A stretch of 64,000 nucleotides of DNA from Candidatus Latescibacterota bacterium (lineage in GTDB: Bacteria; Latescibacterota; UBA2968; UBA8231). The notes below the pieces were generated by a model. That model did not search any database. It was not told the DNA's origin and saw nothing but the letters and a program-made list of their open reading frames with translations. The DNA lies in the NCBI GenBank assembly GCA_965223905.1, contig CBDCXV010000010.1:96001-160000 (forward strand), in the 5' to 3' direction. Below are positions 1 to 64,000 of this stretch, piece by piece. Position 1 is the stretch's first letter, and the number at the start of each line of letters is the position of its first letter. The translations under genes and the position numbers were made by a program.

Positions 1-468
1 GACGACGGCCAGCACGTCCGACGTCGTGATCCTGTCCACCGGCTTGCTGCCGAGCTTGGGCATGGCGTACTCGCCGAGACTCTTGCGCCAGTTTTCCTCC
101 GAGCGGCCCCCCTCCCTCCAGGTCTCGGCGTGAATCCGGATGACGGCCTCGGCCGCGGCGGCGAAGGTGGGAACGCGGGAGGCGGCGCGTTGGGCGCGGG
201 GGTCTGAGCCCTGCTCGACGGCGCGGCGATTCTCCAGCGCCTTGTCCCGAGCTTCTTTGAGCGTCACCAGCGGATACGGTCCGAGCCCGACGTTGGTCAG
301 CTTCCCGTCGATGTTCAGCCGCTGGCTCCACGTCTTGGACAGCCGCCCGTTGTCCTCCCTGGGCTTGACCAGCAGCGAGAGCCCGAAGCCGCCGCGCCCG
401 TCGCCGTAGCGGCCGGACCGGTTCACGTTTCGCACGAAGGTTGCCGAGAGCATTTTGGGGCGTTTCAT
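1..468 (-). CDS. Tyrosine recombinase/integrase, P4-like, N-terminal arm-DNA-binding region (runs off window edge)
   Basis: Not in ORF track. Manual translation from ATG at 468: MKRPKMLSATFVRNVNRSGRYGDGRGGFGLSLLVKP...GLGPYPLVTLKEARDKA...DPRAQR...PTFAAAAEAVI, matching the DG-GL-L, LG-YP-V-L-EAR and TF motifs of Arm-DNA-bind_3 integrases; AGGAGG RBS upstream. Confidence 0.9.
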   Translation of the reverse strand, partial: MKRPKMLSATFVRNVNRSGRYGDGRGGFGLSLLVKPREDNGRLSKTWSQRLNIDGKLTNVGLGPYPLVTLKEARDKALENRRAVEQGSDPRAQRAASRVPTFAAAAEAVIRIHAETWREGGRSEENWRKSLGEYAMPKLGSKPVDRITTSDVLAVV

Positions 469-598
469 GGGTCGATTTCCTCCTTGTTGACGTCCGTGGG
501 TTACGCACCACGTTATCACAAAATTATCACTATGTCAAGGAATCTTATGAAACGTAAGGAAACCACGAATCAGCCGTAAACGCCTGAAATACAGTCGA

Positions 599-3500
599 TT
601 ACAGAAACGCTACGGTAGGGTAAGAAATGGTATGAAATGCCAAAACAGTGGACAGGTCTTCGACCTTTGAGCCGTCGAGGTGGGCGCGCTGGATCTTGTC
701 GGCGCCGCTGTCGGTCCAGTACATGCGGCCGCTGTCCCGGTCGAGGGCGAGGTCCCGGGGCTGCATGAGCCCGGTGACCAGGGTGCGAATGTCGCTGCCG
801 TCGAGCTCAGCCCGCTGGATGCGGTCGGTGCGCGCGTCGGTCCAGTAGAGCCAGGGCACGGCGAGCGGGGGCTCGTTGGAGGCCTGCACGGTGACGGAAA
901 ACGTCTGGGTTGCCTGCAGGCCCCCCGGGTCGCGGGCGGTCACGGTGACGGCGGTCTCGCCGACGGCCAGCAGCCGTAGAGTCACCAGGGAGTCGGCGGC
1001 TTCCGCCGTGGCCACCGCTTCGTCGCCGGAGGAGGCCGTGTAGGTCAGGGCGTCTCCGTCCGGGTCGCTGCCGAAAAGCTCGAAGCTCAGCGAGTCGCCG
1101 GTTGCCGCGGTGCGGTCCGCCAGCGGCTCCAGGGCAGGGGCCTGGTTGTCCGTGGACAAAGTCCGAACCAGGGCCAGGCCCCGGGGGCTCTGCAGGCCCT
1201 CGGTCACCAGGTCTTCGATTTCGCTGCCGTCGAGGTTGGATCGCTGGATGCGGTCGCTGCTGCTGTCGGCCCAGTAGAGCTTGCCCGCGGCCGTATCGAG
1301 GGCCAGGCCCCGGGGCGTGCGCAAACCGGTGGTGACGAGATCCTCGACTTGAGAGCCGTCGAGCTCAGCGCGCTGGATCTTGTCGGTGCCGTTGTCGCTC
1401 CAGTAGAGCTTGCCGCTTGTCTGATCGAGGGCCAGGCCTCGCGGGATCTGCAAACCGGTGGTGACCAGGTCCTCGATTTGAGAGCCGTCGAGGTTGGCCC
1501 GCTGGATCTTGTCGGCGCCGCTGTCGGTCCAGTAGAGCTTGCCGCCGGCCGCGTCCAGGGCCAGGCCCAACGGGGTCCGCAGGCCGGTGACGAGGTCCTC
1601 GATTTCGGTTCCGTCGAGGTTGGACCGTTGAATCCGGTCGGTGCCGTTGTCCGTCCAGTAGAGCTTGCCGGCGACTGCGTCGAGGGCCAGAGCCAGGGGG
1701 ATCCGCAGGCCGGTGGTCACCAGGTCCTCCACTTCGGAGCCGTCGAGGTTGGCCCGCTGGATGCGGTCGCTGCCGTAGTCGCTCCAGTAGAGCTTTCCGG
1801 CCGCCTGATCCACGGCCAGGCCGCGCGGATTGACCAGGCCGCTGTCGACGACGTCCTCCACCCCGGAGCCGTCCAGGTGAGACCGCTGAATCCGGTCGCT
1901 GCCCGCGTCCGTCCAGTAGAGCCGGTTGACGGCCCCGAGGCTTCCGGCCCCGACGACGAGCACGGCGAAGCGCTGCACCGCCTCCAGGCTCTCCGGGTCG
2001 CGGGCGGTCGCGGTGATCGTGGCCCGGCCCATCGCCAGTGCGTAGACCGTCAGCAGAGAATCAGCCACCTCGACCCGGGCTACCGCCTCGCTGCCTGATG
2101 AAGCCGTGTAGGTCAGGGCGTCGCCGTCCGGGTCGCTGCCGGCTGCCACGACAGTCAGGGTGTCGCCGGCGGCCGCGGTCCGGTCCGCCAGCGGCCCCAG
2201 GACCGGGGCCCGGTTGCCGGCGGCGGCCACGGTCCGGGCCAGGGCCAGGCCCCGCGGACTCAGCAGACCCTCGGTCACCAGGTCTTCGATTCCGGAGCCG
2301 TCGAGGTTGGACCGCTGGATCTTGCCGGTGCCGCTGTCCGTCCAGTAGAGCTTGCCCGCCTCCGCGTCGAGAGCCAGGCCCCGGGGACTTTCCAGACCCT
2401 CCCTCACCAGCTCTTCCACCTCGGAGCCGTCGAGATTCGCCCGCCGGATCTGGTCGGTGCCGTTGTCCGTCCAGTAGAGCTTGCCGCCGGCTGCGTCCAC
2501 GGCCAGCCCCCGGGGAAGGTCCAGGCCGGTGGTCACCAGGTCCTCGATTTCGCTGCCGTCGAGGTTGGACCGCTGAATCTTGTCGGCGCCGCTGTCGGTC
2601 CAGTAGAGCTTGCCCGCGGCTGCGTCCAGGGCCAGGCTCAACGGCGTCTGCAGGCCGGTGACCAGGTCCTCGATTTCGGAGCCGTCGAGGTTGGACCGCT
2701 GAATCTTGTCGCTGCCGTTGTCCGTCCAGTAGAGCTTGCCGGCGACCGTGTCCAAGGCCAGCCCCAGGGGGATGCGCAGTCCCTCGGTGACCAGGTCTTC
2801 CACCTGAGAGCCGTCGAGGTTGGACCGCTGGATGCGGTCGCTGCCGTAGTCGGTCCAGTAGAGCTTGCCGGCCGCTGAGTCCACGGCCAGGCCGCGCGGG
2901 TTGACCAGACCGCTGTCGACCACGTCCTCCACCCCGGAGCCGTCCAGGTTTGCGCGCTGAATGCGGTCGCCGTCCGCGTCCGTCCAGAAAAGCATCGAGG
3001 CCTCCGCCCCGGCCCCGATCGGAGCACCGATCCCTTCCGGAAGCGACGGATCGGACGGGTCGGCGTGGTAGGCCTCGATCAGCCGGGCGTCGGCCAGATC
3101 GACCTGGCCGTCCCGGTTGACGTCCCCCAGGGTGAGGACGCCGTTGGCAAGGGACAGGGTCGGATCCTCGCTGTACGAGGCGATCAGCAGGGCGTCGGCG
3201 AGATCGACCCGGCCGTCCCGGTTGACGTCGCCCAGCAGACCCCCGGAGGCCATCTTGCCGCGGGGCAGGGATGACAGCGGCTGAACCTGGATCTCGACCG
3301 GACCGGCCCCCACCCGGAAGGCCGGGTCGACATAGGGGACCAGCCCCGGCCCCGAGACCGTCAGCCCGTAGACCGGCCCCTCGCCGCGGGCCGCAGCCCT
3401 CGCCCCGCCCGAACCCCCTCCACCCGCCGCAACCACCGGGCCGTCCAGCAGCACCATCGACCGCGTCAGACGCTCCCCGCCCCCAAGAAGCCGGTACAGA

Positions 3501-4048
3501 TACACCCCCGAGCCCACCCCCCGCCCCGAAGCGTCGGTCGCGTCCCAGATCGCCGTGTGAAAACCGGCCGGCCGCTCCCCGTCCACCAGGGTCGCCACCC
3601 GCTGACCCAGAATGTTGAACACCTCCAGGCGCACCCGGGTTGCCGCCGGCAGCTGATACGGGATGATCGTCGAGGGATTGAACGGGTTGGGGTAGTTCTG
3701 ACCCAGGCGCAGGCGCGCCGGCAGCGGCGCGGCACGGCGCAGCGCCTTCAGGGGAAAGGCGAAATAGCCGCTCTCATCGGTGGTGACCCGCAGCGAGCGC
3801 CCCAGCTCGGCGAACAGCCGCACCCGGGCTCCGCCAGCCGGAGCCCCCGAAGACAGAAGCACCCGACCCTCCAGCAGCGGCTCGGCGGCGGCGGCGGCCC
3901 CGGCGCCTGACCCCGGTCCCGTGAGGCAGCCGAGCACCGCCAGCAGCCATCCGAAACCGCCGGCACCCGGGAAAGAGGCCGGGGAGCGCCGGGCCGCCAG
4001 GGTGCGGGAGGTATCGATGGGGTTCTCCAGTCGCAAGGTCGGCCGCAT
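599..4048 (-). CDS. Large secreted LDL-receptor class B (YWTD) repeat protein with FlgD-Ig, dockerin-like and cadherin/Ig-like domains; apparently 3'-truncated
   Basis: Hydrophobic N-terminal segment; GQNYPNPFNPST...GVYLYRL (FlgD-Ig); two GDVNRDG-VDLADA repeats; 14 YWTD-type repeats (6+6+2); two N-AP...SDPDGDALTY Ig-like domains; last ~17 residues are unrelated AT-rich read-through. Confidence 0.9.
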   Translation of the reverse strand: MRPTLRLENPIDTSRTLAARRSPASFPGAGGFGWLLAVLGCLTGPGSGAGAAAAAEPLLEGRVLLSSGAPAGGARVRLFAELGRSLRVTTDESGYFAFPLKALRRAAPLPARLRLGQNYPNPFNPSTIIPYQLPAATRVRLEVFNILGQRVATLVDGERPAGFHTAIWDATDASGRGVGSGVYLYRLLGGGERLTRSMVLLDGPVVAAGGGGSGGARAAARGEGPVYGLTVSGPGLVPYVDPAFRVGAGPVEIQVQPLSSLPRGKMASGGLLGDVNRDGRVDLADALLIASYSEDPTLSLANGVLTLGDVNRDGQVDLADARLIEAYHADPSDPSLPEGIGAPIGAGAEASMLFWTDADGDRIQRANLDGSGVEDVVDSGLVNPRGLAVDSAAGKLYWTDYGSDRIQRSNLDGSQVEDLVTEGLRIPLGLALDTVAGKLYWTDNGSDKIQRSNLDGSEIEDLVTGLQTPLSLALDAAAGKLYWTDSGADKIQRSNLDGSEIEDLVTTGLDLPRGLAVDAAGGKLYWTDNGTDQIRRANLDGSEVEELVREGLESPRGLALDAEAGKLYWTDSGTGKIQRSNLDGSGIEDLVTEGLLSPRGLALARTVAAAGNRAPVLGPLADRTAAAGDTLTVVAAGSDPDGDALTYTASSGSEAVARVEVADSLLTVYALAMGRATITATARDPESLEAVQRFAVLVVGAGSLGAVNRLYWTDAGSDRIQRSHLDGSGVEDVVDSGLVNPRGLAVDQAAGKLYWSDYGSDRIQRANLDGSEVEDLVTTGLRIPLALALDAVAGKLYWTDNGTDRIQRSNLDGTEIEDLVTGLRTPLGLALDAAGGKLYWTDSGADKIQRANLDGSQIEDLVTTGLQIPRGLALDQTSGKLYWSDNGTDKIQRAELDGSQVEDLVTTGLRTPRGLALDTAAGKLYWADSSSDRIQRSNLDGSEIEDLVTEGLQSPRGLALVRTLSTDNQAPALEPLADRTAATGDSLSFELFGSDPDGDALTYTASSGDEAVATAEAADSLVTLRLLAVGETAVTVTARDPGGLQATQTFSVTVQASNEPPLAVPWLYWTDARTDRIQRAELDGSDIRTLVTGLMQPRDLALDRDSGRMYWTDSGADKIQRAHLDGSKVEDLSTVLAFHTISYPTVAFL
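655..2995 (-). repeat. Intragenic nested repeats: ~126-129 nt YWTD units inside a 1071-nt propeller+Ig module
   Basis: First-blade GTCCAG(T/A)A anchors at 840, 1911 and 2982 are each 1071 nt apart; CCAGTAGAGCTTGCC recurs throughout. Confidence 0.9.
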
Positions 4049-4120
4049 GCAGGACCGGGATTGCCGAAGCCCCAGCAGGAACGCACCGGGGGGCCTGCGC
4101 GTTTAGATCCTGTATGGGCG

Positions 4121-4136
4121 TGCAAAGACTGTGCCA
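4121..4136 (-). promoter_or_regulatory. Sigma54 (RpoN) -24/-12 promoter for the YWTD gene
   Basis: Minus strand reads TGGCAC-AGTCT-TTGCA, matching TGGCAC-N5-TTGCA, about 70 nt upstream of the ATG at 4048. Confidence 0.8.
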
Positions 4137-4278
4137 TCTGGGAAGAAATTGAGCTAACTACTTGCAGATAAAGGGGTTGAAGAAATTCAGGAGAAGCCGG
4201 GGAAAAGGGGTCGAGTGTCGCATTTTGAAACATTCCTGCGCCTGCCCCGGGGGTCGCCTGAAGGGGAGTCAACTGTTC

Positions 4279-4291
4279 AACCAACTGTTTA
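4279..4291 (+). promoter_or_regulatory. Possible IHF site
   Basis: AACCAA-CTGT-TTA versus WATCAA-N4-TTR (one mismatch), in an AT-rich patch between the sigma54 promoter and the enhancer dyad. Confidence 0.35.
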
Positions 4292-4331
4292 TAAACGGGT
4301 TATATAAACCAGGGGGCGGCAGACAGGGCCC

Positions 4332-4371
4332 TGTGACGCAATATGAGACACGTGTCTCAACTTGCGACACA
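4332..4371. promoter_or_regulatory. Tandem palindromic enhancer (candidate UAS for an enhancer-binding protein)
   Basis: 40-bp dyad TGTGACGCAA-TA-TGAGACACGTGTCTCA-AC-TTGCGACACA, resolving into two 17-bp sites TGACGCA-N3-TGAGACA and TGTCTCA-N3-TGCGACA about 200 bp upstream of the sigma54 promoter. Confidence 0.65.
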
Positions 4372-4563
4372 AAGGGGAACGGCAGGAAGTGGGCCCGCGC
4401 GGTCGAATTCTCGGAGGGGAGGGCCCGCATCCGCAGCCCGCCGACAGGCAGACAGCCCGGCCGGGGGGAACAGCAGCAACCAGGGCAAGGGGCCGGCGTC
4501 GCACCCGGCCGAAAGGCGGTCCGCGAAACCCGGCAGCCCCTCCTCGACGGACTCGAGAAGGGC

Positions 4564-4725
4564 TGCGACGAGTACTGGATCCTGTTCTCCCGGCAGCGGC
4601 GTCGCCGTATCGAAAGGAAGAGGTACGAGGTGTCCGCAGGGGACGGCGTGGCCACCGGGATGGGGCACCACCACGACTTCCCGCCCGTTCACGAGCCGGT
4701 GCGGGCCGTCTATTCCGAGACCACA
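4564..4725 (+). pseudogene. Cupin-domain gene fragment
   Basis: CDEYWILFS / GSGVAVSKG / KRYEVSAGDGVATGMGHHHDFP: cupin motifs (E-W...G-G and V-aGD...G--H) joined through two compensating frameshifts; no intact start or end. Confidence 0.55.
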
Positions 4726-4730
4726 CCGGT

Positions 4731-5831
4731 TCAACCGCCTGACAACAGCTCCTCCAGCCGGCGGGCGACGATCTCAGCCTCCCCCTCTTCCATCAGGTGG
4801 GCCGCCACCGTGACACCTTCCACCGAGGCGCTCAGCTCTATGCGGGGATCCCCTGCGGACAGCTTCCGCTCGACTTCGGCCGGGTCGACGCCCACGGCCT
4901 CGGGGTCCCATGTGATCTCGAGAAGCGGGGCGACGTTTGAGCGCCCGGGCTGGCGGATGCTCGTCCCCACCGTATCGACAGCCTCGACCGCGGCCGCAAC
5001 GGTCGCCAGGCGGCGCTCCCATTGCCGCCACTCCCCCTCGTGGTCCCGCGCGACCCACTGTTCGACCGCGGCCAGCAGACCCATCACTTCTTCCTTGCTC
5101 GCCTTCATCGGCCGCCCGATCGAGTGGTGGGGGGCCCCGTTGAGGAAGGCGGCCTGCAGCAGCTCCCTGCGGCCGAGAACCAGCCCGGACGACTGCGGGC
5201 CGCGCAGGCACTTGCCGCCGCTGTAGGCCACGGCGTCGACGCCGTCGGCGAGGTACCTGTTGGGGACGTCAGGCCGCTCCGCGGCGGCGTCGACGAACGA
5301 GGGGATGCCGCGGGCCTTTCCGCAGGCGGCCATCTCCGCCACGGAGATCTCGCCGCGGTCGGCCGCGTCCCCCATCATCAGCAGCAGGGCGGTGCGGGCC
5401 CCCACTGCCCGCTCGAGCTCCTCCCTGGTGCGCACCTCGACCATCTTCACCCCGACGGCGCGCACTGCGTGGTCGTACACGTGGCGATGGCTGGGCTGCA
5501 CGATCACCTCGTTCTTCATGCCGGCGGTGTCGGGCAGGCGCGCGATCTTCTCCGGGTCCCCGCCGGCCACCGCCGCGGCCGTCACCTGCGCGAGCGCCGC
5601 GGCGCATCCGTTGACCACCAGTCCCCACTCGCATTGCATGAGCCCGGAGATACGACTGCCGACCGCTTCGGCCAGCTCGTCGAGGTGGACGTAGCTCCGG
5701 GACGCGGCCGCCATCGCCGCACGCACCTCCGGCAGCAGCAGCGAGCCGCTGATGATGGTGTAGTAGCCGCGGCAGTTGATGAGCGGCCTGACGCCGATGG
5801 TGCCGTACGAGGGAAACTGGAGATCGCTCAT
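4731..5831 (-). CDS. SelA-like/DgaE-family PLP-dependent enzyme
   Basis: INCRGYYTIISGS, VNGCAAAL, FVDAAAE, YSGGKCLRGPQSSG (PLP lysine), IGRPMKASKEE. Confidence 0.85.
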   Translation of the reverse strand: MSDLQFPSYGTIGVRPLINCRGYYTIISGSLLLPEVRAAMAAASRSYVHLDELAEAVGSRISGLMQCEWGLVVNGCAAALAQVTAAAVAGGDPEKIARLPDTAGMKNEVIVQPSHRHVYDHAVRAVGVKMVEVRTREELERAVGARTALLLMMGDAADRGEISVAEMAACGKARGIPSFVDAAAERPDVPNRYLADGVDAVAYSGGKCLRGPQSSGLVLGRRELLQAAFLNGAPHHSIGRPMKASKEEVMGLLAAVEQWVARDHEGEWRQWERRLATVAAAVEAVDTVGTSIRQPGRSNVAPLLEITWDPEAVGVDPAEVERKLSAGDPRIELSASVEGVTVAAHLMEEGEAEIVARRLEELLSGG

Positions 5832-5996
5832 GTCTTGTGGGTTCGTCCTTCCGGGGGCATTTGATGAGCGGCGGAATCCCGATGGGACGTCACCTGAAAA
5901 TCCGGAGATCCCTCGTCTCAGGTGCGTTCCGTTCTGCCGGCGGCAGTTAGTCAGCGTCCTGACCGGGAACGCCGCGGATGGAAAGCCGCAGGTCGC

Positions 5997-6575
5997 TCAT
6001 GCCGCTTCTCCGGCCGGATCCATCTCCATGAAGTAGTAGCAGATCACGTGCATCAGCACGGTGTGGAGATCCTCGACGCGGCCCATGTGGTGGCTTTCGA
6101 CGACAACGGCCAGGTCGGCCGCTCCGGCCAGCCTGCCTCCCCCGAACCCGGTCCAGCCGATCGTCCGCATCCCCAGCTCCCGGGCGGCGGCCACGGCGTT
6201 TAGTACGTTGGCGCTGTTTCCGGAGCCGGAGATCGCGATCAGCAGGTCGTCCGCTTCCCCGAGGTTGCGCAGCTGCTCGGCGAAGATCGAGCCGTAGTCG
6301 ACGTCGTTGGCCAGCGCCGTCATCCAGGGGACGTTGTCGGTCAGGGCGGTGACCCGGAAGCGCTGCTGGCGCGGCCGGCCGAGGCTGGCCCCCTTGCCGA
6401 GGTCGTTGGCCATGTGGCTCGCCGTGGCGGCGCTGCCGCCGTTGCCGCACAGGAAGATGCGGCTGCCCCGGTGGCGGGCCGCGGCGATCTCCATGCGGCA
6501 GCTTTCAACGGCCTCGAGGTCCAGGGCCGCAAGCGCCCCCTGCAACTCGCCGAGATAGTTGCGAAGATGGTCCAT
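5997..6575 (-). CDS. gmhA: Phosphoheptose isomerase (SIS domain)
   Basis: CGNGGSAATASH, TALAND, ISGSGNSANV, VEDLH motifs. Confidence 0.85.
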   Translation of the reverse strand: MDHLRNYLGELQGALAALDLEAVESCRMEIAAARHRGSRIFLCGNGGSAATASHMANDLGKGASLGRPRQQRFRVTALTDNVPWMTALANDVDYGSIFAEQLRNLGEADDLLIAISGSGNSANVLNAVAAARELGMRTIGWTGFGGGRLAGAADLAVVVESHHMGRVEDLHTVLMHVICYYFMEMDPAGEAA

Positions 6576-6591
6576 GGCCGTGCCATCCCCC

Positions 6592-7995
6592 TCAGATATT
6601 GAGCGCCTCTCCGAAGGCCTCGGCGGCCGCTTCCATCACTGCCTCGGAAAGGGTCGGGTGGGCGTGAACCGCGGTGGCGAACTCCTCCCAGGTCGCTTCG
6701 ATCTTCTTCCCGAGGGTCACCTCGGCGATCAGCTCGGTCGCCTCGGCGCCGATGATCGAAGCCCCCGCCAGCTCTCCGTACTCCTCGTCGAACACCAGCT
6801 TCACCATGCCCTCGGTCTCTCCGGCGGCCCGCGCCTTGCCGCTGGCGGCGAAAGGAAAGCGGCCGACCTTGACCTCGAGCCCCCGGGCCCTGGCCTCCGC
6901 CTCGGTCAGCCCGACGCTGGCGACCTGGGGCTGGCAGTAGGTGCAGCTCGGTACGCTCTCCGGGTCGACCTCGGGGCGTTGCCTTCCCGCGATGAACTCG
7001 ACCGCGGCGACCGCTTCTGCCGAGGCGGCGTGGGCGAGCTGCGGCGCGCCGACGACGTCGCCGATGGCGTAGATCCCCTTGACATTGGTCTCCATGCGGC
7101 CGTTGACGGCGATCTGGCCGCGACTGGTCCTGACGCCGTTCGCCTGAAGTCCCAGACCCTCGACGTTGCCCGTCACCCCGACCGCCATCAGCACCAGGTC
7201 GGCGTCGACTTCCCCCTCCTCGCCCGCATCCCGGAAGGAGACGCGCATCCCCTTCCCGCTCTCGGCCACACCGGTCACCGACACCCCGGTGCGCAGGTCG
7301 ATCCCCTCCGCGGACAGGCTTTTCGCCAGGATTCCGGCGACCTCCTCGTCCTCGCGCGGCAGCACCTGACCCTCCGCCTCCAGCAGGTGGACCTGGGAGC
7401 CGAAGGCGTTGAAGAACCAGGCGAACTCCGTGCCGATCGCCCCGGCCCCGATGATGGCGATACGGTCCGGACGCTTCTCGAGCACCATGGCCTCGCGGCT
7501 GGAGATCACCCTCTTCCCGTCGATCTCCACCCCGGGAATCGAGCGTGGACTGCCGCCGGTCGCCAGGATGACGCTGGCCGCCTCCAGGGTTTCGGTCCCG
7601 TCCGGGGATTCCACGGCCACCTTTTTTCCGGGGGTGAGCCTGCCGCGGCCGCGGAAAACGGCGACGCGGTTCTTCTTCATCAGGAATCTCACGCCCCTCG
7701 CCAGGCCCCCGGAGATCTCCCGGCTTCTCGCGATCAGCCGGTCCCAGTCGTAGCCGACCTCCCCTACCGTCAACCCGAACTCATCGGCGCGCTGGATCAG
7801 CCGGTAGAGCTCGGCCTGCTTCAGCAGCGCCTTGGTCGGAATGCAGCCCCAGTTGAGGCACACCCCCCCGAGTTCAGGCTCGGCCTCCACGAGGGCGGCC
7901 TTCAGCCCGAGCTGCGAGGCCCGTATCGCCGCGGTGTACCCGCCCGGTCCGCCGCCGATGACGGCGACGTCGAATCCCTTGTCCTTTTCAGCCAT
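6592..7995 (-). CDS. lpdA: Dihydrolipoyl dehydrogenase
   Basis: GGGPGGY, GGVCLNWGCIPTK redox disulfide, GAGAIG, HAHPTLSE. Confidence 0.96.
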   Translation of the reverse strand: MAEKDKGFDVAVIGGGPGGYTAAIRASQLGLKAALVEAEPELGGVCLNWGCIPTKALLKQAELYRLIQRADEFGLTVGEVGYDWDRLIARSREISGGLARGVRFLMKKNRVAVFRGRGRLTPGKKVAVESPDGTETLEAASVILATGGSPRSIPGVEIDGKRVISSREAMVLEKRPDRIAIIGAGAIGTEFAWFFNAFGSQVHLLEAEGQVLPREDEEVAGILAKSLSAEGIDLRTGVSVTGVAESGKGMRVSFRDAGEEGEVDADLVLMAVGVTGNVEGLGLQANGVRTSRGQIAVNGRMETNVKGIYAIGDVVGAPQLAHAASAEAVAAVEFIAGRQRPEVDPESVPSCTYCQPQVASVGLTEAEARARGLEVKVGRFPFAASGKARAAGETEGMVKLVFDEEYGELAGASIIGAEATELIAEVTLGKKIEATWEEFATAVHAHPTLSEAVMEAAAEAFGEALNI

Positions 7996-8300
7996 TTTCG
8001 CCCGCTTCCAACGCTGTTTTCCGGTGTCGAGGAGTCGGACAATCTAAGGGCTGGGCAGTCTGCGTGCATTGCGATCTCCCGTGGGTGTCTTCCTGGAATA
8101 GCACCCCATGGCTCCCCGACATCCCCTGCTGACTGGCTGGCCGAATAGGCTTTAAAAAACCGTCCAACCGCAGGGTTGTCCGGGATCGTCCTAGAGGCCG
8201 GTCCGTTTCAGCCGGTGCTGTTTGGTTGGATATAGATTGCCCTGGGGGTGGACTGGGCAGACTGAACCAGCCCCAAATCCTGAGGGATGCGCCGGACATT

Positions 8301-9497
8301 TCAGCTGTTCGACCCCACTGCGCGGCGCAGTGGCCCCGCCAGGCTGCCGCGCTCCTCGACGATCACCCCTTCAAGCCCCAACCAGGCGGCCATCGATTCC
8401 AGTTGCACCGCAAGCTCGGAAGCGACCCCGCCGGCTTCGCAACCCGCTTCCAGGTACGCACCCCGCGCGATGAGGGCGCCGTGCGCACGGTCGGCCTTGA
8501 GGTCGACGCGACCCGCCATCTCCTCGCCGATCAGGAACGGAAAAACGTAGTAGCCGTAGCGCCTCTGCGGCGCCGGGACGTAGATCTCGATACGGTAGCG
8601 GAAGTCGAACAGGCGCTCGGTCCGGTCCCGGAACCAGATCAGCGAATCGAACGGGCTGAGCAGGGCGCTGGCACGCACCTGCCGGGGAGCCCGCGCATCG
8701 CGGTGCAGGTAGGCGGGCCGGCTCCAGCCTTCCACCCGCACCTCCACCAGCTCCCCCTCCTCCACCAGTTCCTGTACCCGGGGAAGCGCCTGTGACGTGG
8801 GAATTCGGTAGTAGTCGGCGAGGTCGGCCAGGGTGCCGACGCCGTGGGCGCGGCCGGCAAGACGCAGTAGCTCGCGCTGGGCGTCGTGCGGCGCAGGCGC
8901 GGGTGCGGCCAGCAGATGCTGCGGGATGACCCGCTCGACCAGGTCGTAGACCCGCACGAAGTTCCCGCGCCTCATGGCTGCCAGCCTGCCGGTCGCGAAC
9001 AGCCACTCCAGGGCGAGCTTGCCGTCGCTGCGCCCCCACCAGGGGCGGTTGCGATTGCGGCCCGGATCTTCGAGGTCCGATACCGCCAGCGGCCCCCGCC
9101 CGGCGACCTCCCGGTAGATCGCCTCCACGTAGTCGCCGCGCTCCTGCGCGAAGGCATGCATCGCCCGCGACCGGACGTCCTCCGTGCGGTGCCGCAGGAG
9201 CGGATAATGTTCGACCGGCAACAGCGACGCTTCATGGCCCCAGCCCTCGAACAGCCTCCCCTTGCCGTACGCGTACCCGTCGAAGCGGTCCCGCCGGTAC
9301 GGGCCAAGCCGGGAGAACCCCGGCATGTAGTGGGTGCGCACCGCGACGTTGACGGAGTCGAGCTGCACGATCTTGACCCGGTCGAACAGCCGGTCGAAGT
9401 GGCGGCTGTCGACGCGTCCGGCGGGGGGCCGGTCCGCGAACCCTTGCGCCGCCAGCGCGATACGCCGGGCTTCCCTGGTGGACAGCTCAGTCTTCAT
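8301..9497 (-). CDS. ycaQ: YcaQ-family crosslink-repair DNA glycosylase (HTH_42)
   Basis: ARRIALAAQGF, VQLDSV (QxD), LLSPFDSLIWFRDR, YRIEIYVP--R-YGYY. Confidence 0.9.
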   Translation of the reverse strand: MKTELSTREARRIALAAQGFADRPPAGRVDSRHFDRLFDRVKIVQLDSVNVAVRTHYMPGFSRLGPYRRDRFDGYAYGKGRLFEGWGHEASLLPVEHYPLLRHRTEDVRSRAMHAFAQERGDYVEAIYREVAGRGPLAVSDLEDPGRNRNRPWWGRSDGKLALEWLFATGRLAAMRRGNFVRVYDLVERVIPQHLLAAPAPAPHDAQRELLRLAGRAHGVGTLADLADYYRIPTSQALPRVQELVEEGELVEVRVEGWSRPAYLHRDARAPRQVRASALLSPFDSLIWFRDRTERLFDFRYRIEIYVPAPQRRYGYYVFPFLIGEEMAGRVDLKADRAHGALIARGAYLEAGCEAGGVASELAVQLESMAAWLGLEGVIVEERGSLAGPLRRAVGSNS

Positions 9498-9543
9498 GGA
9501 GATGTCCGACCACAGCCAGAGGAGTTTTCGCCACCTTGTAATG

Positions 9544-9715
9544 GCATTTGAATGTCGATGGCCTGTTCTAAGCCCGTTTGCACGACAATAACCGTTTTGG
9601 AATGGCGACTCCCCGTGGCTAAGGAAATATTTGCATTTGAATGTCCACGGCTTATTCTAAGCCCGTTTGCACGACAATAACCGTTTCCGAATGGCAACCC
9701 CCGTGGCTAAGGAAA
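9544..9715 (+). repeat. Imperfect tandem duplication (two ~84-nt copies, 89-nt period) covering the Fic leader and start
   Basis: GCATTTGAATGTC...TTCTAAGCCCGTTTGCACGACAATAACCGTTT...CCCCGTGGCTAAGGAAA at 9544-9627 and 9633-9715. Confidence 0.92.
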
Positions 9716-11223
9716 AATGGAGCCCCATCGGCCAGGCTTGGCTCAGGAGCGAACTGGACTTGGCAGTCCCTCCGCCGGCGGTAGAGAGCTACGTCGGGGC
9801 AGGTGCGCGGCGAACCGAGGTGCACGGCCCGCGGACCGTGGAACTGTATCCTAGACAATACGCCACGGGCGGTTCGGTCGTGGCGCATCTCCGGTTCGCA
9901 CTGCGCCATGAGCCTGTCGACCTCGGAGTGCTGGTCGCCACCCTCGAGGCAATCGAGGCAGCCGATCTCGAGACCTGGGTAAGGGCGGAGCCCACGGGGG
10001 CCTTCAGCCGGCGCGCATGGTTCTTTTACGAGGCCTTCACCGGCCGGACCTTGGACCTGGACGATACCCGGGCCGGCAACTACGTCATGGCCCTTGATCC
10101 CGGCAGGCATATCACCGCCGAACGCCGCAATTCCCCGCGGCACCGCGTGGCCGACAACCTTCTCGGCGGTCCCGGTCTGTGCCCCACCATCAGACGCACA
10201 CCGAGACTGATGGAGCAGATTGCCATGCGGGTGGGCGTGGAGGCGCGCGCGCTCATCGAAAGCTATGACCCGGTCATTCTCGCCCGGGCCGTAAACTACC
10301 TCTACACCAAGGAGACACGCTCCTCGTTCGCCATCGAGGGCGAAAGCCCCAGCCCCCGGCGCACCGAGCGGTTCGTCGCCGCGCTCAAGGAGGCGCCCGA
10401 CTTCGACCCGGCCGACAAGGCCGCTCTGATTCGCCTGCAGGGCGAGATCGTCGACCCCCGTTACGCAGCGACCGCCTGGCGCGACTTTCAGAACTTCGTA
10501 GGCGCGACTGGAGGGGGCTATCGCGAGGAGGTGCATTTCATCTGCCCGCGCCCCGAAGACGTTTCGGGCCTCATGAACGCCTGGATGAGCATGACACGGC
10601 GCGTTGTCGAGGGAGGCGTCGATCCCGTCGTCGCAGCGGCAATCTCCGCCTTCACCTTCGTCTTCATCCACCCGTTCGAGGACGGGAACGGTCGCATCCA
10701 TCGCTTCCTGATACATCACGTCCTCGCAAAGCGGGGCTACAGCCCGCCCGGTGTCGTATTTCCCGTCTCCGCGGCCATTCTGCGCGACCGGCGCAGCTAC
10801 GATGAAGTGCTCGAAACCTTCTCGCGGGCGATTCTCGAATTCATCCAATGGCATTGGACGGAGGAGGGAGAGATTGCGGTCGGGAACAGGACGGCCGATC
10901 TCTACCGCTACTTCGACGCCACCCCGTTCGCCGAATATCTGTACGACCGCGTGGTCGACACGGTTCGCCGGGATCTCAAGGAGGAACTTGGATTCATTGC
11001 CGTCTTCGACCAGGCCTTTGAAGCGGTGCGCGAGATCGTCGACATGCCGGACCGCCGGGCTTCCCTGTTCGTGCGCCTCTGCATGCAGAACGGAGGGCGG
11101 CTTTCCGCGGCGAAACGGCAGCGCTTTCCCGAGCTGGACGACGCGGAAGTGGCCGCGATGGAGGCGGGGGTCCGGGAAGCGACGGGACCTGAGACCGGAC
11201 GCTCCGGAGACGAATCCCGTTGA
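9691..11223 (+). CDS. Fic-family protein (AMP transferase motif, class II-like)
   Basis: HPFEDGNGRIHR catalytic motif; upstream SFAIEG inhibitory (S/T)xxxE(G/N) motif; ATG at 9691 preferred over TTG at 9667. Confidence 0.92.
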   Translation: MATPVAKEKWSPIGQAWLRSELDLAVPPPAVESYVGAGARRTEVHGPRTVELYPRQYATGGSVVAHLRFALRHEPVDLGVLVATLEAIEAADLETWVRAEPTGAFSRRAWFFYEAFTGRTLDLDDTRAGNYVMALDPGRHITAERRNSPRHRVADNLLGGPGLCPTIRRTPRLMEQIAMRVGVEARALIESYDPVILARAVNYLYTKETRSSFAIEGESPSPRRTERFVAALKEAPDFDPADKAALIRLQGEIVDPRYAATAWRDFQNFVGATGGGYREEVHFICPRPEDVSGLMNAWMSMTRRVVEGGVDPVVAAAISAFTFVFIHPFEDGNGRIHRFLIHHVLAKRGYSPPGVVFPVSAAILRDRRSYDEVLETFSRAILEFIQWHWTEEGEIAVGNRTADLYRYFDATPFAEYLYDRVVDTVRRDLKEELGFIAVFDQAFEAVREIVDMPDRRASLFVRLCMQNGGRLSAAKRQRFPELDDAEVAAMEAGVREATGPETGRSGDESR

Positions 11224-11350
11224 ATTCCGTATCCGTCCGGACATGACGGTCCCCTATCAGTCGTCAGCTGCTCCCCCCTCACGGAGGCGGAAGTGTTCCC
11301 CACCCAACCCCATTCCGGCGTCTGAAAGGTGCCGTCGATGAAAGCAATCC

Positions 11351-11800
11351 ATGTCGATAACGATCTACAGTGACGGCGCCTGCTCGGGAAACCCGGGTCC
11401 GGGCGGCTGGGCGGCGCGCCTGAAGTACGATGGCGGCCGCGTCCGCGAACTCGCCGGAGCCGAGCCGGACACCACCAACAACCGCATGGAGCTGCAGGCC
11501 GCCATCGAGGGGCTGAGGTTCGTTGGCCGCGGCGAGCCGGTCACCATGGTGACCGACAGCCAGTACCTGCTGAAGGGGATCACCCGGTGGATCCACGGCT
11601 GGAAGAGGAAGCAGTGGAAGACCGCGGCGCGGAAGCCGGTGCTGAATCAGGACCTGTGGAGGGCCCTGGACGAGCTCAACAGCAGCAGCGTGAAGTGGCA
11701 GTACACCCGCGGCCACGCCGGCGACCCGGACAACGAGCGCTGCGACGACCTCGCCCAGGCCTTTTCCCGCGGCGAGCAGCCGCCGCTGGAAGACGGCTGA
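11351..11800 (+). CDS. rnhA: Ribonuclease HI
   Basis: SDGACSGNPGPGGW, TTNNRMEL, TDSQY, NQDLW, GHAG-P-NE-CD. Confidence 0.97.
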   Translation: MSITIYSDGACSGNPGPGGWAARLKYDGGRVRELAGAEPDTTNNRMELQAAIEGLRFVGRGEPVTMVTDSQYLLKGITRWIHGWKRKQWKTAARKPVLNQDLWRALDELNSSSVKWQYTRGHAGDPDNERCDDLAQAFSRGEQPPLEDG

Positions 11801-11809
11801 CGGCCCGGG

Positions 11810-12577
11810 TCAGACCCACCGCCACAGCCAGTAGGCGGTGTAGCCGACGTACTCCTTGACCGCCCGCGTCGAGTAGCGCAGCCAGCGCGCATCCGGAACC
11901 AGGCGCAGCAGCGACCACTTCTTCGGCACCACCGCGATATCGGTCGGGGCCGGCACCACGGACAACCCCTGGCGGGTGAAGGCCGCGGCCGCCCGGCGCA
12001 TGTGCGACGCCGAGGTGACCAGGAGAATGCGGCCGGCCTCGATGCCGCGCAGGAGCTCGGCACAGGCGACGGCGTTCTCCCGCGTCGTTCGCGAAGAGGT
12101 GTCGAGCAGCACCGTCTCCCCGGGCACGCCGTACTCCAGCGCCAGCCGCTTCATCTGCTCCGCTTCGCTCATGGCGCTGCCGCCGATGCGGCCCCCGCTG
12201 AGCAGGATCACCGGGGCCTTGCCGGCCCGCAGCAGCCGCATGCCGTGCAGCAGGCGGTCGAATCCCTCCTCGACGTGAACGGAGACCCGCGGTGCCGCCG
12301 GAGAAGACGTGACTCCACCCAGCACCACGATGGCGTCGGCCTCGGGGTGCGCCTCCGGCTCCAGGGGCGCGAAGTCATCCTCCAGGGATCCGAGGAGCCT
12401 GCCTGCGACAATCGGGGTGCTGAAAAGAAGCAGCAGCAGGATCCCCGCCGCGGCGCAGGAACCGGCCCGCTTCGTGCGCCGGCTCACCAGGAACCAGAGC
12501 GCGGCGAGCCAGAGGGCCGTGGAGATGCCGAGAGGGCTTAGAAGGGGGGTGAACAGCTGCGACAGGAAGATGTACAT
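11810..12577 (-). CDS. YdcF/ElyC (DUF218) family membrane-anchored protein
   Basis: Two N-terminal TM segments, AIVVLGG, SGG...SEAEQM, SRTTRENA, LVTSASHMRRA, KEYVG. Confidence 0.9.
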   Translation of the reverse strand: MYIFLSQLFTPLLSPLGISTALWLAALWFLVSRRTKRAGSCAAAGILLLLLFSTPIVAGRLLGSLEDDFAPLEPEAHPEADAIVVLGGVTSSPAAPRVSVHVEEGFDRLLHGMRLLRAGKAPVILLSGGRIGGSAMSEAEQMKRLALEYGVPGETVLLDTSSRTTRENAVACAELLRGIEAGRILLVTSASHMRRAAAAFTRQGLSVVPAPTDIAVVPKKWSLLRLVPDARWLRYSTRAVKEYVGYTAYWLWRWV

Positions 12578-12863
12578 CGGCCCCAATATAACCCGGTGAA
12601 AACCGCGTCGCGCAGGGGTTGCGGGCGGCATGCAGGCCGGGCCCAGTCCCGGGGACCGGTGCCGGCAGGAGGTTGCCGGGAAGCATCATCCTGCTGTCAT
12701 GCCTGGGCGAGCGAAGTCTGCGTGAGAACGAGGGCGAGGGAAACCAGGTCCTTCGCCGATGCGGCCGGCTCGCCGGGCGCCTGAACGAGTCGTGCGAAGT
12801 GAGTACGGCGCGCCGGTCAGGCCGGATAGTCAGGCACTTCGGGATCCCGGGTGGCCCCCGGGC

Positions 12864-13592
12864 CTACTCCCAGGTCTTTCCGCCGTCGGTCGATATGCGG
12901 CTGCGCGTCTTCCATTTGTCGACGTCGTCCTCCGCGTCGATATCGGCCCGTTTCGTCACCGCGACCTCGACGCCGACCTCGCCGCTGCCGTCGGGCCGGT
13001 TGGTTTCGATGCGCACGCTCTTGAACTCGAGGTCCGCATCCTCGAGCCCGCGGACGACCTCGCGCTGAACCCGCATCTGCCGGACTTCGAGCGCCTCCCG
13101 GCTGATGCCGGTCACCTTGAAGCGGACAACGAGCCGCCCGAGGTCGGGATCGAGGCTGATGCCGTAGAAGTCTCCGAACTCCGGATCGATGATCCTGGAG
13201 GCTTCGGCCGTATGGCGATGCAGTGTCGCGCGCGGCGGCCGCCGGACCGCGGGCTCGCGAGTGCTCTTCTTTTCCTTGCGGCCGGTTTCCCGAGGCCGGT
13301 CGACCGCCTCCTCACCCGGCTCGAACCCCCGCAGCGACGGCCCCCAAATCCACCCCTCGACGTTGATCCGCACCCATTTCCCCTCCTGCTCGAGCTCTTC
13401 GACCTCGACCCCCTTGACGAGCGTCCCGATCTGCTCGCCGTTGGGGCTCGAGCGGATGTTCTCCACCGGCTTTTCGACCTCGAGCCGTCGCGCCCCGAGC
13501 AGATCGTCCACCCCGATTGCGACGGTCGCCCCGGCAACCGGGACGACAAGGAGAGCGCGGTAGAGGCTGGCCGTCAGTCTTCTGCGTTTCAT
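12864..13592 (-). CDS. Exported hypothetical protein with SH3-like N-terminal domain
   Basis: Basic then hydrophobic N-terminus; NIRSSPNGEQIGTL--G--VEELEQEGKWVRINVEGWIW resembles bacterial SH3; charged linker. Confidence 0.65.
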   Translation of the reverse strand: MKRRRLTASLYRALLVVPVAGATVAIGVDDLLGARRLEVEKPVENIRSSPNGEQIGTLVKGVEVEELEQEGKWVRINVEGWIWGPSLRGFEPGEEAVDRPRETGRKEKKSTREPAVRRPPRATLHRHTAEASRIIDPEFGDFYGISLDPDLGRLVVRFKVTGISREALEVRQMRVQREVVRGLEDADLEFKSVRIETNRPDGSGEVGVEVAVTKRADIDAEDDVDKWKTRSRISTDGGKTWE

Positions 13593-13782
13593 GTCTTGAA
13601 CTCCCTGTGCTGCCCTGAGTTGTCTGGTTGTGCGTTGCGGCACGGCCCCCACAAGGGACCGTTCCGGATTCAGGTATCGGGGCGATGCCCCCCTGTCAAG
13701 CTATGCGGATTATGCCGGCGTTCCCTGAAAAATAAGGTGAGGTGCGGCTCCGATGCGGCCCGTGCCTTCCGCCGCGGAACCC

Positions 13783-13932
13783 TCACTGGCCCTGGGTGAC
13801 CCGTTCGGCGAAATCGGTGGCGTAGTAGAAAAGGAAGGTCACCACCGCGGCGATGGCGACGGCAAGGCCGACCACCAGCCAGGCTTCGTACCTGGGGGGG
13901 CGCGGAGGCGGCCGGTTTTCAAGACCGAACAT
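13783..13932 (-). CDS. 49-aa single-pass membrane protein
   Basis: Below ORF-track cutoff. MFGLENRPPPRPPRYEAWLVVGLAVAIAAVVTFLFYYATDFAERVTQGQ; GC-rich third positions; GAGAG upstream. Confidence 0.6.
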   Translation of the reverse strand: MFGLENRPPPRPPRYEAWLVVGLAVAIAAVVTFLFYYATDFAERVTQGQ

Positions 13933-14147
13933 GGGTGCGGCTCTCTTCGGCGGTTGTCACCGCTCAGGTGAACGGTTGGCGGAAGTGCCATTCGAAAGGT
14001 CGCTTTCGGAAACAGGCCGGGCAATGCGCATGTCCGTGCAAGGAACCGGATTCTCGGCCCCGGGGTCGATTGACACTGCCGGAACCCGCCGTTACCGTCA
14101 CGCCGACCCGCCCCCCTGAACGGCGTCGAGCCGACCACCGCCCCCAC

Positions 14148-14840
14148 ATGCTGCCCTTCCACCGCTCTGCCGCCATCCTCCTTCCAGCGGTTGCCGCCTC
14201 CGTCCTCATTCCCTGGACCGCCGACGACTTCGACAGGAACGCCGCTCTCGACATCGAGCTGGTGCGCTCCGGGAAGGTCGAGTACCGGGGGATCGAGGCC
14301 AGCTTCGAGGAGCTGTCGCGGGCCTACGCGCTGACGGTCTTTTCCGAAGCGGAATTCCTCGGCTGGTCGGCGATCCCCAACCCCACCCATCCCGAGGCGC
14401 AGGCCCTGGTAACCTGCCGCTTCCGCGTCGCCGCAGTGGCCCCCCGTCCTCCCGCTGGCGGCGCGGACGCCGAGGAGGCGCGACAACGCTCGGTCCCCTC
14501 CCTCGAGGTCACCTGGTGTCTCAACACCCTCGCAGGCATCGGGATCGCCGCGCACGACGTTATCTCGCGCGACGCCGTCGCCACCTTCCGCGGCACTGTC
14601 GACGATTTCCTCGACCGCCTCGTTCTCGTCGCGGAGGGGAGCGCCTGCCGGCGCCGGGGGCCCGGACCGGACCACGCCGTCGTCGACACCCTGGAGGCCG
14701 GAACCGCGCTCGTGCGCGAGGAGGAAGCGGGGGAATGGACGCGGGTGCGGCCGGCCGGCTCCAGCGTGCACGGCGCCTCCCCGGAGGGGAGCGGCTGGCT
14801 GCGCAGCGACCGGCTGGTGCGGGTGTCGGAGATCGATTGA
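14148..14840 (+). CDS. Exported hypothetical protein with C-terminal SH3b-like domain
   Basis: Hydrophobic N-terminus; CRRRGPGPDHAVVDTLEAG...GEWTRV...GWLRSD pattern. Confidence 0.6.
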   Translation: MLPFHRSAAILLPAVAASVLIPWTADDFDRNAALDIELVRSGKVEYRGIEASFEELSRAYALTVFSEAEFLGWSAIPNPTHPEAQALVTCRFRVAAVAPRPPAGGADAEEARQRSVPSLEVTWCLNTLAGIGIAAHDVISRDAVATFRGTVDDFLDRLVLVAEGSACRRRGPGPDHAVVDTLEAGTALVREEEAGEWTRVRPAGSSVHGASPEGSGWLRSDRLVRVSEID

Positions 14841-14975
14841 GGACCCTGGAGCCCGCCGGAATCCCTCCTGACAGGCGCGTCGGCGGGCAAGAATGGGCTT
14901 GACGAACTGGAGCCGGGGCTTTAACTCTGTCGAGTGGCCTGTTGCGATCAGGCCCTGCTTTGCAAAACAGCCATA

Positions 14976-15166
14976 TCGGCGCAGGTGTCCGCTGCCGGCG
15001 GCAGCGGAAGAATAGGGAAGGCAGTGCGAATCTGCCGCGGTCCCGCCACTGTGACCGGTAGAACGGCCCTCGGGCCGTAGCGCCCCGGCGTCACCCACTG
15101 ATCCCCAGGATCGGGAAGGAGTCGGACGGCGTCCTACCGGAAGTCAGGAGACCTGCCTGCGACCGA
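14976..15166 (+). ncRNA. Cobalamin (AdoCbl) riboswitch
   Basis: CAGGTG...AATAGGGAAG-CAGTGCGAATCTGC-GCGG-CCCGCCACTGT...CCACTG...GGGAAG...AAGTCAGGAGACCTGCC (B12 box), upstream of cobalamin uptake genes. Confidence 0.95.
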
Positions 15167-15202
15167 GGTGAACGGAACCCTTCGGCAGAAAGGTGGTCAC
15201 CG

Positions 15203-17485
15203 GTGCGCGGCACACGCGGCCAGACCCGCTCTCGAACGAGGGCGGGTTTTTTCATTCCCCCCCTCCTCCTGTTGGGCCTCCTTCCCGCCCTGCATCCCGG
15301 GGCTGCATCGGCCGGGGTCCTGCAGGGAAGACTGATCGACCAGGCCACCGGAGCTCCGCTGTCCGGGGCCGTGTTGACCCTGCGCGCCCCGTCCTCCGGG
15401 AAGGTCCATTCCGCGCGCAGCGACACCTCCGGCTCCTTCCGCCTCGAGAACCTCTCTCCGGGAACCTGGGACCTGCGCCTGGAGCGGCTGGGGTACCGGC
15501 CTCTGCGGCTCCCCCTCCGTATCGGCGCCGGCCCCACCTCGGTCGAGTGGCGCCTGGAGCCCCTCCCCCTGCTCGTGGACGAACTGATCGTCCGCGCCCG
15601 CCGCCATCCCGGGGAAGAGCATGTCGCCGCCTTTGTCGAGACCATCCCCCTCGACGGACCCCGCCCCCCGGGAGCGGACCTGGCACGGACCCTAGACCGC
15701 GCCGCCGGCGTCAACGTGCGCCGCTACGGCGGGCTCGGAAGCTTCAGCACCCTTTCCATCCGCGGCTCCACCGCCGAGCAGGTTCAGGTCTTCCTCGACG
15801 GGGTTCCCCTGAACCACGCCGTGGGCGGGGGGGTCGACCTGGGGGGACTGCCCGTTGGCGGCCTCGCCAGCGTCGAGATCTACCGCGGGGCGGTGCCGCA
15901 GCGCTTCGGCGGCAACAGCCTCGGCGGGGTGGTCCACCTGCGCACGCGACCGCTCGGGAGCAGCCACCGCACGCTCCTGCATACCGCCAGCGGCTCCTAC
16001 GGCACCCGCAAGCTGGGAGCCTCGATCCGCGGCCCCTGGAAGGATTGGGAGTACCTGGGGCTCGTCGATTTCCGTGCCAGCCGCAACGACTTCCGCTTCC
16101 TGGACGACAACGGCACCGAGTACAACGACGGGGACGACGGCTGGGCGCGGCGGCTCAACAGCGATTTCCGCGGCCTGCGCGGACTCGCCAAGATCGGGCG
16201 CCCCCTCGGCGCCGGCCGCCTGCAGGTCCACAACACCTTCGACCTGAGCCGCAAAGGCATCCCCGGGATCGGGAACAACCAGTCCCTGCACACCCGCTTC
16301 GGCACCTGGCGCCATATCGTCGAAGCCGCGCTCTTCGGCCCGCTGGCGCGCGGCCGCGCCGGGTACCGGCTGAAGGCCCACCACTCCTGGTCCGAGGAGG
16401 AGTACAGGGACCTGCGCGGCGAAGTCGGCCTCGGCCGCCAGCACGACCGCAACACCACCGGGGGCCTGGGCCTGAGGGGGGAAGTCAACGCCCTGCTTCC
16501 CGGCCAGTCCCTTTTAACCGCATTCGTCGCCGCCCGGCGCGAGACCTTTGTCCCCGACGACCTGCTGCGGCCGGACAGCCGGCTCCTGCGCAGCCGCCGC
16601 CGGGCCCTGGTTGCCGGCACCGAGGTGGAGATGCCGTTGGGGCAGCGCCTGACCCTCAATGCGGGCACCCAGGCCGAAGGGCTCGACGACCGCTTTTTCG
16701 ACCGCAAGAACTTCGCTCCCGGCGCCGTGTTGCCGAGCCGGAACAACCGCCAAATCCTCTGGGGCTACCGCATGGGGGCGACCCTGGACCTGGGAGCCGG
16801 CCTCGCCCTCAAGGCCCACGAGGGCCGCTATCGGCGCGCGCCCAACTTCTTCGAGCTCTTCGGCGACCGGGGCGCGGTCGTCGGCAATACCGGCCTCGTC
16901 AGCGAGCAGGGGCACAACCGGGATCTGGGCCTGGTTTTCCGGGGCCCTGCCCGAACCCCTGGGTTGGTCCTTGCCGAGGCCGTGTACTATCGCAATCGCG
17001 TCGAAGACCTCATCCGCTTCATGCAGAACTCACAGCGGGTGTCGCGGCCCCACAACCTGGGGCGGGCCCTGCTGCGCGGCGTGGAAACACGGATCGAGGC
17101 GCGGGTGTTGCCGGCGCTGAAGATCCGCGGCGGCTACGCGTACCAGCGCGCCGAGAACCGCACTCCGTTCTCGTTCGAACGGGGCAACGACCTGCCCAAT
17201 GCACCTCGCCATCGGCTCAATACCCGCGCCTCTCTCGATCTGGGACATGGGGAGCTGTACGGCGAATTCAGCCGCGAGAGCCGGCACTTCCTCGACCGGG
17301 CCAATCTGCGCGCCGTGCCGGTTCGCACCCTGTACAACCTCGGCGGCATCGTGCCGCTGGGCGGGGGCCTCGTCCTTTCCTGGGAGCTGCGCAACCTGAC
17401 CGGCAACCGGGTGGCGGATCTGTGGGGGTACCCGCTCCCGGGCCGCTCCTACGGGTTTTCGGCGCAGTATGCCGGCCGTCCGTGA
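15203..17485 (+). CDS. TonB-dependent cobalamin receptor (BtuB-like) with N-terminal carboxypeptidase-regulatory-like domain
   Basis: Plug motifs SIRGST-EQVQVFLDGVPLN, VEIYRG...GGVV; C-terminal NLT...GYPLPGRSY; first gene after the riboswitch. Start uncertain. Confidence 0.88.
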   Translation: MRGTRGQTRSRTRAGFFIPPLLLLGLLPALHPGAASAGVLQGRLIDQATGAPLSGAVLTLRAPSSGKVHSARSDTSGSFRLENLSPGTWDLRLERLGYRPLRLPLRIGAGPTSVEWRLEPLPLLVDELIVRARRHPGEEHVAAFVETIPLDGPRPPGADLARTLDRAAGVNVRRYGGLGSFSTLSIRGSTAEQVQVFLDGVPLNHAVGGGVDLGGLPVGGLASVEIYRGAVPQRFGGNSLGGVVHLRTRPLGSSHRTLLHTASGSYGTRKLGASIRGPWKDWEYLGLVDFRASRNDFRFLDDNGTEYNDGDDGWARRLNSDFRGLRGLAKIGRPLGAGRLQVHNTFDLSRKGIPGIGNNQSLHTRFGTWRHIVEAALFGPLARGRAGYRLKAHHSWSEEEYRDLRGEVGLGRQHDRNTTGGLGLRGEVNALLPGQSLLTAFVAARRETFVPDDLLRPDSRLLRSRRRALVAGTEVEMPLGQRLTLNAGTQAEGLDDRFFDRKNFAPGAVLPSRNNRQILWGYRMGATLDLGAGLALKAHEGRYRRAPNFFELFGDRGAVVGNTGLVSEQGHNRDLGLVFRGPARTPGLVLAEAVYYRNRVEDLIRFMQNSQRVSRPHNLGRALLRGVETRIEARVLPALKIRGGYAYQRAENRTPFSFERGNDLPNAPRHRLNTRASLDLGHGELYGEFSRESRHFLDRANLRAVPVRTLYNLGGIVPLGGGLVLSWELRNLTGNRVADLWGYPLPGRSYGFSAQYAGRP
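15224..15252 (+). terminator. Intrinsic terminator, probable riboswitch expression platform
   Basis: ACCCGCTCTC-GAAC-GAGGGCGGGT stem-loop followed by a T run. Confidence 0.75.
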
Positions 17486-17636
17486 ACCGCCGGCAGGAGG
17501 CGGGCTGTGATGCCTGCTCATGCCCTTATGCAGATCGGGCGCATCGCGTCCTGGCCTCACCTCGACTTTGGCGTGGAAGAACCACGCTCCCGCACATCAA
17601 CTGGCCCCAGAACCTGTTTCCAAGAGGAGGATTTCC

Positions 17637-19052
17637 GTGCACCGCAGTTTCATTGCCGCCGCTTCAGCCGCCGGATTGCTGCTTCTCGCGGCCGCTTCGT
17701 CGGCGCAGAGCGGGCTCTTCGTCATCACCACCGACTATTCCACCGGCAGCACCGCCTTTCTGGCCGCGGATGCAGAGGAAGCCGAGGTCAATCTGCTGGG
17801 CATCCACTCCGATGCGGTGGGGCACTACCACGACGGCCGCGTCTATGTCGTCAACCGCCTGGGACAGGACAATATCCTGGTGCTGGACGCGATGGATCTG
17901 CGCACTCCGCTGGCCCAGTTCTCGGTGGGCAACGGCACCAATCCGCACGACATCGAAATCGTCGCACCCGGCAAGGCGTACGTGACGCTCTACGACAGGG
18001 CCTCCCTGCTGGTCGTCGACCCCCGCGACGGCGCGGAACTGGGCGAGATCGATCTCAGCGCTTTCGCCGACGCGGATGGCCTGCCCGAGGTGTCGCAGAT
18101 CGTCCGCATCGGCGAGCGGCTCTACCTGAGCTGCCAGCGCCTCGACCGCGACGGCGGCTGGGAACCGGCCGACGTCAGCTACCTGATCGTCGTCGATATC
18201 GCGACCGACACCCTGGTCGATGTGGACCCTGACGCCGAGGGGGTGCAAGGCATCCGGCTGAGCGCCGCCAATCCCAACGGCATGGCGGTGACCGGTGAGC
18301 AGATCGCCGTGGGGGTGGTAGTCAACTTCGGGGACCGGTCGGGGGGAGTGGAGATCGTCGATACGGCCGCCAACCGCAGCCTCGGGCTGGCCCTCAGTGA
18401 AGAGGATCTGGGAGGCGACATCACCTCCATGGTGCTGGTCGGTCCGGACCGGGGCTATGCCGTGGTCGCGGACGAGAACTTCGCCAACAGCGTCCGGTCC
18501 TTTGATCTGTCCAGCGGCAGCGTCGGTGCCCCCCTGGAAAACATCAGCGGCGGTTTCATCCCGGATCTGGCCGCGGATGGCGACCGCCTGATCGTCGCCG
18601 ACCGCGGCAGTTTCTCCGACCCGGCCAGCGCCGGGCTCAAGTTCTACGACGCCGCCACCGGTGCCTTCCTGCGCGGCCCCATCGCCACCGGCCTGCCGCC
18701 GTCGAGCATCGTGGTCTTGAGCGATGCGACCGTCCCCACGGCCGTGGAGGAGGCGGCCGCCCGCTTGCCGCAGATTTTCGCCCTCGAGGCGGCCTGGCCC
18801 AATCCCTTCAACGCCTCGGTGCAGATTCCCTTCGGGGTCCGGGAAGCCGACACCCGGGTCGCACTGACCGTCCACGACGTGTTGGGCCGCACCATCCGCA
18901 CCCTGACCTCGGGCCCGGTGGCCGCGGGGCGGCACGTTCTCCACTGGGACGGCCGCGACGCCGGCGGCGAGCCGGTGGGCAACGGCGCGTATCTGGTGCA
19001 GCTGCGCGCCGGAAGTCAGCAGGCTGTGGGCAAAGTGATGTTGCTCAAATGA
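17637..19052 (+). CDS. Secreted beta-propeller protein (YncE/BtuG-like) with C-terminal FlgD-Ig/T9SS-type domain
   Basis: GAGGAGG RBS then GTG; signal peptide; VYVVNR, NPHDI...KAYVTLY blades; PTAVEE linker then AWPNPFN...WDGRD--G--V--GAYL. Confidence 0.75.
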   Translation: MHRSFIAAASAAGLLLLAAASSAQSGLFVITTDYSTGSTAFLAADAEEAEVNLLGIHSDAVGHYHDGRVYVVNRLGQDNILVLDAMDLRTPLAQFSVGNGTNPHDIEIVAPGKAYVTLYDRASLLVVDPRDGAELGEIDLSAFADADGLPEVSQIVRIGERLYLSCQRLDRDGGWEPADVSYLIVVDIATDTLVDVDPDAEGVQGIRLSAANPNGMAVTGEQIAVGVVVNFGDRSGGVEIVDTAANRSLGLALSEEDLGGDITSMVLVGPDRGYAVVADENFANSVRSFDLSSGSVGAPLENISGGFIPDLAADGDRLIVADRGSFSDPASAGLKFYDAATGAFLRGPIATGLPPSSIVVLSDATVPTAVEEAAARLPQIFALEAAWPNPFNASVQIPFGVREADTRVALTVHDVLGRTIRTLTSGPVAAGRHVLHWDGRDAGGEPVGNGAYLVQLRAGSQQAVGKVMLLK

Positions 19053-19099
19053 AGGGGGAACGGGCATTCGGTATGAACCCAAACACAATGGAAGACGCA

Positions 19100-19559
19100 A
19101 TGTCGAGATTCATTTTTCTATGGGGCATGGCGGCAACAGTGTGTTCGGGTACAGCATACGCCTGCAGCCTTGAGTTTTTCTCAATCGAGACAGGTGTCCG
19201 TGAGAGTGATCGCGTGGTTGTGGGCGTGGTCGATTCAGTCTCCTGGGATGAGGTCGATCTCGGGGGTGATGACGATCGATCTGGGCGAGCACTTCGACGT
19301 GGTTTCACAAGGGCATCACTGGATCGACGGTGTGCTGTGGCTTCCTGGCGGCACCTCGAATCCGCCCATTCAGGATGTGATCTACAGGGATCCCTTTATA
19401 TGGCCTTATCAAGCTCTTGAAACAACGCCAGTCCACGTGCATACCTGGGGGAGCATCAAGGAGGCGGTGACGTACGGTGCAGAAGGGAAAGTGGGCGCGG
19501 GATTTTTTAGAAGGTTCCCGAATCCCCAAGCCACGCCCGACATGGGCAAGGGCGGATAA
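19100..19559 (+). pseudogene. Remnant of a secreted protein: signal-peptide N-terminus plus out-of-frame C-terminus with TWGSIK tag
   Basis: Frame 1 MSRFIFLWGMAATVCSGTAYACSLEFF...; frame 2 ...WIDGVLWLPGG...ETTPVHVHTWGSIKE; visibly lower GC than flanks. Confidence 0.55.
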
Positions 19560-19579
19560 GGAAGGGAGAGGCAACAGGT

Positions 19580-20146
19580 ATGGTTACTCTATCCAGGCTC
19601 TACACCAGGACGGGCGACGGCGGCAAGACGCGGCTTGGGGATATGTCGCAAGTCCCCAAGACCAGCCTCCGCATCGCCGCGTACGGGTGCGTGGACGAGC
19701 TGAATTCGGTGATCGGGCTGGCCCGGGCCAGCGGCGTCGAGCAGGACGACGTCCTCGTCCGGGTACAGAACGATCTCTTCGACCTGGGAGCGGACCTGTG
19801 CGTCCCGCAGGCGGACGGCGAGGAAAAGCGCCTGCGTGTGCAACCGCGGCAGGTCCTTTTCCTCGAGGAGCAGATCGACCGGCTCACGCGCGACCTGGCC
19901 CCCTTGCGCAGCTTCGTCCTGCCCGGGGGACGGCTCCCCGCGGCCTGGCTCCACCTGGCGCGCACGGTCTGCCGGCGCGCCGAGCGTGCGACCTGGCACC
20001 TCGCTGAGAAGGAGCAGGTCGGCGAGCCGGTCCTGCAGTATCTCAACCGGCTTTCAGACCTGCTCTTCGCCATGGCCAGGGCGGCCAACGACGGCGGGAA
20101 CGCGGATGTGTTGTGGCAGCCGGGGAAGGGCGCCGCCGATGAGTAA
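19580..20146 (+). CDS. pduO: PduO-type ATP:cob(I)alamin adenosyltransferase
   Basis: YTRTGDGGKT, AYGCVDELNS, QNDLFDLGADL, FVLPGG, ARTVCRRAER, YLNRLSDLLF. Confidence 0.95.
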   Translation: MVTLSRLYTRTGDGGKTRLGDMSQVPKTSLRIAAYGCVDELNSVIGLARASGVEQDDVLVRVQNDLFDLGADLCVPQADGEEKRLRVQPRQVLFLEEQIDRLTRDLAPLRSFVLPGGRLPAAWLHLARTVCRRAERATWHLAEKEQVGEPVLQYLNRLSDLLFAMARAANDGGNADVLWQPGKGAADE

Positions 20147-20185
20147 GCGGATCCGGGCGGGGTGGAATTTTTTCGGAGGCGTTTG

Positions 20186-21343
20186 ATGCGCAAGGTCTGT
20201 TTTTTGGCGGGGCTCGTCTTCGGCGCGCCGGCGGCGAACGCGGCCGAGTGCGTCGATACCTACGACCTGGCGAAGGACTATTTCCCCCACAAGGCCGGGC
20301 TGCAGTACGCCGAGAGCTTTGCGGTCGAGTACTTCGGCAACTACAAGGTGGTCACCGTGCACACCCCGTGGCCCGGCGCCCAGGGAGCCGTCCGCTACCT
20401 GCTGGTCCAGTGCGGGACCCCCGAGCCTGAGGGGTACGACGGCGTCCAGCGCATCACCGTTCCGGTCCGCCGCCTCGCGGCCCTTTCCACCACGCAGTTG
20501 CCCCACCTCGAGTTGCTCGGCGCCCTCGAAACCCTGGTCGCGGTCGGCGACATCGCCATCGTGAATTCCCCCGGGGTCAACCGGCGCTTCGAGGCGGGCG
20601 GGATCGCCCAAATCGGCTACGGCCCGGGGGTCAATCTCGAACTGGTGCTGGAGCTGGAGACCGGCGTGGTGATGACCGCGGCCTCGGCCCAGTCCCGGCA
20701 CAACGCCCACCCGGTCCTGCGGCAGGCCGGCGTCGCCGTGGCCATCAACGCCGAGTACACCGAGCCCTCGCTTCTCGGCCGCACCGAATGGCTCAAGTTC
20801 ACCGCGGCGTTTCTCAACGCCGAAGCCCTGGCGGAGAAACGGTTCGCGGAGATCGCGGCCCGGTTCCATCACTACGCCGCTGTGGTGCGGGACGTGCCGG
20901 CGGACCGGCGCCCCACGGTGTTCGGCGGCTCCCTCTGGCGCGACACCTGGCACGTCGCCGGCGGGCGCAGCTACGCGGCGCAACTGGTCGCCGCGGCCGG
21001 CGGCGCGTACCTGTGGGCGGGCGACGACTCCAGGGGAAGCCTGCCCCTCGACTTCGAGGCGGTGTACGAAAAGGGCCACGCCGCCGACGTCTGGCTGACC
21101 ATGCGCAACGAGTGGCGATCGCTGGCCGAGGTACAGGCAGCAGACGAGCGCTACACGGCGTTCGCCGCCTTCGACCGCGGCCGGGTCTACAATGCCAACG
21201 CCCGGCTCAACGCGCACGGCGGCAACGACTACTGGGAAACCGGCGTCGTCGAGCCCCATGTCGTGCTGGCCGACCTGATAAAGATCCTGCATCCCGATCG
21301 GCTCCCGGAACACGAACTCGAGTACTACCGGAAACTGGACTGA
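20186..21343 (+). CDS. Cobalamin/iron-chelate ABC transporter substrate-binding protein (BtuF-like)
   Basis: GGAGG RBS, signal peptide, EYTEPSLLGRTEWLKF, GGNDYWETGVVEPHVVLADLIKILHP. Confidence 0.88.
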   Translation: MRKVCFLAGLVFGAPAANAAECVDTYDLAKDYFPHKAGLQYAESFAVEYFGNYKVVTVHTPWPGAQGAVRYLLVQCGTPEPEGYDGVQRITVPVRRLAALSTTQLPHLELLGALETLVAVGDIAIVNSPGVNRRFEAGGIAQIGYGPGVNLELVLELETGVVMTAASAQSRHNAHPVLRQAGVAVAINAEYTEPSLLGRTEWLKFTAAFLNAEALAEKRFAEIAARFHHYAAVVRDVPADRRPTVFGGSLWRDTWHVAGGRSYAAQLVAAAGGAYLWAGDDSRGSLPLDFEAVYEKGHAADVWLTMRNEWRSLAEVQAADERYTAFAAFDRGRVYNANARLNAHGGNDYWETGVVEPHVVLADLIKILHPDRLPEHELEYYRKLD

Positions 21344-21349
21344 GACGCA

Positions 21350-22438
21350 GTGTCCTCCTCTTCCCCTGCCGCGGCACACAGCCCCCCATCGCCCCGGCCG
21401 GGACCGCGCTGGGGGCTGTTCCCGGGGATGGCCGCGGCCATGGCGGGCTTCTTCGCGCTCAGCCTCGGGGTCGGGTCGGTCTCCATCCCCCTGGACTCGG
21501 TGATCGCCATCCTCTGGGACGGGGCCGGACAGAAACCGAGCTGGACCCACATCATCCACTCGATCCGCCTGCCGCGCGCCCTCACCGCGATACTGGCCGG
21601 CGCCGCCCTGAGCGCCAGCGGCCTGCAGATGCAGACCCTGTTCCGCAATCCTCTCGCCGACCCCTTCATCCTCGGCATCAGCGCCGGGGCCAGCCTGGGG
21701 GTCGCCCTGGTCGTCCTGGGAACGGGGGTCACCGGGGCCGGGCTGCTGGCCGGGCTGGGGCTTCTCGGACAGGCCGGGGTGGTCGCCGCAGCCGTAGCCG
21801 GCGCCGCCCTGGTTCTGGGCCTGGTGCTTCTGGTCGGGAGGCGCCTGCAGCACGCCATGACCCTGCTCATCCTCGGCCTGATGTTCGGCTACCTCACCGG
21901 CGCCCTGGTCAGCGTGCTGCTCTACTTCAGCATCCCCGAGCAGGTGCAGACCTACGTCCTGTGGACCTTCGGCAGCTTCGGCGCCGTCACCTGGGGACAG
22001 CTCGCCATCCTGGCGCCGGTGGTTCTCGCCGGCCTGGGGATCGCCGGCCTGCTGGTCAAGCCGCTCAACGCCCTGCTCCTCGGGGAGACCTACGCACGCA
22101 GCATGGGCCTGGGGGCGCGGCGGGCGCGGCTGTGGATCATCTCCAGCGCCGCGCTGCTGGCCGGCGCCGTCACCGCCTACTGCGGCCCCATCGGATTCCT
22201 TGGGGTGGCGGTGCCGCATCTGTGCCGGGCCCTCTTCAACACCTCCGACCACCGCGTGCTGCTGCCGGCGTGCCTGCTCTCGGGGGGCATCCTGGCCCTG
22301 GCCGCGGACCTGGTGGCCCGCCTTCCCGGAAGCCAGGCCACCCTGCCGCTCAACGCGGTCACCGCCCTGATCGGGGCGCCCGTGGTCACCTGGATCATCC
22401 TGCGCCGCCGCAGCCTGCGGCAGGCCTTCCCGGCGTGA
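21350..22438 (+). CDS. FecCD/BtuC-family ABC permease
   Basis: IRLPRALTA, QTLFRNPLADPFILGISAGASLG, GPIGFLGVAVPHL. Confidence 0.93.
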   Translation: MSSSSPAAAHSPPSPRPGPRWGLFPGMAAAMAGFFALSLGVGSVSIPLDSVIAILWDGAGQKPSWTHIIHSIRLPRALTAILAGAALSASGLQMQTLFRNPLADPFILGISAGASLGVALVVLGTGVTGAGLLAGLGLLGQAGVVAAAVAGAALVLGLVLLVGRRLQHAMTLLILGLMFGYLTGALVSVLLYFSIPEQVQTYVLWTFGSFGAVTWGQLAILAPVVLAGLGIAGLLVKPLNALLLGETYARSMGLGARRARLWIISSAALLAGAVTAYCGPIGFLGVAVPHLCRALFNTSDHRVLLPACLLSGGILALAADLVARLPGSQATLPLNAVTALIGAPVVTWIILRRRSLRQAFPA

Positions 22439-22443
22439 CCGCC

Positions 22444-23493
22444 ATGAGCGCAGCCATTCTGCAGGCACGGGGTCTGGGAATCGGGTACGCGCCGAGGGGG
22501 CGCCCCCGTCTCGAAGTGGCCGCGGACCTGGAGGTCGAGCTGTTCGAGGGGGAGCTGGTCTGCCTGCTGGGGCCGAACGGCGCCGGAAAATCCACCCTCG
22601 TTCGCACCCTGTCCGGCCTGCAGAAGCCGCTGTCCGGCGAGGTGCTCCTGCAGGGCGGCGACCTGCACGCCCTCACCGAGAGCGAAAGGGCGCGACTGCT
22701 CGGCCTCGTCCTGACCGAGCGGGTCGATGCGGGCAACCTGTCGGCTTATTCCCTCGCGGGGCTGGGCCGCTACCCGTACACCGGCTGGGACGGGCGCCTT
22801 TCCCCCGCCGACGAGGAGGTGGTGCGCTGGGCCCTGGCCGCGGTGGGGGCCGGGGACCTCGCCGCCCGCAGCGTCGGCGAGCTCAGCGACGGCGAGCGGC
22901 AGAAGGTGATGATCGCCCGGGCCCTGGCCCAGGAACCGGCGGTGCTCCTCCTCGACGAGCCCACCGCCTTTCTCGACCTGCCGCGGCGGGTCGAAATCCT
23001 GCAGCTGCTGCGGCGGCTGGCTGCCGGCGGCGACCGCGCCGTGCTTCTGTCCACCCACGATCTGGACCTCGCCCTGCGCTGCGCCGACCGCCTCTGGCTG
23101 CTGCCGCCGGGCGGCCCCCTGCAGACCGGAGCGCCGGAGGACCTGGTGCTGAGCGGGGCCTTCCAGCGGACCTTCGCCGGTGTCGAGTTCAACCCTGCGA
23201 CCGGTTCCTTTCAGCTGGAGCAGGAGCCGGAAGGGGTGGTCGGCCTGGAGGGAGAAGGGCTCGATGCCCTGTGGACGGCGCGCGCCCTGGAACGGGCAGG
23301 ATTCCGCGTCGACAGCTCGGGAAATGCCGAGGTTCGCGTCGAGATCGTCCGCCAGGACGGCGGCAGGGCCTGGAGGCTCCGGACCGCGTCCGGACCGCGC
23401 CTCTGCACCACCCTGTACGAAATGGTCGGCTGCGTCAGACATCACCTCGCCGAAAGCAGCAACCCCCCTCACGAGAGGAGTGGAAATCCGTGA
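22444..23493 (+). CDS. ABC transporter ATP-binding protein (BtuD/FecE-like)
   Basis: GPNGAGKST, LSDGERQ, LLLDEPT, STHD; real start inside the long 20788 ORF. Confidence 0.93.
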   Translation: MSAAILQARGLGIGYAPRGRPRLEVAADLEVELFEGELVCLLGPNGAGKSTLVRTLSGLQKPLSGEVLLQGGDLHALTESERARLLGLVLTERVDAGNLSAYSLAGLGRYPYTGWDGRLSPADEEVVRWALAAVGAGDLAARSVGELSDGERQKVMIARALAQEPAVLLLDEPTAFLDLPRRVEILQLLRRLAAGGDRAVLLSTHDLDLALRCADRLWLLPPGGPLQTGAPEDLVLSGAFQRTFAGVEFNPATGSFQLEQEPEGVVGLEGEGLDALWTARALERAGFRVDSSGNAEVRVEIVRQDGGRAWRLRTASGPRLCTTLYEMVGCVRHHLAESSNPPHERSGNP

Positions 23494-23717
23494 ACCGCGT
23501 CGTCTCCCTGCTGCCCAGCAGCACCAAAATCATCTGCGCCCTCGGCTGCGGGGAGCGCCTGGTCGGACGTTCCCAGGAGTGCGACTACCCCCCCGGGGTC
23601 GGCGACCTTCCCGCCTGCACGGCCCCCAAATTCGACCCGGACGGCACCTCGTACCAGATCGACCAGCGCGTCAAGGTCATACTGCAGGAGGCGGTCTCCG
23701 TGTACCGGGTGGACGCG
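23490..23717 (+). pseudogene. Second cobalamin-binding (BtuF-like) protein, N-terminal fragment
   Basis: RVVSLLPSSTKIICALG...LVGRSQECDYPP...SVYRVDA, then abrupt loss of similarity. Confidence 0.85.
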
Positions 23718-23852
23718 ATCCTGTACCAGTCATTGCCAGTGCACAGTTGCAGGGAGATTGGAGCGGCACCCTGGACACTGGGGAAGCCTTCGACCTGTCC
23801 CTCGCGGAGGATGTATTCACCCTGACAATCACGGCGGAAGTCTCTGCCTCCG

Positions 23853-25556
23853 ATGACTTTTTCAGTCACCCTTGAGACCATTGTCAAGGGAACCTGGAGC
23901 ACCGTAGAGGATAGCGTTTCCGGACTGTCTCTTGTCCCGGATGGCCCCCCGGTGATCCTGGTAGACGGGGTTTCCCCAGAGCAGTTCATCAGGAATCAGT
24001 TCGAGGATGCCGGGCTCGACACTCCGAGCGATTCGACCATTGCCGATATGCGGAATGAGTTTCTCGGGGAAGGTTCCGAATTCGGCCCGGTGACGTTTGC
24101 GTATGTCATGGAAACGGGAGATACTATTCGAGTAAGGCTACAGAATGAGAAGGGAGAAGATGCGGGACGAGTAAGACTGTACCGGAAAGGCACCGATGGA
24201 GAGTACGATTCGCTTGTTGAGGGATCGGATTTCAAGACGGTCAGAGAGGGAATAACGGAAGGACATCCCTTCATGAATTCGGTAGAGATTACCGACGTTC
24301 CAACCGGCTCCGGTCCTGGGGAGATATGGAAACTCAAACTGAGTGAACATGATAGCGATGGTCCATCCGGAAACAACTGGGTACGATTCTCCAGGAACGT
24401 GCCGCCCTATTTTTCCAACGACCCCGACCGGCTGATCTATCCGATTGTTCACAAGGAATTCAAGCCCATTACATACTGCTCTGTCCCCGGACCGCCTCCC
24501 AAGAGGCAGACCTACCGGACATATCTGACGGTGCCACGTGGCACTGGCTCTCCTATCCCCCTGACGGGGGAACTCAAGATCAATGTCAACGGCACTCGTG
24601 CCAGCGCGGTAGTTCCCAACTACAGAGCAGAAGTCGGTGTTGTAATTCCGCAAGGTGCAGCCACCGTGGAAGGAGACAACCTCCAGGCGCAGGTAGTTGA
24701 CACTAACGGCGATCTTCTCGCGGACTCTACCGACAAGGTTGACAAGGTGTATTGGGTAAACAATCCGGACTTCACCGGCTGGCCCAGTCAGATAGTTATG
24801 GCCTATGACAACGGAAGCGGCAGGAATCGAACAGCCGACTTGCAGGGTGCAGGATTCAATACCATACAGACAGATAACGATGATTCACTCGACATTATCA
24901 GTACGAACAATATGTCGAGTGCGGGAGCCATGTATACTCATGAAGTAGGGGGATCTTCGGCTATAAAGGCATGGTATTGCGAGAGCCGGGATAACGCAAT
25001 GTCTACCGATATCCGATTCTGGATGATGTTGGATGAACCAGACGCCCTGTCTGGAGAGGTAGCGAAGACATTGAAGGAACTGTACGACTTGTATTACAAA
25101 TACAACACGTATGCGAACAAGCCCTACTCCTTCAACATCAGCAATCCTATCTACATTGAGGAGTTCTGCGAGGCTTGCGACGTAATCATTGCCGATCCTT
25201 TTGTGCACAAAGAGCCTCCAAAGGGTGAGAAAGGGTCGGGTAAATACAACCAGAATCGTATCTCCGATACGGCGACAGAAATGAAATACGTTGCCGGGAG
25301 TGAGAAGAAAACCATTCTTATTTTCTGGTGGTGGAATCCCGCAGACCCCTCCAGCATAGCCGATCCAACGGTGTATGGGCTTTCCTGGGACAAGGGCATA
25401 GATGCCGAAGTAAGTGGCCTTGGAGGATTCAATTTCTCCGAAACCTTCAGAAATTCTGAAGAGGAGTTAGTAACAAATGTCCTCAGTACATACGGACCGT
25501 CTTCAGGCCCGGTACGAGCTCTGTGGAATGAAGTCAAACGCAAGCTCGATTCATAG
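23853..25556 (+). CDS. Hypothetical multidomain protein with C-terminal glycoside-hydrolase-like barrel; 5' end truncated/frameshifted
   Basis: 567-aa ORF; GAGFNTIQ, WMMLDEPD, CDVIIADPF motifs; upstream frame (PVIASAQLQGDWSG...ASDDF) joins it across a T5 run at 23858-23862. Confidence 0.6.
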   Translation: MTFSVTLETIVKGTWSTVEDSVSGLSLVPDGPPVILVDGVSPEQFIRNQFEDAGLDTPSDSTIADMRNEFLGEGSEFGPVTFAYVMETGDTIRVRLQNEKGEDAGRVRLYRKGTDGEYDSLVEGSDFKTVREGITEGHPFMNSVEITDVPTGSGPGEIWKLKLSEHDSDGPSGNNWVRFSRNVPPYFSNDPDRLIYPIVHKEFKPITYCSVPGPPPKRQTYRTYLTVPRGTGSPIPLTGELKINVNGTRASAVVPNYRAEVGVVIPQGAATVEGDNLQAQVVDTNGDLLADSTDKVDKVYWVNNPDFTGWPSQIVMAYDNGSGRNRTADLQGAGFNTIQTDNDDSLDIISTNNMSSAGAMYTHEVGGSSAIKAWYCESRDNAMSTDIRFWMMLDEPDALSGEVAKTLKELYDLYYKYNTYANKPYSFNISNPIYIEEFCEACDVIIADPFVHKEPPKGEKGSGKYNQNRISDTATEMKYVAGSEKKTILIFWWWNPADPSSIADPTVYGLSWDKGIDAEVSGLGGFNFSETFRNSEEELVTNVLSTYGPSSGPVRALWNEVKRKLDS

Positions 25557-26562
25557 GGTGTTCCTGGCTATCGTTGCAACATTGTCGGTAGCCGGGGCCG
25601 ACGAAGCTATCTGGTTCTCTGGCCCCGCCTCCTGCGGGGGGATATGTGTCAGTTCTCCTCCGGGGGCAGAGCCAGTTCCGCTGAATCCTCATATCCTGGA
25701 ATCCATCGAGGAAGATTATATTTCTTCGTTTGATCTATCTCCAGACGGACAAAGTATTGTCTTTATAGAGCTCCAGGAAAGTATCGGATGGCATTTTTCC
25801 GACGTATGGATGATGGATTCAGACGGCACAAATTTACGCGAGATTTATGAGGGAAATCGTGGATGGTGGGAAACCTCGACAAGCAGAGGAGAGTATTGGT
25901 CATCTTCTGAGACTAATGGGCTGTCCCTGGGAATCCAATGGTCTCCGGATGGACTGGAAATCCTTGTTTGCGCATATCCAGGAAGTTTTCTATTTATGGA
26001 CGAAGAAGGAAGTATTCTATACTATTGGGAAGGCTACGGGAATATCTTCTTTGATCGATTTTTTGGCACCGATCTACAGTGGGATCCCGAAGGAGACATT
26101 GTATATCAAGGATACAGCAATGACCATAGTGAATCAGACACGTTGTTCGTAAGGTCCAGGGATGGATCTATTAAGCATAGGATATTTATTCCTGGAGTAC
26201 AATCACCTCAGTTTTCTCCAGATGGATCGAAGCTGGCATATGGAGAGTGGATAAGGAGGGGACCCTCCAAGTCTTCAAGTCTTTTTGTAATGGACGTAGC
26301 AAGTGGAGAGCGACAATTTATTGCTGATGTAGCTGAATCTGATGACTGGATGTCGCCAATAGGGCCGTTTTCATGGTCTCCGTCAGGGAATCAAATTGCT
26401 TACCGGGGCATTGACGGCCTTTACGTGATTAATGCAGACGGAACTGATCCTACGTTTCTTTTTGAGACTGGTATTGTATGGGATATTGACTGGATAAGTT
26501 CTACATCGACCGGGGTGTCCCCAACTTCCTGGGGAGCCGTGAAACATGAAAAGGACTATTAA
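25528..26562 (+). CDS. Secreted TolB-like (PD40) beta-propeller protein ending in TSWGAVK tag
   Basis: Signal peptide; LSPDGQSIVF, WSPDG, FSPDGSKLAY, WSPSGNQIAY repeats. Confidence 0.82.
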   Translation: MKSNASSIHRVFLAIVATLSVAGADEAIWFSGPASCGGICVSSPPGAEPVPLNPHILESIEEDYISSFDLSPDGQSIVFIELQESIGWHFSDVWMMDSDGTNLREIYEGNRGWWETSTSRGEYWSSSETNGLSLGIQWSPDGLEILVCAYPGSFLFMDEEGSILYYWEGYGNIFFDRFFGTDLQWDPEGDIVYQGYSNDHSESDTLFVRSRDGSIKHRIFIPGVQSPQFSPDGSKLAYGEWIRRGPSKSSSLFVMDVASGERQFIADVAESDDWMSPIGPFSWSPSGNQIAYRGIDGLYVINADGTDPTFLFETGIVWDIDWISSTSTGVSPTSWGAVKHEKDY

Positions 26563-26623
26563 GGCTGTCCTCATCGCCATCGGAGTGTTTGTGGTTTTGA
26601 TTCTCCATTGGATAATCCCGTAA
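26546..26623 (+). CDS. 25-aa hydrophobic peptide
   Basis: MKRTIKAVLIAIGVFVVLILHWIIP; GGGGAG upstream; stop lies directly before a terminator hairpin. Confidence 0.45.
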   Translation: MKRTIKAVLIAIGVFVVLILHWIIP

Positions 26624-26624
26624 C

Positions 26625-26662
26625 AGGGGAGACGGCTAACGCCGCCTCCCCTTTGCTATTTT
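26625..26662. terminator. Terminator hairpin between convergent genes
   Basis: AGGGGAGACGGC-TAAC-GCCGCCTCCCCT followed by TTGCTATTTT. Confidence 0.65.
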
Positions 26663-26880
26663 ACGAGGTCCCGATACAACAGACGCTTGCCGATCATCAT
26701 GGCAACAAGGTCCTCCATCTGATCGAGGGTATCACGGTTCCTGATGTTATGCTTTCCGACAAACTCATCGACGTATCGCTGTAGGTGCTTTGGAGACCAT
26801 AGATGATACGTTCCCTTGTAGGCTCGCTTCATCATCGACCAAAAACTCTCTATGCCGTTGACGTGACAGTCCCCGGAAAC
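26656..26880 (-). pseudogene. IS1595-family (ISXO2-like) transposase, C-terminal fragment
   Basis: VSGDCHVNGIESFWSMMKRAYKGTYHLWSPKHLQRYVDEF--KHN-R...GKRLLYRDL. Confidence 0.9.
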
Positions 26881-26881
26881 C

Positions 26882-27433
26882 GATGTCTGGGACGATGTCG
26901 AGCGGGTGGCCGCGGCGCTCCAAGTGGAGGACCGGGGCGGCGCCCTGGTGGCCGAACTGCGGGACCGGCTCGCACGGATCGCCGCCCGCACCCGCCGTAT
27001 CGGCGACCGCCCGCGCGTCGCCTGCATCGAGTGGTTCGAGCCGCTGATGGCCGCCGGCAACTGGATGCCCGAGCTGGTGGAGATCGCCGGGGGCCGCAAC
27101 CTCTTCGCCTCGGCGGGGGCGCATTCCCCCTGGCTGTCGTGGGAGGCACTCGAAGATGCCCAGCCGGATTGTATTCTCCTGATGCCCTGCGGTTTCGACA
27201 TCCCCCGCTCCCGGAGGGAGCTGCCGGCGCTGACCCGGAAGCCGGCGTGGTCGCGGTTGCAGGCGGTGCAGGAGGGGCGCGTATTCCTCACCGACGGCAA
27301 CCAGTTCTTCAACCGCCCGGGGCCGCGCCTGGTGGAATCGGCGGAGATTCTCGCCGAGATCCTGCATCCCCGGGATTTCGAGGACACCCACGAGCATCGG
27401 GGATGGGAGTGGTGGGAAGGGCGTACCGGATGA
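26882..27433 (+). pseudogene. Second cobalamin-binding (BtuF-like) protein, C-terminal fragment
   Basis: DVWDDVERVA...PRVACIEWFEPLMAAGNWMPELV...MPCGFDI...DGNQFFNRPGPRLVESAEILAEILHP. Confidence 0.88.
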
Positions 27434-27460
27434 CCGCGAAGCAGATACGGAAACAGGACC

Positions 27461-27860
27461 CCGCGCTACCTCCGCTTCGGCTGGTGCGGGGCCCGCCTCG
27501 ACGACCTGTTCAACTATGTGCCCGCCCGCCTGACCTGGGGGGTGATGGTCCTGGTCGCCTGCCTGCTGCCGGGCTGCTCGGCCCGCAAGGCCCTGGCCGT
27601 GGGGTGGCGCCAGCACGGGGCCGTTCCCGGTCCCAATTCCGGCTGGAGCGAGGCCGCGGCGGCCGGGGCCTTGCAATGCCGTCTGGCCGGACCGATCCGG
27701 CAGGGGGGCGAGCGGGTCACCGATCTCTGGCTCGGTTGCTCCGGGGATCCCGAGGGGCGCGCGCCCCGGCGACCTGCCCCGCACCTGCACCTTCATCGCC
27801 GCGACCTGTCTGGCTTTCGCCGGCGCAACGGCCCTGGGGCTCCGGGCGTTCCACCCGTGA
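27461..27860 (+). pseudogene. cbiB: Adenosylcobinamide-phosphate synthase (CbiB/CobD) C-terminal remnant
   Basis: RYLRFGWCGARLDDLFNYVPARLT...PNSGWSEAAAAGALQCRLAGP; N-terminal part absent; frameshift near 27755. Confidence 0.85.
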
Positions 27861-28001
27861 ACCTGAAGGTGCCTGCAGAAGCCCCGCTGCAGGCTCTCCC
27901 GGACGTTCGCATGCCTGTTCCACCGTTTCGCCGCACATACCGGATATCTACATTCCCGATCTGCAAACATCGACCGCGCAGGCAGCCGTCGAAGCGCGAC
28001 C

Positions 28002-28700
28002 TTGGAGCCGGCACTGATTCGCATCGAAGGGGTGGAGAAGACCTACGACATGGGGGCGGTGCAGGTGCATGCCCTGCGCGGCGTGTCGCTGACCCTCGAG
28101 CGCAACGAGTACGTCGCCGTGATGGGCCCCTCCGGCTCGGGCAAGTCGACCCTGATGAACATCATCGGCTGCCTCGACGTTCCCACCGCGGGCACCTACG
28201 AGTTGAACGGGCAGCGCGTCAGCGAGATGGATGACGACGACCTCGCCCGCGTCCGCAATCGGGAGATCGGTTTCGTCTTCCAGACCTTCAACCTCCTGCC
28301 CCGGGCCGACGCCCTGCGCAACGTCGAGCTGCCCCTGGTCTACGCCGGGCTCGGACAGCGCGCCCGGCGTCAGCGGGCCGAGGAGGCGCTCGCGTCCGTG
28401 GGGCTGGAAGACCGCATGCACCACCGGCCCAACGAGCTGTCCGGCGGCCAGAAACAGCGGGTCGCCATCGCCCGGGCCCTTGCCAACGAGCCCTCGATCA
28501 TTCTCGCCGACGAACCGACCGGCGCCCTCGACACCCGCACCGGGGCCGAGATCATGTCCCTGTTCCAAAGGCTCCACGGCAACGGCCACACCGTCGTCGT
28601 CGTCACCCACGAGGAGCACGTCGCCGCGTACAGCCGCCGCGTCGTCCGCTTCCGGGACGGCCTCGTCGAGAGCGACGGCGCCGCGGCGGCCGGCGCATGA
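28002..28700 (+). CDS. MacB/LolD-type ABC ATP-binding protein
   Basis: [41 protein letters not shown]. Confidence 0.94.
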
Positions 28701-29947
28701 CCCAGCTCCTGCGGGGGCGGCGGGGAAAGCTGGCCGCGGCAGTCGCCGTCGCCATTGCCGCGGCCGGGGGCATGCTCGCCCTTTCCGCCACCGGCCCAGG
28801 TGAGGGGGAAGCGGTCGAGACCTTCCTCGTCGACAGGGCAGAGTTCCGCCTCTCCCACTTCGAGGCGGGGGAAATCCGCGCCCGCAAGGACGAGAAGGTC
28901 CTCGCCCCGGAGGTGCGCGGGAGGTTGAAGATCACCTACCTCTGGCCCGAGGGAGAGAAGGTGGAGATCGGCGACCTCATTCTCGCCTTCGACCGCAGCG
29001 AGCTCGAGGCCGAGGTCAAGAACGAGGCCGGAGAGCTGGAGAAAGCCCTGGCCGACCGGCGAAAGGGACTGGCCAACCAGAAGCAGATCCTCGCCGGGCT
29101 GGCGGTAGAGGTAGAAAAGGTCGACGCCGCCCTGGAGCTGGCGCGCATCAGCCTGCAGCGCAGCGAGTACGCCTCCCCCATCGTTCGCGAAGAGCGGAAA
29201 ATCGAGCTGGCCAAGGCGGAACGGGCGATCGCCGAAACGCGCGAGAACCTCGACGCCCGCAGAATCGTCAACCGCGTCGAGCGCGCCAACCTCGACCTGC
29301 GCGTCTCCCACCACGAGAAGCGCTACGACAAGGCGCGGAAGGATTTCGACCGGCTCACCGTGTACGCCAGGCGTCCGGGCATCGTCGTCTACGAGACCAT
29401 CCGCAAGAGGGGGACCAGCCGCCGCGGCAAGGTGACCGAGGGGGACGTGGTCTGGGGCGGGACGTCGCTTTTGAGCCTTCCCGATCTCAGGGCGATGCAG
29501 GTGGTGTCACAGATCGGCGAGATGGACGTCACCAGGGTGAAGCCGGGACAGAAGGCACTCATCCGGCTCGAGGCGTTCCCCGGCCCGGTCTTTCACGGGG
29601 AAGTGGCGGCGGTGGCGCCGATGGCCGGCGAGGTGGAGGACGCTCCCAACGTGCACGTCTTCGAGATGGCCGTCGTTGTCGAAGAGCAGGACGACCGCCT
29701 CTACCCGGGGATGTCGGCTGCGGTCGAGATCATCCTGCAATCGATCCCCGACGCGGTGCGCGTTCCGCTTTCGGCGATCCGCCGGGAGGAGGGGCGCGCA
29801 GTCGTCTGGCGCTCCGAGGCAGGCGGGTTCACACCGGTCGAAGTGGCCGTCGGCCCGCACAGCGGCACCGAGATCGTCATCGAGGCCGGCCTGGAAGCGG
29901 GTGACGTTGTCGCCCTCGACGCCTCCTCGGTACCTTTGCCGCCATGA
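28697..29947 (+). CDS. Efflux periplasmic adaptor (MacA/HlyD-like) 1
   Basis: TM anchor, [10 protein letters not shown] lipoyl half-motif, coiled coil, [16 protein letters not shown]. Confidence 0.88.
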
Positions 29948-31332
29948 CCTCCTCCGGCCTCCAACCCGGGCGCGCGTCCTCGCGGCGCCAGCGGGGACTC
30001 ATCGGCGCCGCGGCCATCGCCCTGACCGCGGGCCTGGTCGCCGGTTTCCGGGTGTTGATGCCGGAAGAGTCCTCGCAGGTGGCCTCGTTCCCCGTCGGGC
30101 AGGGGGAGTTCCGCATCACCCTGGCGCTCTCCAACGGCGAGCTCGAAGCGGTCAACGCCGAGCAGATCAACGCCCCGCAGGTGCGCGGCCAGCTCAAGAT
30201 CACCAAGCTGTTCCCCGAGGGGGAAACCGTCGAGATCGGGGATCTCGTCATCGAGTTCGACAAGGCGGAATTCGTCAAGAGAGTGACCGAGGCGAGGCAG
30301 GCGCTCGAGGCGAGCAGGGCGGAGATCGAGAAGACGATGGCCAACCAGAAGGTCGAGATCGGGCGCCAGCAGTCGGACATCCACAACAAGGAGGCGGAGC
30401 TCAGACTGGCGCAACTCAAGCTGAAGAAGATGGAATTCGAGTCCCTGATCGACAAAGAGGAGACCCGGCTCAAGGTCAGGCAGTCCGAGCTCGCCCTCGA
30501 GCAGGCGCACAGGAAATTCGAAGCCCAGCGGATCGTCGACCAAGCCGAGAAAAGGAAGCAGGAGCTCGACGTCGCTCAGAAGGAACGCGGCCTCGAAAAG
30601 GCGGAAAAGGACCTCGGAAGCCTGTCGGTCCATGCCGACAAGCCGGGGCTCGTGGTGTACGAGAAGATCTGGAAGGGCTCCCGCCCCGAGAAAATCCGCG
30701 TCGGCGACGAGCCTTGGAGCGGGGCCACCCTGGTGACGCTTCCCGATCTGACCGCGATGCAGGTGAAGACCTGGGTCAACGAGGTCGACGTCGACAAGCT
30801 CGAGGTCGGGCAGCAGGCGGCCATCGAGCTCGACGCCCTGCCCGGTCCGACGTTTCGCGGCTCGATCACCAGCGTTGCTTCCCTGGGCCACGAGAAGGAG
30901 GGAGACAAGAACGTCAAGGTCTTCGACGTCGTCATCGGCATCGACGGGGAGGACGAGCGTTTGAAGCCGGGGATGTCGGCCTCCTCGGTGGTGGTGATCG
31001 AGACGGTCCCGGAACCGCCCGGCGACGTGGACTCCCTCGAAGTCAGCCCGCCCCCCGGAGAGGAGGAGGGGGACGCTGCCCTGCCCCTCTACATCCCGCT
31101 CGACGCCGTCTTCGAGAAAGGGGGCGAGACCCTCGTCTACCGGGTGCGGGGCGGAGGCACCGAGGAGCGCAAGGTCGTCCTGGGGAAGCGCAACGACGAC
31201 TACGTCATCGTCGAGGAGGGCCTGGCTCCCGGCGACCGCGTCGCCCTGCGCGACCCGACCCTAGTGCTCGAGCACCTCGGCGGCATGCCCGGGGAGGCGG
31301 CAGACCCCGCCTCGGCCTTGAACGCGGAATAG
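29944..31332 (+). CDS. Efflux periplasmic adaptor (MacA/HlyD-like) 2
   Basis: Paralog of previous gene: PEGETVEIGD, EVDVDKLEVGQ, LKPGMSA. Confidence 0.88.
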   Translation: MTSSGLQPGRASSRRQRGLIGAAAIALTAGLVAGFRVLMPEESSQVASFPVGQGEFRITLALSNGELEAVNAEQINAPQVRGQLKITKLFPEGETVEIGDLVIEFDKAEFVKRVTEARQALEASRAEIEKTMANQKVEIGRQQSDIHNKEAELRLAQLKLKKMEFESLIDKEETRLKVRQSELALEQAHRKFEAQRIVDQAEKRKQELDVAQKERGLEKAEKDLGSLSVHADKPGLVVYEKIWKGSRPEKIRVGDEPWSGATLVTLPDLTAMQVKTWVNEVDVDKLEVGQQAAIELDALPGPTFRGSITSVASLGHEKEGDKNVKVFDVVIGIDGEDERLKPGMSASSVVVIETVPEPPGDVDSLEVSPPPGEEEGDAALPLYIPLDAVFEKGGETLVYRVRGGGTEERKVVLGKRNDDYVIVEEGLAPGDRVALRDPTLVLEHLGGMPGEAADPASALNAE

Positions 31333-31347
31333 GCGGCCTCAGGACCG

Positions 31348-32592
31348 ATGGAGCTGCGGGAAACCATAGGCCTGTCCGTAGCCGGACTTACCGCCCACAA
31401 GCTGCGCACCTGCCTGACCATGCTGGGGATCATCTTCGGCGTCGCCGCGGTCATCGCCATGCTGTCGATAGGCGAGGGCGCCAGGCAGGAAGCCCTCGGC
31501 CAGATCCGGCAGATGGGGATCGACAACATCATCGTCCAGCACTGGAGCCCCGAAAGCGAAGAGGAAGGGGAAGGCCGGGGAGGACAGAATCTCTCGCGGG
31601 GACTGAGCCGCCAGGACGCGGCCGCGCTCGCCGAGATCTGCCCGCTGGCCGAGATCGTCGCGCCGCTCAGGGAAATCAAGGTCAAGGCCCGGGCCGGCGG
31701 CACCTCGTTCCAGACCATGCTGGTCGGGACCACTCCCGAGTACATCGACGTCCTCGACGCGCGCCTGGGCCGGGGCGTCTACCTCGGGGACGTGGACCTG
31801 CAGCAGGCCCGGCGGGTATGCGTCCTCGGCAGCGACGCCAAGCGCGCCTTGTTCTTTTTCGAGGACGCCCTCGGCAGGCAGGTCAAGCTGCACGACCAGT
31901 GGTTCACCGTGGTCGGGGTACTGGAGGACAAAGGGGCGGCCAGGGGCAAGATCGGCGGCGTGCTCGAGGTGAGAAACACCGACGAGGACATCTACGTGCC
32001 GCTGACCACCCTGCTCAAGCGTTTCAAGTGGGAGGCCGACGAAGCCGAGCTCACCCAGATCACGATCAAGGTTCCCGGGTCGGAAAAGCTGCAGGAAGCG
32101 GCCAACATCATCCGCTCGATCCTGAGCCGCCGGCACCGGGGCGTAGACGACTTCAAGATCGCCATCCCCGAGGAGCTGCTGCGCCACAGCCAGAGCACGC
32201 AGCGGATTTTCAACATCGTCATGGGCTGTATCGCCGGCATCTCGCTGGTCGTCGGCGGTATCGGCATCATGAACATCATGCTGGCCTCCGTGCTCGAGCG
32301 GACGCGGGAGATCGGCATCCGCCGTGCCCTGGGAGCCCGCCGCAAGGACGTGATGGCCCAGTTTCTCGTCGAGGCGGTTGCCGTCAGCCTGATCGGCGGC
32401 GTGCTCGGCGTGATCCTGGGGTATTCCCTCACCAAGCTCATCACCCTGTACGCGCACTGGAAGACCATCGTCTATTTCTGGACCATCGCCCTCTCCTTCG
32501 GGGTCGCTGCCGGGGTCGGCATCACCTTCGGCTACTACCCCGCCCGCCAGGCGGCGCTGCTCAACCCGATCGACGCCCTGCGCTATGAGTGA
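31348..32592 (+). CDS. MacB/FtsX-family ABC permease
   Basis: LTMLGIIFGVAAVIAM, VGGIGIMNIMLASVLERTREIGIR, PIDALRYE. Confidence 0.94.
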   Translation: MELRETIGLSVAGLTAHKLRTCLTMLGIIFGVAAVIAMLSIGEGARQEALGQIRQMGIDNIIVQHWSPESEEEGEGRGGQNLSRGLSRQDAAALAEICPLAEIVAPLREIKVKARAGGTSFQTMLVGTTPEYIDVLDARLGRGVYLGDVDLQQARRVCVLGSDAKRALFFFEDALGRQVKLHDQWFTVVGVLEDKGAARGKIGGVLEVRNTDEDIYVPLTTLLKRFKWEADEAELTQITIKVPGSEKLQEAANIIRSILSRRHRGVDDFKIAIPEELLRHSQSTQRIFNIVMGCIAGISLVVGGIGIMNIMLASVLERTREIGIRRALGARRKDVMAQFLVEAVAVSLIGGVLGVILGYSLTKLITLYAHWKTIVYFWTIALSFGVAAGVGITFGYYPARQAALLNPIDALRYE

Positions 32593-33040
32593 CGAGCGGG
32601 GGGGGCCCGGAGGCGCCCCGGTCCGGGGCCGCGACCAGGAGAGCCGCCTCAAACCGGGACGCAGGCTGGGCCGGCAGGTGCTGATCGACCTCTACGACTG
32701 TCCGCGCGAGATTCTCGACGACGAGAAGCTGATCGCCGCGAGCATGATTGCCGCGGCCCGGGAAGCGGGGGCCGCGGTCGTCGATTCGACCTTTCACCGC
32801 TTCTCTCCCTGCGGGGTGTCCGGGGTGGTGGCGATTCGCGAGAGCCACCTGGCGATTCACACCTGGCCGGAATACGGGTACGCGGCGATCGACCTGTTCA
32901 CTTGCGGGGACGGCGTCGACCCGTGGATCGCCCACGACGCCCTGAAGCGGGCCCTGGGGGCCGTCCGCGGCGAGGCCATCGAGCTGCCGCGGCCGGGGGC
33001 GAACGGCGGCTGGCCTGGAGAAGAGGTGACGTCGAAGTAA
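32585..33040 (+). CDS. speD: S-adenosylmethionine decarboxylase proenzyme
   Basis: [35 protein letters not shown] with ES self-cleavage site. Confidence 0.92.
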   Translation: [151 protein letters not shown]

Positions 33041-33104
33041 CGGTGGGGCCGCCTGGAACCAGGGGCCCTGCCCGGCGGACCGGGACCGGCCGCGAAGGGG
33101 GGAG

Positions 33105-34049
33105 CTACTGGCGGTCCTGGTGAAGCTCCTGCAGGTGCACCTGCAGGTGGTCGCGAAAAGCCGCGATGCGCTCCTGGACCACGGCTCCCATCTCCTTCAG
33201 CTCCTGCCGCCTGGCGTGCAGCTTGTGCAGCCGGAGCACGAAGTCCCGCGGCGCGACCACGGCGACCACCCCCTTCCGTGAATCGGTCGGGGACGGCTGC
33301 CCCGCATCCCCGACGAAGTTCACCGCAGCGCTGCCCTGGCCAGGTGATTCCGGCGAGGCACCGGAAGACACTTTCTCGAGGACTCCCTCATGCAGGCTGA
33401 ACTGGCGCGCCAGCGACCACACCTTGCGGCCCTTGTCTTCGAGCCACCGGATTCGCTTCTCGAGCTGGCGGGTTTCCTCCCCCAGCAGGCTGGCGCGGTC
33501 TTCCAGCAGGGCGAGCTTCTGCCGGATCTCGTTCGGTCCGTCGCTGGGGGCGACGGTCATGTCGACGGGATAGCGACCCAGCTCAGGTTCGATGACGTCG
33601 TAGCCCAGCTTCTGGCGCTCCTCCCACAGGATCATCATCTGCATCAGGAGCCCCCGGTCCAGAACTTTCGACAGCGCACCGAGCAGGCGGCTGATCTCCC
33701 AGTCGTAGGCGAGGCGCAGGCGCTCGCGAAGGGAATCCTCGGCCGCGCTCAGCTGTTCGATGCGCTGGTCGGCGTCGACGAGCATGCGCTCGATTGCCAT
33801 TGACTGGAAAAACGCCTTGCGCATCTCCCCCGATTCGGGGGCTACCCGCTTCAGGCTGTCGATGACGGCCGAGAGGTTGCCGGCGGTGCGGGCGAGTTGG
33901 TGCCGCGACTTGTGCATCGACTCCTGGATCACCCCGAGGTTCTCCCGCTCCAGCCTCAGGGCTCTGAGATCCCAGGCCTCGGTCTCCTCGCCGAGAGCCG
34001 GCGCACCCAGGAACGCCACGGCGACCCCGAGCAGTTTACGCCATGCCAT
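33105..34049 (-). CDS. Exported coiled-coil hypothetical protein
   Basis: Signal-peptide-like start (MAWRKLLGVAVAFLGAPALG), L/E/R-rich heptads; overlaps end of the response regulator. Confidence 0.7.
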   Translation of the reverse strand: MAWRKLLGVAVAFLGAPALGEETEAWDLRALRLERENLGVIQESMHKSRHQLARTAGNLSAVIDSLKRVAPESGEMRKAFFQSMAIERMLVDADQRIEQLSAAEDSLRERLRLAYDWEISRLLGALSKVLDRGLLMQMMILWEERQKLGYDVIEPELGRYPVDMTVAPSDGPNEIRQKLALLEDRASLLGEETRQLEKRIRWLEDKGRKVWSLARQFSLHEGVLEKVSSGASPESPGQGSAAVNFVGDAGQPSPTDSRKGVVAVVAPRDFVLRLHKLHARRQELKEMGAVVQERIAAFRDHLQVHLQELHQDRQ

Positions 34050-35415
34050 ACTTTTCCAGCTTGTAATAGAGAGCACTCGTTTTCACTCCCAGCAGCTCCG
34101 CCGCCTGGGTCTTGACGCCGTTCGCTTCCTCCATCGCCCGGCAGATCAGGTCCCTCTCAAGCGTTTCCAGTTGATCGTTGAGGGCGAGTTTGCTCGCCGG
34201 GATCGGATCCGAATCCCCGTCCAGCTCGCCAGCCCCCTCGGCCAGCGGCAGGTCGCCGGGCCCGATCTCCTCGCCGTCGACGAGGACCACGGTGCGCTCG
34301 ATGACGTTTTCCAGCTCGCGCACGTTCCCGGGCCACGGATAGCGGCAGAGGAAATCGACGGCAGCCCCTGACAGACGCCTGAGGGGCAGGTTCATTTCCC
34401 GGCATTTTTTGCGCAGGAAGTGATCGACCAGCGGGGGGATGTCGTCCCGGCGCTCCCTGAGCGGGGCCAGGTGCAGGGGAATCACCTCGAGCCGGTAGAA
34501 CAGGTCCTCGCGGAAGCTGCCGTCCGCGACCTTCTCCTTGAGGGCCCGGTTGGTCGCGGCGACGACGCGCACGTCGGCGCTCAGGGTGCGCTCCCCCCCG
34601 ACGCGGTCGAACTCCTTCTCCTGCAGGACGCGCAGCAGGTTCACCTGTGTTTCGAGGGGAATGTCGCCGATCTCGTCGAGGAAGATGGTGCCTCCGGAGG
34701 CGAGCTCGAACTTGCCCTTCTTCAGCTTGACGGCGCCGGTGAACGCCCCCTTCTCGTGTCCGAACAGCTCGCTCTCGACCAGGGACACGGGCAGTGCCCC
34801 GCAGTTGACCTTGACGAAGGGGCCGGAGCTGCGGGCGCTGCGGTTGTGGATCGCCCGCGCCACCAGCTCCTTCCCGGTTCCGCTCTCCCCGTAAATCAAC
34901 ACGGAGGAATCGGTGGCGGCCACCCTTTCCACCCTCGCCAGGACCTGGGCGATATGCCGTGAGCGCCCCACGATTTCGCCGTAGCGATCCTCGATCTCCT
35001 CGCGCAGGTACTCGTTCTCCTCGCCGAGCCGGTCGCGCTCGCGGCGGTCGGCGCGGTTTCCAAGCACCCTCTTCACCTTGAGCTGCAGCGCTTCCATGGG
35101 GAACGGTTTGGTGATGAAGTCGACGGCGCCGATCTGCATCGCGCGCACGGCGATCTCGATGGTGCCGTGAGCGGTGATGATCACGACGTCGGTGTCGCCG
35201 AAGTCCCTCCTGATCGCCTCGAGGAGCTGCAGCCCGTCCATTTCATCCATCTTGTAGTCGGTAATCACAAGGTCGAAGGCCCCCTGGCGCGCCAACCTGG
35301 ACAGGGCCTCGACCCCGCTGGCGGCGGTGACCGCCTCGCACCCCATACGCTCCATCACCAGGGCGATCCCTGAGCGCATGGTTTCGTTGTCGTCGACGAT
35401 CAGTATCCGGCTCAT
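34036..35415 (-). CDS. Sigma54-dependent NtrC-family response regulator
   Basis: ILIVDD receiver, GESGTGKE, ESELFGHEKGAFTGA, FLDEIG, WPGNVRELEN, Fis-type HTH. Confidence 0.96.
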   Translation of the reverse strand: MSRILIVDDNETMRSGIALVMERMGCEAVTAASGVEALSRLARQGAFDLVITDYKMDEMDGLQLLEAIRRDFGDTDVVIITAHGTIEIAVRAMQIGAVDFITKPFPMEALQLKVKRVLGNRADRRERDRLGEENEYLREEIEDRYGEIVGRSRHIAQVLARVERVAATDSSVLIYGESGTGKELVARAIHNRSARSSGPFVKVNCGALPVSLVESELFGHEKGAFTGAVKLKKGKFELASGGTIFLDEIGDIPLETQVNLLRVLQEKEFDRVGGERTLSADVRVVAATNRALKEKVADGSFREDLFYRLEVIPLHLAPLRERRDDIPPLVDHFLRKKCREMNLPLRRLSGAAVDFLCRYPWPGNVRELENVIERTVVLVDGEEIGPGDLPLAEGAGELDGDSDPIPASKLALNDQLETLERDLICRAMEEANGVKTQAAELLGVKTSALYYKLEKYGMA

Positions 35416-36950
35416 GCCTGCACCAGTTGGCTCGCCGCGGCGCCCCTCGCCGCGGGCAGGTGGAGGGTGACCCTGGTGCCCTTGCCGGGCTCGCTGGCGA
35501 TGTCGATGCGGCCGCGGTTCTTCTCGACCGCCTGGTGGGCAATCGCCAATCCCAGGCCGGACCCCTTCTCCCGGGTGGTGAAGAAAGGCTCGAACAGGCG
35601 CGCCTGAACGTGGCTGGGGATACCCGGACCGGTGTCCTCGATCTCGACGGCGACCCAGGCCCCGCCCGGTTCGGCGCGCATCGACAACCACCCTCCAGTT
35701 CCCGCCATGGCCTGCACGCCGTTCTTCATCAGGTTGACGAGGGCCCGCTTTATCTGCTCGGGATCGGCGAAGATGGCGAGATCCGGGGGGATCTGCTGGT
35801 CGTACTCCACCGAAGCCCGCTCCATCTCCGGCGACAGCAGGAAGGCCGCGTCTTCCGCGAGCCGGGCCACGAGGACGCTCTCCGGGTCGGGCGTGGCCTG
35901 GCGCGCGAAGGCGAGGAACTCGGCGATCACCCTGTCGAGGTTCCTGACTTCGGCGATCACCTTGCGGATGTGCTGCTTGCGCGAGTCTCCCTCCGGCAGG
36001 TCGTCGGCGATCAGGCCGGCGTAGATCTCGATGCCGCCCAGCGGGTTGCGGATCTCGTGGGCAACCCCGCTCAGCATCTGGCGCAGTTGCGCGTCCCTGG
36101 CCAGCAGCTTGAGGCGCATCTCCTCCATCGTCTCCCCGAGGTAGCCGATCTCGTCGCGCCCCGAGGTGTCGACGGCATTCTCCAGGTTGCCGCGCCCGAT
36201 CTCGCGCGCCGCGGTAACCAGCCTCTGGATCGGCCGCGTCAGGGTTCGCGCCAGGGTCACTGCCACCACCAGGGTCAGCAGCGCGCTCAGGCCGGCGAAG
36301 AGGTAGACGGAATCCCTGAAGCGATGGACCGCCATGGTGTACCCCGGGCCGATGTCGACGGCGACCCCGGCAACGACCTTGCCGCTTGCGGTGACCGGGG
36401 CGTACCCGGTCATGTAGTCGAGCCCGGCTTCATCGGTGAACAGGAGGGTGTGGGTCGGCTCCCCTTCCCAGAGTCTGGCCACCTCCATGCGGTCGCGGTA
36501 CTTCAGCCTGGGGTACTCGCGGCCAATGGCGATGCCCGGCTCGGTGTCGAGAAGGCTGCGGCCGTCCCGGTCGAAGACGTAGATCCTGCGAGCCCCGACC
36601 ATCTCCTGGGCGCGGCGCAGCCGGTTCGTCGAGTTGCGGTAGAAGCGGTAGGCCTCGTACCCCGGGCGCAGCCCCATGACGGTTTCACCGTCGATCCCCG
36701 AGGCGATCAGCTCGACCTCGGCGATGAGGTAATTCCCCATCTGCCGCTCGAGGCTGTCGAAGGCGCGTTCGTAAAGGACCCAGCCGCTGCCGCCGACGAC
36801 GACCATCGCCAGGAGCACGAAGCTGAGAACGAGGCGCCGTCCGATACGCCCGCGCCGGGCGACCCTTTCCCTGACTCCGGTTGCAGACAGGGTTTCCCGG
36901 CGGCGATCCTCCGCCCGGGGTTTCGCGGCTGGAACAGCAGGAGCGGTCAT
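35412..36950 (-). CDS. HAMP-domain sensor histidine kinase
   Basis: Two TMs, periplasmic domain, HAMP, VAHEIRNPL, NLMKNG, DTGPGI, GSGLGL. Confidence 0.95.
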   Translation of the reverse strand: MTAPAVPAAKPRAEDRRRETLSATGVRERVARRGRIGRRLVLSFVLLAMVVVGGSGWVLYERAFDSLERQMGNYLIAEVELIASGIDGETVMGLRPGYEAYRFYRNSTNRLRRAQEMVGARRIYVFDRDGRSLLDTEPGIAIGREYPRLKYRDRMEVARLWEGEPTHTLLFTDEAGLDYMTGYAPVTASGKVVAGVAVDIGPGYTMAVHRFRDSVYLFAGLSALLTLVVAVTLARTLTRPIQRLVTAAREIGRGNLENAVDTSGRDEIGYLGETMEEMRLKLLARDAQLRQMLSGVAHEIRNPLGGIEIYAGLIADDLPEGDSRKQHIRKVIAEVRNLDRVIAEFLAFARQATPDPESVLVARLAEDAAFLLSPEMERASVEYDQQIPPDLAIFADPEQIKRALVNLMKNGVQAMAGTGGWLSMRAEPGGAWVAVEIEDTGPGIPSHVQARLFEPFFTTREKGSGLGLAIAHQAVEKNRGRIDIASEPGKGTRVTLHLPAARGAAASQLVQA

Positions 36951-36953
36951 TCT

Positions 36954-37883
36954 TCAGGCCGCAGACGCAGGTTCCCGGTCGCGGCACTCCTGCTCCCAGG
37001 CCTGCCAGTAGCTGCGCAAGCGGCGGCAGAAGGCTCCCGGTTTCTCGGCGTAGATCCTGCGGGCGAGCCGCATCGACTCGGCCTGCAGGCCTTGCCGGCG
37101 CTCGGCGATGGCCCGGTCGAGTTCGGCCAGGGTATCCGGGTTCTCCGCAGCGGAAAGCTCACTGAGGGTGGTTGACAGGACGGAAAGGTCGTGATCGTTT
37201 CCCAGCATGTCGCCGAGGGCGTCGGCCTGGCCGATGGCGGTGGCCATCTGCTCCGGCCAGATCGGTCTGAGGATCTGGTGATGATACCATAGGTATTTGA
37301 CCCGCTTGCGCCATTCGTGGAGACCCTCGTCGGTGGGCCGGCGGGCAGCCTCGCCGAACTCGGCGGAGCCCTGCGCGTAGATACGCCGGAGGCCGCCTTC
37401 GAGCCCCTTCCAGCCGTCGCGGAGAGGCCATTCCGCGGCGCGGCCGTCCGCTTCCTCGAGCTCCTCGACCGCGGCCTCGACCGCAAAAGGGGTCACGCCC
37501 CCGGATCGATAGGCGAGCTCGCGGCCCTCCGCCAGACGGGAGCGAACGGCGCCGAAGCGGTCGGGAGGCAGCCGCTTCCCCAGCCGGGCCGTGAGGGCGT
37601 CGAACGTCTCCACCAGGGCCGCGGCATCCCGCAGCGCCGAAAGCTGTGCCGCGACCCCGCGGTAGCAGGCGTTCTCGCGACGGTAGGTCTCCTTCCCCAG
37701 CTCGGTCCGCACCAGGCGGACAAGGGCGCGCAGGCGTTTCATGCACTTGCGGGCTTCGTGTATCTGCTCGTCGCGCGGACCGGTACGGCTCCGCAGGTGG
37801 GCGACCGCGGCCTGGAGCTGCTCGCGAGCGATTCTGCGTACCCCGGCAGGAACTCCCTCGCCTCGGATCAGTCGGTAGGCCAT
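36954..37883 (-). CDS. CHAD-domain (polyphosphate-binding) protein
   Basis: IHEARKCMKRLRALVRL, LRDA, LHEWRKRVKYLWY, LG-DHD. Confidence 0.92.
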   Translation of the reverse strand: MAYRLIRGEGVPAGVRRIAREQLQAAVAHLRSRTGPRDEQIHEARKCMKRLRALVRLVRTELGKETYRRENACYRGVAAQLSALRDAAALVETFDALTARLGKRLPPDRFGAVRSRLAEGRELAYRSGGVTPFAVEAAVEELEEADGRAAEWPLRDGWKGLEGGLRRIYAQGSAEFGEAARRPTDEGLHEWRKRVKYLWYHHQILRPIWPEQMATAIGQADALGDMLGNDHDLSVLSTTLSELSAAENPDTLAELDRAIAERRQGLQAESMRLARRIYAEKPGAFCRRLRSYWQAWEQECRDREPASAA

Positions 37884-38333
37884 CTCGATTTCTGCAGTGA
37901 AACCATGCTGTCCGGATTTTGGGAAGTTACTCACCGCGAACCTGAATGTCCACCCTAAGGTATAGTACTTACTGATACTTCCATTCATTGCCCCCGGTTC
38001 CTGTAAAACCGTGGCGGCAGCTCCACCCGACCCCCTGGGCTATTTAGCGTAACTCCCTCTGTTTCCATATACTTGAGACAGGTTTGCCGGTCTGGCGGCC
38101 CGCTTCGGGAGTCCCCTGCCGCGGCATTGCTCGGGCAGCCGTCCCCACGGTTCCACCTTTGGGCCCTGAGCCGTCAGGCACGTCGGATCTAGGGTCCGCC
38201 CCCTGGCTCCCGGCCCAGGTTTCATTGCCGCTCCGGCCGCCGCCGATGCCGGACAGGCCCTTCTACTGTTCTGCCGGGCCCGCATTCGCAGCCGATGAGC
38301 CGTGATTCCCCGGATGGAGCCTCCCCCTATCAG

Positions 38334-39398
38334 ATGAAAATCGCCACCGTCATCGGCGCCCGGCCGCAGTTCGTGAAGGCAGCCGCGGTATCCCGCCTTT
38401 TCGCCGCCAGGGCCGGCGACCGCGAGCTGCTCATCCACACCGGCCAGCATTACGACAGGGAGATGTCGGCCATCTTCTTCTCCGACCTCGGAATTCCCGA
38501 GCCGGCCTGCAACCTCGGCATCGGCTCCGGCGGCCACGGCGATCAGACCGGCCGCATGATGATCGCCCTCGAGCCGGTGCTCCTGGAAGAGCTGCCCGAC
38601 CTGCTGCTGGTGTACGGCGACACCAACTCGACCTTGGCCGGCGCCCTGACCGCGGCCAAGCTGCACATCCCCGTCGCCCACGTCGAGGCGGGGCTGAGAA
38701 GCTTCAACCGCCGCATGCCGGAGGAGATCAACCGGGTATTGACCGACCGGCTTTCGCGCTGGCTCTTCTGCCCGACTCCCGCCGCGGTGAGCAATCTCGC
38801 CAGCGAGGGGATTCTCCAGGGTGTCTTCCACACCGGGGACGTGATGTTCGACGTCCACCTGCTGTTCGCCGACCTGGCCGAGACCCGCTCCACCGTGCTC
38901 GCCGACCAGGGCCTGCGCGCCGGGGAGTATTACCTTGCGACCCTGCACCGGGCGGAAAACACCGACTTCCCCGCACGCCTTCGGGAGATATTCGCAGCAC
39001 TCGGCGACCTCGGCCGTCCCGTGTTCCTGCCCCTGCACCCGCGCACGCGCAAGGCGATCGAGGAGCTGGGGCTCGAGGTCGCTCCCCCGGTCCGCCTGGC
39101 GACCCCGGTCTCCTATCTCGACATGGTGATGCTGCAGAAACAGGCCCGGGCGGTTCTCACCGACTCCGGCGGCATGCAGAAGGAGGCCTGGTTCTGCCGC
39201 ACTCCCTGCGTGACCCTGCGCGACGAAACCGAGTGGACGGAGACGGTGGATGCGGGGTGGAACCGGCTGGCCGGCGCCGACAGGGAGGCGATTCTCGCCG
39301 CGGTCGACAGCTTCGAGCACCAGGCCCCCACCGGGACCGTCGACGCCTACGGCGACGGCACCTCCGCCCAGACCATCGTCGATATCCTGACATCCTGA
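38334..39398 (+). CDS. wecB: UDP-N-acetylglucosamine 2-epimerase (non-hydrolysing)
   Basis: GARPQFVK, HTGQHYD, GDTNST, HVEAGLRS, TDSGGMQKEA. Confidence 0.95.
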   Translation: MKIATVIGARPQFVKAAAVSRLFAARAGDRELLIHTGQHYDREMSAIFFSDLGIPEPACNLGIGSGGHGDQTGRMMIALEPVLLEELPDLLLVYGDTNSTLAGALTAAKLHIPVAHVEAGLRSFNRRMPEEINRVLTDRLSRWLFCPTPAAVSNLASEGILQGVFHTGDVMFDVHLLFADLAETRSTVLADQGLRAGEYYLATLHRAENTDFPARLREIFAALGDLGRPVFLPLHPRTRKAIEELGLEVAPPVRLATPVSYLDMVMLQKQARAVLTDSGGMQKEAWFCRTPCVTLRDETEWTETVDAGWNRLAGADREAILAAVDSFEHQAPTGTVDAYGDGTSAQTIVDILTS

Positions 39399-39566
39399 GT
39401 GTCCCCCAGTGTCCTGTCCCGGAAACGGATTGCCGAGGTTCGGCCCCCGAGGAATCGCGTGGGCTTTGGGGGGGGGCGTGCCGGCGGTGTACGGCGAGCG
39501 AAGGCAACGCAGCGATCCGGATGAATCGGCGGAAGAATGGCGGAAATTGACTGGACAGGACAGTAG

Positions 39567-41258
39567 ATGCTCGACCTGATCTCAGCTCCTCCTGCGGCCG
39601 GCGACAGGAATTTCGAGGAGGCGGCCTCCCTGTTCCGCCGCAATTTCTCCGTCCATTCCGGTATTGCCGTGTCTCCTGGCCCAGGCCAGGCACCTGTCGC
39701 TCTGGTGTACGGCGACTGCACTCTCGATTCCCTGCGGCCACTTGCCGAGAGCTACAGCGGCCTGGTAGCCATTCCCGCCCAGCCGCCGGCCGATCCGTCC
39801 GCCTGCGGAAATTCCGACACCTACCGGCTGAACGGGGCCGAGGTGCCGCTGTTTGCCCCTGTCGATGCGCAGGCGGTCCCGGGGTTCCGACCGTTCGCGG
39901 CGACCGAACAGGGGCGGACGCTGGCCTGGGAGGGCCGGCTCGGAACAGCCGAGGTAGTGCTCTTCACCGCGGACCTGGTCTCGGAATCGCAGCGGCTGCT
40001 CAGCGGCGGTTTCGAAGCGGCGACCGGGACCGACGGGCACGGGCGCCACAACCCGCCGCCCCCCGAGGTCTACCGCACCCCGGCGGTCTCCTTCCATTTC
40101 AACCTGGTCGCCAGGGCGGTGCGCCGGGTCTACGACAGGGCGGAGCTTCCCCTGCTCTCCATCCCGCGCTGGCCGGCCTCCGCACCGATGGCGCTGTTCC
40201 TCAGCCACGACGTCGACGCCGTTAAAAAGTGGACGGGCAAGCGGGTGCTGTACGAGCTGGCCCTTTCGGCGTTGCGACGGGAGAACCCTGGCCCGGCACT
40301 CCGCTCCATCGCCGCCGGCCTGCGAGGCCGGGACCCCTACTGGCGCTTCGACGAGCTGCTGGAGCTCGAAGCGGAGTCCGGGTTCCCTTCGACTTGGTTC
40401 TTCGCCCCTTTTGGCGGCGACTACGACCGCCGCACCCGGCCGATAGACCCGGTGTACCGGCGCCGGTCCGCCGAGCTGGTCGAGGCCTTCGCAAGGATCG
40501 GGAGCCGCGGCTGCGAGATCGGCCTTCACGGGGTTCGCGACGCCTTCGTAGAGGCCGCGGAGCTGAGGCGGCAGCTCGAACAGCTCGAGCAGCATGCCGG
40601 CAGCCGGCTCGACGGCCTCCGCTTTCACTACCTGATGTTCCGCCACGGAAGCACTTACGCCGCGGCCGCCGAAACCGGGCTCCGCTACGATGCGAGCCGC
40701 GGCTTCTCCGACCGCGCCGGATTTCGCGACGGCATGGCGGCTCCCTGGTTCCCCTTCGCAGAAGGGAGCGATCTGGTCGAGCTGCCCCTGCACTGCATGG
40801 ACGGTCTGTTCCTGCTCGCCGGGGACCCCGAGACCGCGGCCTCCGAGGTGCAGGAGGCCTACCGCCTTTCCAGGGCGGCAGGAGGCATGTTCAGCTTCCT
40901 GCTCCACCCCGGCTGTCTCGACCCGCTGGAGATCCCCGGGCTCGAGTCCTTCTACCGGGAGCTTCTTTCCCGGGCGCGCCGGGACGGCTGCCTCGGCATG
41001 ACCGGACGGCAGCTGTGCGACTGGTGGCTGGCAAGAGAACGCGTGCTGAAGAGCCTGGAATTCAGTCCCGGCCGCTGGCGGACCGCCGGGGTACCGGTCC
41101 CCGAGGAGATGGAGTTCGCCTTCTCCACTCCTCCCGACTCCGCGGCGGAGATGTCGCTGGAGAGCGGCGAGGTGGCGGCGCGGCGGCAAAACGGCGACCT
41201 CGTGCTACGCCCGGGGCCGGACGATCCCGAGCGCGGGATCACCTTCCTCTCCGGCTGA
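39567..41258 (+). CDS. Polysaccharide deacetylase-family protein
   Basis: FLSHDVD, STWFF, EIGLHG, RFHYL, YDAS-GF--RAGFR-G, ELPLHCMD. Confidence 0.8.
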   Translation: MLDLISAPPAAGDRNFEEAASLFRRNFSVHSGIAVSPGPGQAPVALVYGDCTLDSLRPLAESYSGLVAIPAQPPADPSACGNSDTYRLNGAEVPLFAPVDAQAVPGFRPFAATEQGRTLAWEGRLGTAEVVLFTADLVSESQRLLSGGFEAATGTDGHGRHNPPPPEVYRTPAVSFHFNLVARAVRRVYDRAELPLLSIPRWPASAPMALFLSHDVDAVKKWTGKRVLYELALSALRRENPGPALRSIAAGLRGRDPYWRFDELLELEAESGFPSTWFFAPFGGDYDRRTRPIDPVYRRRSAELVEAFARIGSRGCEIGLHGVRDAFVEAAELRRQLEQLEQHAGSRLDGLRFHYLMFRHGSTYAAAAETGLRYDASRGFSDRAGFRDGMAAPWFPFAEGSDLVELPLHCMDGLFLLAGDPETAASEVQEAYRLSRAAGGMFSFLLHPGCLDPLEIPGLESFYRELLSRARRDGCLGMTGRQLCDWWLARERVLKSLEFSPGRWRTAGVPVPEEMEFAFSTPPDSAAEMSLESGEVAARRQNGDLVLRPGPDDPERGITFLSG

Positions 41259-41277
41259 AGGGTCTGCGGAGAAACCG

Positions 41278-42522
41278 ATGAGCTCCCCCGCGCAGGTGCT
41301 GGTCCTGGTCGTCAACGAGGTCCTCGAGGACGCCCGCGTCTTCAAGACCTGCACCTCCCTTCTCGATGCCGGGGCGCAGGTCACCGTGGGCTGCACCAAT
41401 CCGGGAAGCCGTCCCGAAAAGGAACTGCGCGAGCGCATGCGGATCGTGCGCTTGCCCCACCCCCCCGACTTCTTCCTCAAGCGCTGGTACTCGCAGCTTC
41501 AGGGGCGCCTCGGACGCCGGATCGGCAGCGCGGCAACGAGCCTGCACGAGGAGGCCCCTCCCTCCGGGCTCCGGTCCCTCCTCCGCACCTCTGTGCTTTC
41601 GGCGAACTTCCGCCATCTCCTGCGCACCACAGCCGCCACCAACCAGCGGATGATCCGAGCCTTCTCGGGTGGGGGCTTCGATCTCGTTCACTGCAACGAC
41701 CTCCTCACTCTGGAGGCAGGCTTTGCCCTCAGGGATTCCGGTGCGGCCCGGGAGCTGCTCTACGACGCCCACGAGTTCTGGCCCGGCATGGCCTCCGAGG
41801 GCAGCCTGGCGAATCGAACCTGGGGGGAGATGGAGCGGAAAATGATCGGCCGCGCCGACCACGTGGTCACCGTCAACCCGTTCATTGCGGAGCTGCTGGA
41901 GAAGACCTACCGGCTGCCGCGCACGCCGGCAGTGGTCATGAACTGCCCACTTCTCTCAGCCGAGGAGGCAGGCCGTACTGCCGGCGACCCGGTGCGCGTG
42001 CTGTACCAGGGCAGGCTCCAGGCCTACCGCGGTCTGGAGGAGCTGGTTCTCGCCTTTGCCGCGGTCGAGGGCGGCACCCTGACGATTTCCGGGGACGGCC
42101 CGCTTCAGGGGGGGCTGGAGGCGCTGGTCGAGTCCGCGGGGCTCGGTGAAAAGGTCCGGTTCAGCGGCCGCTTCGCACGCGACGAGGGAATGCAGGTGGT
42201 CGGGGAATGCCACATCGGCGTCATCCCCTACAAACCGGTGAACCTCAACAACACTTATGCATCCCCCAACAAGCTGTTCGAGTACATGATGGGCGGCCTC
42301 GCCCTCGCCACCAGCGACCTCCCGTTCCTTTCCAGCGTCGTCAGGGCGGAAAATGCCGGGATCGTCTTCGAGAGCCTCGAGCCGCCCCAAATCGCCAGGG
42401 ATCTCAACAAGTTGATCGACGACCCGCGGAGTCTGCAACGGTTCCGCGACGCCGGCCGCGACGCCGCCCGCGAGCGCTACCACTGGGAAAGGCAGTTTGC
42501 GCACTATCCCTGGAGACCTTAG
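41278..42522 (+). CDS. Glycosyltransferase family 4
   Basis: DARV-K, VHCND, YDAHE, YQG-L---RGLE, SPNKLFEYMMGG. Confidence 0.9.
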   Translation: MSSPAQVLVLVVNEVLEDARVFKTCTSLLDAGAQVTVGCTNPGSRPEKELRERMRIVRLPHPPDFFLKRWYSQLQGRLGRRIGSAATSLHEEAPPSGLRSLLRTSVLSANFRHLLRTTAATNQRMIRAFSGGGFDLVHCNDLLTLEAGFALRDSGAARELLYDAHEFWPGMASEGSLANRTWGEMERKMIGRADHVVTVNPFIAELLEKTYRLPRTPAVVMNCPLLSAEEAGRTAGDPVRVLYQGRLQAYRGLEELVLAFAAVEGGTLTISGDGPLQGGLEALVESAGLGEKVRFSGRFARDEGMQVVGECHIGVIPYKPVNLNNTYASPNKLFEYMMGGLALATSDLPFLSSVVRAENAGIVFESLEPPQIARDLNKLIDDPRSLQRFRDAGRDAARERYHWERQFAHYPWRP

Positions 42523-42851
42523 CGCCTCCGGGGGCGATCCCGCGTGATTACGGCTGCTTCATCCTCAGGCAAAACCGCGGTTCGGTCGCAATCTCATCTT
42601 TGCGATTTTGCCATCGTCCTGTCCCGGGGTCAGGATCTTTCAATCTGTTTCCAGGACAGGAGACTGACGGGCTTTGGAAAAACCGGGCCCTGGAGCCCGT
42701 CCGGACCCGCCGGGCAGGCCAAGGATCAGGCCGGGGGGCTGCGTCCTGCTTCTCCGGGAACCGCCTGTCTCACCGTGCGTTTGCTGAAGCAACCTCGACG
42801 GGGTATTCGGCAGCCCGAAATGACCCATTTACCGGTTCAGGTTTACTATTC

Positions 42852-42878
42852 TGAGTAGTTCCAATTGAGTAGTTCCAA
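42852..42878 (+). repeat. Perfect 13-bp direct repeat upstream of a secreted-protein gene
   Basis: TGAGTAGTTCCAA at 42852-42864 and 42866-42878, between TACTAT and the GGGAGG RBS. Confidence 0.85.
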
Positions 42879-42899
42879 CCCATCACGCGGGAGGTTCTC

Positions 42900-43538
42900 A
42901 TGCCCCGGATTTCGTCCTTTTTTCTGTTTCTCTGCCTGTTCGCTCTGCCGCTTTCCGCCCAGGACGATGCTCTCACCGGAACCTGGGAGACGAGCTTCAC
43001 CGACCCGGAAGTCGGCGATATCACCATTAGCCTGACCTTCGAGGCGGGCGGCGGTTTCCAGCTCGACCAGGTTATCGAGGCTTCGGACAGCTTCCTGGCC
43101 GAGGCCGGAGACGCGGTGGCCATAGAGGAGTTCACCGCTCACGGCACCGGCACCTACCGGGTCGAGGGGGACAGCCTTTTCGCCGACCTGACCGAGCTGA
43201 ACATGTACGTCGACGGCCGCGACTTCGTCGAGGTGCTGACCGAGGTGGCCCGCGCCCTCGCCCGTATCGCCGCCGACTTCGGCGGAATCTCCGATGAGGA
43301 TTACCCGGCGTTCGAGCAGGCGGCTGTCGACGAGTTACTCGCTGGATTCGACGAGGAGCAGTTCCTCGGCGGATTTGCCGGGGGCGAGCTCGGCACGTAC
43401 GCCATCGAGGGCGACACCCTGTCGATCACCACAACGGTGGAGGGCGAAGTCGACTCCCTGGATTTCATGCGCATCGATACGGCCAGCGCCGTCGCCCCAA
43501 CCACCTGGGGCAGCCTGAAGGCGGATATGCGCCCGTGA
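42900..43538 (+). CDS. Acidic secreted hypothetical protein (lipocalin-like) ending in TTWGSLK tag
   Basis: RBS, signal peptide, LTGTW, GTY-VEGDSL and GTYAIEGDTL, C-terminal SAVAPTTWGSLKADMRP. Confidence 0.8.
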   Translation: MPRISSFFLFLCLFALPLSAQDDALTGTWETSFTDPEVGDITISLTFEAGGGFQLDQVIEASDSFLAEAGDAVAIEEFTAHGTGTYRVEGDSLFADLTELNMYVDGRDFVEVLTEVARALARIAADFGGISDEDYPAFEQAAVDELLAGFDEEQFLGGFAGGELGTYAIEGDTLSITTTVEGEVDSLDFMRIDTASAVAPTTWGSLKADMRP

Positions 43539-43637
43539 GCATGCTTTTGGCTCCGCCGGATTGACCTCCGCCTTCCCTGCCTGACAGCCGGCTTGCCGGC
43601 ACGCCTGGAGCTGCAAAAAAATTCGGCTTTGTTCTTG

Positions 43638-43691
43638 AGGGCCATTGGGATACCTTTATCGCAAGGTATCACCCGGTGGCCTTCTTTTTTT
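43638..43691 (+). terminator. Long hairpin plus U-tract (terminator or attenuator)
   Basis: AGGGCCATTGGGATACCTT-TATCGC-AAGGTATCACCCGGTGGCCTT followed by CTTTTTTT. Confidence 0.7.
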
Positions 43692-43818
43692 GGGCCACCG
43701 GACAATGACAGACGGCCCTCGCAGCCGGCGCGGCGGTCAGCGCAACCGCTGCCCGGGATTTCGGTATGTGCTGCCGGATACCCGGCCGGCCGGGCCTGTC
43801 GAGAGAGGAAGGTTGCTC

Positions 43819-46800
43819 ATGCTGAACCGCCGTTTGCTCCCCTTGCTGGTGGCAGCCGGCTGCGCCGCCCTTTCAACGGCGGACAGCGCGGGAGCCACTT
43901 CGGGCAAAATCGCCGGCACGGTGAGCGATGCCGTTTCGGGCTATCCCCTGCCCGATGCCAACGTCGTCGTAGTAGAGACCGAAGCCGGGGCCTCGACCGA
44001 TTCCAGGGGGCGCTTCTTTCTCCTCAACGTCGACCCCGGCCTCTACACCCTGAAAGTCACCTACGTAGGTTTCCATCCCCTCACCCTGGAGGGAGTGCGC
44101 GTTTCCGCCGGCCTCACCACGGATATCGAGTTCGTCCTCAGCAGCGAAACCATCGAGGTCGAGGAGGTGGTGATCAAGGCGGAGCGCCCCATCATCGACA
44201 AGAACGCCACCAACGCGGTACGCATCGTCGGGGGCGAAGACCTCGAGATCCTGCCCGGGCGAGGGGTTGCCCAGGTGGTCAATCTGCAGCCCGGCGTGGT
44301 CTTGGACGAAGGCGCCCTGCACATCCGCGGCTCCCGCTCCGACGAGATCGGCTACTATGTCGATGGGGCCAGCGTGCGCAACCCGGTTACGGGCGGTGTT
44401 GCCGTCGGCCTGATCGACGAGGCCCTGCAAGAGATTCAGCTGCAGGCCGGTGGCTTCAATGCCGAATACGGCGGCGCCAACGCGGGTATCATCCTGCAGG
44501 AATTGCTCACTGGCTCGCCTGATTGGCAGATCGGCTTGCTGAGCGAGACGGATAATTTCACCTCCGCGTACAAAAAGCGCTTTGGCACCTATTCCTACGG
44601 CTATTCCAACCAGGTCATTACGCTGAGCGGTCCGGTGGCCGGCAACAAGAAAGTCCGGGCTTTCCTGGCCGGGCAGCGCCGGGTGCAGGATTTCCAGCCT
44701 TCCTATTGGGATGGCTTCCAGTTCGACGACCTGGTCGACTCGGGAGATCGCGGCGGACGGAGCCACTGGGCCGAGGACGCCGACGGCCATGCTGTGCCGG
44801 ATACCGTGGATCTGAATCTGCAACCGGGCAACATCGACCATACGAGCCGAGAGCGCCTTGACTTCAACGGCACCCTGCTGTTCGACCTGCAGCCCTTCCA
44901 ACTGCGCCTCACCGGCCTCTATTCCACCGAGGATCGGGAACTCAACCCCGCCCCCATCCGCAACATGCTCAATACGGCGCGCCTGCCCGAACTGGAGCGG
45001 GTGTCGGGCTTGCTCAATGTCAAGGGCACTCACTTTCTCAGTCCCAATACGTTCTACGAAGTGAACGTCAGTCTTTACAGCCAGGGCCGCGAGATCTTCG
45101 ACCCGGTCTTTAGAGACAACTTTATGCTCTACAACGACAGCTTGGCCGTGGCCCAGGCCAACCCCGATTTCACGCCGTATTCCGCCCAGGGCGTGGCGCC
45201 GCGCAACTACGATTTCAACGGCTTTCCCTTTGCCCGGCCGGGCACGCCGGTGTGGCCGTCAAACGGTACGTCCCGGTTCAGTCTTTACGCCGACGAGAAG
45301 GACAGCTACTACGGCCTTGGCGGCAGTCTGACCCGTCAGACCGATGTGCACGAGTACAAGGTAGGCTTCGACATCCAGCGCTGGACCTCGCGGCGCTATG
45401 GAATCGCCCTGAACTCGATCCGCAATGCCATCCGCAATACCTACCCCAAGCTGGATTCGGTCTACGTCGATTACTACGCCGGGGAGATCGCCGACGACGA
45501 GGTAATGGACGCGCTCATCGCCAAGGCTTCGACCCTGGACGACGACGAGGGCAGTCTGGATGATTTTGCCGCCCTGATCCGCAACACCAGTCGGACCGAC
45601 TACTTCGGCTTTGACGCCTTTGGGCGCCCGGACGAAGGCACCGGGCTCGAGGCACCGCGCAATCCGGTGCTGGCTTCGGCCTTTATCCAGGACAAGATCG
45701 AGTACAAGGATCTCATTGTGAACGCCGGGCTGCGCTGGGATTACTTCGATGTCGATAGCTTCCGCTTCAAGGATCCGGAAGCGCCCCAGCGTGACGCTAC
45801 CAACTTCACCATCGATCTCAATTCGATGGAAAAGACCCGCACCTTCCACGAGATCAGCCCGCGGCTCGGGTTCTCGTTCCCGGTGTCGGATGTGACGGTT
45901 TTCCACGTCCAGTACGGCCGCTTTTCGCAGATGCCGGCCATGCGCACCATGTTCACCGGCGGGGCGCGGTTGGCCCTGGAACTGGGCGGCCAGAACTTCA
46001 TCCCTACCCCCACTGCCTTTGACATTGAGCCGATCCGCACCACCCAGTACGAAATCGGCTTCGAGCGCCAGTTCACCGCGGTGGCTTCATTCGACATCAC
46101 CGGCTTCTACCGCGACGTCAAGGGACAGTTGCACCTGCAGCGGCAGGACATTTCGGCTGCGGCCGAGAACGCCAACGCGTACAACTTCCTGCAGAACGGG
46201 GACTTTGCCACTACCAAGGGCGTGGAATTCGTCTTCAAGTTGCGCCGCGTAAACCGCTTGCGCACCGAATTCAACTATACGCTGTCGGATGCACGCGGCA
46301 CTGGGTCGTCGACCAATTCGGCCGTTTCCGGGGTCGAGAACAACACCAACCTGCCGACGATCATCTCGCCGCTGGATTTCAACGAGACGCATCGGGGCAA
46401 TATCTTCCTCGACTACCGCTTTGCGCGCAACGAGGGCGGCGCCATCCTGGAAAATTTAGGTGCCAACCTGCTGATGAAGTTCAGCAGCGGCCACAACTTC
46501 ACCCTGTTCGGCGGGTCCATCGGCCAGCGCGGACCCGAAGAAGGCGGCATTTTGGCCAGCGACGACCCGCGCTCTCGCAAGCCCTTGGAAAGCATCAACG
46601 TATCTTCGACGCCCTGGAGCTTTGAGGTCGATCTGAAAGTGGACAAAGGTTTCAATCTGTTCGGCGCCGACGCCCAGGTCTACCTCTACGCCTATAACCT
46701 GTTCGACCGCAAGAACGTAATCAACGTGTACGGCCGCACCGGCAACGCCGAGGACGACGGCTTCCTCACCAACCCGGATCTGAGCAGCCAGATCGTCGAG

Positions 46801-46938
46801 GCCGGTGGCGGCCCGACTTACCGGCAGCTGTACGAGGCCATCAACTTGGCCAACCGGCAGCACTACTGGTTCAACGAAGGCGGCGATATTTTGGGCGATC
46901 CGCGCCAGATCCGCTTTGGCGTCAAACTGGGCCTCTAG
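43819..46938 (+). CDS. TonB-dependent receptor with N-terminal carboxypeptidase-regulatory-like domain
   Basis: TSGKIAGTV, LHIRGSRSDE--YYVDG, GGFNAEYG, SPRLGFSFPV, PRQIRFGVKLGL. Confidence 0.93.
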   Translation: MLNRRLLPLLVAAGCAALSTADSAGATSGKIAGTVSDAVSGYPLPDANVVVVETEAGASTDSRGRFFLLNVDPGLYTLKVTYVGFHPLTLEGVRVSAGLTTDIEFVLSSETIEVEEVVIKAERPIIDKNATNAVRIVGGEDLEILPGRGVAQVVNLQPGVVLDEGALHIRGSRSDEIGYYVDGASVRNPVTGGVAVGLIDEALQEIQLQAGGFNAEYGGANAGIILQELLTGSPDWQIGLLSETDNFTSAYKKRFGTYSYGYSNQVITLSGPVAGNKKVRAFLAGQRRVQDFQPSYWDGFQFDDLVDSGDRGGRSHWAEDADGHAVPDTVDLNLQPGNIDHTSRERLDFNGTLLFDLQPFQLRLTGLYSTEDRELNPAPIRNMLNTARLPELERVSGLLNVKGTHFLSPNTFYEVNVSLYSQGREIFDPVFRDNFMLYNDSLAVAQANPDFTPYSAQGVAPRNYDFNGFPFARPGTPVWPSNGTSRFSLYADEKDSYYGLGGSLTRQTDVHEYKVGFDIQRWTSRRYGIALNSIRNAIRNTYPKLDSVYVDYYAGEIADDEVMDALIAKASTLDDDEGSLDDFAALIRNTSRTDYFGFDAFGRPDEGTGLEAPRNPVLASAFIQDKIEYKDLIVNAGLRWDYFDVDSFRFKDPEAPQRDATNFTIDLNSMEKTRTFHEISPRLGFSFPVSDVTVFHVQYGRFSQMPAMRTMFTGGARLALELGGQNFIPTPTAFDIEPIRTTQYEIGFERQFTAVASFDITGFYRDVKGQLHLQRQDISAAAENANAYNFLQNGDFATTKGVEFVFKLRRVNRLRTEFNYTLSDARGTGSSTNSAVSGVENNTNLPTIISPLDFNETHRGNIFLDYRFARNEGGAILENLGANLLMKFSSGHNFTLFGGSIGQRGPEEGGILASDDPRSRKPLESINVSSTPWSFEVDLKVDKGFNLFGADAQVYLYAYNLFDRKNVINVYGRTGNAEDDGFLTNPDLSSQIVEAGGGPTYRQLYEAINLANRQHYWFNEGGDILGDPRQIRFGVKLGL

Positions 46939-46958
46939 GATACGGAGGGAAAGACGCT

Positions 46959-49900
46959 ATGAAGAAATTCACCGCTTTTCTGGCGGCCGCAGGGCTTTTG
47001 CTGGGCGCGTCCGCCCCGGTCGAAAGCCGTAGCGCGGACAGCGCCGCCAGGGCCGCGCAGGCCAAGTTTGGCGAGCGGGCCTTGATGAACGTCAATAACA
47101 TGTCCATGTGGTTCAAGCGCGACGGCTGGTCCGGGCGCAACCCCCTCAACGACAATTCGGGCGTGACCTTTCCGCGCTCCACCGACCAAGTCATCTTTCA
47201 GGACGGCTTGATCTGGGGCGGTATTGTCAAGGACGGCGACCCCCAGGACTTGCGCGTCGGCGGCCAGACCTACGAGATCGGCACCGTTCCCGGCCGCATC
47301 ATCAGCAAGGGCGTGGCCGAAGATCCGAAGGATGAAAGCGTGCGTATCTACCGCATCCGCAGAGATTACCGGACCGTTGATCTGCGCCTCGATGCCTCCG
47401 AGAGTCTGGGGATTGGGCTGAGTGCGGTGACCGACAGCGAGGTCGAGGAATTGCGGGACCAGTACGAGCGCGACTGGCGCGAGTGGCCCTGGGAGAAGGG
47501 GGCCCCGTACTACGACAACGACGGCAACGGCTCCTACGACCCGGAGGTCGACGAACCCGGGGTAGCCGGGGCCGACCAGGTGGCTTGGTTCGCGGTCAAC
47601 GACCTCGACGTGGGGGCCGCTCAATCGCTCTACGGTTCCAAGCCCATTGGTCTGGAAGTGCAGATGCTGTTCTGGGGCTATGCCCGCACCGACGCCCTGG
47701 GCGATGTGATCTTCAAGAAGTACACGGTCATTTACAAGGGGACCAGCACCACCCCGGACACGGCCCGCATCGAGGATATGTACTTTGCCCAGTGGTCCGA
47801 CCCCGACCTGGGTGACTTTGGCGACGACTTCGCCGGGGCCGACGTCGATTTGAGCCTAGGGTACGTATATAACTCAACTGACGACGACTCGCACTACGTA
47901 CCCTTTGGGCTCGCACCGCCAGCCGTGGGTTACGACTTCCTCCAGGGACCCGTCGTTCCGGTCTTCCAAAAGGACGAAAATGGGGACATTCTGCTGGACG
48001 ATGACGGCGAGTCCGTCCTCGATGAGAGTTCGGAAGCCATTTTCAATTTTGGCCGGCGAGCCGGCTTCCGCAATCTGCCCATGACTTCGTTCGTGTACTT
48101 TGCCGCAGGTTCGGCTATCGGCGATCCGGAGTTGGGCGAGTACATCGGCACCCAGGAATGGTACAATCTGCTGCGCGGTTTCCAGCCCCAGCCCGACATC
48201 GATAACCCAGTGCCCTACACCAACCCCCTGACCGGCGAGGACACCTTCTTCACCCTCGACGGCGATCCGACCACGGCCCAGGGCTGGAACGACGGCATTC
48301 CGCTGCCTTCGGGCGACCGGCGCATCGTGCTCAATACCGGGCCTTTCGAGATGGCTTTGGGTGATACCCAGGAAGTGGTGGTCGCGCTGCTGGGCGGCAT
48401 TTCGACGGATCGCCTGCGCAGCGTCTCCAAGCTCAAGTTCAGCGATCAGTTTGTGCAGGACGCGTACAACAGCTTTTTCGCGGTGCCCAAGCCGCCGGTT
48501 GGTCCCGACGTGCGGGCTTCCCAACTGGACCAGACGGTTTTGCTCGACTGGGGCTGGAACGGGGCCATTATCGAGCAGACCGAGGGCGACGACGGTTCGG
48601 GTTTTGTCTTTGAAGGGTACAATCTCTACCAGTTCCCTTCGGCCGAGGCCACCCTGGACCAAGGTGAGCGCCTGGGCACCTTTGATGTGGAGAACGGGGT
48701 CACGGCCGTCCTGGGCATTGATCTGGACGACGCTTCGGGCGTCATCTTGGAGGTGCCTTTGCAGGTCGGTTCCGACTTTGGAGTGCGGCGGACGGTCCGG
48801 TTGACCCAGGACGCCCTTCGCGGCGGCCCCCTGGTCAACGGCCAGGAATACTATTTCGCGGTCACCGCGTACAGCCGCAATACCGCGGAAGGCGCGGCGG
48901 TGACAACGCTGGAAAGCACGCCCAGAACGCTCATTTGCGTGCCGCAGACGCCGCCTTTGGGCACGCGCTACCAGAGCGAAGCGGGTGAATCGATCGACAC
49001 TGAGCACGCCTCGGGCGTCAGCGATGGCTCGGTGGGGGTCGCGGTGGTCGATCCGACCCGCACCACGGGCGACGGGTACCAGGTGGAATTCGTCGAGATA
49101 GTAGTGGACGAAGAGACCGGAGAGACAGCGACCGCCTGGCAGTTGCGCAACAACACCCGGAACGAGGTGGTGGTCGGGGCCCAGACCGACCAGTCGGGTA
49201 CTGCGCTCTACGTCCCCAGCGAGGGCTTCGATATCCAGGTCTCGGGGCCTCCGCCGGGCATGAAGGACTGGGACATCCCCACGGGCGAGCGCTGGTTCAC
49301 CTGGGCCGGCGCCGAATGGGGCGCCGAAGGCTTCGGGGGCGCCATGACCGGCGATCCGAACCACGAGTGGTTTGCGCCGACTACCCTGACGCCGGACCAG
49401 TTGCGCACGGTGGAATTGCGCTTCACCAGCGTCGACGAGGCGGATGGCGAAAACCAGTACAAGCCCCTCGACCTCGACAACGAGAACGTGTCCTGGGCCT
49501 ACCGCTATCTCCGCGGGGCCGGCGCCGATCCGCCCGCCCCGGATTCCCTGACCACCACCGCCAACCCGTGGGACTTCGGCAACTATATCATAAACACCGA
49601 AGGCCCCGGGGTATACGTAAACCAGGACCGCGTGCCCATCGCCCTGTCGGCCTGGGACGTGGAGAGCGATCCGCCGCGGCGGCTCGAAGTGGCCTTTTTG
49701 GAGAACAACCAGCCTGGAGGTCTGGTCAACGGCGCGTACGGGCCGGCCTTTTACAATGCGGTGAGCAATCTCGCGAGTGGTGGGCCGCGGGAGTGGCTGT
49801 TCATCTTCGACCTGGAGTACACCGACCCGAACCAGGGCCGGAACAGCGATATCCTGCTGCGCAACGGCTTGATTCGCAACGCCGACAGCGAGGATAACCT

Positions 49901-50381
49901 GCCCTTCATGTGGATCATCTTCGCCGCCCGGCGCCAGGAAGACCGCTTTCCGCAGGACGGGGACTCCTTCCTGCTGATCGCCAACCACGTCAATACCCCG
50001 GCTGATGTCTTCAGCTTTGAGGTGCCGGGCACCCTGTTCGATCCCGACAGCCTGAAAGTGGATGTCGCGCTCATCAATGTCTTCCCCAACCCTTACTACG
50101 GGGTCAACTTGGCCGAGACCTCCCCCTACAGGCACTTCGTCACCTTCAGCCACCTACCGCAGAAAGCCGCGGTCCGGCTGTACGACTTGGCCGGCAACCT
50201 CGTGAGGACCCTGGACAAGGACGACAACGACCCGTTCCTGCGCTGGGACCTGAAAAACCACAACAGCCTGCCGGTGGCCAGCGGCATCTACCTCGCCCAT
50301 ATCGAATTGCCCGATATAGGCAGGAACCGGGTCCTGAAGGTGGTGATTCTGCAGGAGCAGCAGTTCCTGGAACGATACTGA
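46959..50381 (+). CDS. 1140-aa acidic secreted protein with Fn3-like region and T9SS-type C-terminal domain
   Basis: GGAGG RBS, signal peptide, DNDGNGSYDP Ca-type loop, NGQEYYFAVTAY, INVFPNPYY...VRLYDLAGNLVRTL...WDL-N---LPVASGIY. Confidence 0.85.
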   Translation: MKKFTAFLAAAGLLLGASAPVESRSADSAARAAQAKFGERALMNVNNMSMWFKRDGWSGRNPLNDNSGVTFPRSTDQVIFQDGLIWGGIVKDGDPQDLRVGGQTYEIGTVPGRIISKGVAEDPKDESVRIYRIRRDYRTVDLRLDASESLGIGLSAVTDSEVEELRDQYERDWREWPWEKGAPYYDNDGNGSYDPEVDEPGVAGADQVAWFAVNDLDVGAAQSLYGSKPIGLEVQMLFWGYARTDALGDVIFKKYTVIYKGTSTTPDTARIEDMYFAQWSDPDLGDFGDDFAGADVDLSLGYVYNSTDDDSHYVPFGLAPPAVGYDFLQGPVVPVFQKDENGDILLDDDGESVLDESSEAIFNFGRRAGFRNLPMTSFVYFAAGSAIGDPELGEYIGTQEWYNLLRGFQPQPDIDNPVPYTNPLTGEDTFFTLDGDPTTAQGWNDGIPLPSGDRRIVLNTGPFEMALGDTQEVVVALLGGISTDRLRSVSKLKFSDQFVQDAYNSFFAVPKPPVGPDVRASQLDQTVLLDWGWNGAIIEQTEGDDGSGFVFEGYNLYQFPSAEATLDQGERLGTFDVENGVTAVLGIDLDDASGVILEVPLQVGSDFGVRRTVRLTQDALRGGPLVNGQEYYFAVTAYSRNTAEGAAVTTLESTPRTLICVPQTPPLGTRYQSEAGESIDTEHASGVSDGSVGVAVVDPTRTTGDGYQVEFVEIVVDEETGETATAWQLRNNTRNEVVVGAQTDQSGTALYVPSEGFDIQVSGPPPGMKDWDIPTGERWFTWAGAEWGAEGFGGAMTGDPNHEWFAPTTLTPDQLRTVELRFTSVDEADGENQYKPLDLDNENVSWAYRYLRGAGADPPAPDSLTTTANPWDFGNYIINTEGPGVYVNQDRVPIALSAWDVESDPPRRLEVAFLENNQPGGLVNGAYGPAFYNAVSNLASGGPREWLFIFDLEYTDPNQGRNSDILLRNGLIRNADSEDNLPFMWIIFAARRQEDRFPQDGDSFLLIANHVNTPADVFSFEVPGTLFDPDSLKVDVALINVFPNPYYGVNLAETSPYRHFVTFSHLPQKAAVRLYDLAGNLVRTLDKDDNDPFLRWDLKNHNSLPVASGIYLAHIELPDIGRNRVLKVVILQEQQFLERY

Positions 50382-50416
50382 GCGGCCCGGACGAATGTTT
50401 GAAAAGGAGATCTGAC

Positions 50417-51454
50417 ATGATTCGGATTGACCAGCGCGCCCCGCTCCTCCTGGCGGCCTGTCTCGCCCTGGGCGGCGCGCAGGCACACGCCGACGGCCGC
50501 GACCGGATCGGCACCGCCGCGGCCCCCGAGTTGCTGATTCCGGTGGGGGCCCGGGACATGGCCCTCGGCGGCGCTTCCATCGCCACGACATCAGGCGTCG
50601 AATCGCTGCACTGGAATCCCGCGGGCCTGTGCCGTTCCGCCAACAACGTCGACCTGATGGTGTCGACCATGGATTACATCGCCGGCATCCAGGTCAACTA
50701 CGCCGCCGTGGGAAGCCTCTTCCCCTCCATCGGCAACCTCGCCCTGAGCATCAAGTCGCTGGACCTGGGGGATATTCCGATCACCACCGCGACCCAGCCG
50801 GACGGGACGGGGGCCACCTTCAAGCCGACCTTTCTGACCCTGGGGCTCCATTACGGCCGCAGCCTGACCGACCGCATCGGCGTCGGCTCGACGCTGCACT
50901 ACGTAACCAACCGGGTCGACCGCGCCCAGGCGACCGGCCTCTCCTTCAGCGCCGGGCTGCAGTATTCCAACCTCGGCGGTATCGAAGGGTTGGACCTGGG
51001 CGTAGTGGTCAAGCATATCGGCCAGCGGCTCAGGTACGAGGGCTCGGGCCTGTTGAACCAGGGGCAGCTCAATTCGCTGCGACGCGGCCCCTCCTTCTAC
51101 ACCGTCCAGGCGAGCTCGGCCGATCTGCCTTCGACCTTCGAGCTGGGCCTGGCCTGGAACTACCCGGTGCAGGAGATGGGGGAGCTGAATTTCAGCTCGG
51201 TCTTCGAGCACCAGAACTACAGCTACGACCAGTACAAGTTGGGAGTCGAGTACGTGTTCAACGACTTCCTGGCCTTGCGCGGCGGTTTCGATTACGCAGC
51301 CGGCACCGAAGACGACACCGTCCTGTTCGGCAACAGCTTCGGCCTGGGGCTGAGTCTGCCCGGCGGCAAGACCCGCTCCCGCCTCGACTACGCCTACGGC
51401 AGCGTCGACCGCTTCGACGCGCTCCACACCTTCACCTTCCAGGCCGGCTTCTGA
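50417..51454 (+). CDS. PorV/PorQ-family outer-membrane beta-barrel
   Basis: GTAAAPELLIPVGARDMALGGA, HWNPAGL, alternating strands, LRGG, DYAY, terminal Phe. Confidence 0.85.
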   Translation: MIRIDQRAPLLLAACLALGGAQAHADGRDRIGTAAAPELLIPVGARDMALGGASIATTSGVESLHWNPAGLCRSANNVDLMVSTMDYIAGIQVNYAAVGSLFPSIGNLALSIKSLDLGDIPITTATQPDGTGATFKPTFLTLGLHYGRSLTDRIGVGSTLHYVTNRVDRAQATGLSFSAGLQYSNLGGIEGLDLGVVVKHIGQRLRYEGSGLLNQGQLNSLRRGPSFYTVQASSADLPSTFELGLAWNYPVQEMGELNFSSVFEHQNYSYDQYKLGVEYVFNDFLALRGGFDYAAGTEDDTVLFGNSFGLGLSLPGGKTRSRLDYAYGSVDRFDALHTFTFQAGF

Positions 51455-51596
51455 AGCGGCGGCGCAAGGTGAGGGTGCTTGTGCAAACTCGTGCCCCCGA
51501 GTTCAATCGCGGTATCTGACAGGCGGCCCCATTCATCACCACGTGGGAAGCGCCGATCGCTTGCCGCGCATTCCCACTCATGCATGAGATCCCTCG

Positions 51597-54500
51597 ATGC
51601 TGATCCGGCGACCGGGCATTCCGTGCCTCGTTTCCCTGTTCTTGCTCTTCCTGCCCGGCCGCTCCGGTGAGGCCCAGTCGCAGGCGACCACCGGGGTGAT
51701 CCGCGGTTTTGTCCGGGACCCGTTCGGCAGCCCCGTAGCCGACGCCGCGGTCGCGCTCAGGGAGACCCGGACCAACTACGAGCGCACCCTCGCCTCCTCC
51801 GACCTCGGGCTGTTCACCGCGGCCTTGCTGCCCCTAGGTCGCTACGACGTGACGGTGCGGGCACCCGGTTGGAGCGAGGTGCGGCAGACCGGGGTGCAGG
51901 TGCGGGTGGGAGAAACCGTGGAGCTGACCTTCAGTCTGTTGCCGCAGATGGAGGAGGTCGTCGTCGAGGCCGCCCTGCCCGCGGTGGACATGACCCAGAG
52001 CGAGGCGGCGACGCGGCTGCCGGAAGAGGCGGTGCGCGACCTGCCCAACAACGGCCGCAACTTCCTCAACCTGACGCTGCTGACCCCGGGGGTGGCCATC
52101 GTCCAGGGCCCCGACGGGGACGAGCTCAGCATCGCCGGGCAGCGCGGCATTCACAACAACATCTCCGTGGACGGCGCCGACTTCAACAACCCCTTCTTCG
52201 GCGAGCAGCGCGGCGGCCAGCGCCCGGCGTTCACCTTCAATCTCGACGCGGTCGAGGAGATGGTGGTGGTACCCCAGGGGGCCAACGCCGAGTTCGGCCG
52301 CTCCGGCGGCGGCTTCGTCAACGTCATCACGAGGTCGGGGAGCAACGAGCTGCATGGCTCGCTGCATTTCTTCGGCAAGAACGGGGCCCTGTCGGGGAGC
52401 GCGAGGCACGACGGACTGCGGCGCGAGCCGGATTTCCACCAGGGGCAGGCAGGCTTCACCCTGGGAGGACCTCTGCTGAAAGACCGGGCGTTCTTCTTCA
52501 CCGCGTACGATCAGCAGGTCCTCAGGGACACCCGGCAGCAGGAGAGGGAGCGCATCGACGGCGCCCTGCGCGCCTTCATGGATACGCAGTTCGGCGGCGC
52601 CCTGGCCGGCGACTACGGGCCTATCGACCGCACGGACGACGCCCGCGCCTTCCTCGCCAAGATCGACTGCCGCCTCTCCGACGATCAGTACGCCACGTTC
52701 AAGTACAACTACACCTGGTCGGAGCAGGAGAACGGCACCTTCGACGTCGATTCCTGGGCGCGCAGCGCCAACGCCGTGGAGAGGGACTGGTCCCACGCCT
52801 TCAACGGCAGCCTGCTGTCGCTGCTCTCTTCGACGGCGACCAACGAGTTGCGCTTCCAGGTTTCCCGCGAGGACCGCCCGCGTCCCTACAGGGGGCCGCT
52901 CAATCCCCGCACCGGGCGGCCCTTCCCCGACACGGCCATGGACTTCCTCCACGGCTACCGCTTCGGCATGCCCTACTTCATCCCGGTCGAGTACTACGAC
53001 ACCCGCATCCAGCTGCTCGACAACATTTCCGTTGCCAGGGGCGACCACCTGCTCAAGGCCGGGGTCGAGTGGAACCGGGTCGAATCGGTGCAGACCTTCA
53101 TCGGTTTCGCCAACGGCCGCTACCTCTTCACCTCGACAGACGGCTTTCTCAACTTCGTCGAGCAGGGCAACGGCTACGTCGAGTGCTCCGACGGCAGCAC
53201 CGGCACCGCCGGGGCCTGCCCCGACGGGACGGAGATCACCGGACCGGTGCTGATCTATCTGCAGCAGGCAGGCGCCGGGGGGATGACCGTGGAAGAGGCG
53301 GGCACCCAGGGAATCCCGCAGCACGAGCTGGCCCTGTTCGTGCAGGACAGCTGGAAACCCTCGAACAGGCTGACGATCAACTATGGCCTGCGCTGGGAGG
53401 CGCAGATCCAGCCGGATGTCATCACCGATCCGGACGCGGTCTTCTTCGCCGGTTTCATCGGCAAGACCGTTGCCAATGAAACCGGCACCTACGAGTTCCC
53501 CTCCGACGGCAGGATTCCCTCGGACCTGGACATGCTCCAGCCGCGCCTCGGGGTGGCCTGGGATCTGCGCGGCGACAACAGGACCCTGCTGCGCGTCAGC
53601 GCCGGGGTGTACCACGCCCGCATCCCCGGCCTGAACCTCGCCGGCACGCGCTCGACCAACGGCTCGCGCGGCCAGTCGATTTTCCGCTCCAGCGCGTTGA
53701 CCCCGGTTCTGGGGCCGCCGCCGGCCTACGGGGAGCTGCTGCCCTCCCCCGCAGGGGATCCCTTCCGGCCCAACATCTTCGTCTTCGACCGGGATTTCGA
53801 GAACCCGCGGACCATCAGTCTGCATGCGGGTGTCGAGCGCGAGCTGCATGCGTCGGGACTGGTCGCTTCCTTCGGGTACACCTGGTCCCGGACCGACCGG
53901 CTGACGCGCTTCGTCAACCGCAACGACGCGGTCTTCGGCTCCCCCTGGTCGACCGGCCTTGGGGCCGACGTCGGCAACGGCATCGGCGATCTGACCGTGG
54001 TCGAGAGCACCGCCCGGTCCCGCTACCACGGCCTCGGTTTCGGCCTGCGGCAGATTCTGCGGGAGGACCTGAAGTTCCAGGTCAACTACACGCTGTCGTG
54101 GGACAGGTCGGACGACGACAACGAGCGCGATCCCTTCACCTTCCGCTACGTCGACGCCGCCCGGCTCGACCGCGAGTGGGGCTACTCGGACCGGGACCAG
54201 CGCCACCGCTTCAACGCCTGGGCCCTGGCCGCGTTGCCAGGCGGGTTTTTGCTCAACAACCGCCTGAGCTACTACTCGGCCCAGCCGGTCTCCGAATCCT
54301 GCGGCGACGGCAACCGGGGCTCGGGACGGCCGGCGGTCAACCCCTGGGGGGCAGCCTCCGACCGCATATGCGGCGACGGCCGCATCCTCGCGCGCAACAC
54401 CCTGCGCAAGGAGAACGAGTTCTTCTCGTGGGACCTGCGCCTGTCGCGGCCCATTCCGGTGGGCGGCGGCCGGCTGGAGGCCATCGTCGAGGTCTTCAAC

Positions 54501-54626
54501 CTGCTCAACACCGACAACTTCCGCGACCCCTCCAGCGGCGGCCTGCTGTTCAATTTCGACGGCACCGTGCAGTCGGGCCTCGGCGACCCCCGCGAGGTGC
54601 AAATCGGCTTCCGCTACGTCTATTGA
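51597..54626 (+). CDS. TonB-dependent receptor (Oar-like)
   Basis: LPNNGRNFLNLTLLTPGV, VDGADFNN, AEFGRSGGGFVNVITRSGSN, PREVQIGFRYVY. Confidence 0.92.
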   Translation: MLIRRPGIPCLVSLFLLFLPGRSGEAQSQATTGVIRGFVRDPFGSPVADAAVALRETRTNYERTLASSDLGLFTAALLPLGRYDVTVRAPGWSEVRQTGVQVRVGETVELTFSLLPQMEEVVVEAALPAVDMTQSEAATRLPEEAVRDLPNNGRNFLNLTLLTPGVAIVQGPDGDELSIAGQRGIHNNISVDGADFNNPFFGEQRGGQRPAFTFNLDAVEEMVVVPQGANAEFGRSGGGFVNVITRSGSNELHGSLHFFGKNGALSGSARHDGLRREPDFHQGQAGFTLGGPLLKDRAFFFTAYDQQVLRDTRQQERERIDGALRAFMDTQFGGALAGDYGPIDRTDDARAFLAKIDCRLSDDQYATFKYNYTWSEQENGTFDVDSWARSANAVERDWSHAFNGSLLSLLSSTATNELRFQVSREDRPRPYRGPLNPRTGRPFPDTAMDFLHGYRFGMPYFIPVEYYDTRIQLLDNISVARGDHLLKAGVEWNRVESVQTFIGFANGRYLFTSTDGFLNFVEQGNGYVECSDGSTGTAGACPDGTEITGPVLIYLQQAGAGGMTVEEAGTQGIPQHELALFVQDSWKPSNRLTINYGLRWEAQIQPDVITDPDAVFFAGFIGKTVANETGTYEFPSDGRIPSDLDMLQPRLGVAWDLRGDNRTLLRVSAGVYHARIPGLNLAGTRSTNGSRGQSIFRSSALTPVLGPPPAYGELLPSPAGDPFRPNIFVFDRDFENPRTISLHAGVERELHASGLVASFGYTWSRTDRLTRFVNRNDAVFGSPWSTGLGADVGNGIGDLTVVESTARSRYHGLGFGLRQILREDLKFQVNYTLSWDRSDDDNERDPFTFRYVDAARLDREWGYSDRDQRHRFNAWALAALPGGFLLNNRLSYYSAQPVSESCGDGNRGSGRPAVNPWGAASDRICGDGRILARNTLRKENEFFSWDLRLSRPIPVGGGRLEAIVEVFNLLNTDNFRDPSSGGLLFNFDGTVQSGLGDPREVQIGFRYVY

Positions 54627-54746
54627 GCGAGCCGGGGGAAATCTCATGCTCTTTACCTCGGGTCCGACAACTGGGCTACAGATGGTGAGGCTCCCAAGGG
54701 CGGGAGTAGCCCGTAGTCCCCCTGACCAAAGGGAGTGTCTCCATCA

Positions 54747-54785
54747 TTGTCTTCTCCTATTTCGTGCATTACAATGTAATGCACG
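54747..54785 (+). promoter_or_regulatory. Sigma70 promoter overlapped by a perfect palindromic TA operator
   Basis: TTGTCT-17-TACAAT; CGTGCATTACA-A-TGTAATGCACG at 54763-54785. Confidence 0.8.
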
Positions 54786-54805
54786 TCAACAAGGGAGAAC
54801 CGAAC

Positions 54806-55069
54806 ATGCCTGCCAATCAACTTGTCCAAGCCCGCATCGATGGAGCCGTGAAAGAAGAGGCAGCCGCGGTGCTGGCTGCCATGGGGCTCACCGTGTCAGA
54901 CGCAGTGCGTCTGCTGCTGACCAGAGTGGCGCGGGAAAAGGCGCTTCCTTTCGAGCCCCTGATTCCAAGCGACGCCACTATCGAGGCGATGAAAGAGGCC
55001 CGAAAAGGCGGCCTGCCCCGGTTCGACAACGTGCAGGACCTCATGGACGACCTGCGAGCGGAAGATTGA
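54806..55069 (+). CDS. RelB/DinJ-family antitoxin
   Basis: VQARID--VKEEAAAVLAAMGLTVSDAVRLLL...LPFEPLIP---TIEAM. Confidence 0.92.
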   Translation: MPANQLVQARIDGAVKEEAAAVLAAMGLTVSDAVRLLLTRVAREKALPFEPLIPSDATIEAMKEARKGGLPRFDNVQDLMDDLRAED

Positions 55070-55094
55070 GCGCACCGCCCAGTTCAAACGCGAT
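55056..55094 (+). pseudogene. YafQ-type toxin 5' remnant
   Basis: Overlapping frame reads (E)RKIERTAQFKRD, like YafQ N-termini; start codon absent and remainder unrelated. Confidence 0.6.
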
Positions 55095-55205
55095 TTACTC
55101 CTCGACAATCCGACCTGCTCACTCAACCCTGCACTCGGCCCACAGCCTCTCGGCGGGAGGACGCTGGAAGACGTTGGCACGTTCTCCTGACCGCATAGAA
55201 AGAGC

Positions 55206-55454
55206 ATGAAAAACCCCGACCTGTTGTCGCGCATAACCGCCCGTCCAGATGTCTTTGGTGGTAAACCTATCGTTCGCGACATGCGAATTTCGGTGGAACT
55301 CGTCCTGAGCCTGTTGACACAGGGCGTTACACCAGAGGCTATTTTGGAGGATTACCCCGAACTGGAACCGGACGACATTCGTGCGTGTACCGCCTACGCG
55401 CACGCGGTAATCTCCAGAGATACACTATCCGCCATATCGGTAGCGGAGGCGTGA
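55206..55454 (+). CDS. DUF433 protein (VapB45-like antitoxin)
   Basis: RIT-RPDVFGGKPIVR-MRISVE...ILEDYPELE--DIRAC. Confidence 0.92.
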   Translation: MKNPDLLSRITARPDVFGGKPIVRDMRISVELVLSLLTQGVTPEAILEDYPELEPDDIRACTAYAHAVISRDTLSAISVAEA

Positions 55455-55807
55455 GATTTCTTGTCGATCGCTGTGCCGGCCGCCGCCTGGCCGAATGGCT
55501 GCGCGACCAAGGGCATGACGTCGTCGAGTCCCGTGAGCTTGGGGCCGATCCTGGAGATTTGGCGCTGATCAAACGCGCCGCTGACGAAGGCAGAATCCTG
55601 GTGACGATCGATACCGATTTTGGAGAGCTTGTCTACGTAGGGAATGCTCCCCATGCGGGGTTGGTGCGCCTTCCAGATGTGCCGGTGGAGGGGCGCATTT
55701 CCTTGATGGCCGAAGTGCTTGACCGGCATCGGCATGCCTTGGAAATACAAGCCGTTGTCACAATTCGCGGCGAGCGGATCCGCATCTCCCAGCCTCCTCC
55801 GCCATAG
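55451..55807 (+). CDS. DUF5615 PIN-like protein (VapC45-like toxin)
   Basis: GGAGG RBS, GTGA overlap; RFLVD, GHDV, RILVT-DTDFGEL. Confidence 0.9.
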   Translation: MRFLVDRCAGRRLAEWLRDQGHDVVESRELGADPGDLALIKRAADEGRILVTIDTDFGELVYVGNAPHAGLVRLPDVPVEGRISLMAEVLDRHRHALEIQAVVTIRGERIRISQPPPP

Positions 55808-55910
55808 ATGGTTTTCAAATCCCGTATCGATCCGCGTCGAGTGCCATCAACCTGTTAGAACACGGCCACGGTTCAGAACGGCCGCGATCCTTCGCGCATT
55901 GCAGGTACGG

Positions 55911-57146
55911 ATGGAACGGCTGATCAGCCTGTTCGGACTCCTTGTGATGATCGCCCTGGTCTTCGCCCTGAGCGCCGACCGGCGCAAGGTAGACCCGCGG
56001 CTCGTCGCCGCCGGCGTGGGCCTGCAGTTCCTCCTCGCCCTGCTCGTCCTCAGGACCGGGCCGGGACAGGCGCTGTTCGCGTATGCCGGGGCCTTCTTCA
56101 CCACCCTGCTCAACTACGTCGACGCCGGCTCGAGCTTCGTCTTCGGCGAGCAGTTCGGCGAGCATTTCTTCGCCTTCAAGGTCCTGCCGACCATCATCTT
56201 CTTCTCCGCCCTGATGGGGGTGCTCTACCACCTCGGCCTGGTGCAGCCGGTGGTGGCGGCCTTCGCCTGGGTCATGCGGCGCACCCTGGGCACCTCCGGG
56301 GCGGAAAGCCTCGCCGCCGCGGCAAACATCTTCGTCGGCCAGACCGAGGCACCGCTGGTGGTGCGCCCGTACGTGGCCGGGATGACCCGGTCGGAGCTGA
56401 TGGCCCTGATGGTCGGCGGTTTCGCCACAATCGCAGGAGCCGTGCTCGCCGCCTTCGTCGGCCTGGGCATCGACGCCGGCCACCTGCTGGCCGCCTCGGT
56501 GATCTCCGCCCCTGCGGCGCTGATGGCCGCCAAGGTGATGCAGCCGGAAGTGGAGACCCCCACGACCCTGGGGCAGGTGTCCCTCAGGGTGGAGCGCACC
56601 GCCGGCAACGTCATCGAAGCCGCGGCCAACGGCACCCTCGACGGCTTGCGCCTGGCCCTGAACGTCGGCGCCATGCTTATCGCCGCCCTGGGACTGATCG
56701 CCCTGCTCGACGGGGTGATAGGGCTGTTGGGCCGGGGCGTGGGCTATCTCCTTGGCACGGAAGCGCTGCCGTGGTCCCTGTCCGCGGGGCTGGGTTACTT
56801 TTTCGCGCCCTTCGCCTGGTTGATGGGGATCGAGGCCGGCGACTGTCTTCATGCCGGCGAGCTGCTGGGCAAGAAGATGGTGATCAACGAATTCGTCTCC
56901 TACGTCCAGCTGAGCCAGTGGATGCAGCCCGGCTCCGGCGTGGAGCTGAGCCCTCGCTCCGTCGTCATTCTCACCTATGCACTGTGCGGTTTCGCCAACT
57001 TCAGCAGCATCGGCATCCAGATCGGCGGCATCGGGGGCATCGCCCCGGAGCGGCGCGGCGACCTTGCCCGCCTGGGTTTTCGCGCCATGCTCGGCGGCAC
57101 CCTGGCCTGCTTCATGACCGCCTGCGTGGCCGGGGTCCTGCTGTAG
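55911..57146 (+). CDS. NupC-family concentrative nucleoside transporter
   Basis: FAFKVLPTIIFFS, NIFVGQTEAPL, GGFATIAG, INEFV, YALCGFANFSSIGI. Confidence 0.95.
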   Translation: MERLISLFGLLVMIALVFALSADRRKVDPRLVAAGVGLQFLLALLVLRTGPGQALFAYAGAFFTTLLNYVDAGSSFVFGEQFGEHFFAFKVLPTIIFFSALMGVLYHLGLVQPVVAAFAWVMRRTLGTSGAESLAAAANIFVGQTEAPLVVRPYVAGMTRSELMALMVGGFATIAGAVLAAFVGLGIDAGHLLAASVISAPAALMAAKVMQPEVETPTTLGQVSLRVERTAGNVIEAAANGTLDGLRLALNVGAMLIAALGLIALLDGVIGLLGRGVGYLLGTEALPWSLSAGLGYFFAPFAWLMGIEAGDCLHAGELLGKKMVINEFVSYVQLSQWMQPGSGVELSPRSVVILTYALCGFANFSSIGIQIGGIGGIAPERRGDLARLGFRAMLGGTLACFMTACVAGVLL

Positions 57147-57337
57147 GTGGAAGGCAGCGCGCCCATCCGGGGTGCGGCAATAAATCCGGCAAGGCAACGG
57201 GCGGCTTCCGCGGATGGGGACCGGCCTTCCGGGGTTCGTCCAGGGCCGAGGACTTTCTTTGTAAATTGGTAGGGTGCTGCACCGGGGATCCGCCCCAGGC
57301 ATCCAAGACGAATGAGCAGCCCTCGAGGAAATACCGC

Positions 57338-58462
57338 ATGAACGCCCCCGGCCAGGACCAGCGGATTCAGACCATCTGTCTGCTCCTTCTCACCGTAGTC
57401 GCCGTGGCGGCAGCGCTCTTCTGGCTGCGCTCGGTCATGGTTCCCTTCGTGTTCGCCGTTCTCATCGCTTTCGGCCTGTCTCCCCTGATCAATCTTCAAG
57501 AAAAGCATCTCCGCTTCCCGCGAATCCTGGCCATTCTCGCCACTCTGGCCGCGGGGTTCTTGATCCTGGGTCTGATCGGCGTGCTGATCTCGACGTCGGT
57601 CGGGCAACTGGCGGCGCGGGCCGACGACTATCTGCAGCGGCTCGTGCAGCTTCTCGACGTCGCCGTGGCGGCGATGCCCGGGCACTTCGAGGACGAGGCG
57701 AGGCGCGCCGTCGATTCGCTGTCCGACATTTCCCTGTCGACGGCAGGAACCATTCTCGTCACCGTGACCAACGAGCTTCTCAGCCTGCTCTCGAGCGGCC
57801 TGCTGGTGATGATCTTCGTCGGCTTCATGCTCGCCGGAGGCTCGGAGCTCGAGCTGACGCGGGACCGGTTCTGGAACGAAGTGCAGTCCCGCATTCAGCG
57901 CTACATCATCGTCAAGTCGCTCGTTTCCGCCCTGACCGGGACGCTGGTCGGAATCATCCTGGCGCTGCTTGGAATCGATCTCGCCCTCGTCTTCGGCGTA
58001 TTCGCCTTCCTGCTGAACTTCATTCCGAGCGTCGGATCGGTCATCGCCACCCTCCTGCCTCTTCCGGTCCTGATCGTCAGCCCGGACCTCTCCCTGACTA
58101 CCTGCGTGCTCGCCATCCTGTTGCCGGCGACGGTGCAGTTCATCGTCGGCAACATCGTCGATCCGAAGCTGATGGGAAAAACCCTCGACCTGCATCCCGT
58201 CGCCCTGCTGCTGGCCCTGATCGTCTGGGGGACGATCTGGGGAGTGATCGGGATGCTTCTCGCCACCCCGATAACCGCCATCCTCAAGATCATTTTCGAG
58301 CGCATGGAGATCACCGCCCCGCTTGCGGAGATGCTTGCGGGACGCCTTAGCGGCGAGAATGGGGACGACCCTCGGCCCGAGGAAGAAGAAGCCGGCATCG
58401 AGGAAGACGAAGAGCCCGGGAGCCAGCCGGATGAGCCTGCTGACACAGACGTGAGGCGCTGA
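57338..58462 (+). CDS. AI-2E family transporter
   Basis: Multiple TMs; AFLLNFIPSVGS, GNIVDPKLMG--LDLHP, WG-IWG-IGMLLATP. Confidence 0.93.
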   Translation: MNAPGQDQRIQTICLLLLTVVAVAAALFWLRSVMVPFVFAVLIAFGLSPLINLQEKHLRFPRILAILATLAAGFLILGLIGVLISTSVGQLAARADDYLQRLVQLLDVAVAAMPGHFEDEARRAVDSLSDISLSTAGTILVTVTNELLSLLSSGLLVMIFVGFMLAGGSELELTRDRFWNEVQSRIQRYIIVKSLVSALTGTLVGIILALLGIDLALVFGVFAFLLNFIPSVGSVIATLLPLPVLIVSPDLSLTTCVLAILLPATVQFIVGNIVDPKLMGKTLDLHPVALLLALIVWGTIWGVIGMLLATPITAILKIIFERMEITAPLAEMLAGRLSGENGDDPRPEEEEAGIEEDEEPGSQPDEPADTDVRR

Positions 58463-58480
58463 AGCGCCGGAACCCGGTTC

Positions 58481-59497
58481 CTACCCGGCCCGGGGGGCGA
58501 CCCCCTCCGGCAGCAGCCCCTCCTCCACGAGGTCCTCCCACAGGGCCGGCGGAATCTCTTCCTGCATCAGGCGCGCGTTCTCCTCCAGCTCGGCCACCGA
58601 GGCCGCGCCGGGCACCGCCGAGATCACCGCCTCGTGCCCGAAGGGGAACTGCAGGGCCGCGGCCCTCAGGTCTACGCGGTGGCGGTCGCAGACCGCCTTG
58701 AGCTCCCGGGCGCGTTGCACCAGGTGCCGGGGTGCGGGCTGGTAGTCGAAGGAGACAGGCCTGCCGAGGTCCCCGGCGAGGATGCCGCTGTTGTACGGTC
58801 CGCCGATGACCAGCTTCACGCCGCGCTCCAGGCACAGCGGCAGGAGCTCCGGCAGGGCGGTCTGGTCGAGCAGGGTGTAGCGCCCGGCCAGGAGGATGCA
58901 GTCGAGGTCGAAGCGCGCCACCATCCGCGCCGTCCGTTCCCACTCGTTCATCCCCATGCCGATCGCCCTGACCGCCCCGCCTGCCCGCAACTCTACCGCG
59001 GCCTCCAGCGCCTCGACAAAGACCTCGTTGCCGTGCTGCCCCATGAAGTCGCTGTCGTGGACGAAGAAGATGTCGACCGCGGCCAGCCCCAGCCGTTCCA
59101 GGCTGGAATCGAGGGATGCCCGCAGCCCCTCGGCGCTGAAGTCGAAGGCGCAGGTATAGCGCGGTATCCCCTCCTCGGTCCAGGGCTCCGGGTTTTCGGG
59201 GTCTGGCTGCAGCGTCCGCGAGCCCTTGGTCGAGATGGCGAACGACTCCCGCGGAAACTCCCCAAGCACCCGCCCGTAGCGCACCTCGCTGCGCCCCTCG
59301 CCGTACAGCGGCGCCGTGTCGAAATAGCGCACCCCCATCTCATGGGCGCGCCGGATGATGGCCAGTGCTTCCGCGTAGCCGCAGCCCCGGTAAATCCCGT
59401 CCGCCAGGACCATGCCCCCCAACGGCGCGCCCCCGAGGCCCAGGCGCGTCACCGTCACTCCCGTGCCGCCGATTTCCACCTTTTCGAAAGGGTTCAT
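58481..59497 (-). CDS. Aldo/keto reductase (L-fucose/D-threo-aldose dehydrogenase-like)
   Basis: LGLGGAPLG, FDTAPLYG-G-SE, STK, SLERLG, VHD, LLAGRYTLL, GGPYNSGIL. Confidence 0.88.
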   Translation of the reverse strand: MNPFEKVEIGGTGVTVTRLGLGGAPLGGMVLADGIYRGCGYAEALAIIRRAHEMGVRYFDTAPLYGEGRSEVRYGRVLGEFPRESFAISTKGSRTLQPDPENPEPWTEEGIPRYTCAFDFSAEGLRASLDSSLERLGLAAVDIFFVHDSDFMGQHGNEVFVEALEAAVELRAGGAVRAIGMGMNEWERTARMVARFDLDCILLAGRYTLLDQTALPELLPLCLERGVKLVIGGPYNSGILAGDLGRPVSFDYQPAPRHLVQRARELKAVCDRHRVDLRAAALQFPFGHEAVISAVPGAASVAELEENARLMQEEIPPALWEDLVEEGLLPEGVAPRAG

Positions 59498-59501
59498 GCT
59501 C

Positions 59502-60398
59502 TCACTCCAGTCCGTAAAGCCGTTCGGCATTGCCGGTGAACAGCCCGGCCTGATCTTCCCGCGGCCGTGCCCGGACGATATCCCTCAGGGCCGCGGTCCA
59601 GGCGCCGAGGCTCGCCCCGAGGTTGCAGACCGGCCAGTCGCCCCCGAACACCACCCGCTCCGGCCCGAAGCTGTCCAGGCAGTGGTCGACGGTCGGCGCA
59701 AGGGTCCCGGCGCTCCATCCCGCCGGGGCGCGGGCGACGATACCGGAAATCTTGCAGACGACGTGCTCCCGTTCCCCCAGCGCCGCGATATCGCTCAGCC
59801 ACTGCTCCCTGGTGTGGCTGAAGGGGTTGTCCGGATCGTACCCGGCGGCGCCGTTGACGACGTTCGGGTCGGCGTTGCCGCAGTGGTCGAGGATGAAGCG
59901 GGTGTCCGGGCACTGGTCCACCAGCCCGACTGCGTCCCCCAGCTCCCCCGGCCGCAGGCAGAGGTCGAAGCTCAGGCCGGCCTCGCCGAGATATTGGACG
60001 TCGCGGACGAATCCCCGCTGCAGGCAGCGGCCCGGCCCGGCAGACGGAACGTGCAGCACCTGCCGCACCCCCTTGATGAACTTGAACCCCTTGAACCGGT
60101 CGATGTAGTCGCGGAAACCCTCCTCCCCCGGGCTCCCCGAGATCACCGCCCCCGAAACCGGATTGCCGCCCTCCGAACACAGAGAGATGGCGAACTCCGC
60201 CTCTTCGGCGCGCCGGGCAGGGTCGAGGTCGACCTCCATGTAGACGGTCCGGTCGATTCCGGTCCCCGCGGCCGCGGCGAGATAGTCGCTGACGAGGTGA
60301 TTACCGCGCAGCGGCCCGGTCCCCTCCCCGTCGAGCCAGGGCAGGGAAAACCGCTTCAGGTCCCACAGGTGCTGATGCGTATCGACGATCGGAAACAT
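59502..60398 (-). CDS. Amidohydrolase 2 family (L-fuconolactonase-like)
   Basis: DTHQHLWD, KGVRQ, FDLC, LDHCG, CKISG, FGGDWPVC, NAERLY. Confidence 0.88.
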   Translation of the reverse strand: MFPIVDTHQHLWDLKRFSLPWLDGEGTGPLRGNHLVSDYLAAAAGTGIDRTVYMEVDLDPARRAEEAEFAISLCSEGGNPVSGAVISGSPGEEGFRDYIDRFKGFKFIKGVRQVLHVPSAGPGRCLQRGFVRDVQYLGEAGLSFDLCLRPGELGDAVGLVDQCPDTRFILDHCGNADPNVVNGAAGYDPDNPFSHTREQWLSDIAALGEREHVVCKISGIVARAPAGWSAGTLAPTVDHCLDSFGPERVVFGGDWPVCNLGASLGAWTAALRDIVRARPREDQAGLFTGNAERLYGLE

Positions 60399-60558
60399 TC
60401 ATCCCTCCAGGTTTCGATTTCCCGAAGGTACTGTACCGACCTGATCTCGACCCGGCGCTCTCCAGGGGCGTGACCGGGGCCGTGCGTCCGGCGACTCGGT
60501 TGCCGACCCGGGAGCCGTCACGCCTTGGTGGGACAAGACCTCGGTATCTCAACTTTCC

Positions 60559-60582
60559 ATATGCGCCGTATGGGGCGCATAT
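60559..60582. promoter_or_regulatory. Inverted repeat in divergent intergenic region (candidate operator)
   Basis: ATATGCGCC-N6-GGCGCATAT. Confidence 0.5.
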
Positions 60583-60652
60583 AGTATCTTTCGTAAGCTG
60601 AACCGGTTGATCGCCCGGCGAGTCGGCATCCTGGTCCTGGAGGAGCGGCGAA

Positions 60653-61096
60653 GTGGAGGAAACTCTTGAGTTGGAGGTCAGGCTCGATCCCGAAGAGCCC
60701 AGGCGCGTAGCCGAGCAGTTCGAACGCTTCGGAGCCGAGCATGGGCTGCCGGACAGAACGATTTTCGGATTCCAGCTGGCACTGGACGAGATCCTGACCA
60801 ACGTGATCTCCTACGGATTCGAGGAGTGGGCTCACGATCCGGTCATCACGGTGAGTTTTGACCTCAACGACACCCGGCTCGAGGTCGTCGTCCAGGACAA
60901 CGGCCGGCCCTTCGACCCGCTCCAGGACGCCGACGAGCCCGATTTGACCCTTCCCGCCTCTGGCCGCCCTGTCGGCGGCCTCGGCATCCATCTCACCAAG
61001 GCATTCGTTCACACGCTTTCGTACGAGCGGGTGGACGAGTACAACCGACTGAACCTGGTGCAGCCCACCGAGGCGCACCCGGAGGACAATGCATGA
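60653..61096 (+). CDS. RsbW-like anti-sigma factor / Ser kinase
   Basis: LALDEILTNVISYG, DNGRPFDPL, GGLGIHL. Confidence 0.9.
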   Translation: MEETLELEVRLDPEEPRRVAEQFERFGAEHGLPDRTIFGFQLALDEILTNVISYGFEEWAHDPVITVSFDLNDTRLEVVVQDNGRPFDPLQDADEPDLTLPASGRPVGGLGIHLTKAFVHTLSYERVDEYNRLNLVQPTEAHPEDNA

Positions 61097-61428
61097 ACGT
61101 CGAGACCAGCCATACCGGAAGCACCGCAGTCGCGGCCGTTAGCGGCCGCGTTGATTCCGCCAACGCAAAAAGCTTCGAAGAGGAACTGAGCTCCATCATC
61201 GACCAGGGGGCCACCGGCCTCGTGGTCGACTGCGGCGAGCTCAACTACATCAGCAGCGCCGGGCTGCGGGTTTTCCTGATCGCCATCAGGAAGACCAGCG
61301 CCGCCGGGGGAGGCCTGGCCCTGTGCCGCGTTCCCGCACACATCCAGGAGGTGCTGGAGATCAGCGGTTTCTCGCGCCTGACGAAGATCTTCCCCACGGT
61401 GGAGGAAGCCCGGGACAGCTTCGGATAG
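61093..61428 (+). CDS. STAS-domain anti-sigma factor antagonist (RsbV-like)
   Basis: GRVDS, LNYISSAGLRV, VLEISGF. Confidence 0.92.
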   Translation: MNVETSHTGSTAVAAVSGRVDSANAKSFEEELSSIIDQGATGLVVDCGELNYISSAGLRVFLIAIRKTSAAGGGLALCRVPAHIQEVLEISGFSRLTKIFPTVEEARDSFG

Positions 61429-61571
61429 CCTCCGGTAATGAAGTGCCGCGCACCGGCATTCCCGCGGTTGCGGGCTCCCCGCCGGCCCATCATGCGACCC
61501 GGTGCAGCCACCCGGGCGCCTTACGCCGCCGCCATCGAAGGGCACTCCGTACCCCTGCCTGAGGAGGACGC

Positions 61572-62975
61572 ATGAACGCACGCCGACACCGATCCTCCAT
61601 TCTCCGCCGCCCGCGGATTCCCGGGGCGGCTGCAGCTTGCGGGCTCTTCGCCGCCGGCATCCTCCTGGCCCCGGGTACCGCGGCGGCCGCGGAGGAAACC
61701 GGCTTCATCCTCAACACCTTCTCGTTCCTCGTCTGGGGAGTCCTGGTGATGTGGATGTGCGCCGGCTTCACCATGCTCGAGGCCGGATCGGTGCGCTCCA
61801 AGAACGCCTCGATGATCTGCCTGAAGAACATCGGGCTGTACGCCATCGCAGGGCTCACTTACTACGTGGTCGGCTACGGTCTGATGTACGTCGATGTCGG
61901 CACCCTAGTCGGTTCGCTGAATCTTTTGCACGGTCCCTCCGCCGACGAAGTCTCCTTCCTGGGCGGTGACAAGGGGGCGATGGCCGCCGTCCTCGCGAAC
62001 AACTACTCGACCATGTCCAACTGGTTCTTCCAGATGGTGTTCGTGGCCACCACCGCCTCCATCGTCTCCGGAACCTTGGCGGAGCGGGTGAAGCTCTGGG
62101 CCTTCTTCGCCTTCACCGCGATCCTGACGGCGATCATCTACCCCGTGGTCGGCGCCTGGACATGGGGAGGCGGCTGGCTTTCCCAGATGGGCTTCCAGGA
62201 CTTCGCCGGCTCCACCATCGTCCACTCGACCGGGGGCTGGGCCGCCTTGGCCGGGGCCATCGTCGTGGGAGCCCGCTGGGGCAAGTTCCGCAAGGACGGC
62301 TCGGTCAAGATCACCCCTCCGTCCAACATTCCGGCGGTCGCTCTCGGCGTCTTCATACTCTGGCTTGGATGGTTCGGCTTCAATGGCGGCTCGCAGCTTG
62401 CCCTCGCCGGCGCCGCCGACGCGGTGGCAATGAGCAACATCCTCGTCAACACCAACCTCGCCGCGGCCGCGGGAGTGCTCACCGCCATTTTGGTTTCGCG
62501 TCCCATCCTCGGGCGCACCGACCTCTTCTCCGCCCTCAACGGCGCCATCGCCGGCCTGGTGGCGATCACCGCGGGACCGGACATCACCGACCCCTGGCTG
62601 GCGATAATCATCGGCGCCGTGGGCGCGATCCTCTGCACCGCCGGGCTGAAACTGCTCGAGCGCATGAGGATCGACGACGTGGTCGGCGCCGTCCCGGCGC
62701 ACCTATTCGCCGGTGTCTGGGGGACGCTGGCGGTCTGCCTTTCGGGGAAGAGCAGTTTCCTCGTGCAGCTTACCGGAGTCCTCGCCGTCGGTGCGTTCGT
62801 CTTCGCCACCTCCATGTTGCTGTGGTTCGTTCTGAGCCGCACACTGGAAGTCCGGGTCTCGCGCGATGTCGAGGAAATCGGCCAGGACGCCGCTGAGCTG
62901 GGAATCGACGCCTACCCCGAGTTCGCCCTCATGGTGGACCCGGACGAGGGGGGAGATTACCGCGATCCGGACTGA
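61572..62975 (+). CDS. amtB: Ammonium transporter
   Basis: AGFTMLEAG, FFQMVF, DFAGSTIVHSTGG, WFGFNGGS, DDVVGAVPAH (both conserved His present). Confidence 0.95.
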   Translation: MNARRHRSSILRRPRIPGAAAACGLFAAGILLAPGTAAAAEETGFILNTFSFLVWGVLVMWMCAGFTMLEAGSVRSKNASMICLKNIGLYAIAGLTYYVVGYGLMYVDVGTLVGSLNLLHGPSADEVSFLGGDKGAMAAVLANNYSTMSNWFFQMVFVATTASIVSGTLAERVKLWAFFAFTAILTAIIYPVVGAWTWGGGWLSQMGFQDFAGSTIVHSTGGWAALAGAIVVGARWGKFRKDGSVKITPPSNIPAVALGVFILWLGWFGFNGGSQLALAGAADAVAMSNILVNTNLAAAAGVLTAILVSRPILGRTDLFSALNGAIAGLVAITAGPDITDPWLAIIIGAVGAILCTAGLKLLERMRIDDVVGAVPAHLFAGVWGTLAVCLSGKSSFLVQLTGVLAVGAFVFATSMLLWFVLSRTLEVRVSRDVEEIGQDAAELGIDAYPEFALMVDPDEGGDYRDPD

Positions 62976-63035
62976 AACCTCGAGGTGATCATCGGGCACG
63001 GCCGCTGAATCGCCCTCGCCCGATGAACCCTCCCC

Positions 63036-64000
63036 ATGAACTTCGACGCCTACGATCTCGACGCCGCGATCTACGACGAGATGTTCCTGCCGGACGGCAC
63101 GCCTCGCGGCCACTGCCGGGCCCTGCACGACACCCTGTGCCAGCTTCCCGCCGACGAGGTCGGCAGGATCCAAGAGCGCGTCACCCGCTCCTTCTCCAAC
63201 GAGGGGATCACCTTCACCGTCTACGGGGACGAGGAAGCCGACGAGCGCATCATTCCCGTCGACTGCGTTCCCCGCATCCTCTCCGCGGAGGAGTGGCGGC
63301 ACCTCGAGACCGGCCTCACCCAGCGCCTCGGCGCCCTGAATCGCTTCCTCGAGGACGTGTACGGGGAAGCCCGCATCATCGCCGAGGGCGTGATCCCCGC
63401 GGACCTGGTGCGCGGCTGTCCCCAGTACCGCCTCGAGATGTGCGGGGTACCGGTCCCCCCACGGCACCTGGGTCGCCGTCTGCGGCACCGACCTGGTGCG
63501 CACCAACGATGGCTTCCTCGTGCTCGAGGACAACCTGCGGGTTCCCTCCGGGGTTTCCTACATGATCGCCAACCGCAAGGTGGTCAAGTCGAGCCTGCGC
63601 CGCATCTACCGGGACTGCCGGGTGCGGGAGGTGGAGCAGTACGGGCAGGTGCTGCTCGAGACGCTTCGCGAGCTCGCCCCAGGAGGGCGCTCCGACCCCT
63701 GCATCGCCCTGCTCACCCCCGGGGTCGCCAACTCCGCCTTCTACAAGCACATATTCCTGGCGCAGGAAATCGGCGCGGCCCTCGTCGAAGGCCGCGACCT
63801 GCTGGTCAACGACGGCTTCGTCTACATGCGCACCACCGCAGGGCTGCGGCGGGTGGACGACGACTTCATCGACCCCCTCGTCTTCCGCCCCGATTCCCTG
63901 CTCGGAGTGCCCGGGCTGATGCACGCCTGCAAGAGCGGGCGCGTCGCCTTGGCGAACGCGCCGGGGACCGGGGTGCCGACGACAAGAGCGTCTATGCCTT
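63036..64000 (+). pseudogene. Circularly permuted type 2 ATP-grasp protein, frameshifted; runs off window edge
   Basis: YDEMF, GITFTVYG, ERIIPVD-VPRI, VLEDNLRVPSGVSYM, DDFIDPLVFRPDSLLGVPGL, ANAPGTGV; extra C at 63455-63460 and a missing base near 63975. Confidence 0.85.

Follow-up and report, generated by a model that had tools for sequence, protein, structure and literature searches.

A C-terminal helix tag on secreted proteins of Latescibacterota and a predicted NTF2-fold lipoprotein reader linked to the T9SS

In the 7.9-Mb genome (64% GC) of a Latescibacterota bacterium, about 122 reading frames end in a tag of about 17 residues with the consensus [TS]-[AS]-[VI]-E-x-x-[ST]-W-[GA]-x-[IVL]-K-x(3-6)-stop, which is almost certainly a genuine targeting or docking signal. 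The tagged proteins are mostly small (median, 303 aa) and Sec-exported, and the new element of this analysis is a predicted candidate for their reader, the lipoprotein Lip2. With a confidence slightly above even, we lean toward a mechanism in which the tag is a free-standing version of the C-terminal helix of an NTF2 lipoprotein and docks into the vacant groove of Lip2, which would act as a T9SS attachment adaptor presenting T-A-V-E to PorU.

Tagged genes of the window

The window, a stretch of DNA of 64,000 nucleotides that was analyzed as a whole, contains three genes for which the original prediction had proposed a shared C-terminal motif. The features concerned are the following:

42900..43538, + strand: 212-aa secreted protein of a lipocalin-like family, tagged, with six tagged paralogues in the genome (from sequence and homologues)
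42900..42959, + strand: Sec-type signal peptide without a lipobox (heuristic call)
43485..43538, + strand: C-terminal tag, with S-A-V at W-7 to W-5, T-W-G-S-L-K at the helix start, five residues and stop
25528..26562, + strand: 344-aa secreted TolB-like (PD40) propeller, tagged; the ORF finder places its start at 25477
26509..26562, + strand: C-terminal tag, with T-G-V linker and S-W-G-A-V-K
19100..19420, + strand: signal-peptide-bearing N-terminal part of a frameshifted gene (frame 19049-19420)
19425..19460, + strand: decaying tag of the frameshifted gene in another frame (ORF 19170-19559), 32 residues before the stop (PSSM, 16.7 bits)
18735..18752, + strand: P-T-A-V-E-E linker ahead of the FlgD-Ig/T9SS type A-like C-terminal domain (CTD) of the 17637-19052 protein, the same motif as the front of the tag
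50417..51454, + strand: PorV/PorQ-family barrel

All three motifs lie where they had been reported, TTWGSLK at 43500-43520, TSWGAVK at 26524-26544 and TWGSIK at 19443-19460, and they are the only six-frame matches of the regular expression in the window. TTWGSLK stands five residues before the stop of 42900-43538, and TSWGAVK stands five before the stop at 26562. The bodies are unrelated, as had been claimed, with a Pfam PD40 propeller in the gene at 25.5 kb, Lipocalin_4 on some homologues of the 42900 protein and no family for the third. The claim that all three genes begin with a Sec signal peptide holds by our heuristic, with the qualification that the third gene is broken and carries its signal peptide and its tag in different frames, and the PTAVEE linker noted in the 17637 FlgD-Ig protein was found in its place. 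Among the matches listed, 117 of 120 homologues of the 42900 protein keep the tag, and those with names are labeled Latescibacteria or Gemmatimonadota.

The frameshifted gene has a tagged homologue at G000 C1:1177541-1177954, and its DNA was not found in five relatives. An assembly error as the source of the frameshift was ruled out, since in the three of four public runs that cover the gene the contigs contain no indels, one contig spanning the break unchanged. One contig of run X3 skips positions 19007-19574 of the window (566 bases absent), the mark of a presence/absence insert, which, together with the indel-free contigs, indicates that the broken tagged gene is a genuine insert, polymorphic and undergoing decay.

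A lower-GC stretch of the window (23490-27433) holds the 23853-25556 protein, the tagged propeller and a remnant at 26656-26835 that we take to be transposase-like; this stretch presumably splits a binding-protein gene, whose pieces lie at 23490-23825 and 26906-27433. A sequence loosely reminiscent of the tag, W-x-x-V-K followed by five residues, closes the 23853 protein.

Position and carriers of the tag in the genome

A PSSM scan, which adds A-for-G variants, returned 124 frames, or 122 after removal of two short shadow frames. In its fuller form the consensus ends in ...-K-A-x-[LF], and the distance from W to the stop is 6 to 11 residues in 99 of the 122 tags. The fixed linker spacing that had been proposed is confirmed, W and K being near-invariant at a constant distance from TAV, with the invariance of W in the consensus built in by a scan that demanded this residue. 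Genome-wide, 73 of 99 regular-expression matches lie 0 to 9 residues from the stop, 84 lie at 0 to 14 residues, and only one is more than 35 residues from an end (13.7 million six-frame residues; frames of at least 30 residues). Signal peptides, called by a hydrophobicity heuristic and not by SignalP, are present on 69 of 92 tagged frames of 180 to 480 residues compared with 790 of 3356 size-matched background genes (P = 2e-24), so that both the terminal position and the signal-peptide enrichment expected of a sorting signal were borne out. None of the tagged frames called signal-bearing has a lipobox.

The largest of the 73 signal-bearing tagged frames of at least 120 aa measures 413 aa, against a median of 768 aa for CTD proteins. 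A hard limit on cargo size holds in this genome but fails in Eisenbacteria, where tagged frames of 500 to 1200 aa occur, and was rejected. The tagged bodies form 38 BLAST clusters among the 124 scored frames, including 61 CBM9-like members in the largest cluster, 12 TolB-like propellers, 6 members of the 42900 family and many singletons that are fragments; single WD40, Kelch, BNR, LVIVD and LTD proteins, plus unassigned ones, were met among 20 representatives scanned. Where CBM9-like domains are fused to WD40 and CTD (G000 C2:632022-634232 and C10:264699-267260), the tags have become internal and have decayed.

The reversed DNA pattern gave 1 match, versus 82 for the tag pattern. Synonymous codons vary across the tag copies, which implies selection at the level of the peptide, as opposed to a DNA repeat. 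The tag is matched by no family of Pfam or NCBIfam; NCBIfam gave nothing for the three tails of 31 to 32 aa at E values up to 10, and TIGR04183/PF18962 is matched neither by the three tails nor by the full proteins. A search of the openly accessible literature yielded no account either of the tag or of a T9SS lipoprotein with an NTF2-like fold; the original prediction likewise named no characterized family. Over 120 tags the helical hydrophobic moment is 0.38, compared with 0.41 for shuffled sequences, and the mean hydrophobicity is about 0; an amphipathic membrane anchor was rejected, the moment not exceeding that of the shuffles.

Relation to T9SS C-terminal domains, PorU and barrels

The genome encodes PorU (617 bits), SprA and five PorV-family barrels over the cut-off (14 PorV-family matches in all), and 148 of 150 scored FlgD_ig matches are over the cut-off. 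By our own model, 167 frames have a terminal CTD, none of them tagged; likewise, none of 119 tagged frames carries a terminal CTD, and one tagged protein has an internal CTD. In a pair of LVIVD paralogues, 69% identical over 356 residues, one member ends in the tag and the other in a CTD, behind the same TAV linker. The motif [TS][AGS][VI], which forms the front of the tag, was counted in 81 of 122 tags; among type A-like CTD linkers the count was 30 of 90, versus 2 of 90 upstream control windows, and B-like CTD linkers had no excess (8 versus 6 of 56). At the level of motif only, this front matches the PorU cleavage site; PMC11969387 gives PT/GI as the PorU cleavage consensus of Prevotella intermedia. 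Against a role for this motif, the abstract of PMC4804311 calls PorU cleavage sequence-independent. Tag matches led to 24 further genomes, 20 of which have PorU over the cut-off. GldM (0 of 1) and GldN (0 of 9) were not found, with their controls equally blank, and the search for TIGR03519 (PorP/SprF) was blank together with its control.

The original prediction had a short C-terminal signal standing in place of the T9SS CTD, read perhaps by a PorV paralogue or a dedicated peptidase. The terminal position, the Sec cargo and the absence of any tag beside a terminal CTD agree with the first part; the barrel at 50417 as reader was rejected by its distribution, since close homologues occur in six of six tag-negative genomes of family f2 (see below) and were not found in tag-rich G003, G009, G121 and G146, and PorV-family barrels in tag-negative genomes number 11 to 20. 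The "dedicated peptidase" may be PorU itself; that PorU processes the tag, by a putative cleavage in its front, is a tentative proposal that we place somewhat below even.

The 57 B-like CTD frames have no overlap with the tagged frames. Large B-like CTD proteins are encoded within 3 kb of 16 of the 61 CBM9-like tagged genes (background, 2.9%), and 29 of the 57 B-like CTD genes have a tagged gene within 5 kb (G000, e.g., C10:1837061-1842205 and C11:527432-539339). A secreted fusion at G000 C1:770612-771853 (L017, - strand) consists of CarboxypepD_reg, an internal FlgD-Ig CTD, a Lip2-type NTF2 domain and a canonical tag; its relative P0238 has the same build, with CTD and candidate receptor joined in one chain.

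Distribution across genomes

The pattern was surveyed in 120 other genomes of the phylum, grouped in families (f1, f2, etc.) whose related genomes are not independent. Family f1 has 5 to 114 matches in 44 of 44 genomes (control, 0 to 4) and eight small families have 4 to 20 (control, 0 to 3), and there are 0 to 9 over 48 genomes in f2-f4 (control, 0 to 5), 0 to 1 in f8, with one weak HMM match in four genomes, and 0 to 2 in f10. Inspection of five f10 matches showed genuine tags at the terminus, with one or two in each genome. The single tagged protein of four f10 genomes (L214-L217) represents one conserved family of about 215 aa without a Pfam match, and in two of the four it directly follows a CTD protein.

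Of 20 f2-f4 genomes, 17 have no match to the tag HMM and the other three have one weak match each, and PorU over the cut-off is found in 0 of 20 f2-f4 genomes versus 36 of 37 others. By profile search, the Lip family described below is present in 12 of 12 genomes of the phylum outside f2-f4 versus 0 of 15 inside, and the propeller body of the Lip locus was not found in four of four f2/f3 genomes. SprA is kept in 33 of 34 genomes, including 15 of 15 of f2-f4; four f2/f3 genomes retain 11 to 20 PorV-family matches, and three retain only 6 to 16 FlgD_ig. Phylogenetic profiling, suggested at the outset against PorU, PorV and SprA, thus has the tags vanishing with PorU and the Lip pair in f2-f4, while SprA and the PorV-family barrels stay. 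Since the CTD cargo has collapsed there too, the co-loss points to a module and not to a single protein; to judge from these searches, f2-f4 apparently have a T9SS without its usual attachment module, and the co-loss may represent one to three events. Genomes of f2-f4 (e.g., G018, G027, G049 and G055) are without a canonical PorU, yet have a PorU-like paralogue of 1900 aa besides SprA and 11 to 20 PorV-family barrels.

Tags are few or undetected with the Lip pair and PorU kept in f8, f10 and many Eisenbacteria (1 to 4 tags). Two explanations were discarded: (i) low-tag Eisenbacteria are not independent losses of Lip2, a tail-less Lip2 being present beside Lip1, and (ii) a missing Lip2 does not account for the tag-free f8, where a divergent Lip2, missed by a single-sequence search, adjoins Lip1 in four of four genomes. 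The pocket substitutions of f8 (V171G) are found also in tag-bearing f14.

GTDB-wide, the exact pattern occurs at no fewer than 110 loci. Among the matches listed, 74 of 80 are terminal, the other 6 being internal chance matches, and the terminal ones are labeled Latescibacterota, Handelsmanbacteria, Eisenbacteria, Krumholzibacteriia or Gemmatimonadota, or are unnamed. In the phylum of an Eisenbacteria-labeled genome, 60 of 61 genomes have tag HMM matches. The Lip profile was found in 16 of 22 genomes reached through tag matches (two of the misses being chance-match genomes) and in 26 of 30 Eisenbacteria.

The lipoproteins Lip1 and Lip2

Near PorV-family genes lie two lipoproteins, Lip1 and Lip2 (G000 C1:534238-535706), whose ends are a relaxed version of the tag. 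Their locus (G000 C1:534238-540294) comprises, in order, a propeller-CTD protein, two PorV/PorQ-family barrels, an M50 protease and Lip1 and Lip2 in tandem, an arrangement that is the same in G000, G009 and G003. The M50 protease, a site-2 protease (L138:2700-3659 = G000 C1:535699-536658), has the PorQ-like barrel on one side and Lip1 on the other in those Latescibacterota loci that were examined.

Lip1 ends in [ST]W[GS]xL[KR]AxF, a few residues past the last strand, in 118 of 127 rows and in 120 of 146 distant relatives, with a tail linker of 5 to 9 residues. Of 29 locus-derived Lip2 rows, 21 stop 3 to 6 residues after the last strand, with no terminal helix, and this tail-less state is that of most families; a degenerate tail on a long linker is present in f1 and some others, the linker in this genome's family being flexible and 20 residues long. 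The AlphaFold models of Lip1 and Lip2 (pLDDT 94 and 89) match NTF2-like entries in Foldseek with probability 1.00 (NTF2/SnoaL cone fold). The tail helix of Lip1 has a pLDDT of 96 and that of G000 Lip2 has 84 to 90 behind a linker at 58 to 64, confidence values that we read as the G000 Lip2 tail docking on its own domain in the model. Neither protein has a Pfam or NCBIfam family; a PDB sequence search with the Lip1 profile gave no solved relative (best E, 0.28), and the ESM Atlas returned unnamed clusters only (0.92 to 0.94).

In hhalign comparisons the tag matches the f1 Lip2 tails with a probability of 92% and Lip1 with 70%. Tandem Lip-domain proteins (P0373, P0429 and P0478) contain two or three NTF2 domains, with an intact W-helix behind each. 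The family has 1962 representatives at E values up to 0.001, and Lip1 relatives in 10 clusters examined are labeled KSB1, Ignavibacteria and Bacteroidota. Among 30 related Eisenbacteria genomes taken from both extremes, the number of Lip2 paralogues rises weakly with the number of tags (Spearman, 0.44).

Predicted complex of the tag with Lip2

The complex of tail-less G009 Lip2 with a 31-residue tagged C-terminus of G009 scored 0.83 in three runs, compared with 0.02 for the best of three controls; 116 of 157 solved pairs attain the mark for this score, as do 2 of 215 mismatched pairs, a calibration that is roughly valid here, where our own alignments were supplied. The pair comes from G009, and Lip2 of this genome carries a tail. 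The runs share at least 90% of contacts, with a partner pLDDT of 65 to 66. The tag residues that touch Lip2 in the model are the conserved ones, W, I, K and F: W contacts V171, M173, V186, Q188 and M190, K contacts F95, D113, I116, I117 and I120, and residues 17 to 20 of the tag run along strand 184-188, the whole interface (tag residues 14 to 26) including most of TAVE. Position 113, the partner of K, is D or E in 21 of 21 tail-less Lip2 proteins and E in 93 of 95 f1 rows, and it is acidic in all 13 further Lip2 proteins aligned and in Lip1. Groove residues are more conserved than others (0.88 versus 0.65; P = 0.002), which could be ordinary core conservation.

The lack of a solved relative by sequence makes it less likely that the prediction recalls a solved complex. 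The tag resembles the domain's own tail, so a fitting groove is expected even if the natural occupant is the tail of Lip1 or of Lip2 itself, and the model also has TAVE touching Lip2, which would account for the conservation of TAVE even with no protease. With the complex model in support of predicted binding, Lip2 is probably the reader of the tag, and the NTF2-fold lipoprotein is a better candidate for this role than the 50417 barrel.

Discussion

The tag shares several properties with the type A CTD of the T9SS (TIGR04183/PF18962, FlgD_ig-like in this genome; with the PorU-PorV-PorQ-PorZ attachment complex): (i) it is C-terminal on Sec-exported proteins of unrelated families, (ii) it follows the same small-residue/V-I linker, (iii) it is interchangeable with the CTD on one paralogue pair and is co-lost with PorU, and (iv) it occurs in a genome with PorU, SprA and PorV-family barrels. 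Unlike that CTD, a beta fold of 45 to 90 residues with motifs B, D and E, it has about 17 residues, adopts a helix in the lipoprotein models and no beta-sandwich or three-stranded sheet, is devoid of YxxxG, GxY and terminal-strand motifs and of a TIGR04183 match, and has as its predicted reader an NTF2-fold lipoprotein and not a barrel. The short CTDs of Prevotella intermedia have 43 to 55 aa (PMC11969387). With no CTD family match and no beta fold, the tag is not a member of the T9SS CTDs.

Like the type B CTD with PorP/SprF, the tag would be a separate signal class with its own dedicated partner, and CBM9-like tagged genes lie near B-like CTD genes; unlike the type B CTD, it has no folded domain and no adjacent cognate barrel for each cargo. 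A precedent for a dedicated reader is the use of different shuttles by different CTD classes, as set out in PMC12618676. Tripartite signals (LPXTG, PEP-CTERM, GlyGly-CTERM and MYXO-CTERM) resemble the tag in being C-terminal, present in many copies per genome and attached to unrelated bodies with signal peptides, but they differ from it in that the tag has no transmembrane segment, basic cluster or invariant Cys and carries its signature residues at the very end; by the description in bioRxiv 10.1101/2023.06.07.544157, a transmembrane helix with a basic cluster behind it belongs to such signals, and the tag has neither. The predicted completion of the Lip2 fold by a peptide from another chain, with one type of scaffold for many cargoes, would be analogous to donor-strand or helix complementation or to cohesin-dockerin pairing, with the difference that the Lip2 receptor is NTF2-like and has no sequence or family match. 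Such labels as cohesin-like, dockerin and PorZ-like we take to be analogies only.

In the mechanism toward which we lean, the tag would have arisen from the terminal helix of the Lip domain family. Cargo would be exported by Sec and then captured by Lip2, the tag being predicted to complete the tail-less Lip2 by helix complementation in trans, with W in a hydrophobic pocket, K on the conserved Asp/Glu and E-x-x-T along the edge strand; in this genome's family, the degenerate tail of Lip2 would need to be displaced. Lip2 would thereby bring small secreted proteins to the T9SS attachment module, where, in the weakest step, PorU may cut T|AV and link the cargo to the surface glycolipid as it does for CTD cargo. 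Counting against the proposal are the retention of the Lip pair and PorU in groups with few or undetected tags, the tail that Lip2 already carries in this genome, and the arithmetic of one to three Lip2 genes for over 100 cargo genes.

Several other readings bear on the same data. If the tag were a dockerin-like handle that held proteins non-covalently on Lip2-type lipoproteins, in the periplasm or at the surface, with no cut by PorU, the same complex prediction would apply, the contact with most of TAVE would be explained, and the small size of the tagged proteins relative to CTD proteins and the weak rise of Lip2 paralogues with tag number would fit; this we regard as unlikely, because TAV is also found in CTD linkers, where there is no helix to be docked, and persists at the junction in the pair that has swapped tag and CTD, and because the tags vanish together with PorU. 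Somewhat less probable still is that the tag mimics a lipoprotein tail and is read by a PorV/PorQ-family barrel or by PorU, with the Lip2 groove holding the tail of Lip1 or its own. In favor of this reading, genomes with rare tags still conserve the Lip pair, the modeled groove of G000 Lip2 is occupied by that protein's own tail, the 14 PorV-family matches offer candidates, and specialized shuttles for different CTDs are described in PMC12618676; but the conserved residues of the tag are those buried in the NTF2 groove of the model, the Lip1 tail is confidently placed within its own monomer on a short linker, PorV-family barrels persist in tag-negative families and the 50417 barrel does not track the tags.

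A tail acting without a reader, as a membrane-binding amphipathic helix or as a signal for stability or degradation that is linked to the T9SS by coincidence, would suit a short helix, bearing W and K, at the very end of the protein. It is improbable given a hydrophobic moment no higher than that of shuffles and hydrophobicity near zero, near-invariant W and K at a fixed spacing from TAV, and co-loss with the attachment module. That the motif merely spread by gene duplication or as a DNA repeat, with no common function, is already largely refuted and now very improbable: half of the tagged frames (61 of 124) belong to one paralogous family and many are fragments, but the tag also sits on PD40, WD40, Kelch, BNR, LVIVD, LTD, CBM9-like and unassigned bodies, its codons vary synonymously, the reversed pattern is nearly absent, matches GTDB-wide are overwhelmingly terminal among those listed, and the two copies trapped inside fusions have decayed.

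Returning to the Lip2 mechanism, we suggest with less than even confidence that the tag may constitute a third class of T9SS-linked signal, a 17-residue lipoprotein-derived helix read by a tail-less paralogue, through which dozens of small proteins in each genome would reach PorU and be attached to the surface with no folded CTD, in at least three candidate phyla that apparently lack the Bacteroidota motor (the GldM/GldN controls were blank). The T9SS signals described in PMC11969387 and PMC12618676 are folded beta domains with outer-membrane barrels as readers. If the proposal is true, the reading of a short helix by a lipoprotein adaptor would be a new principle of recognition, with no smaller signal of its kind, and a function would be named for a widespread, unannotated lipoprotein family. 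The tag and its receptor, a soluble domain of 20 kDa, could also be a compact protein-docking pair. For Latescibacterota and Eisenbacteria, up to about 100 hypothetical proteins per genome would be marked as targeted to the envelope.
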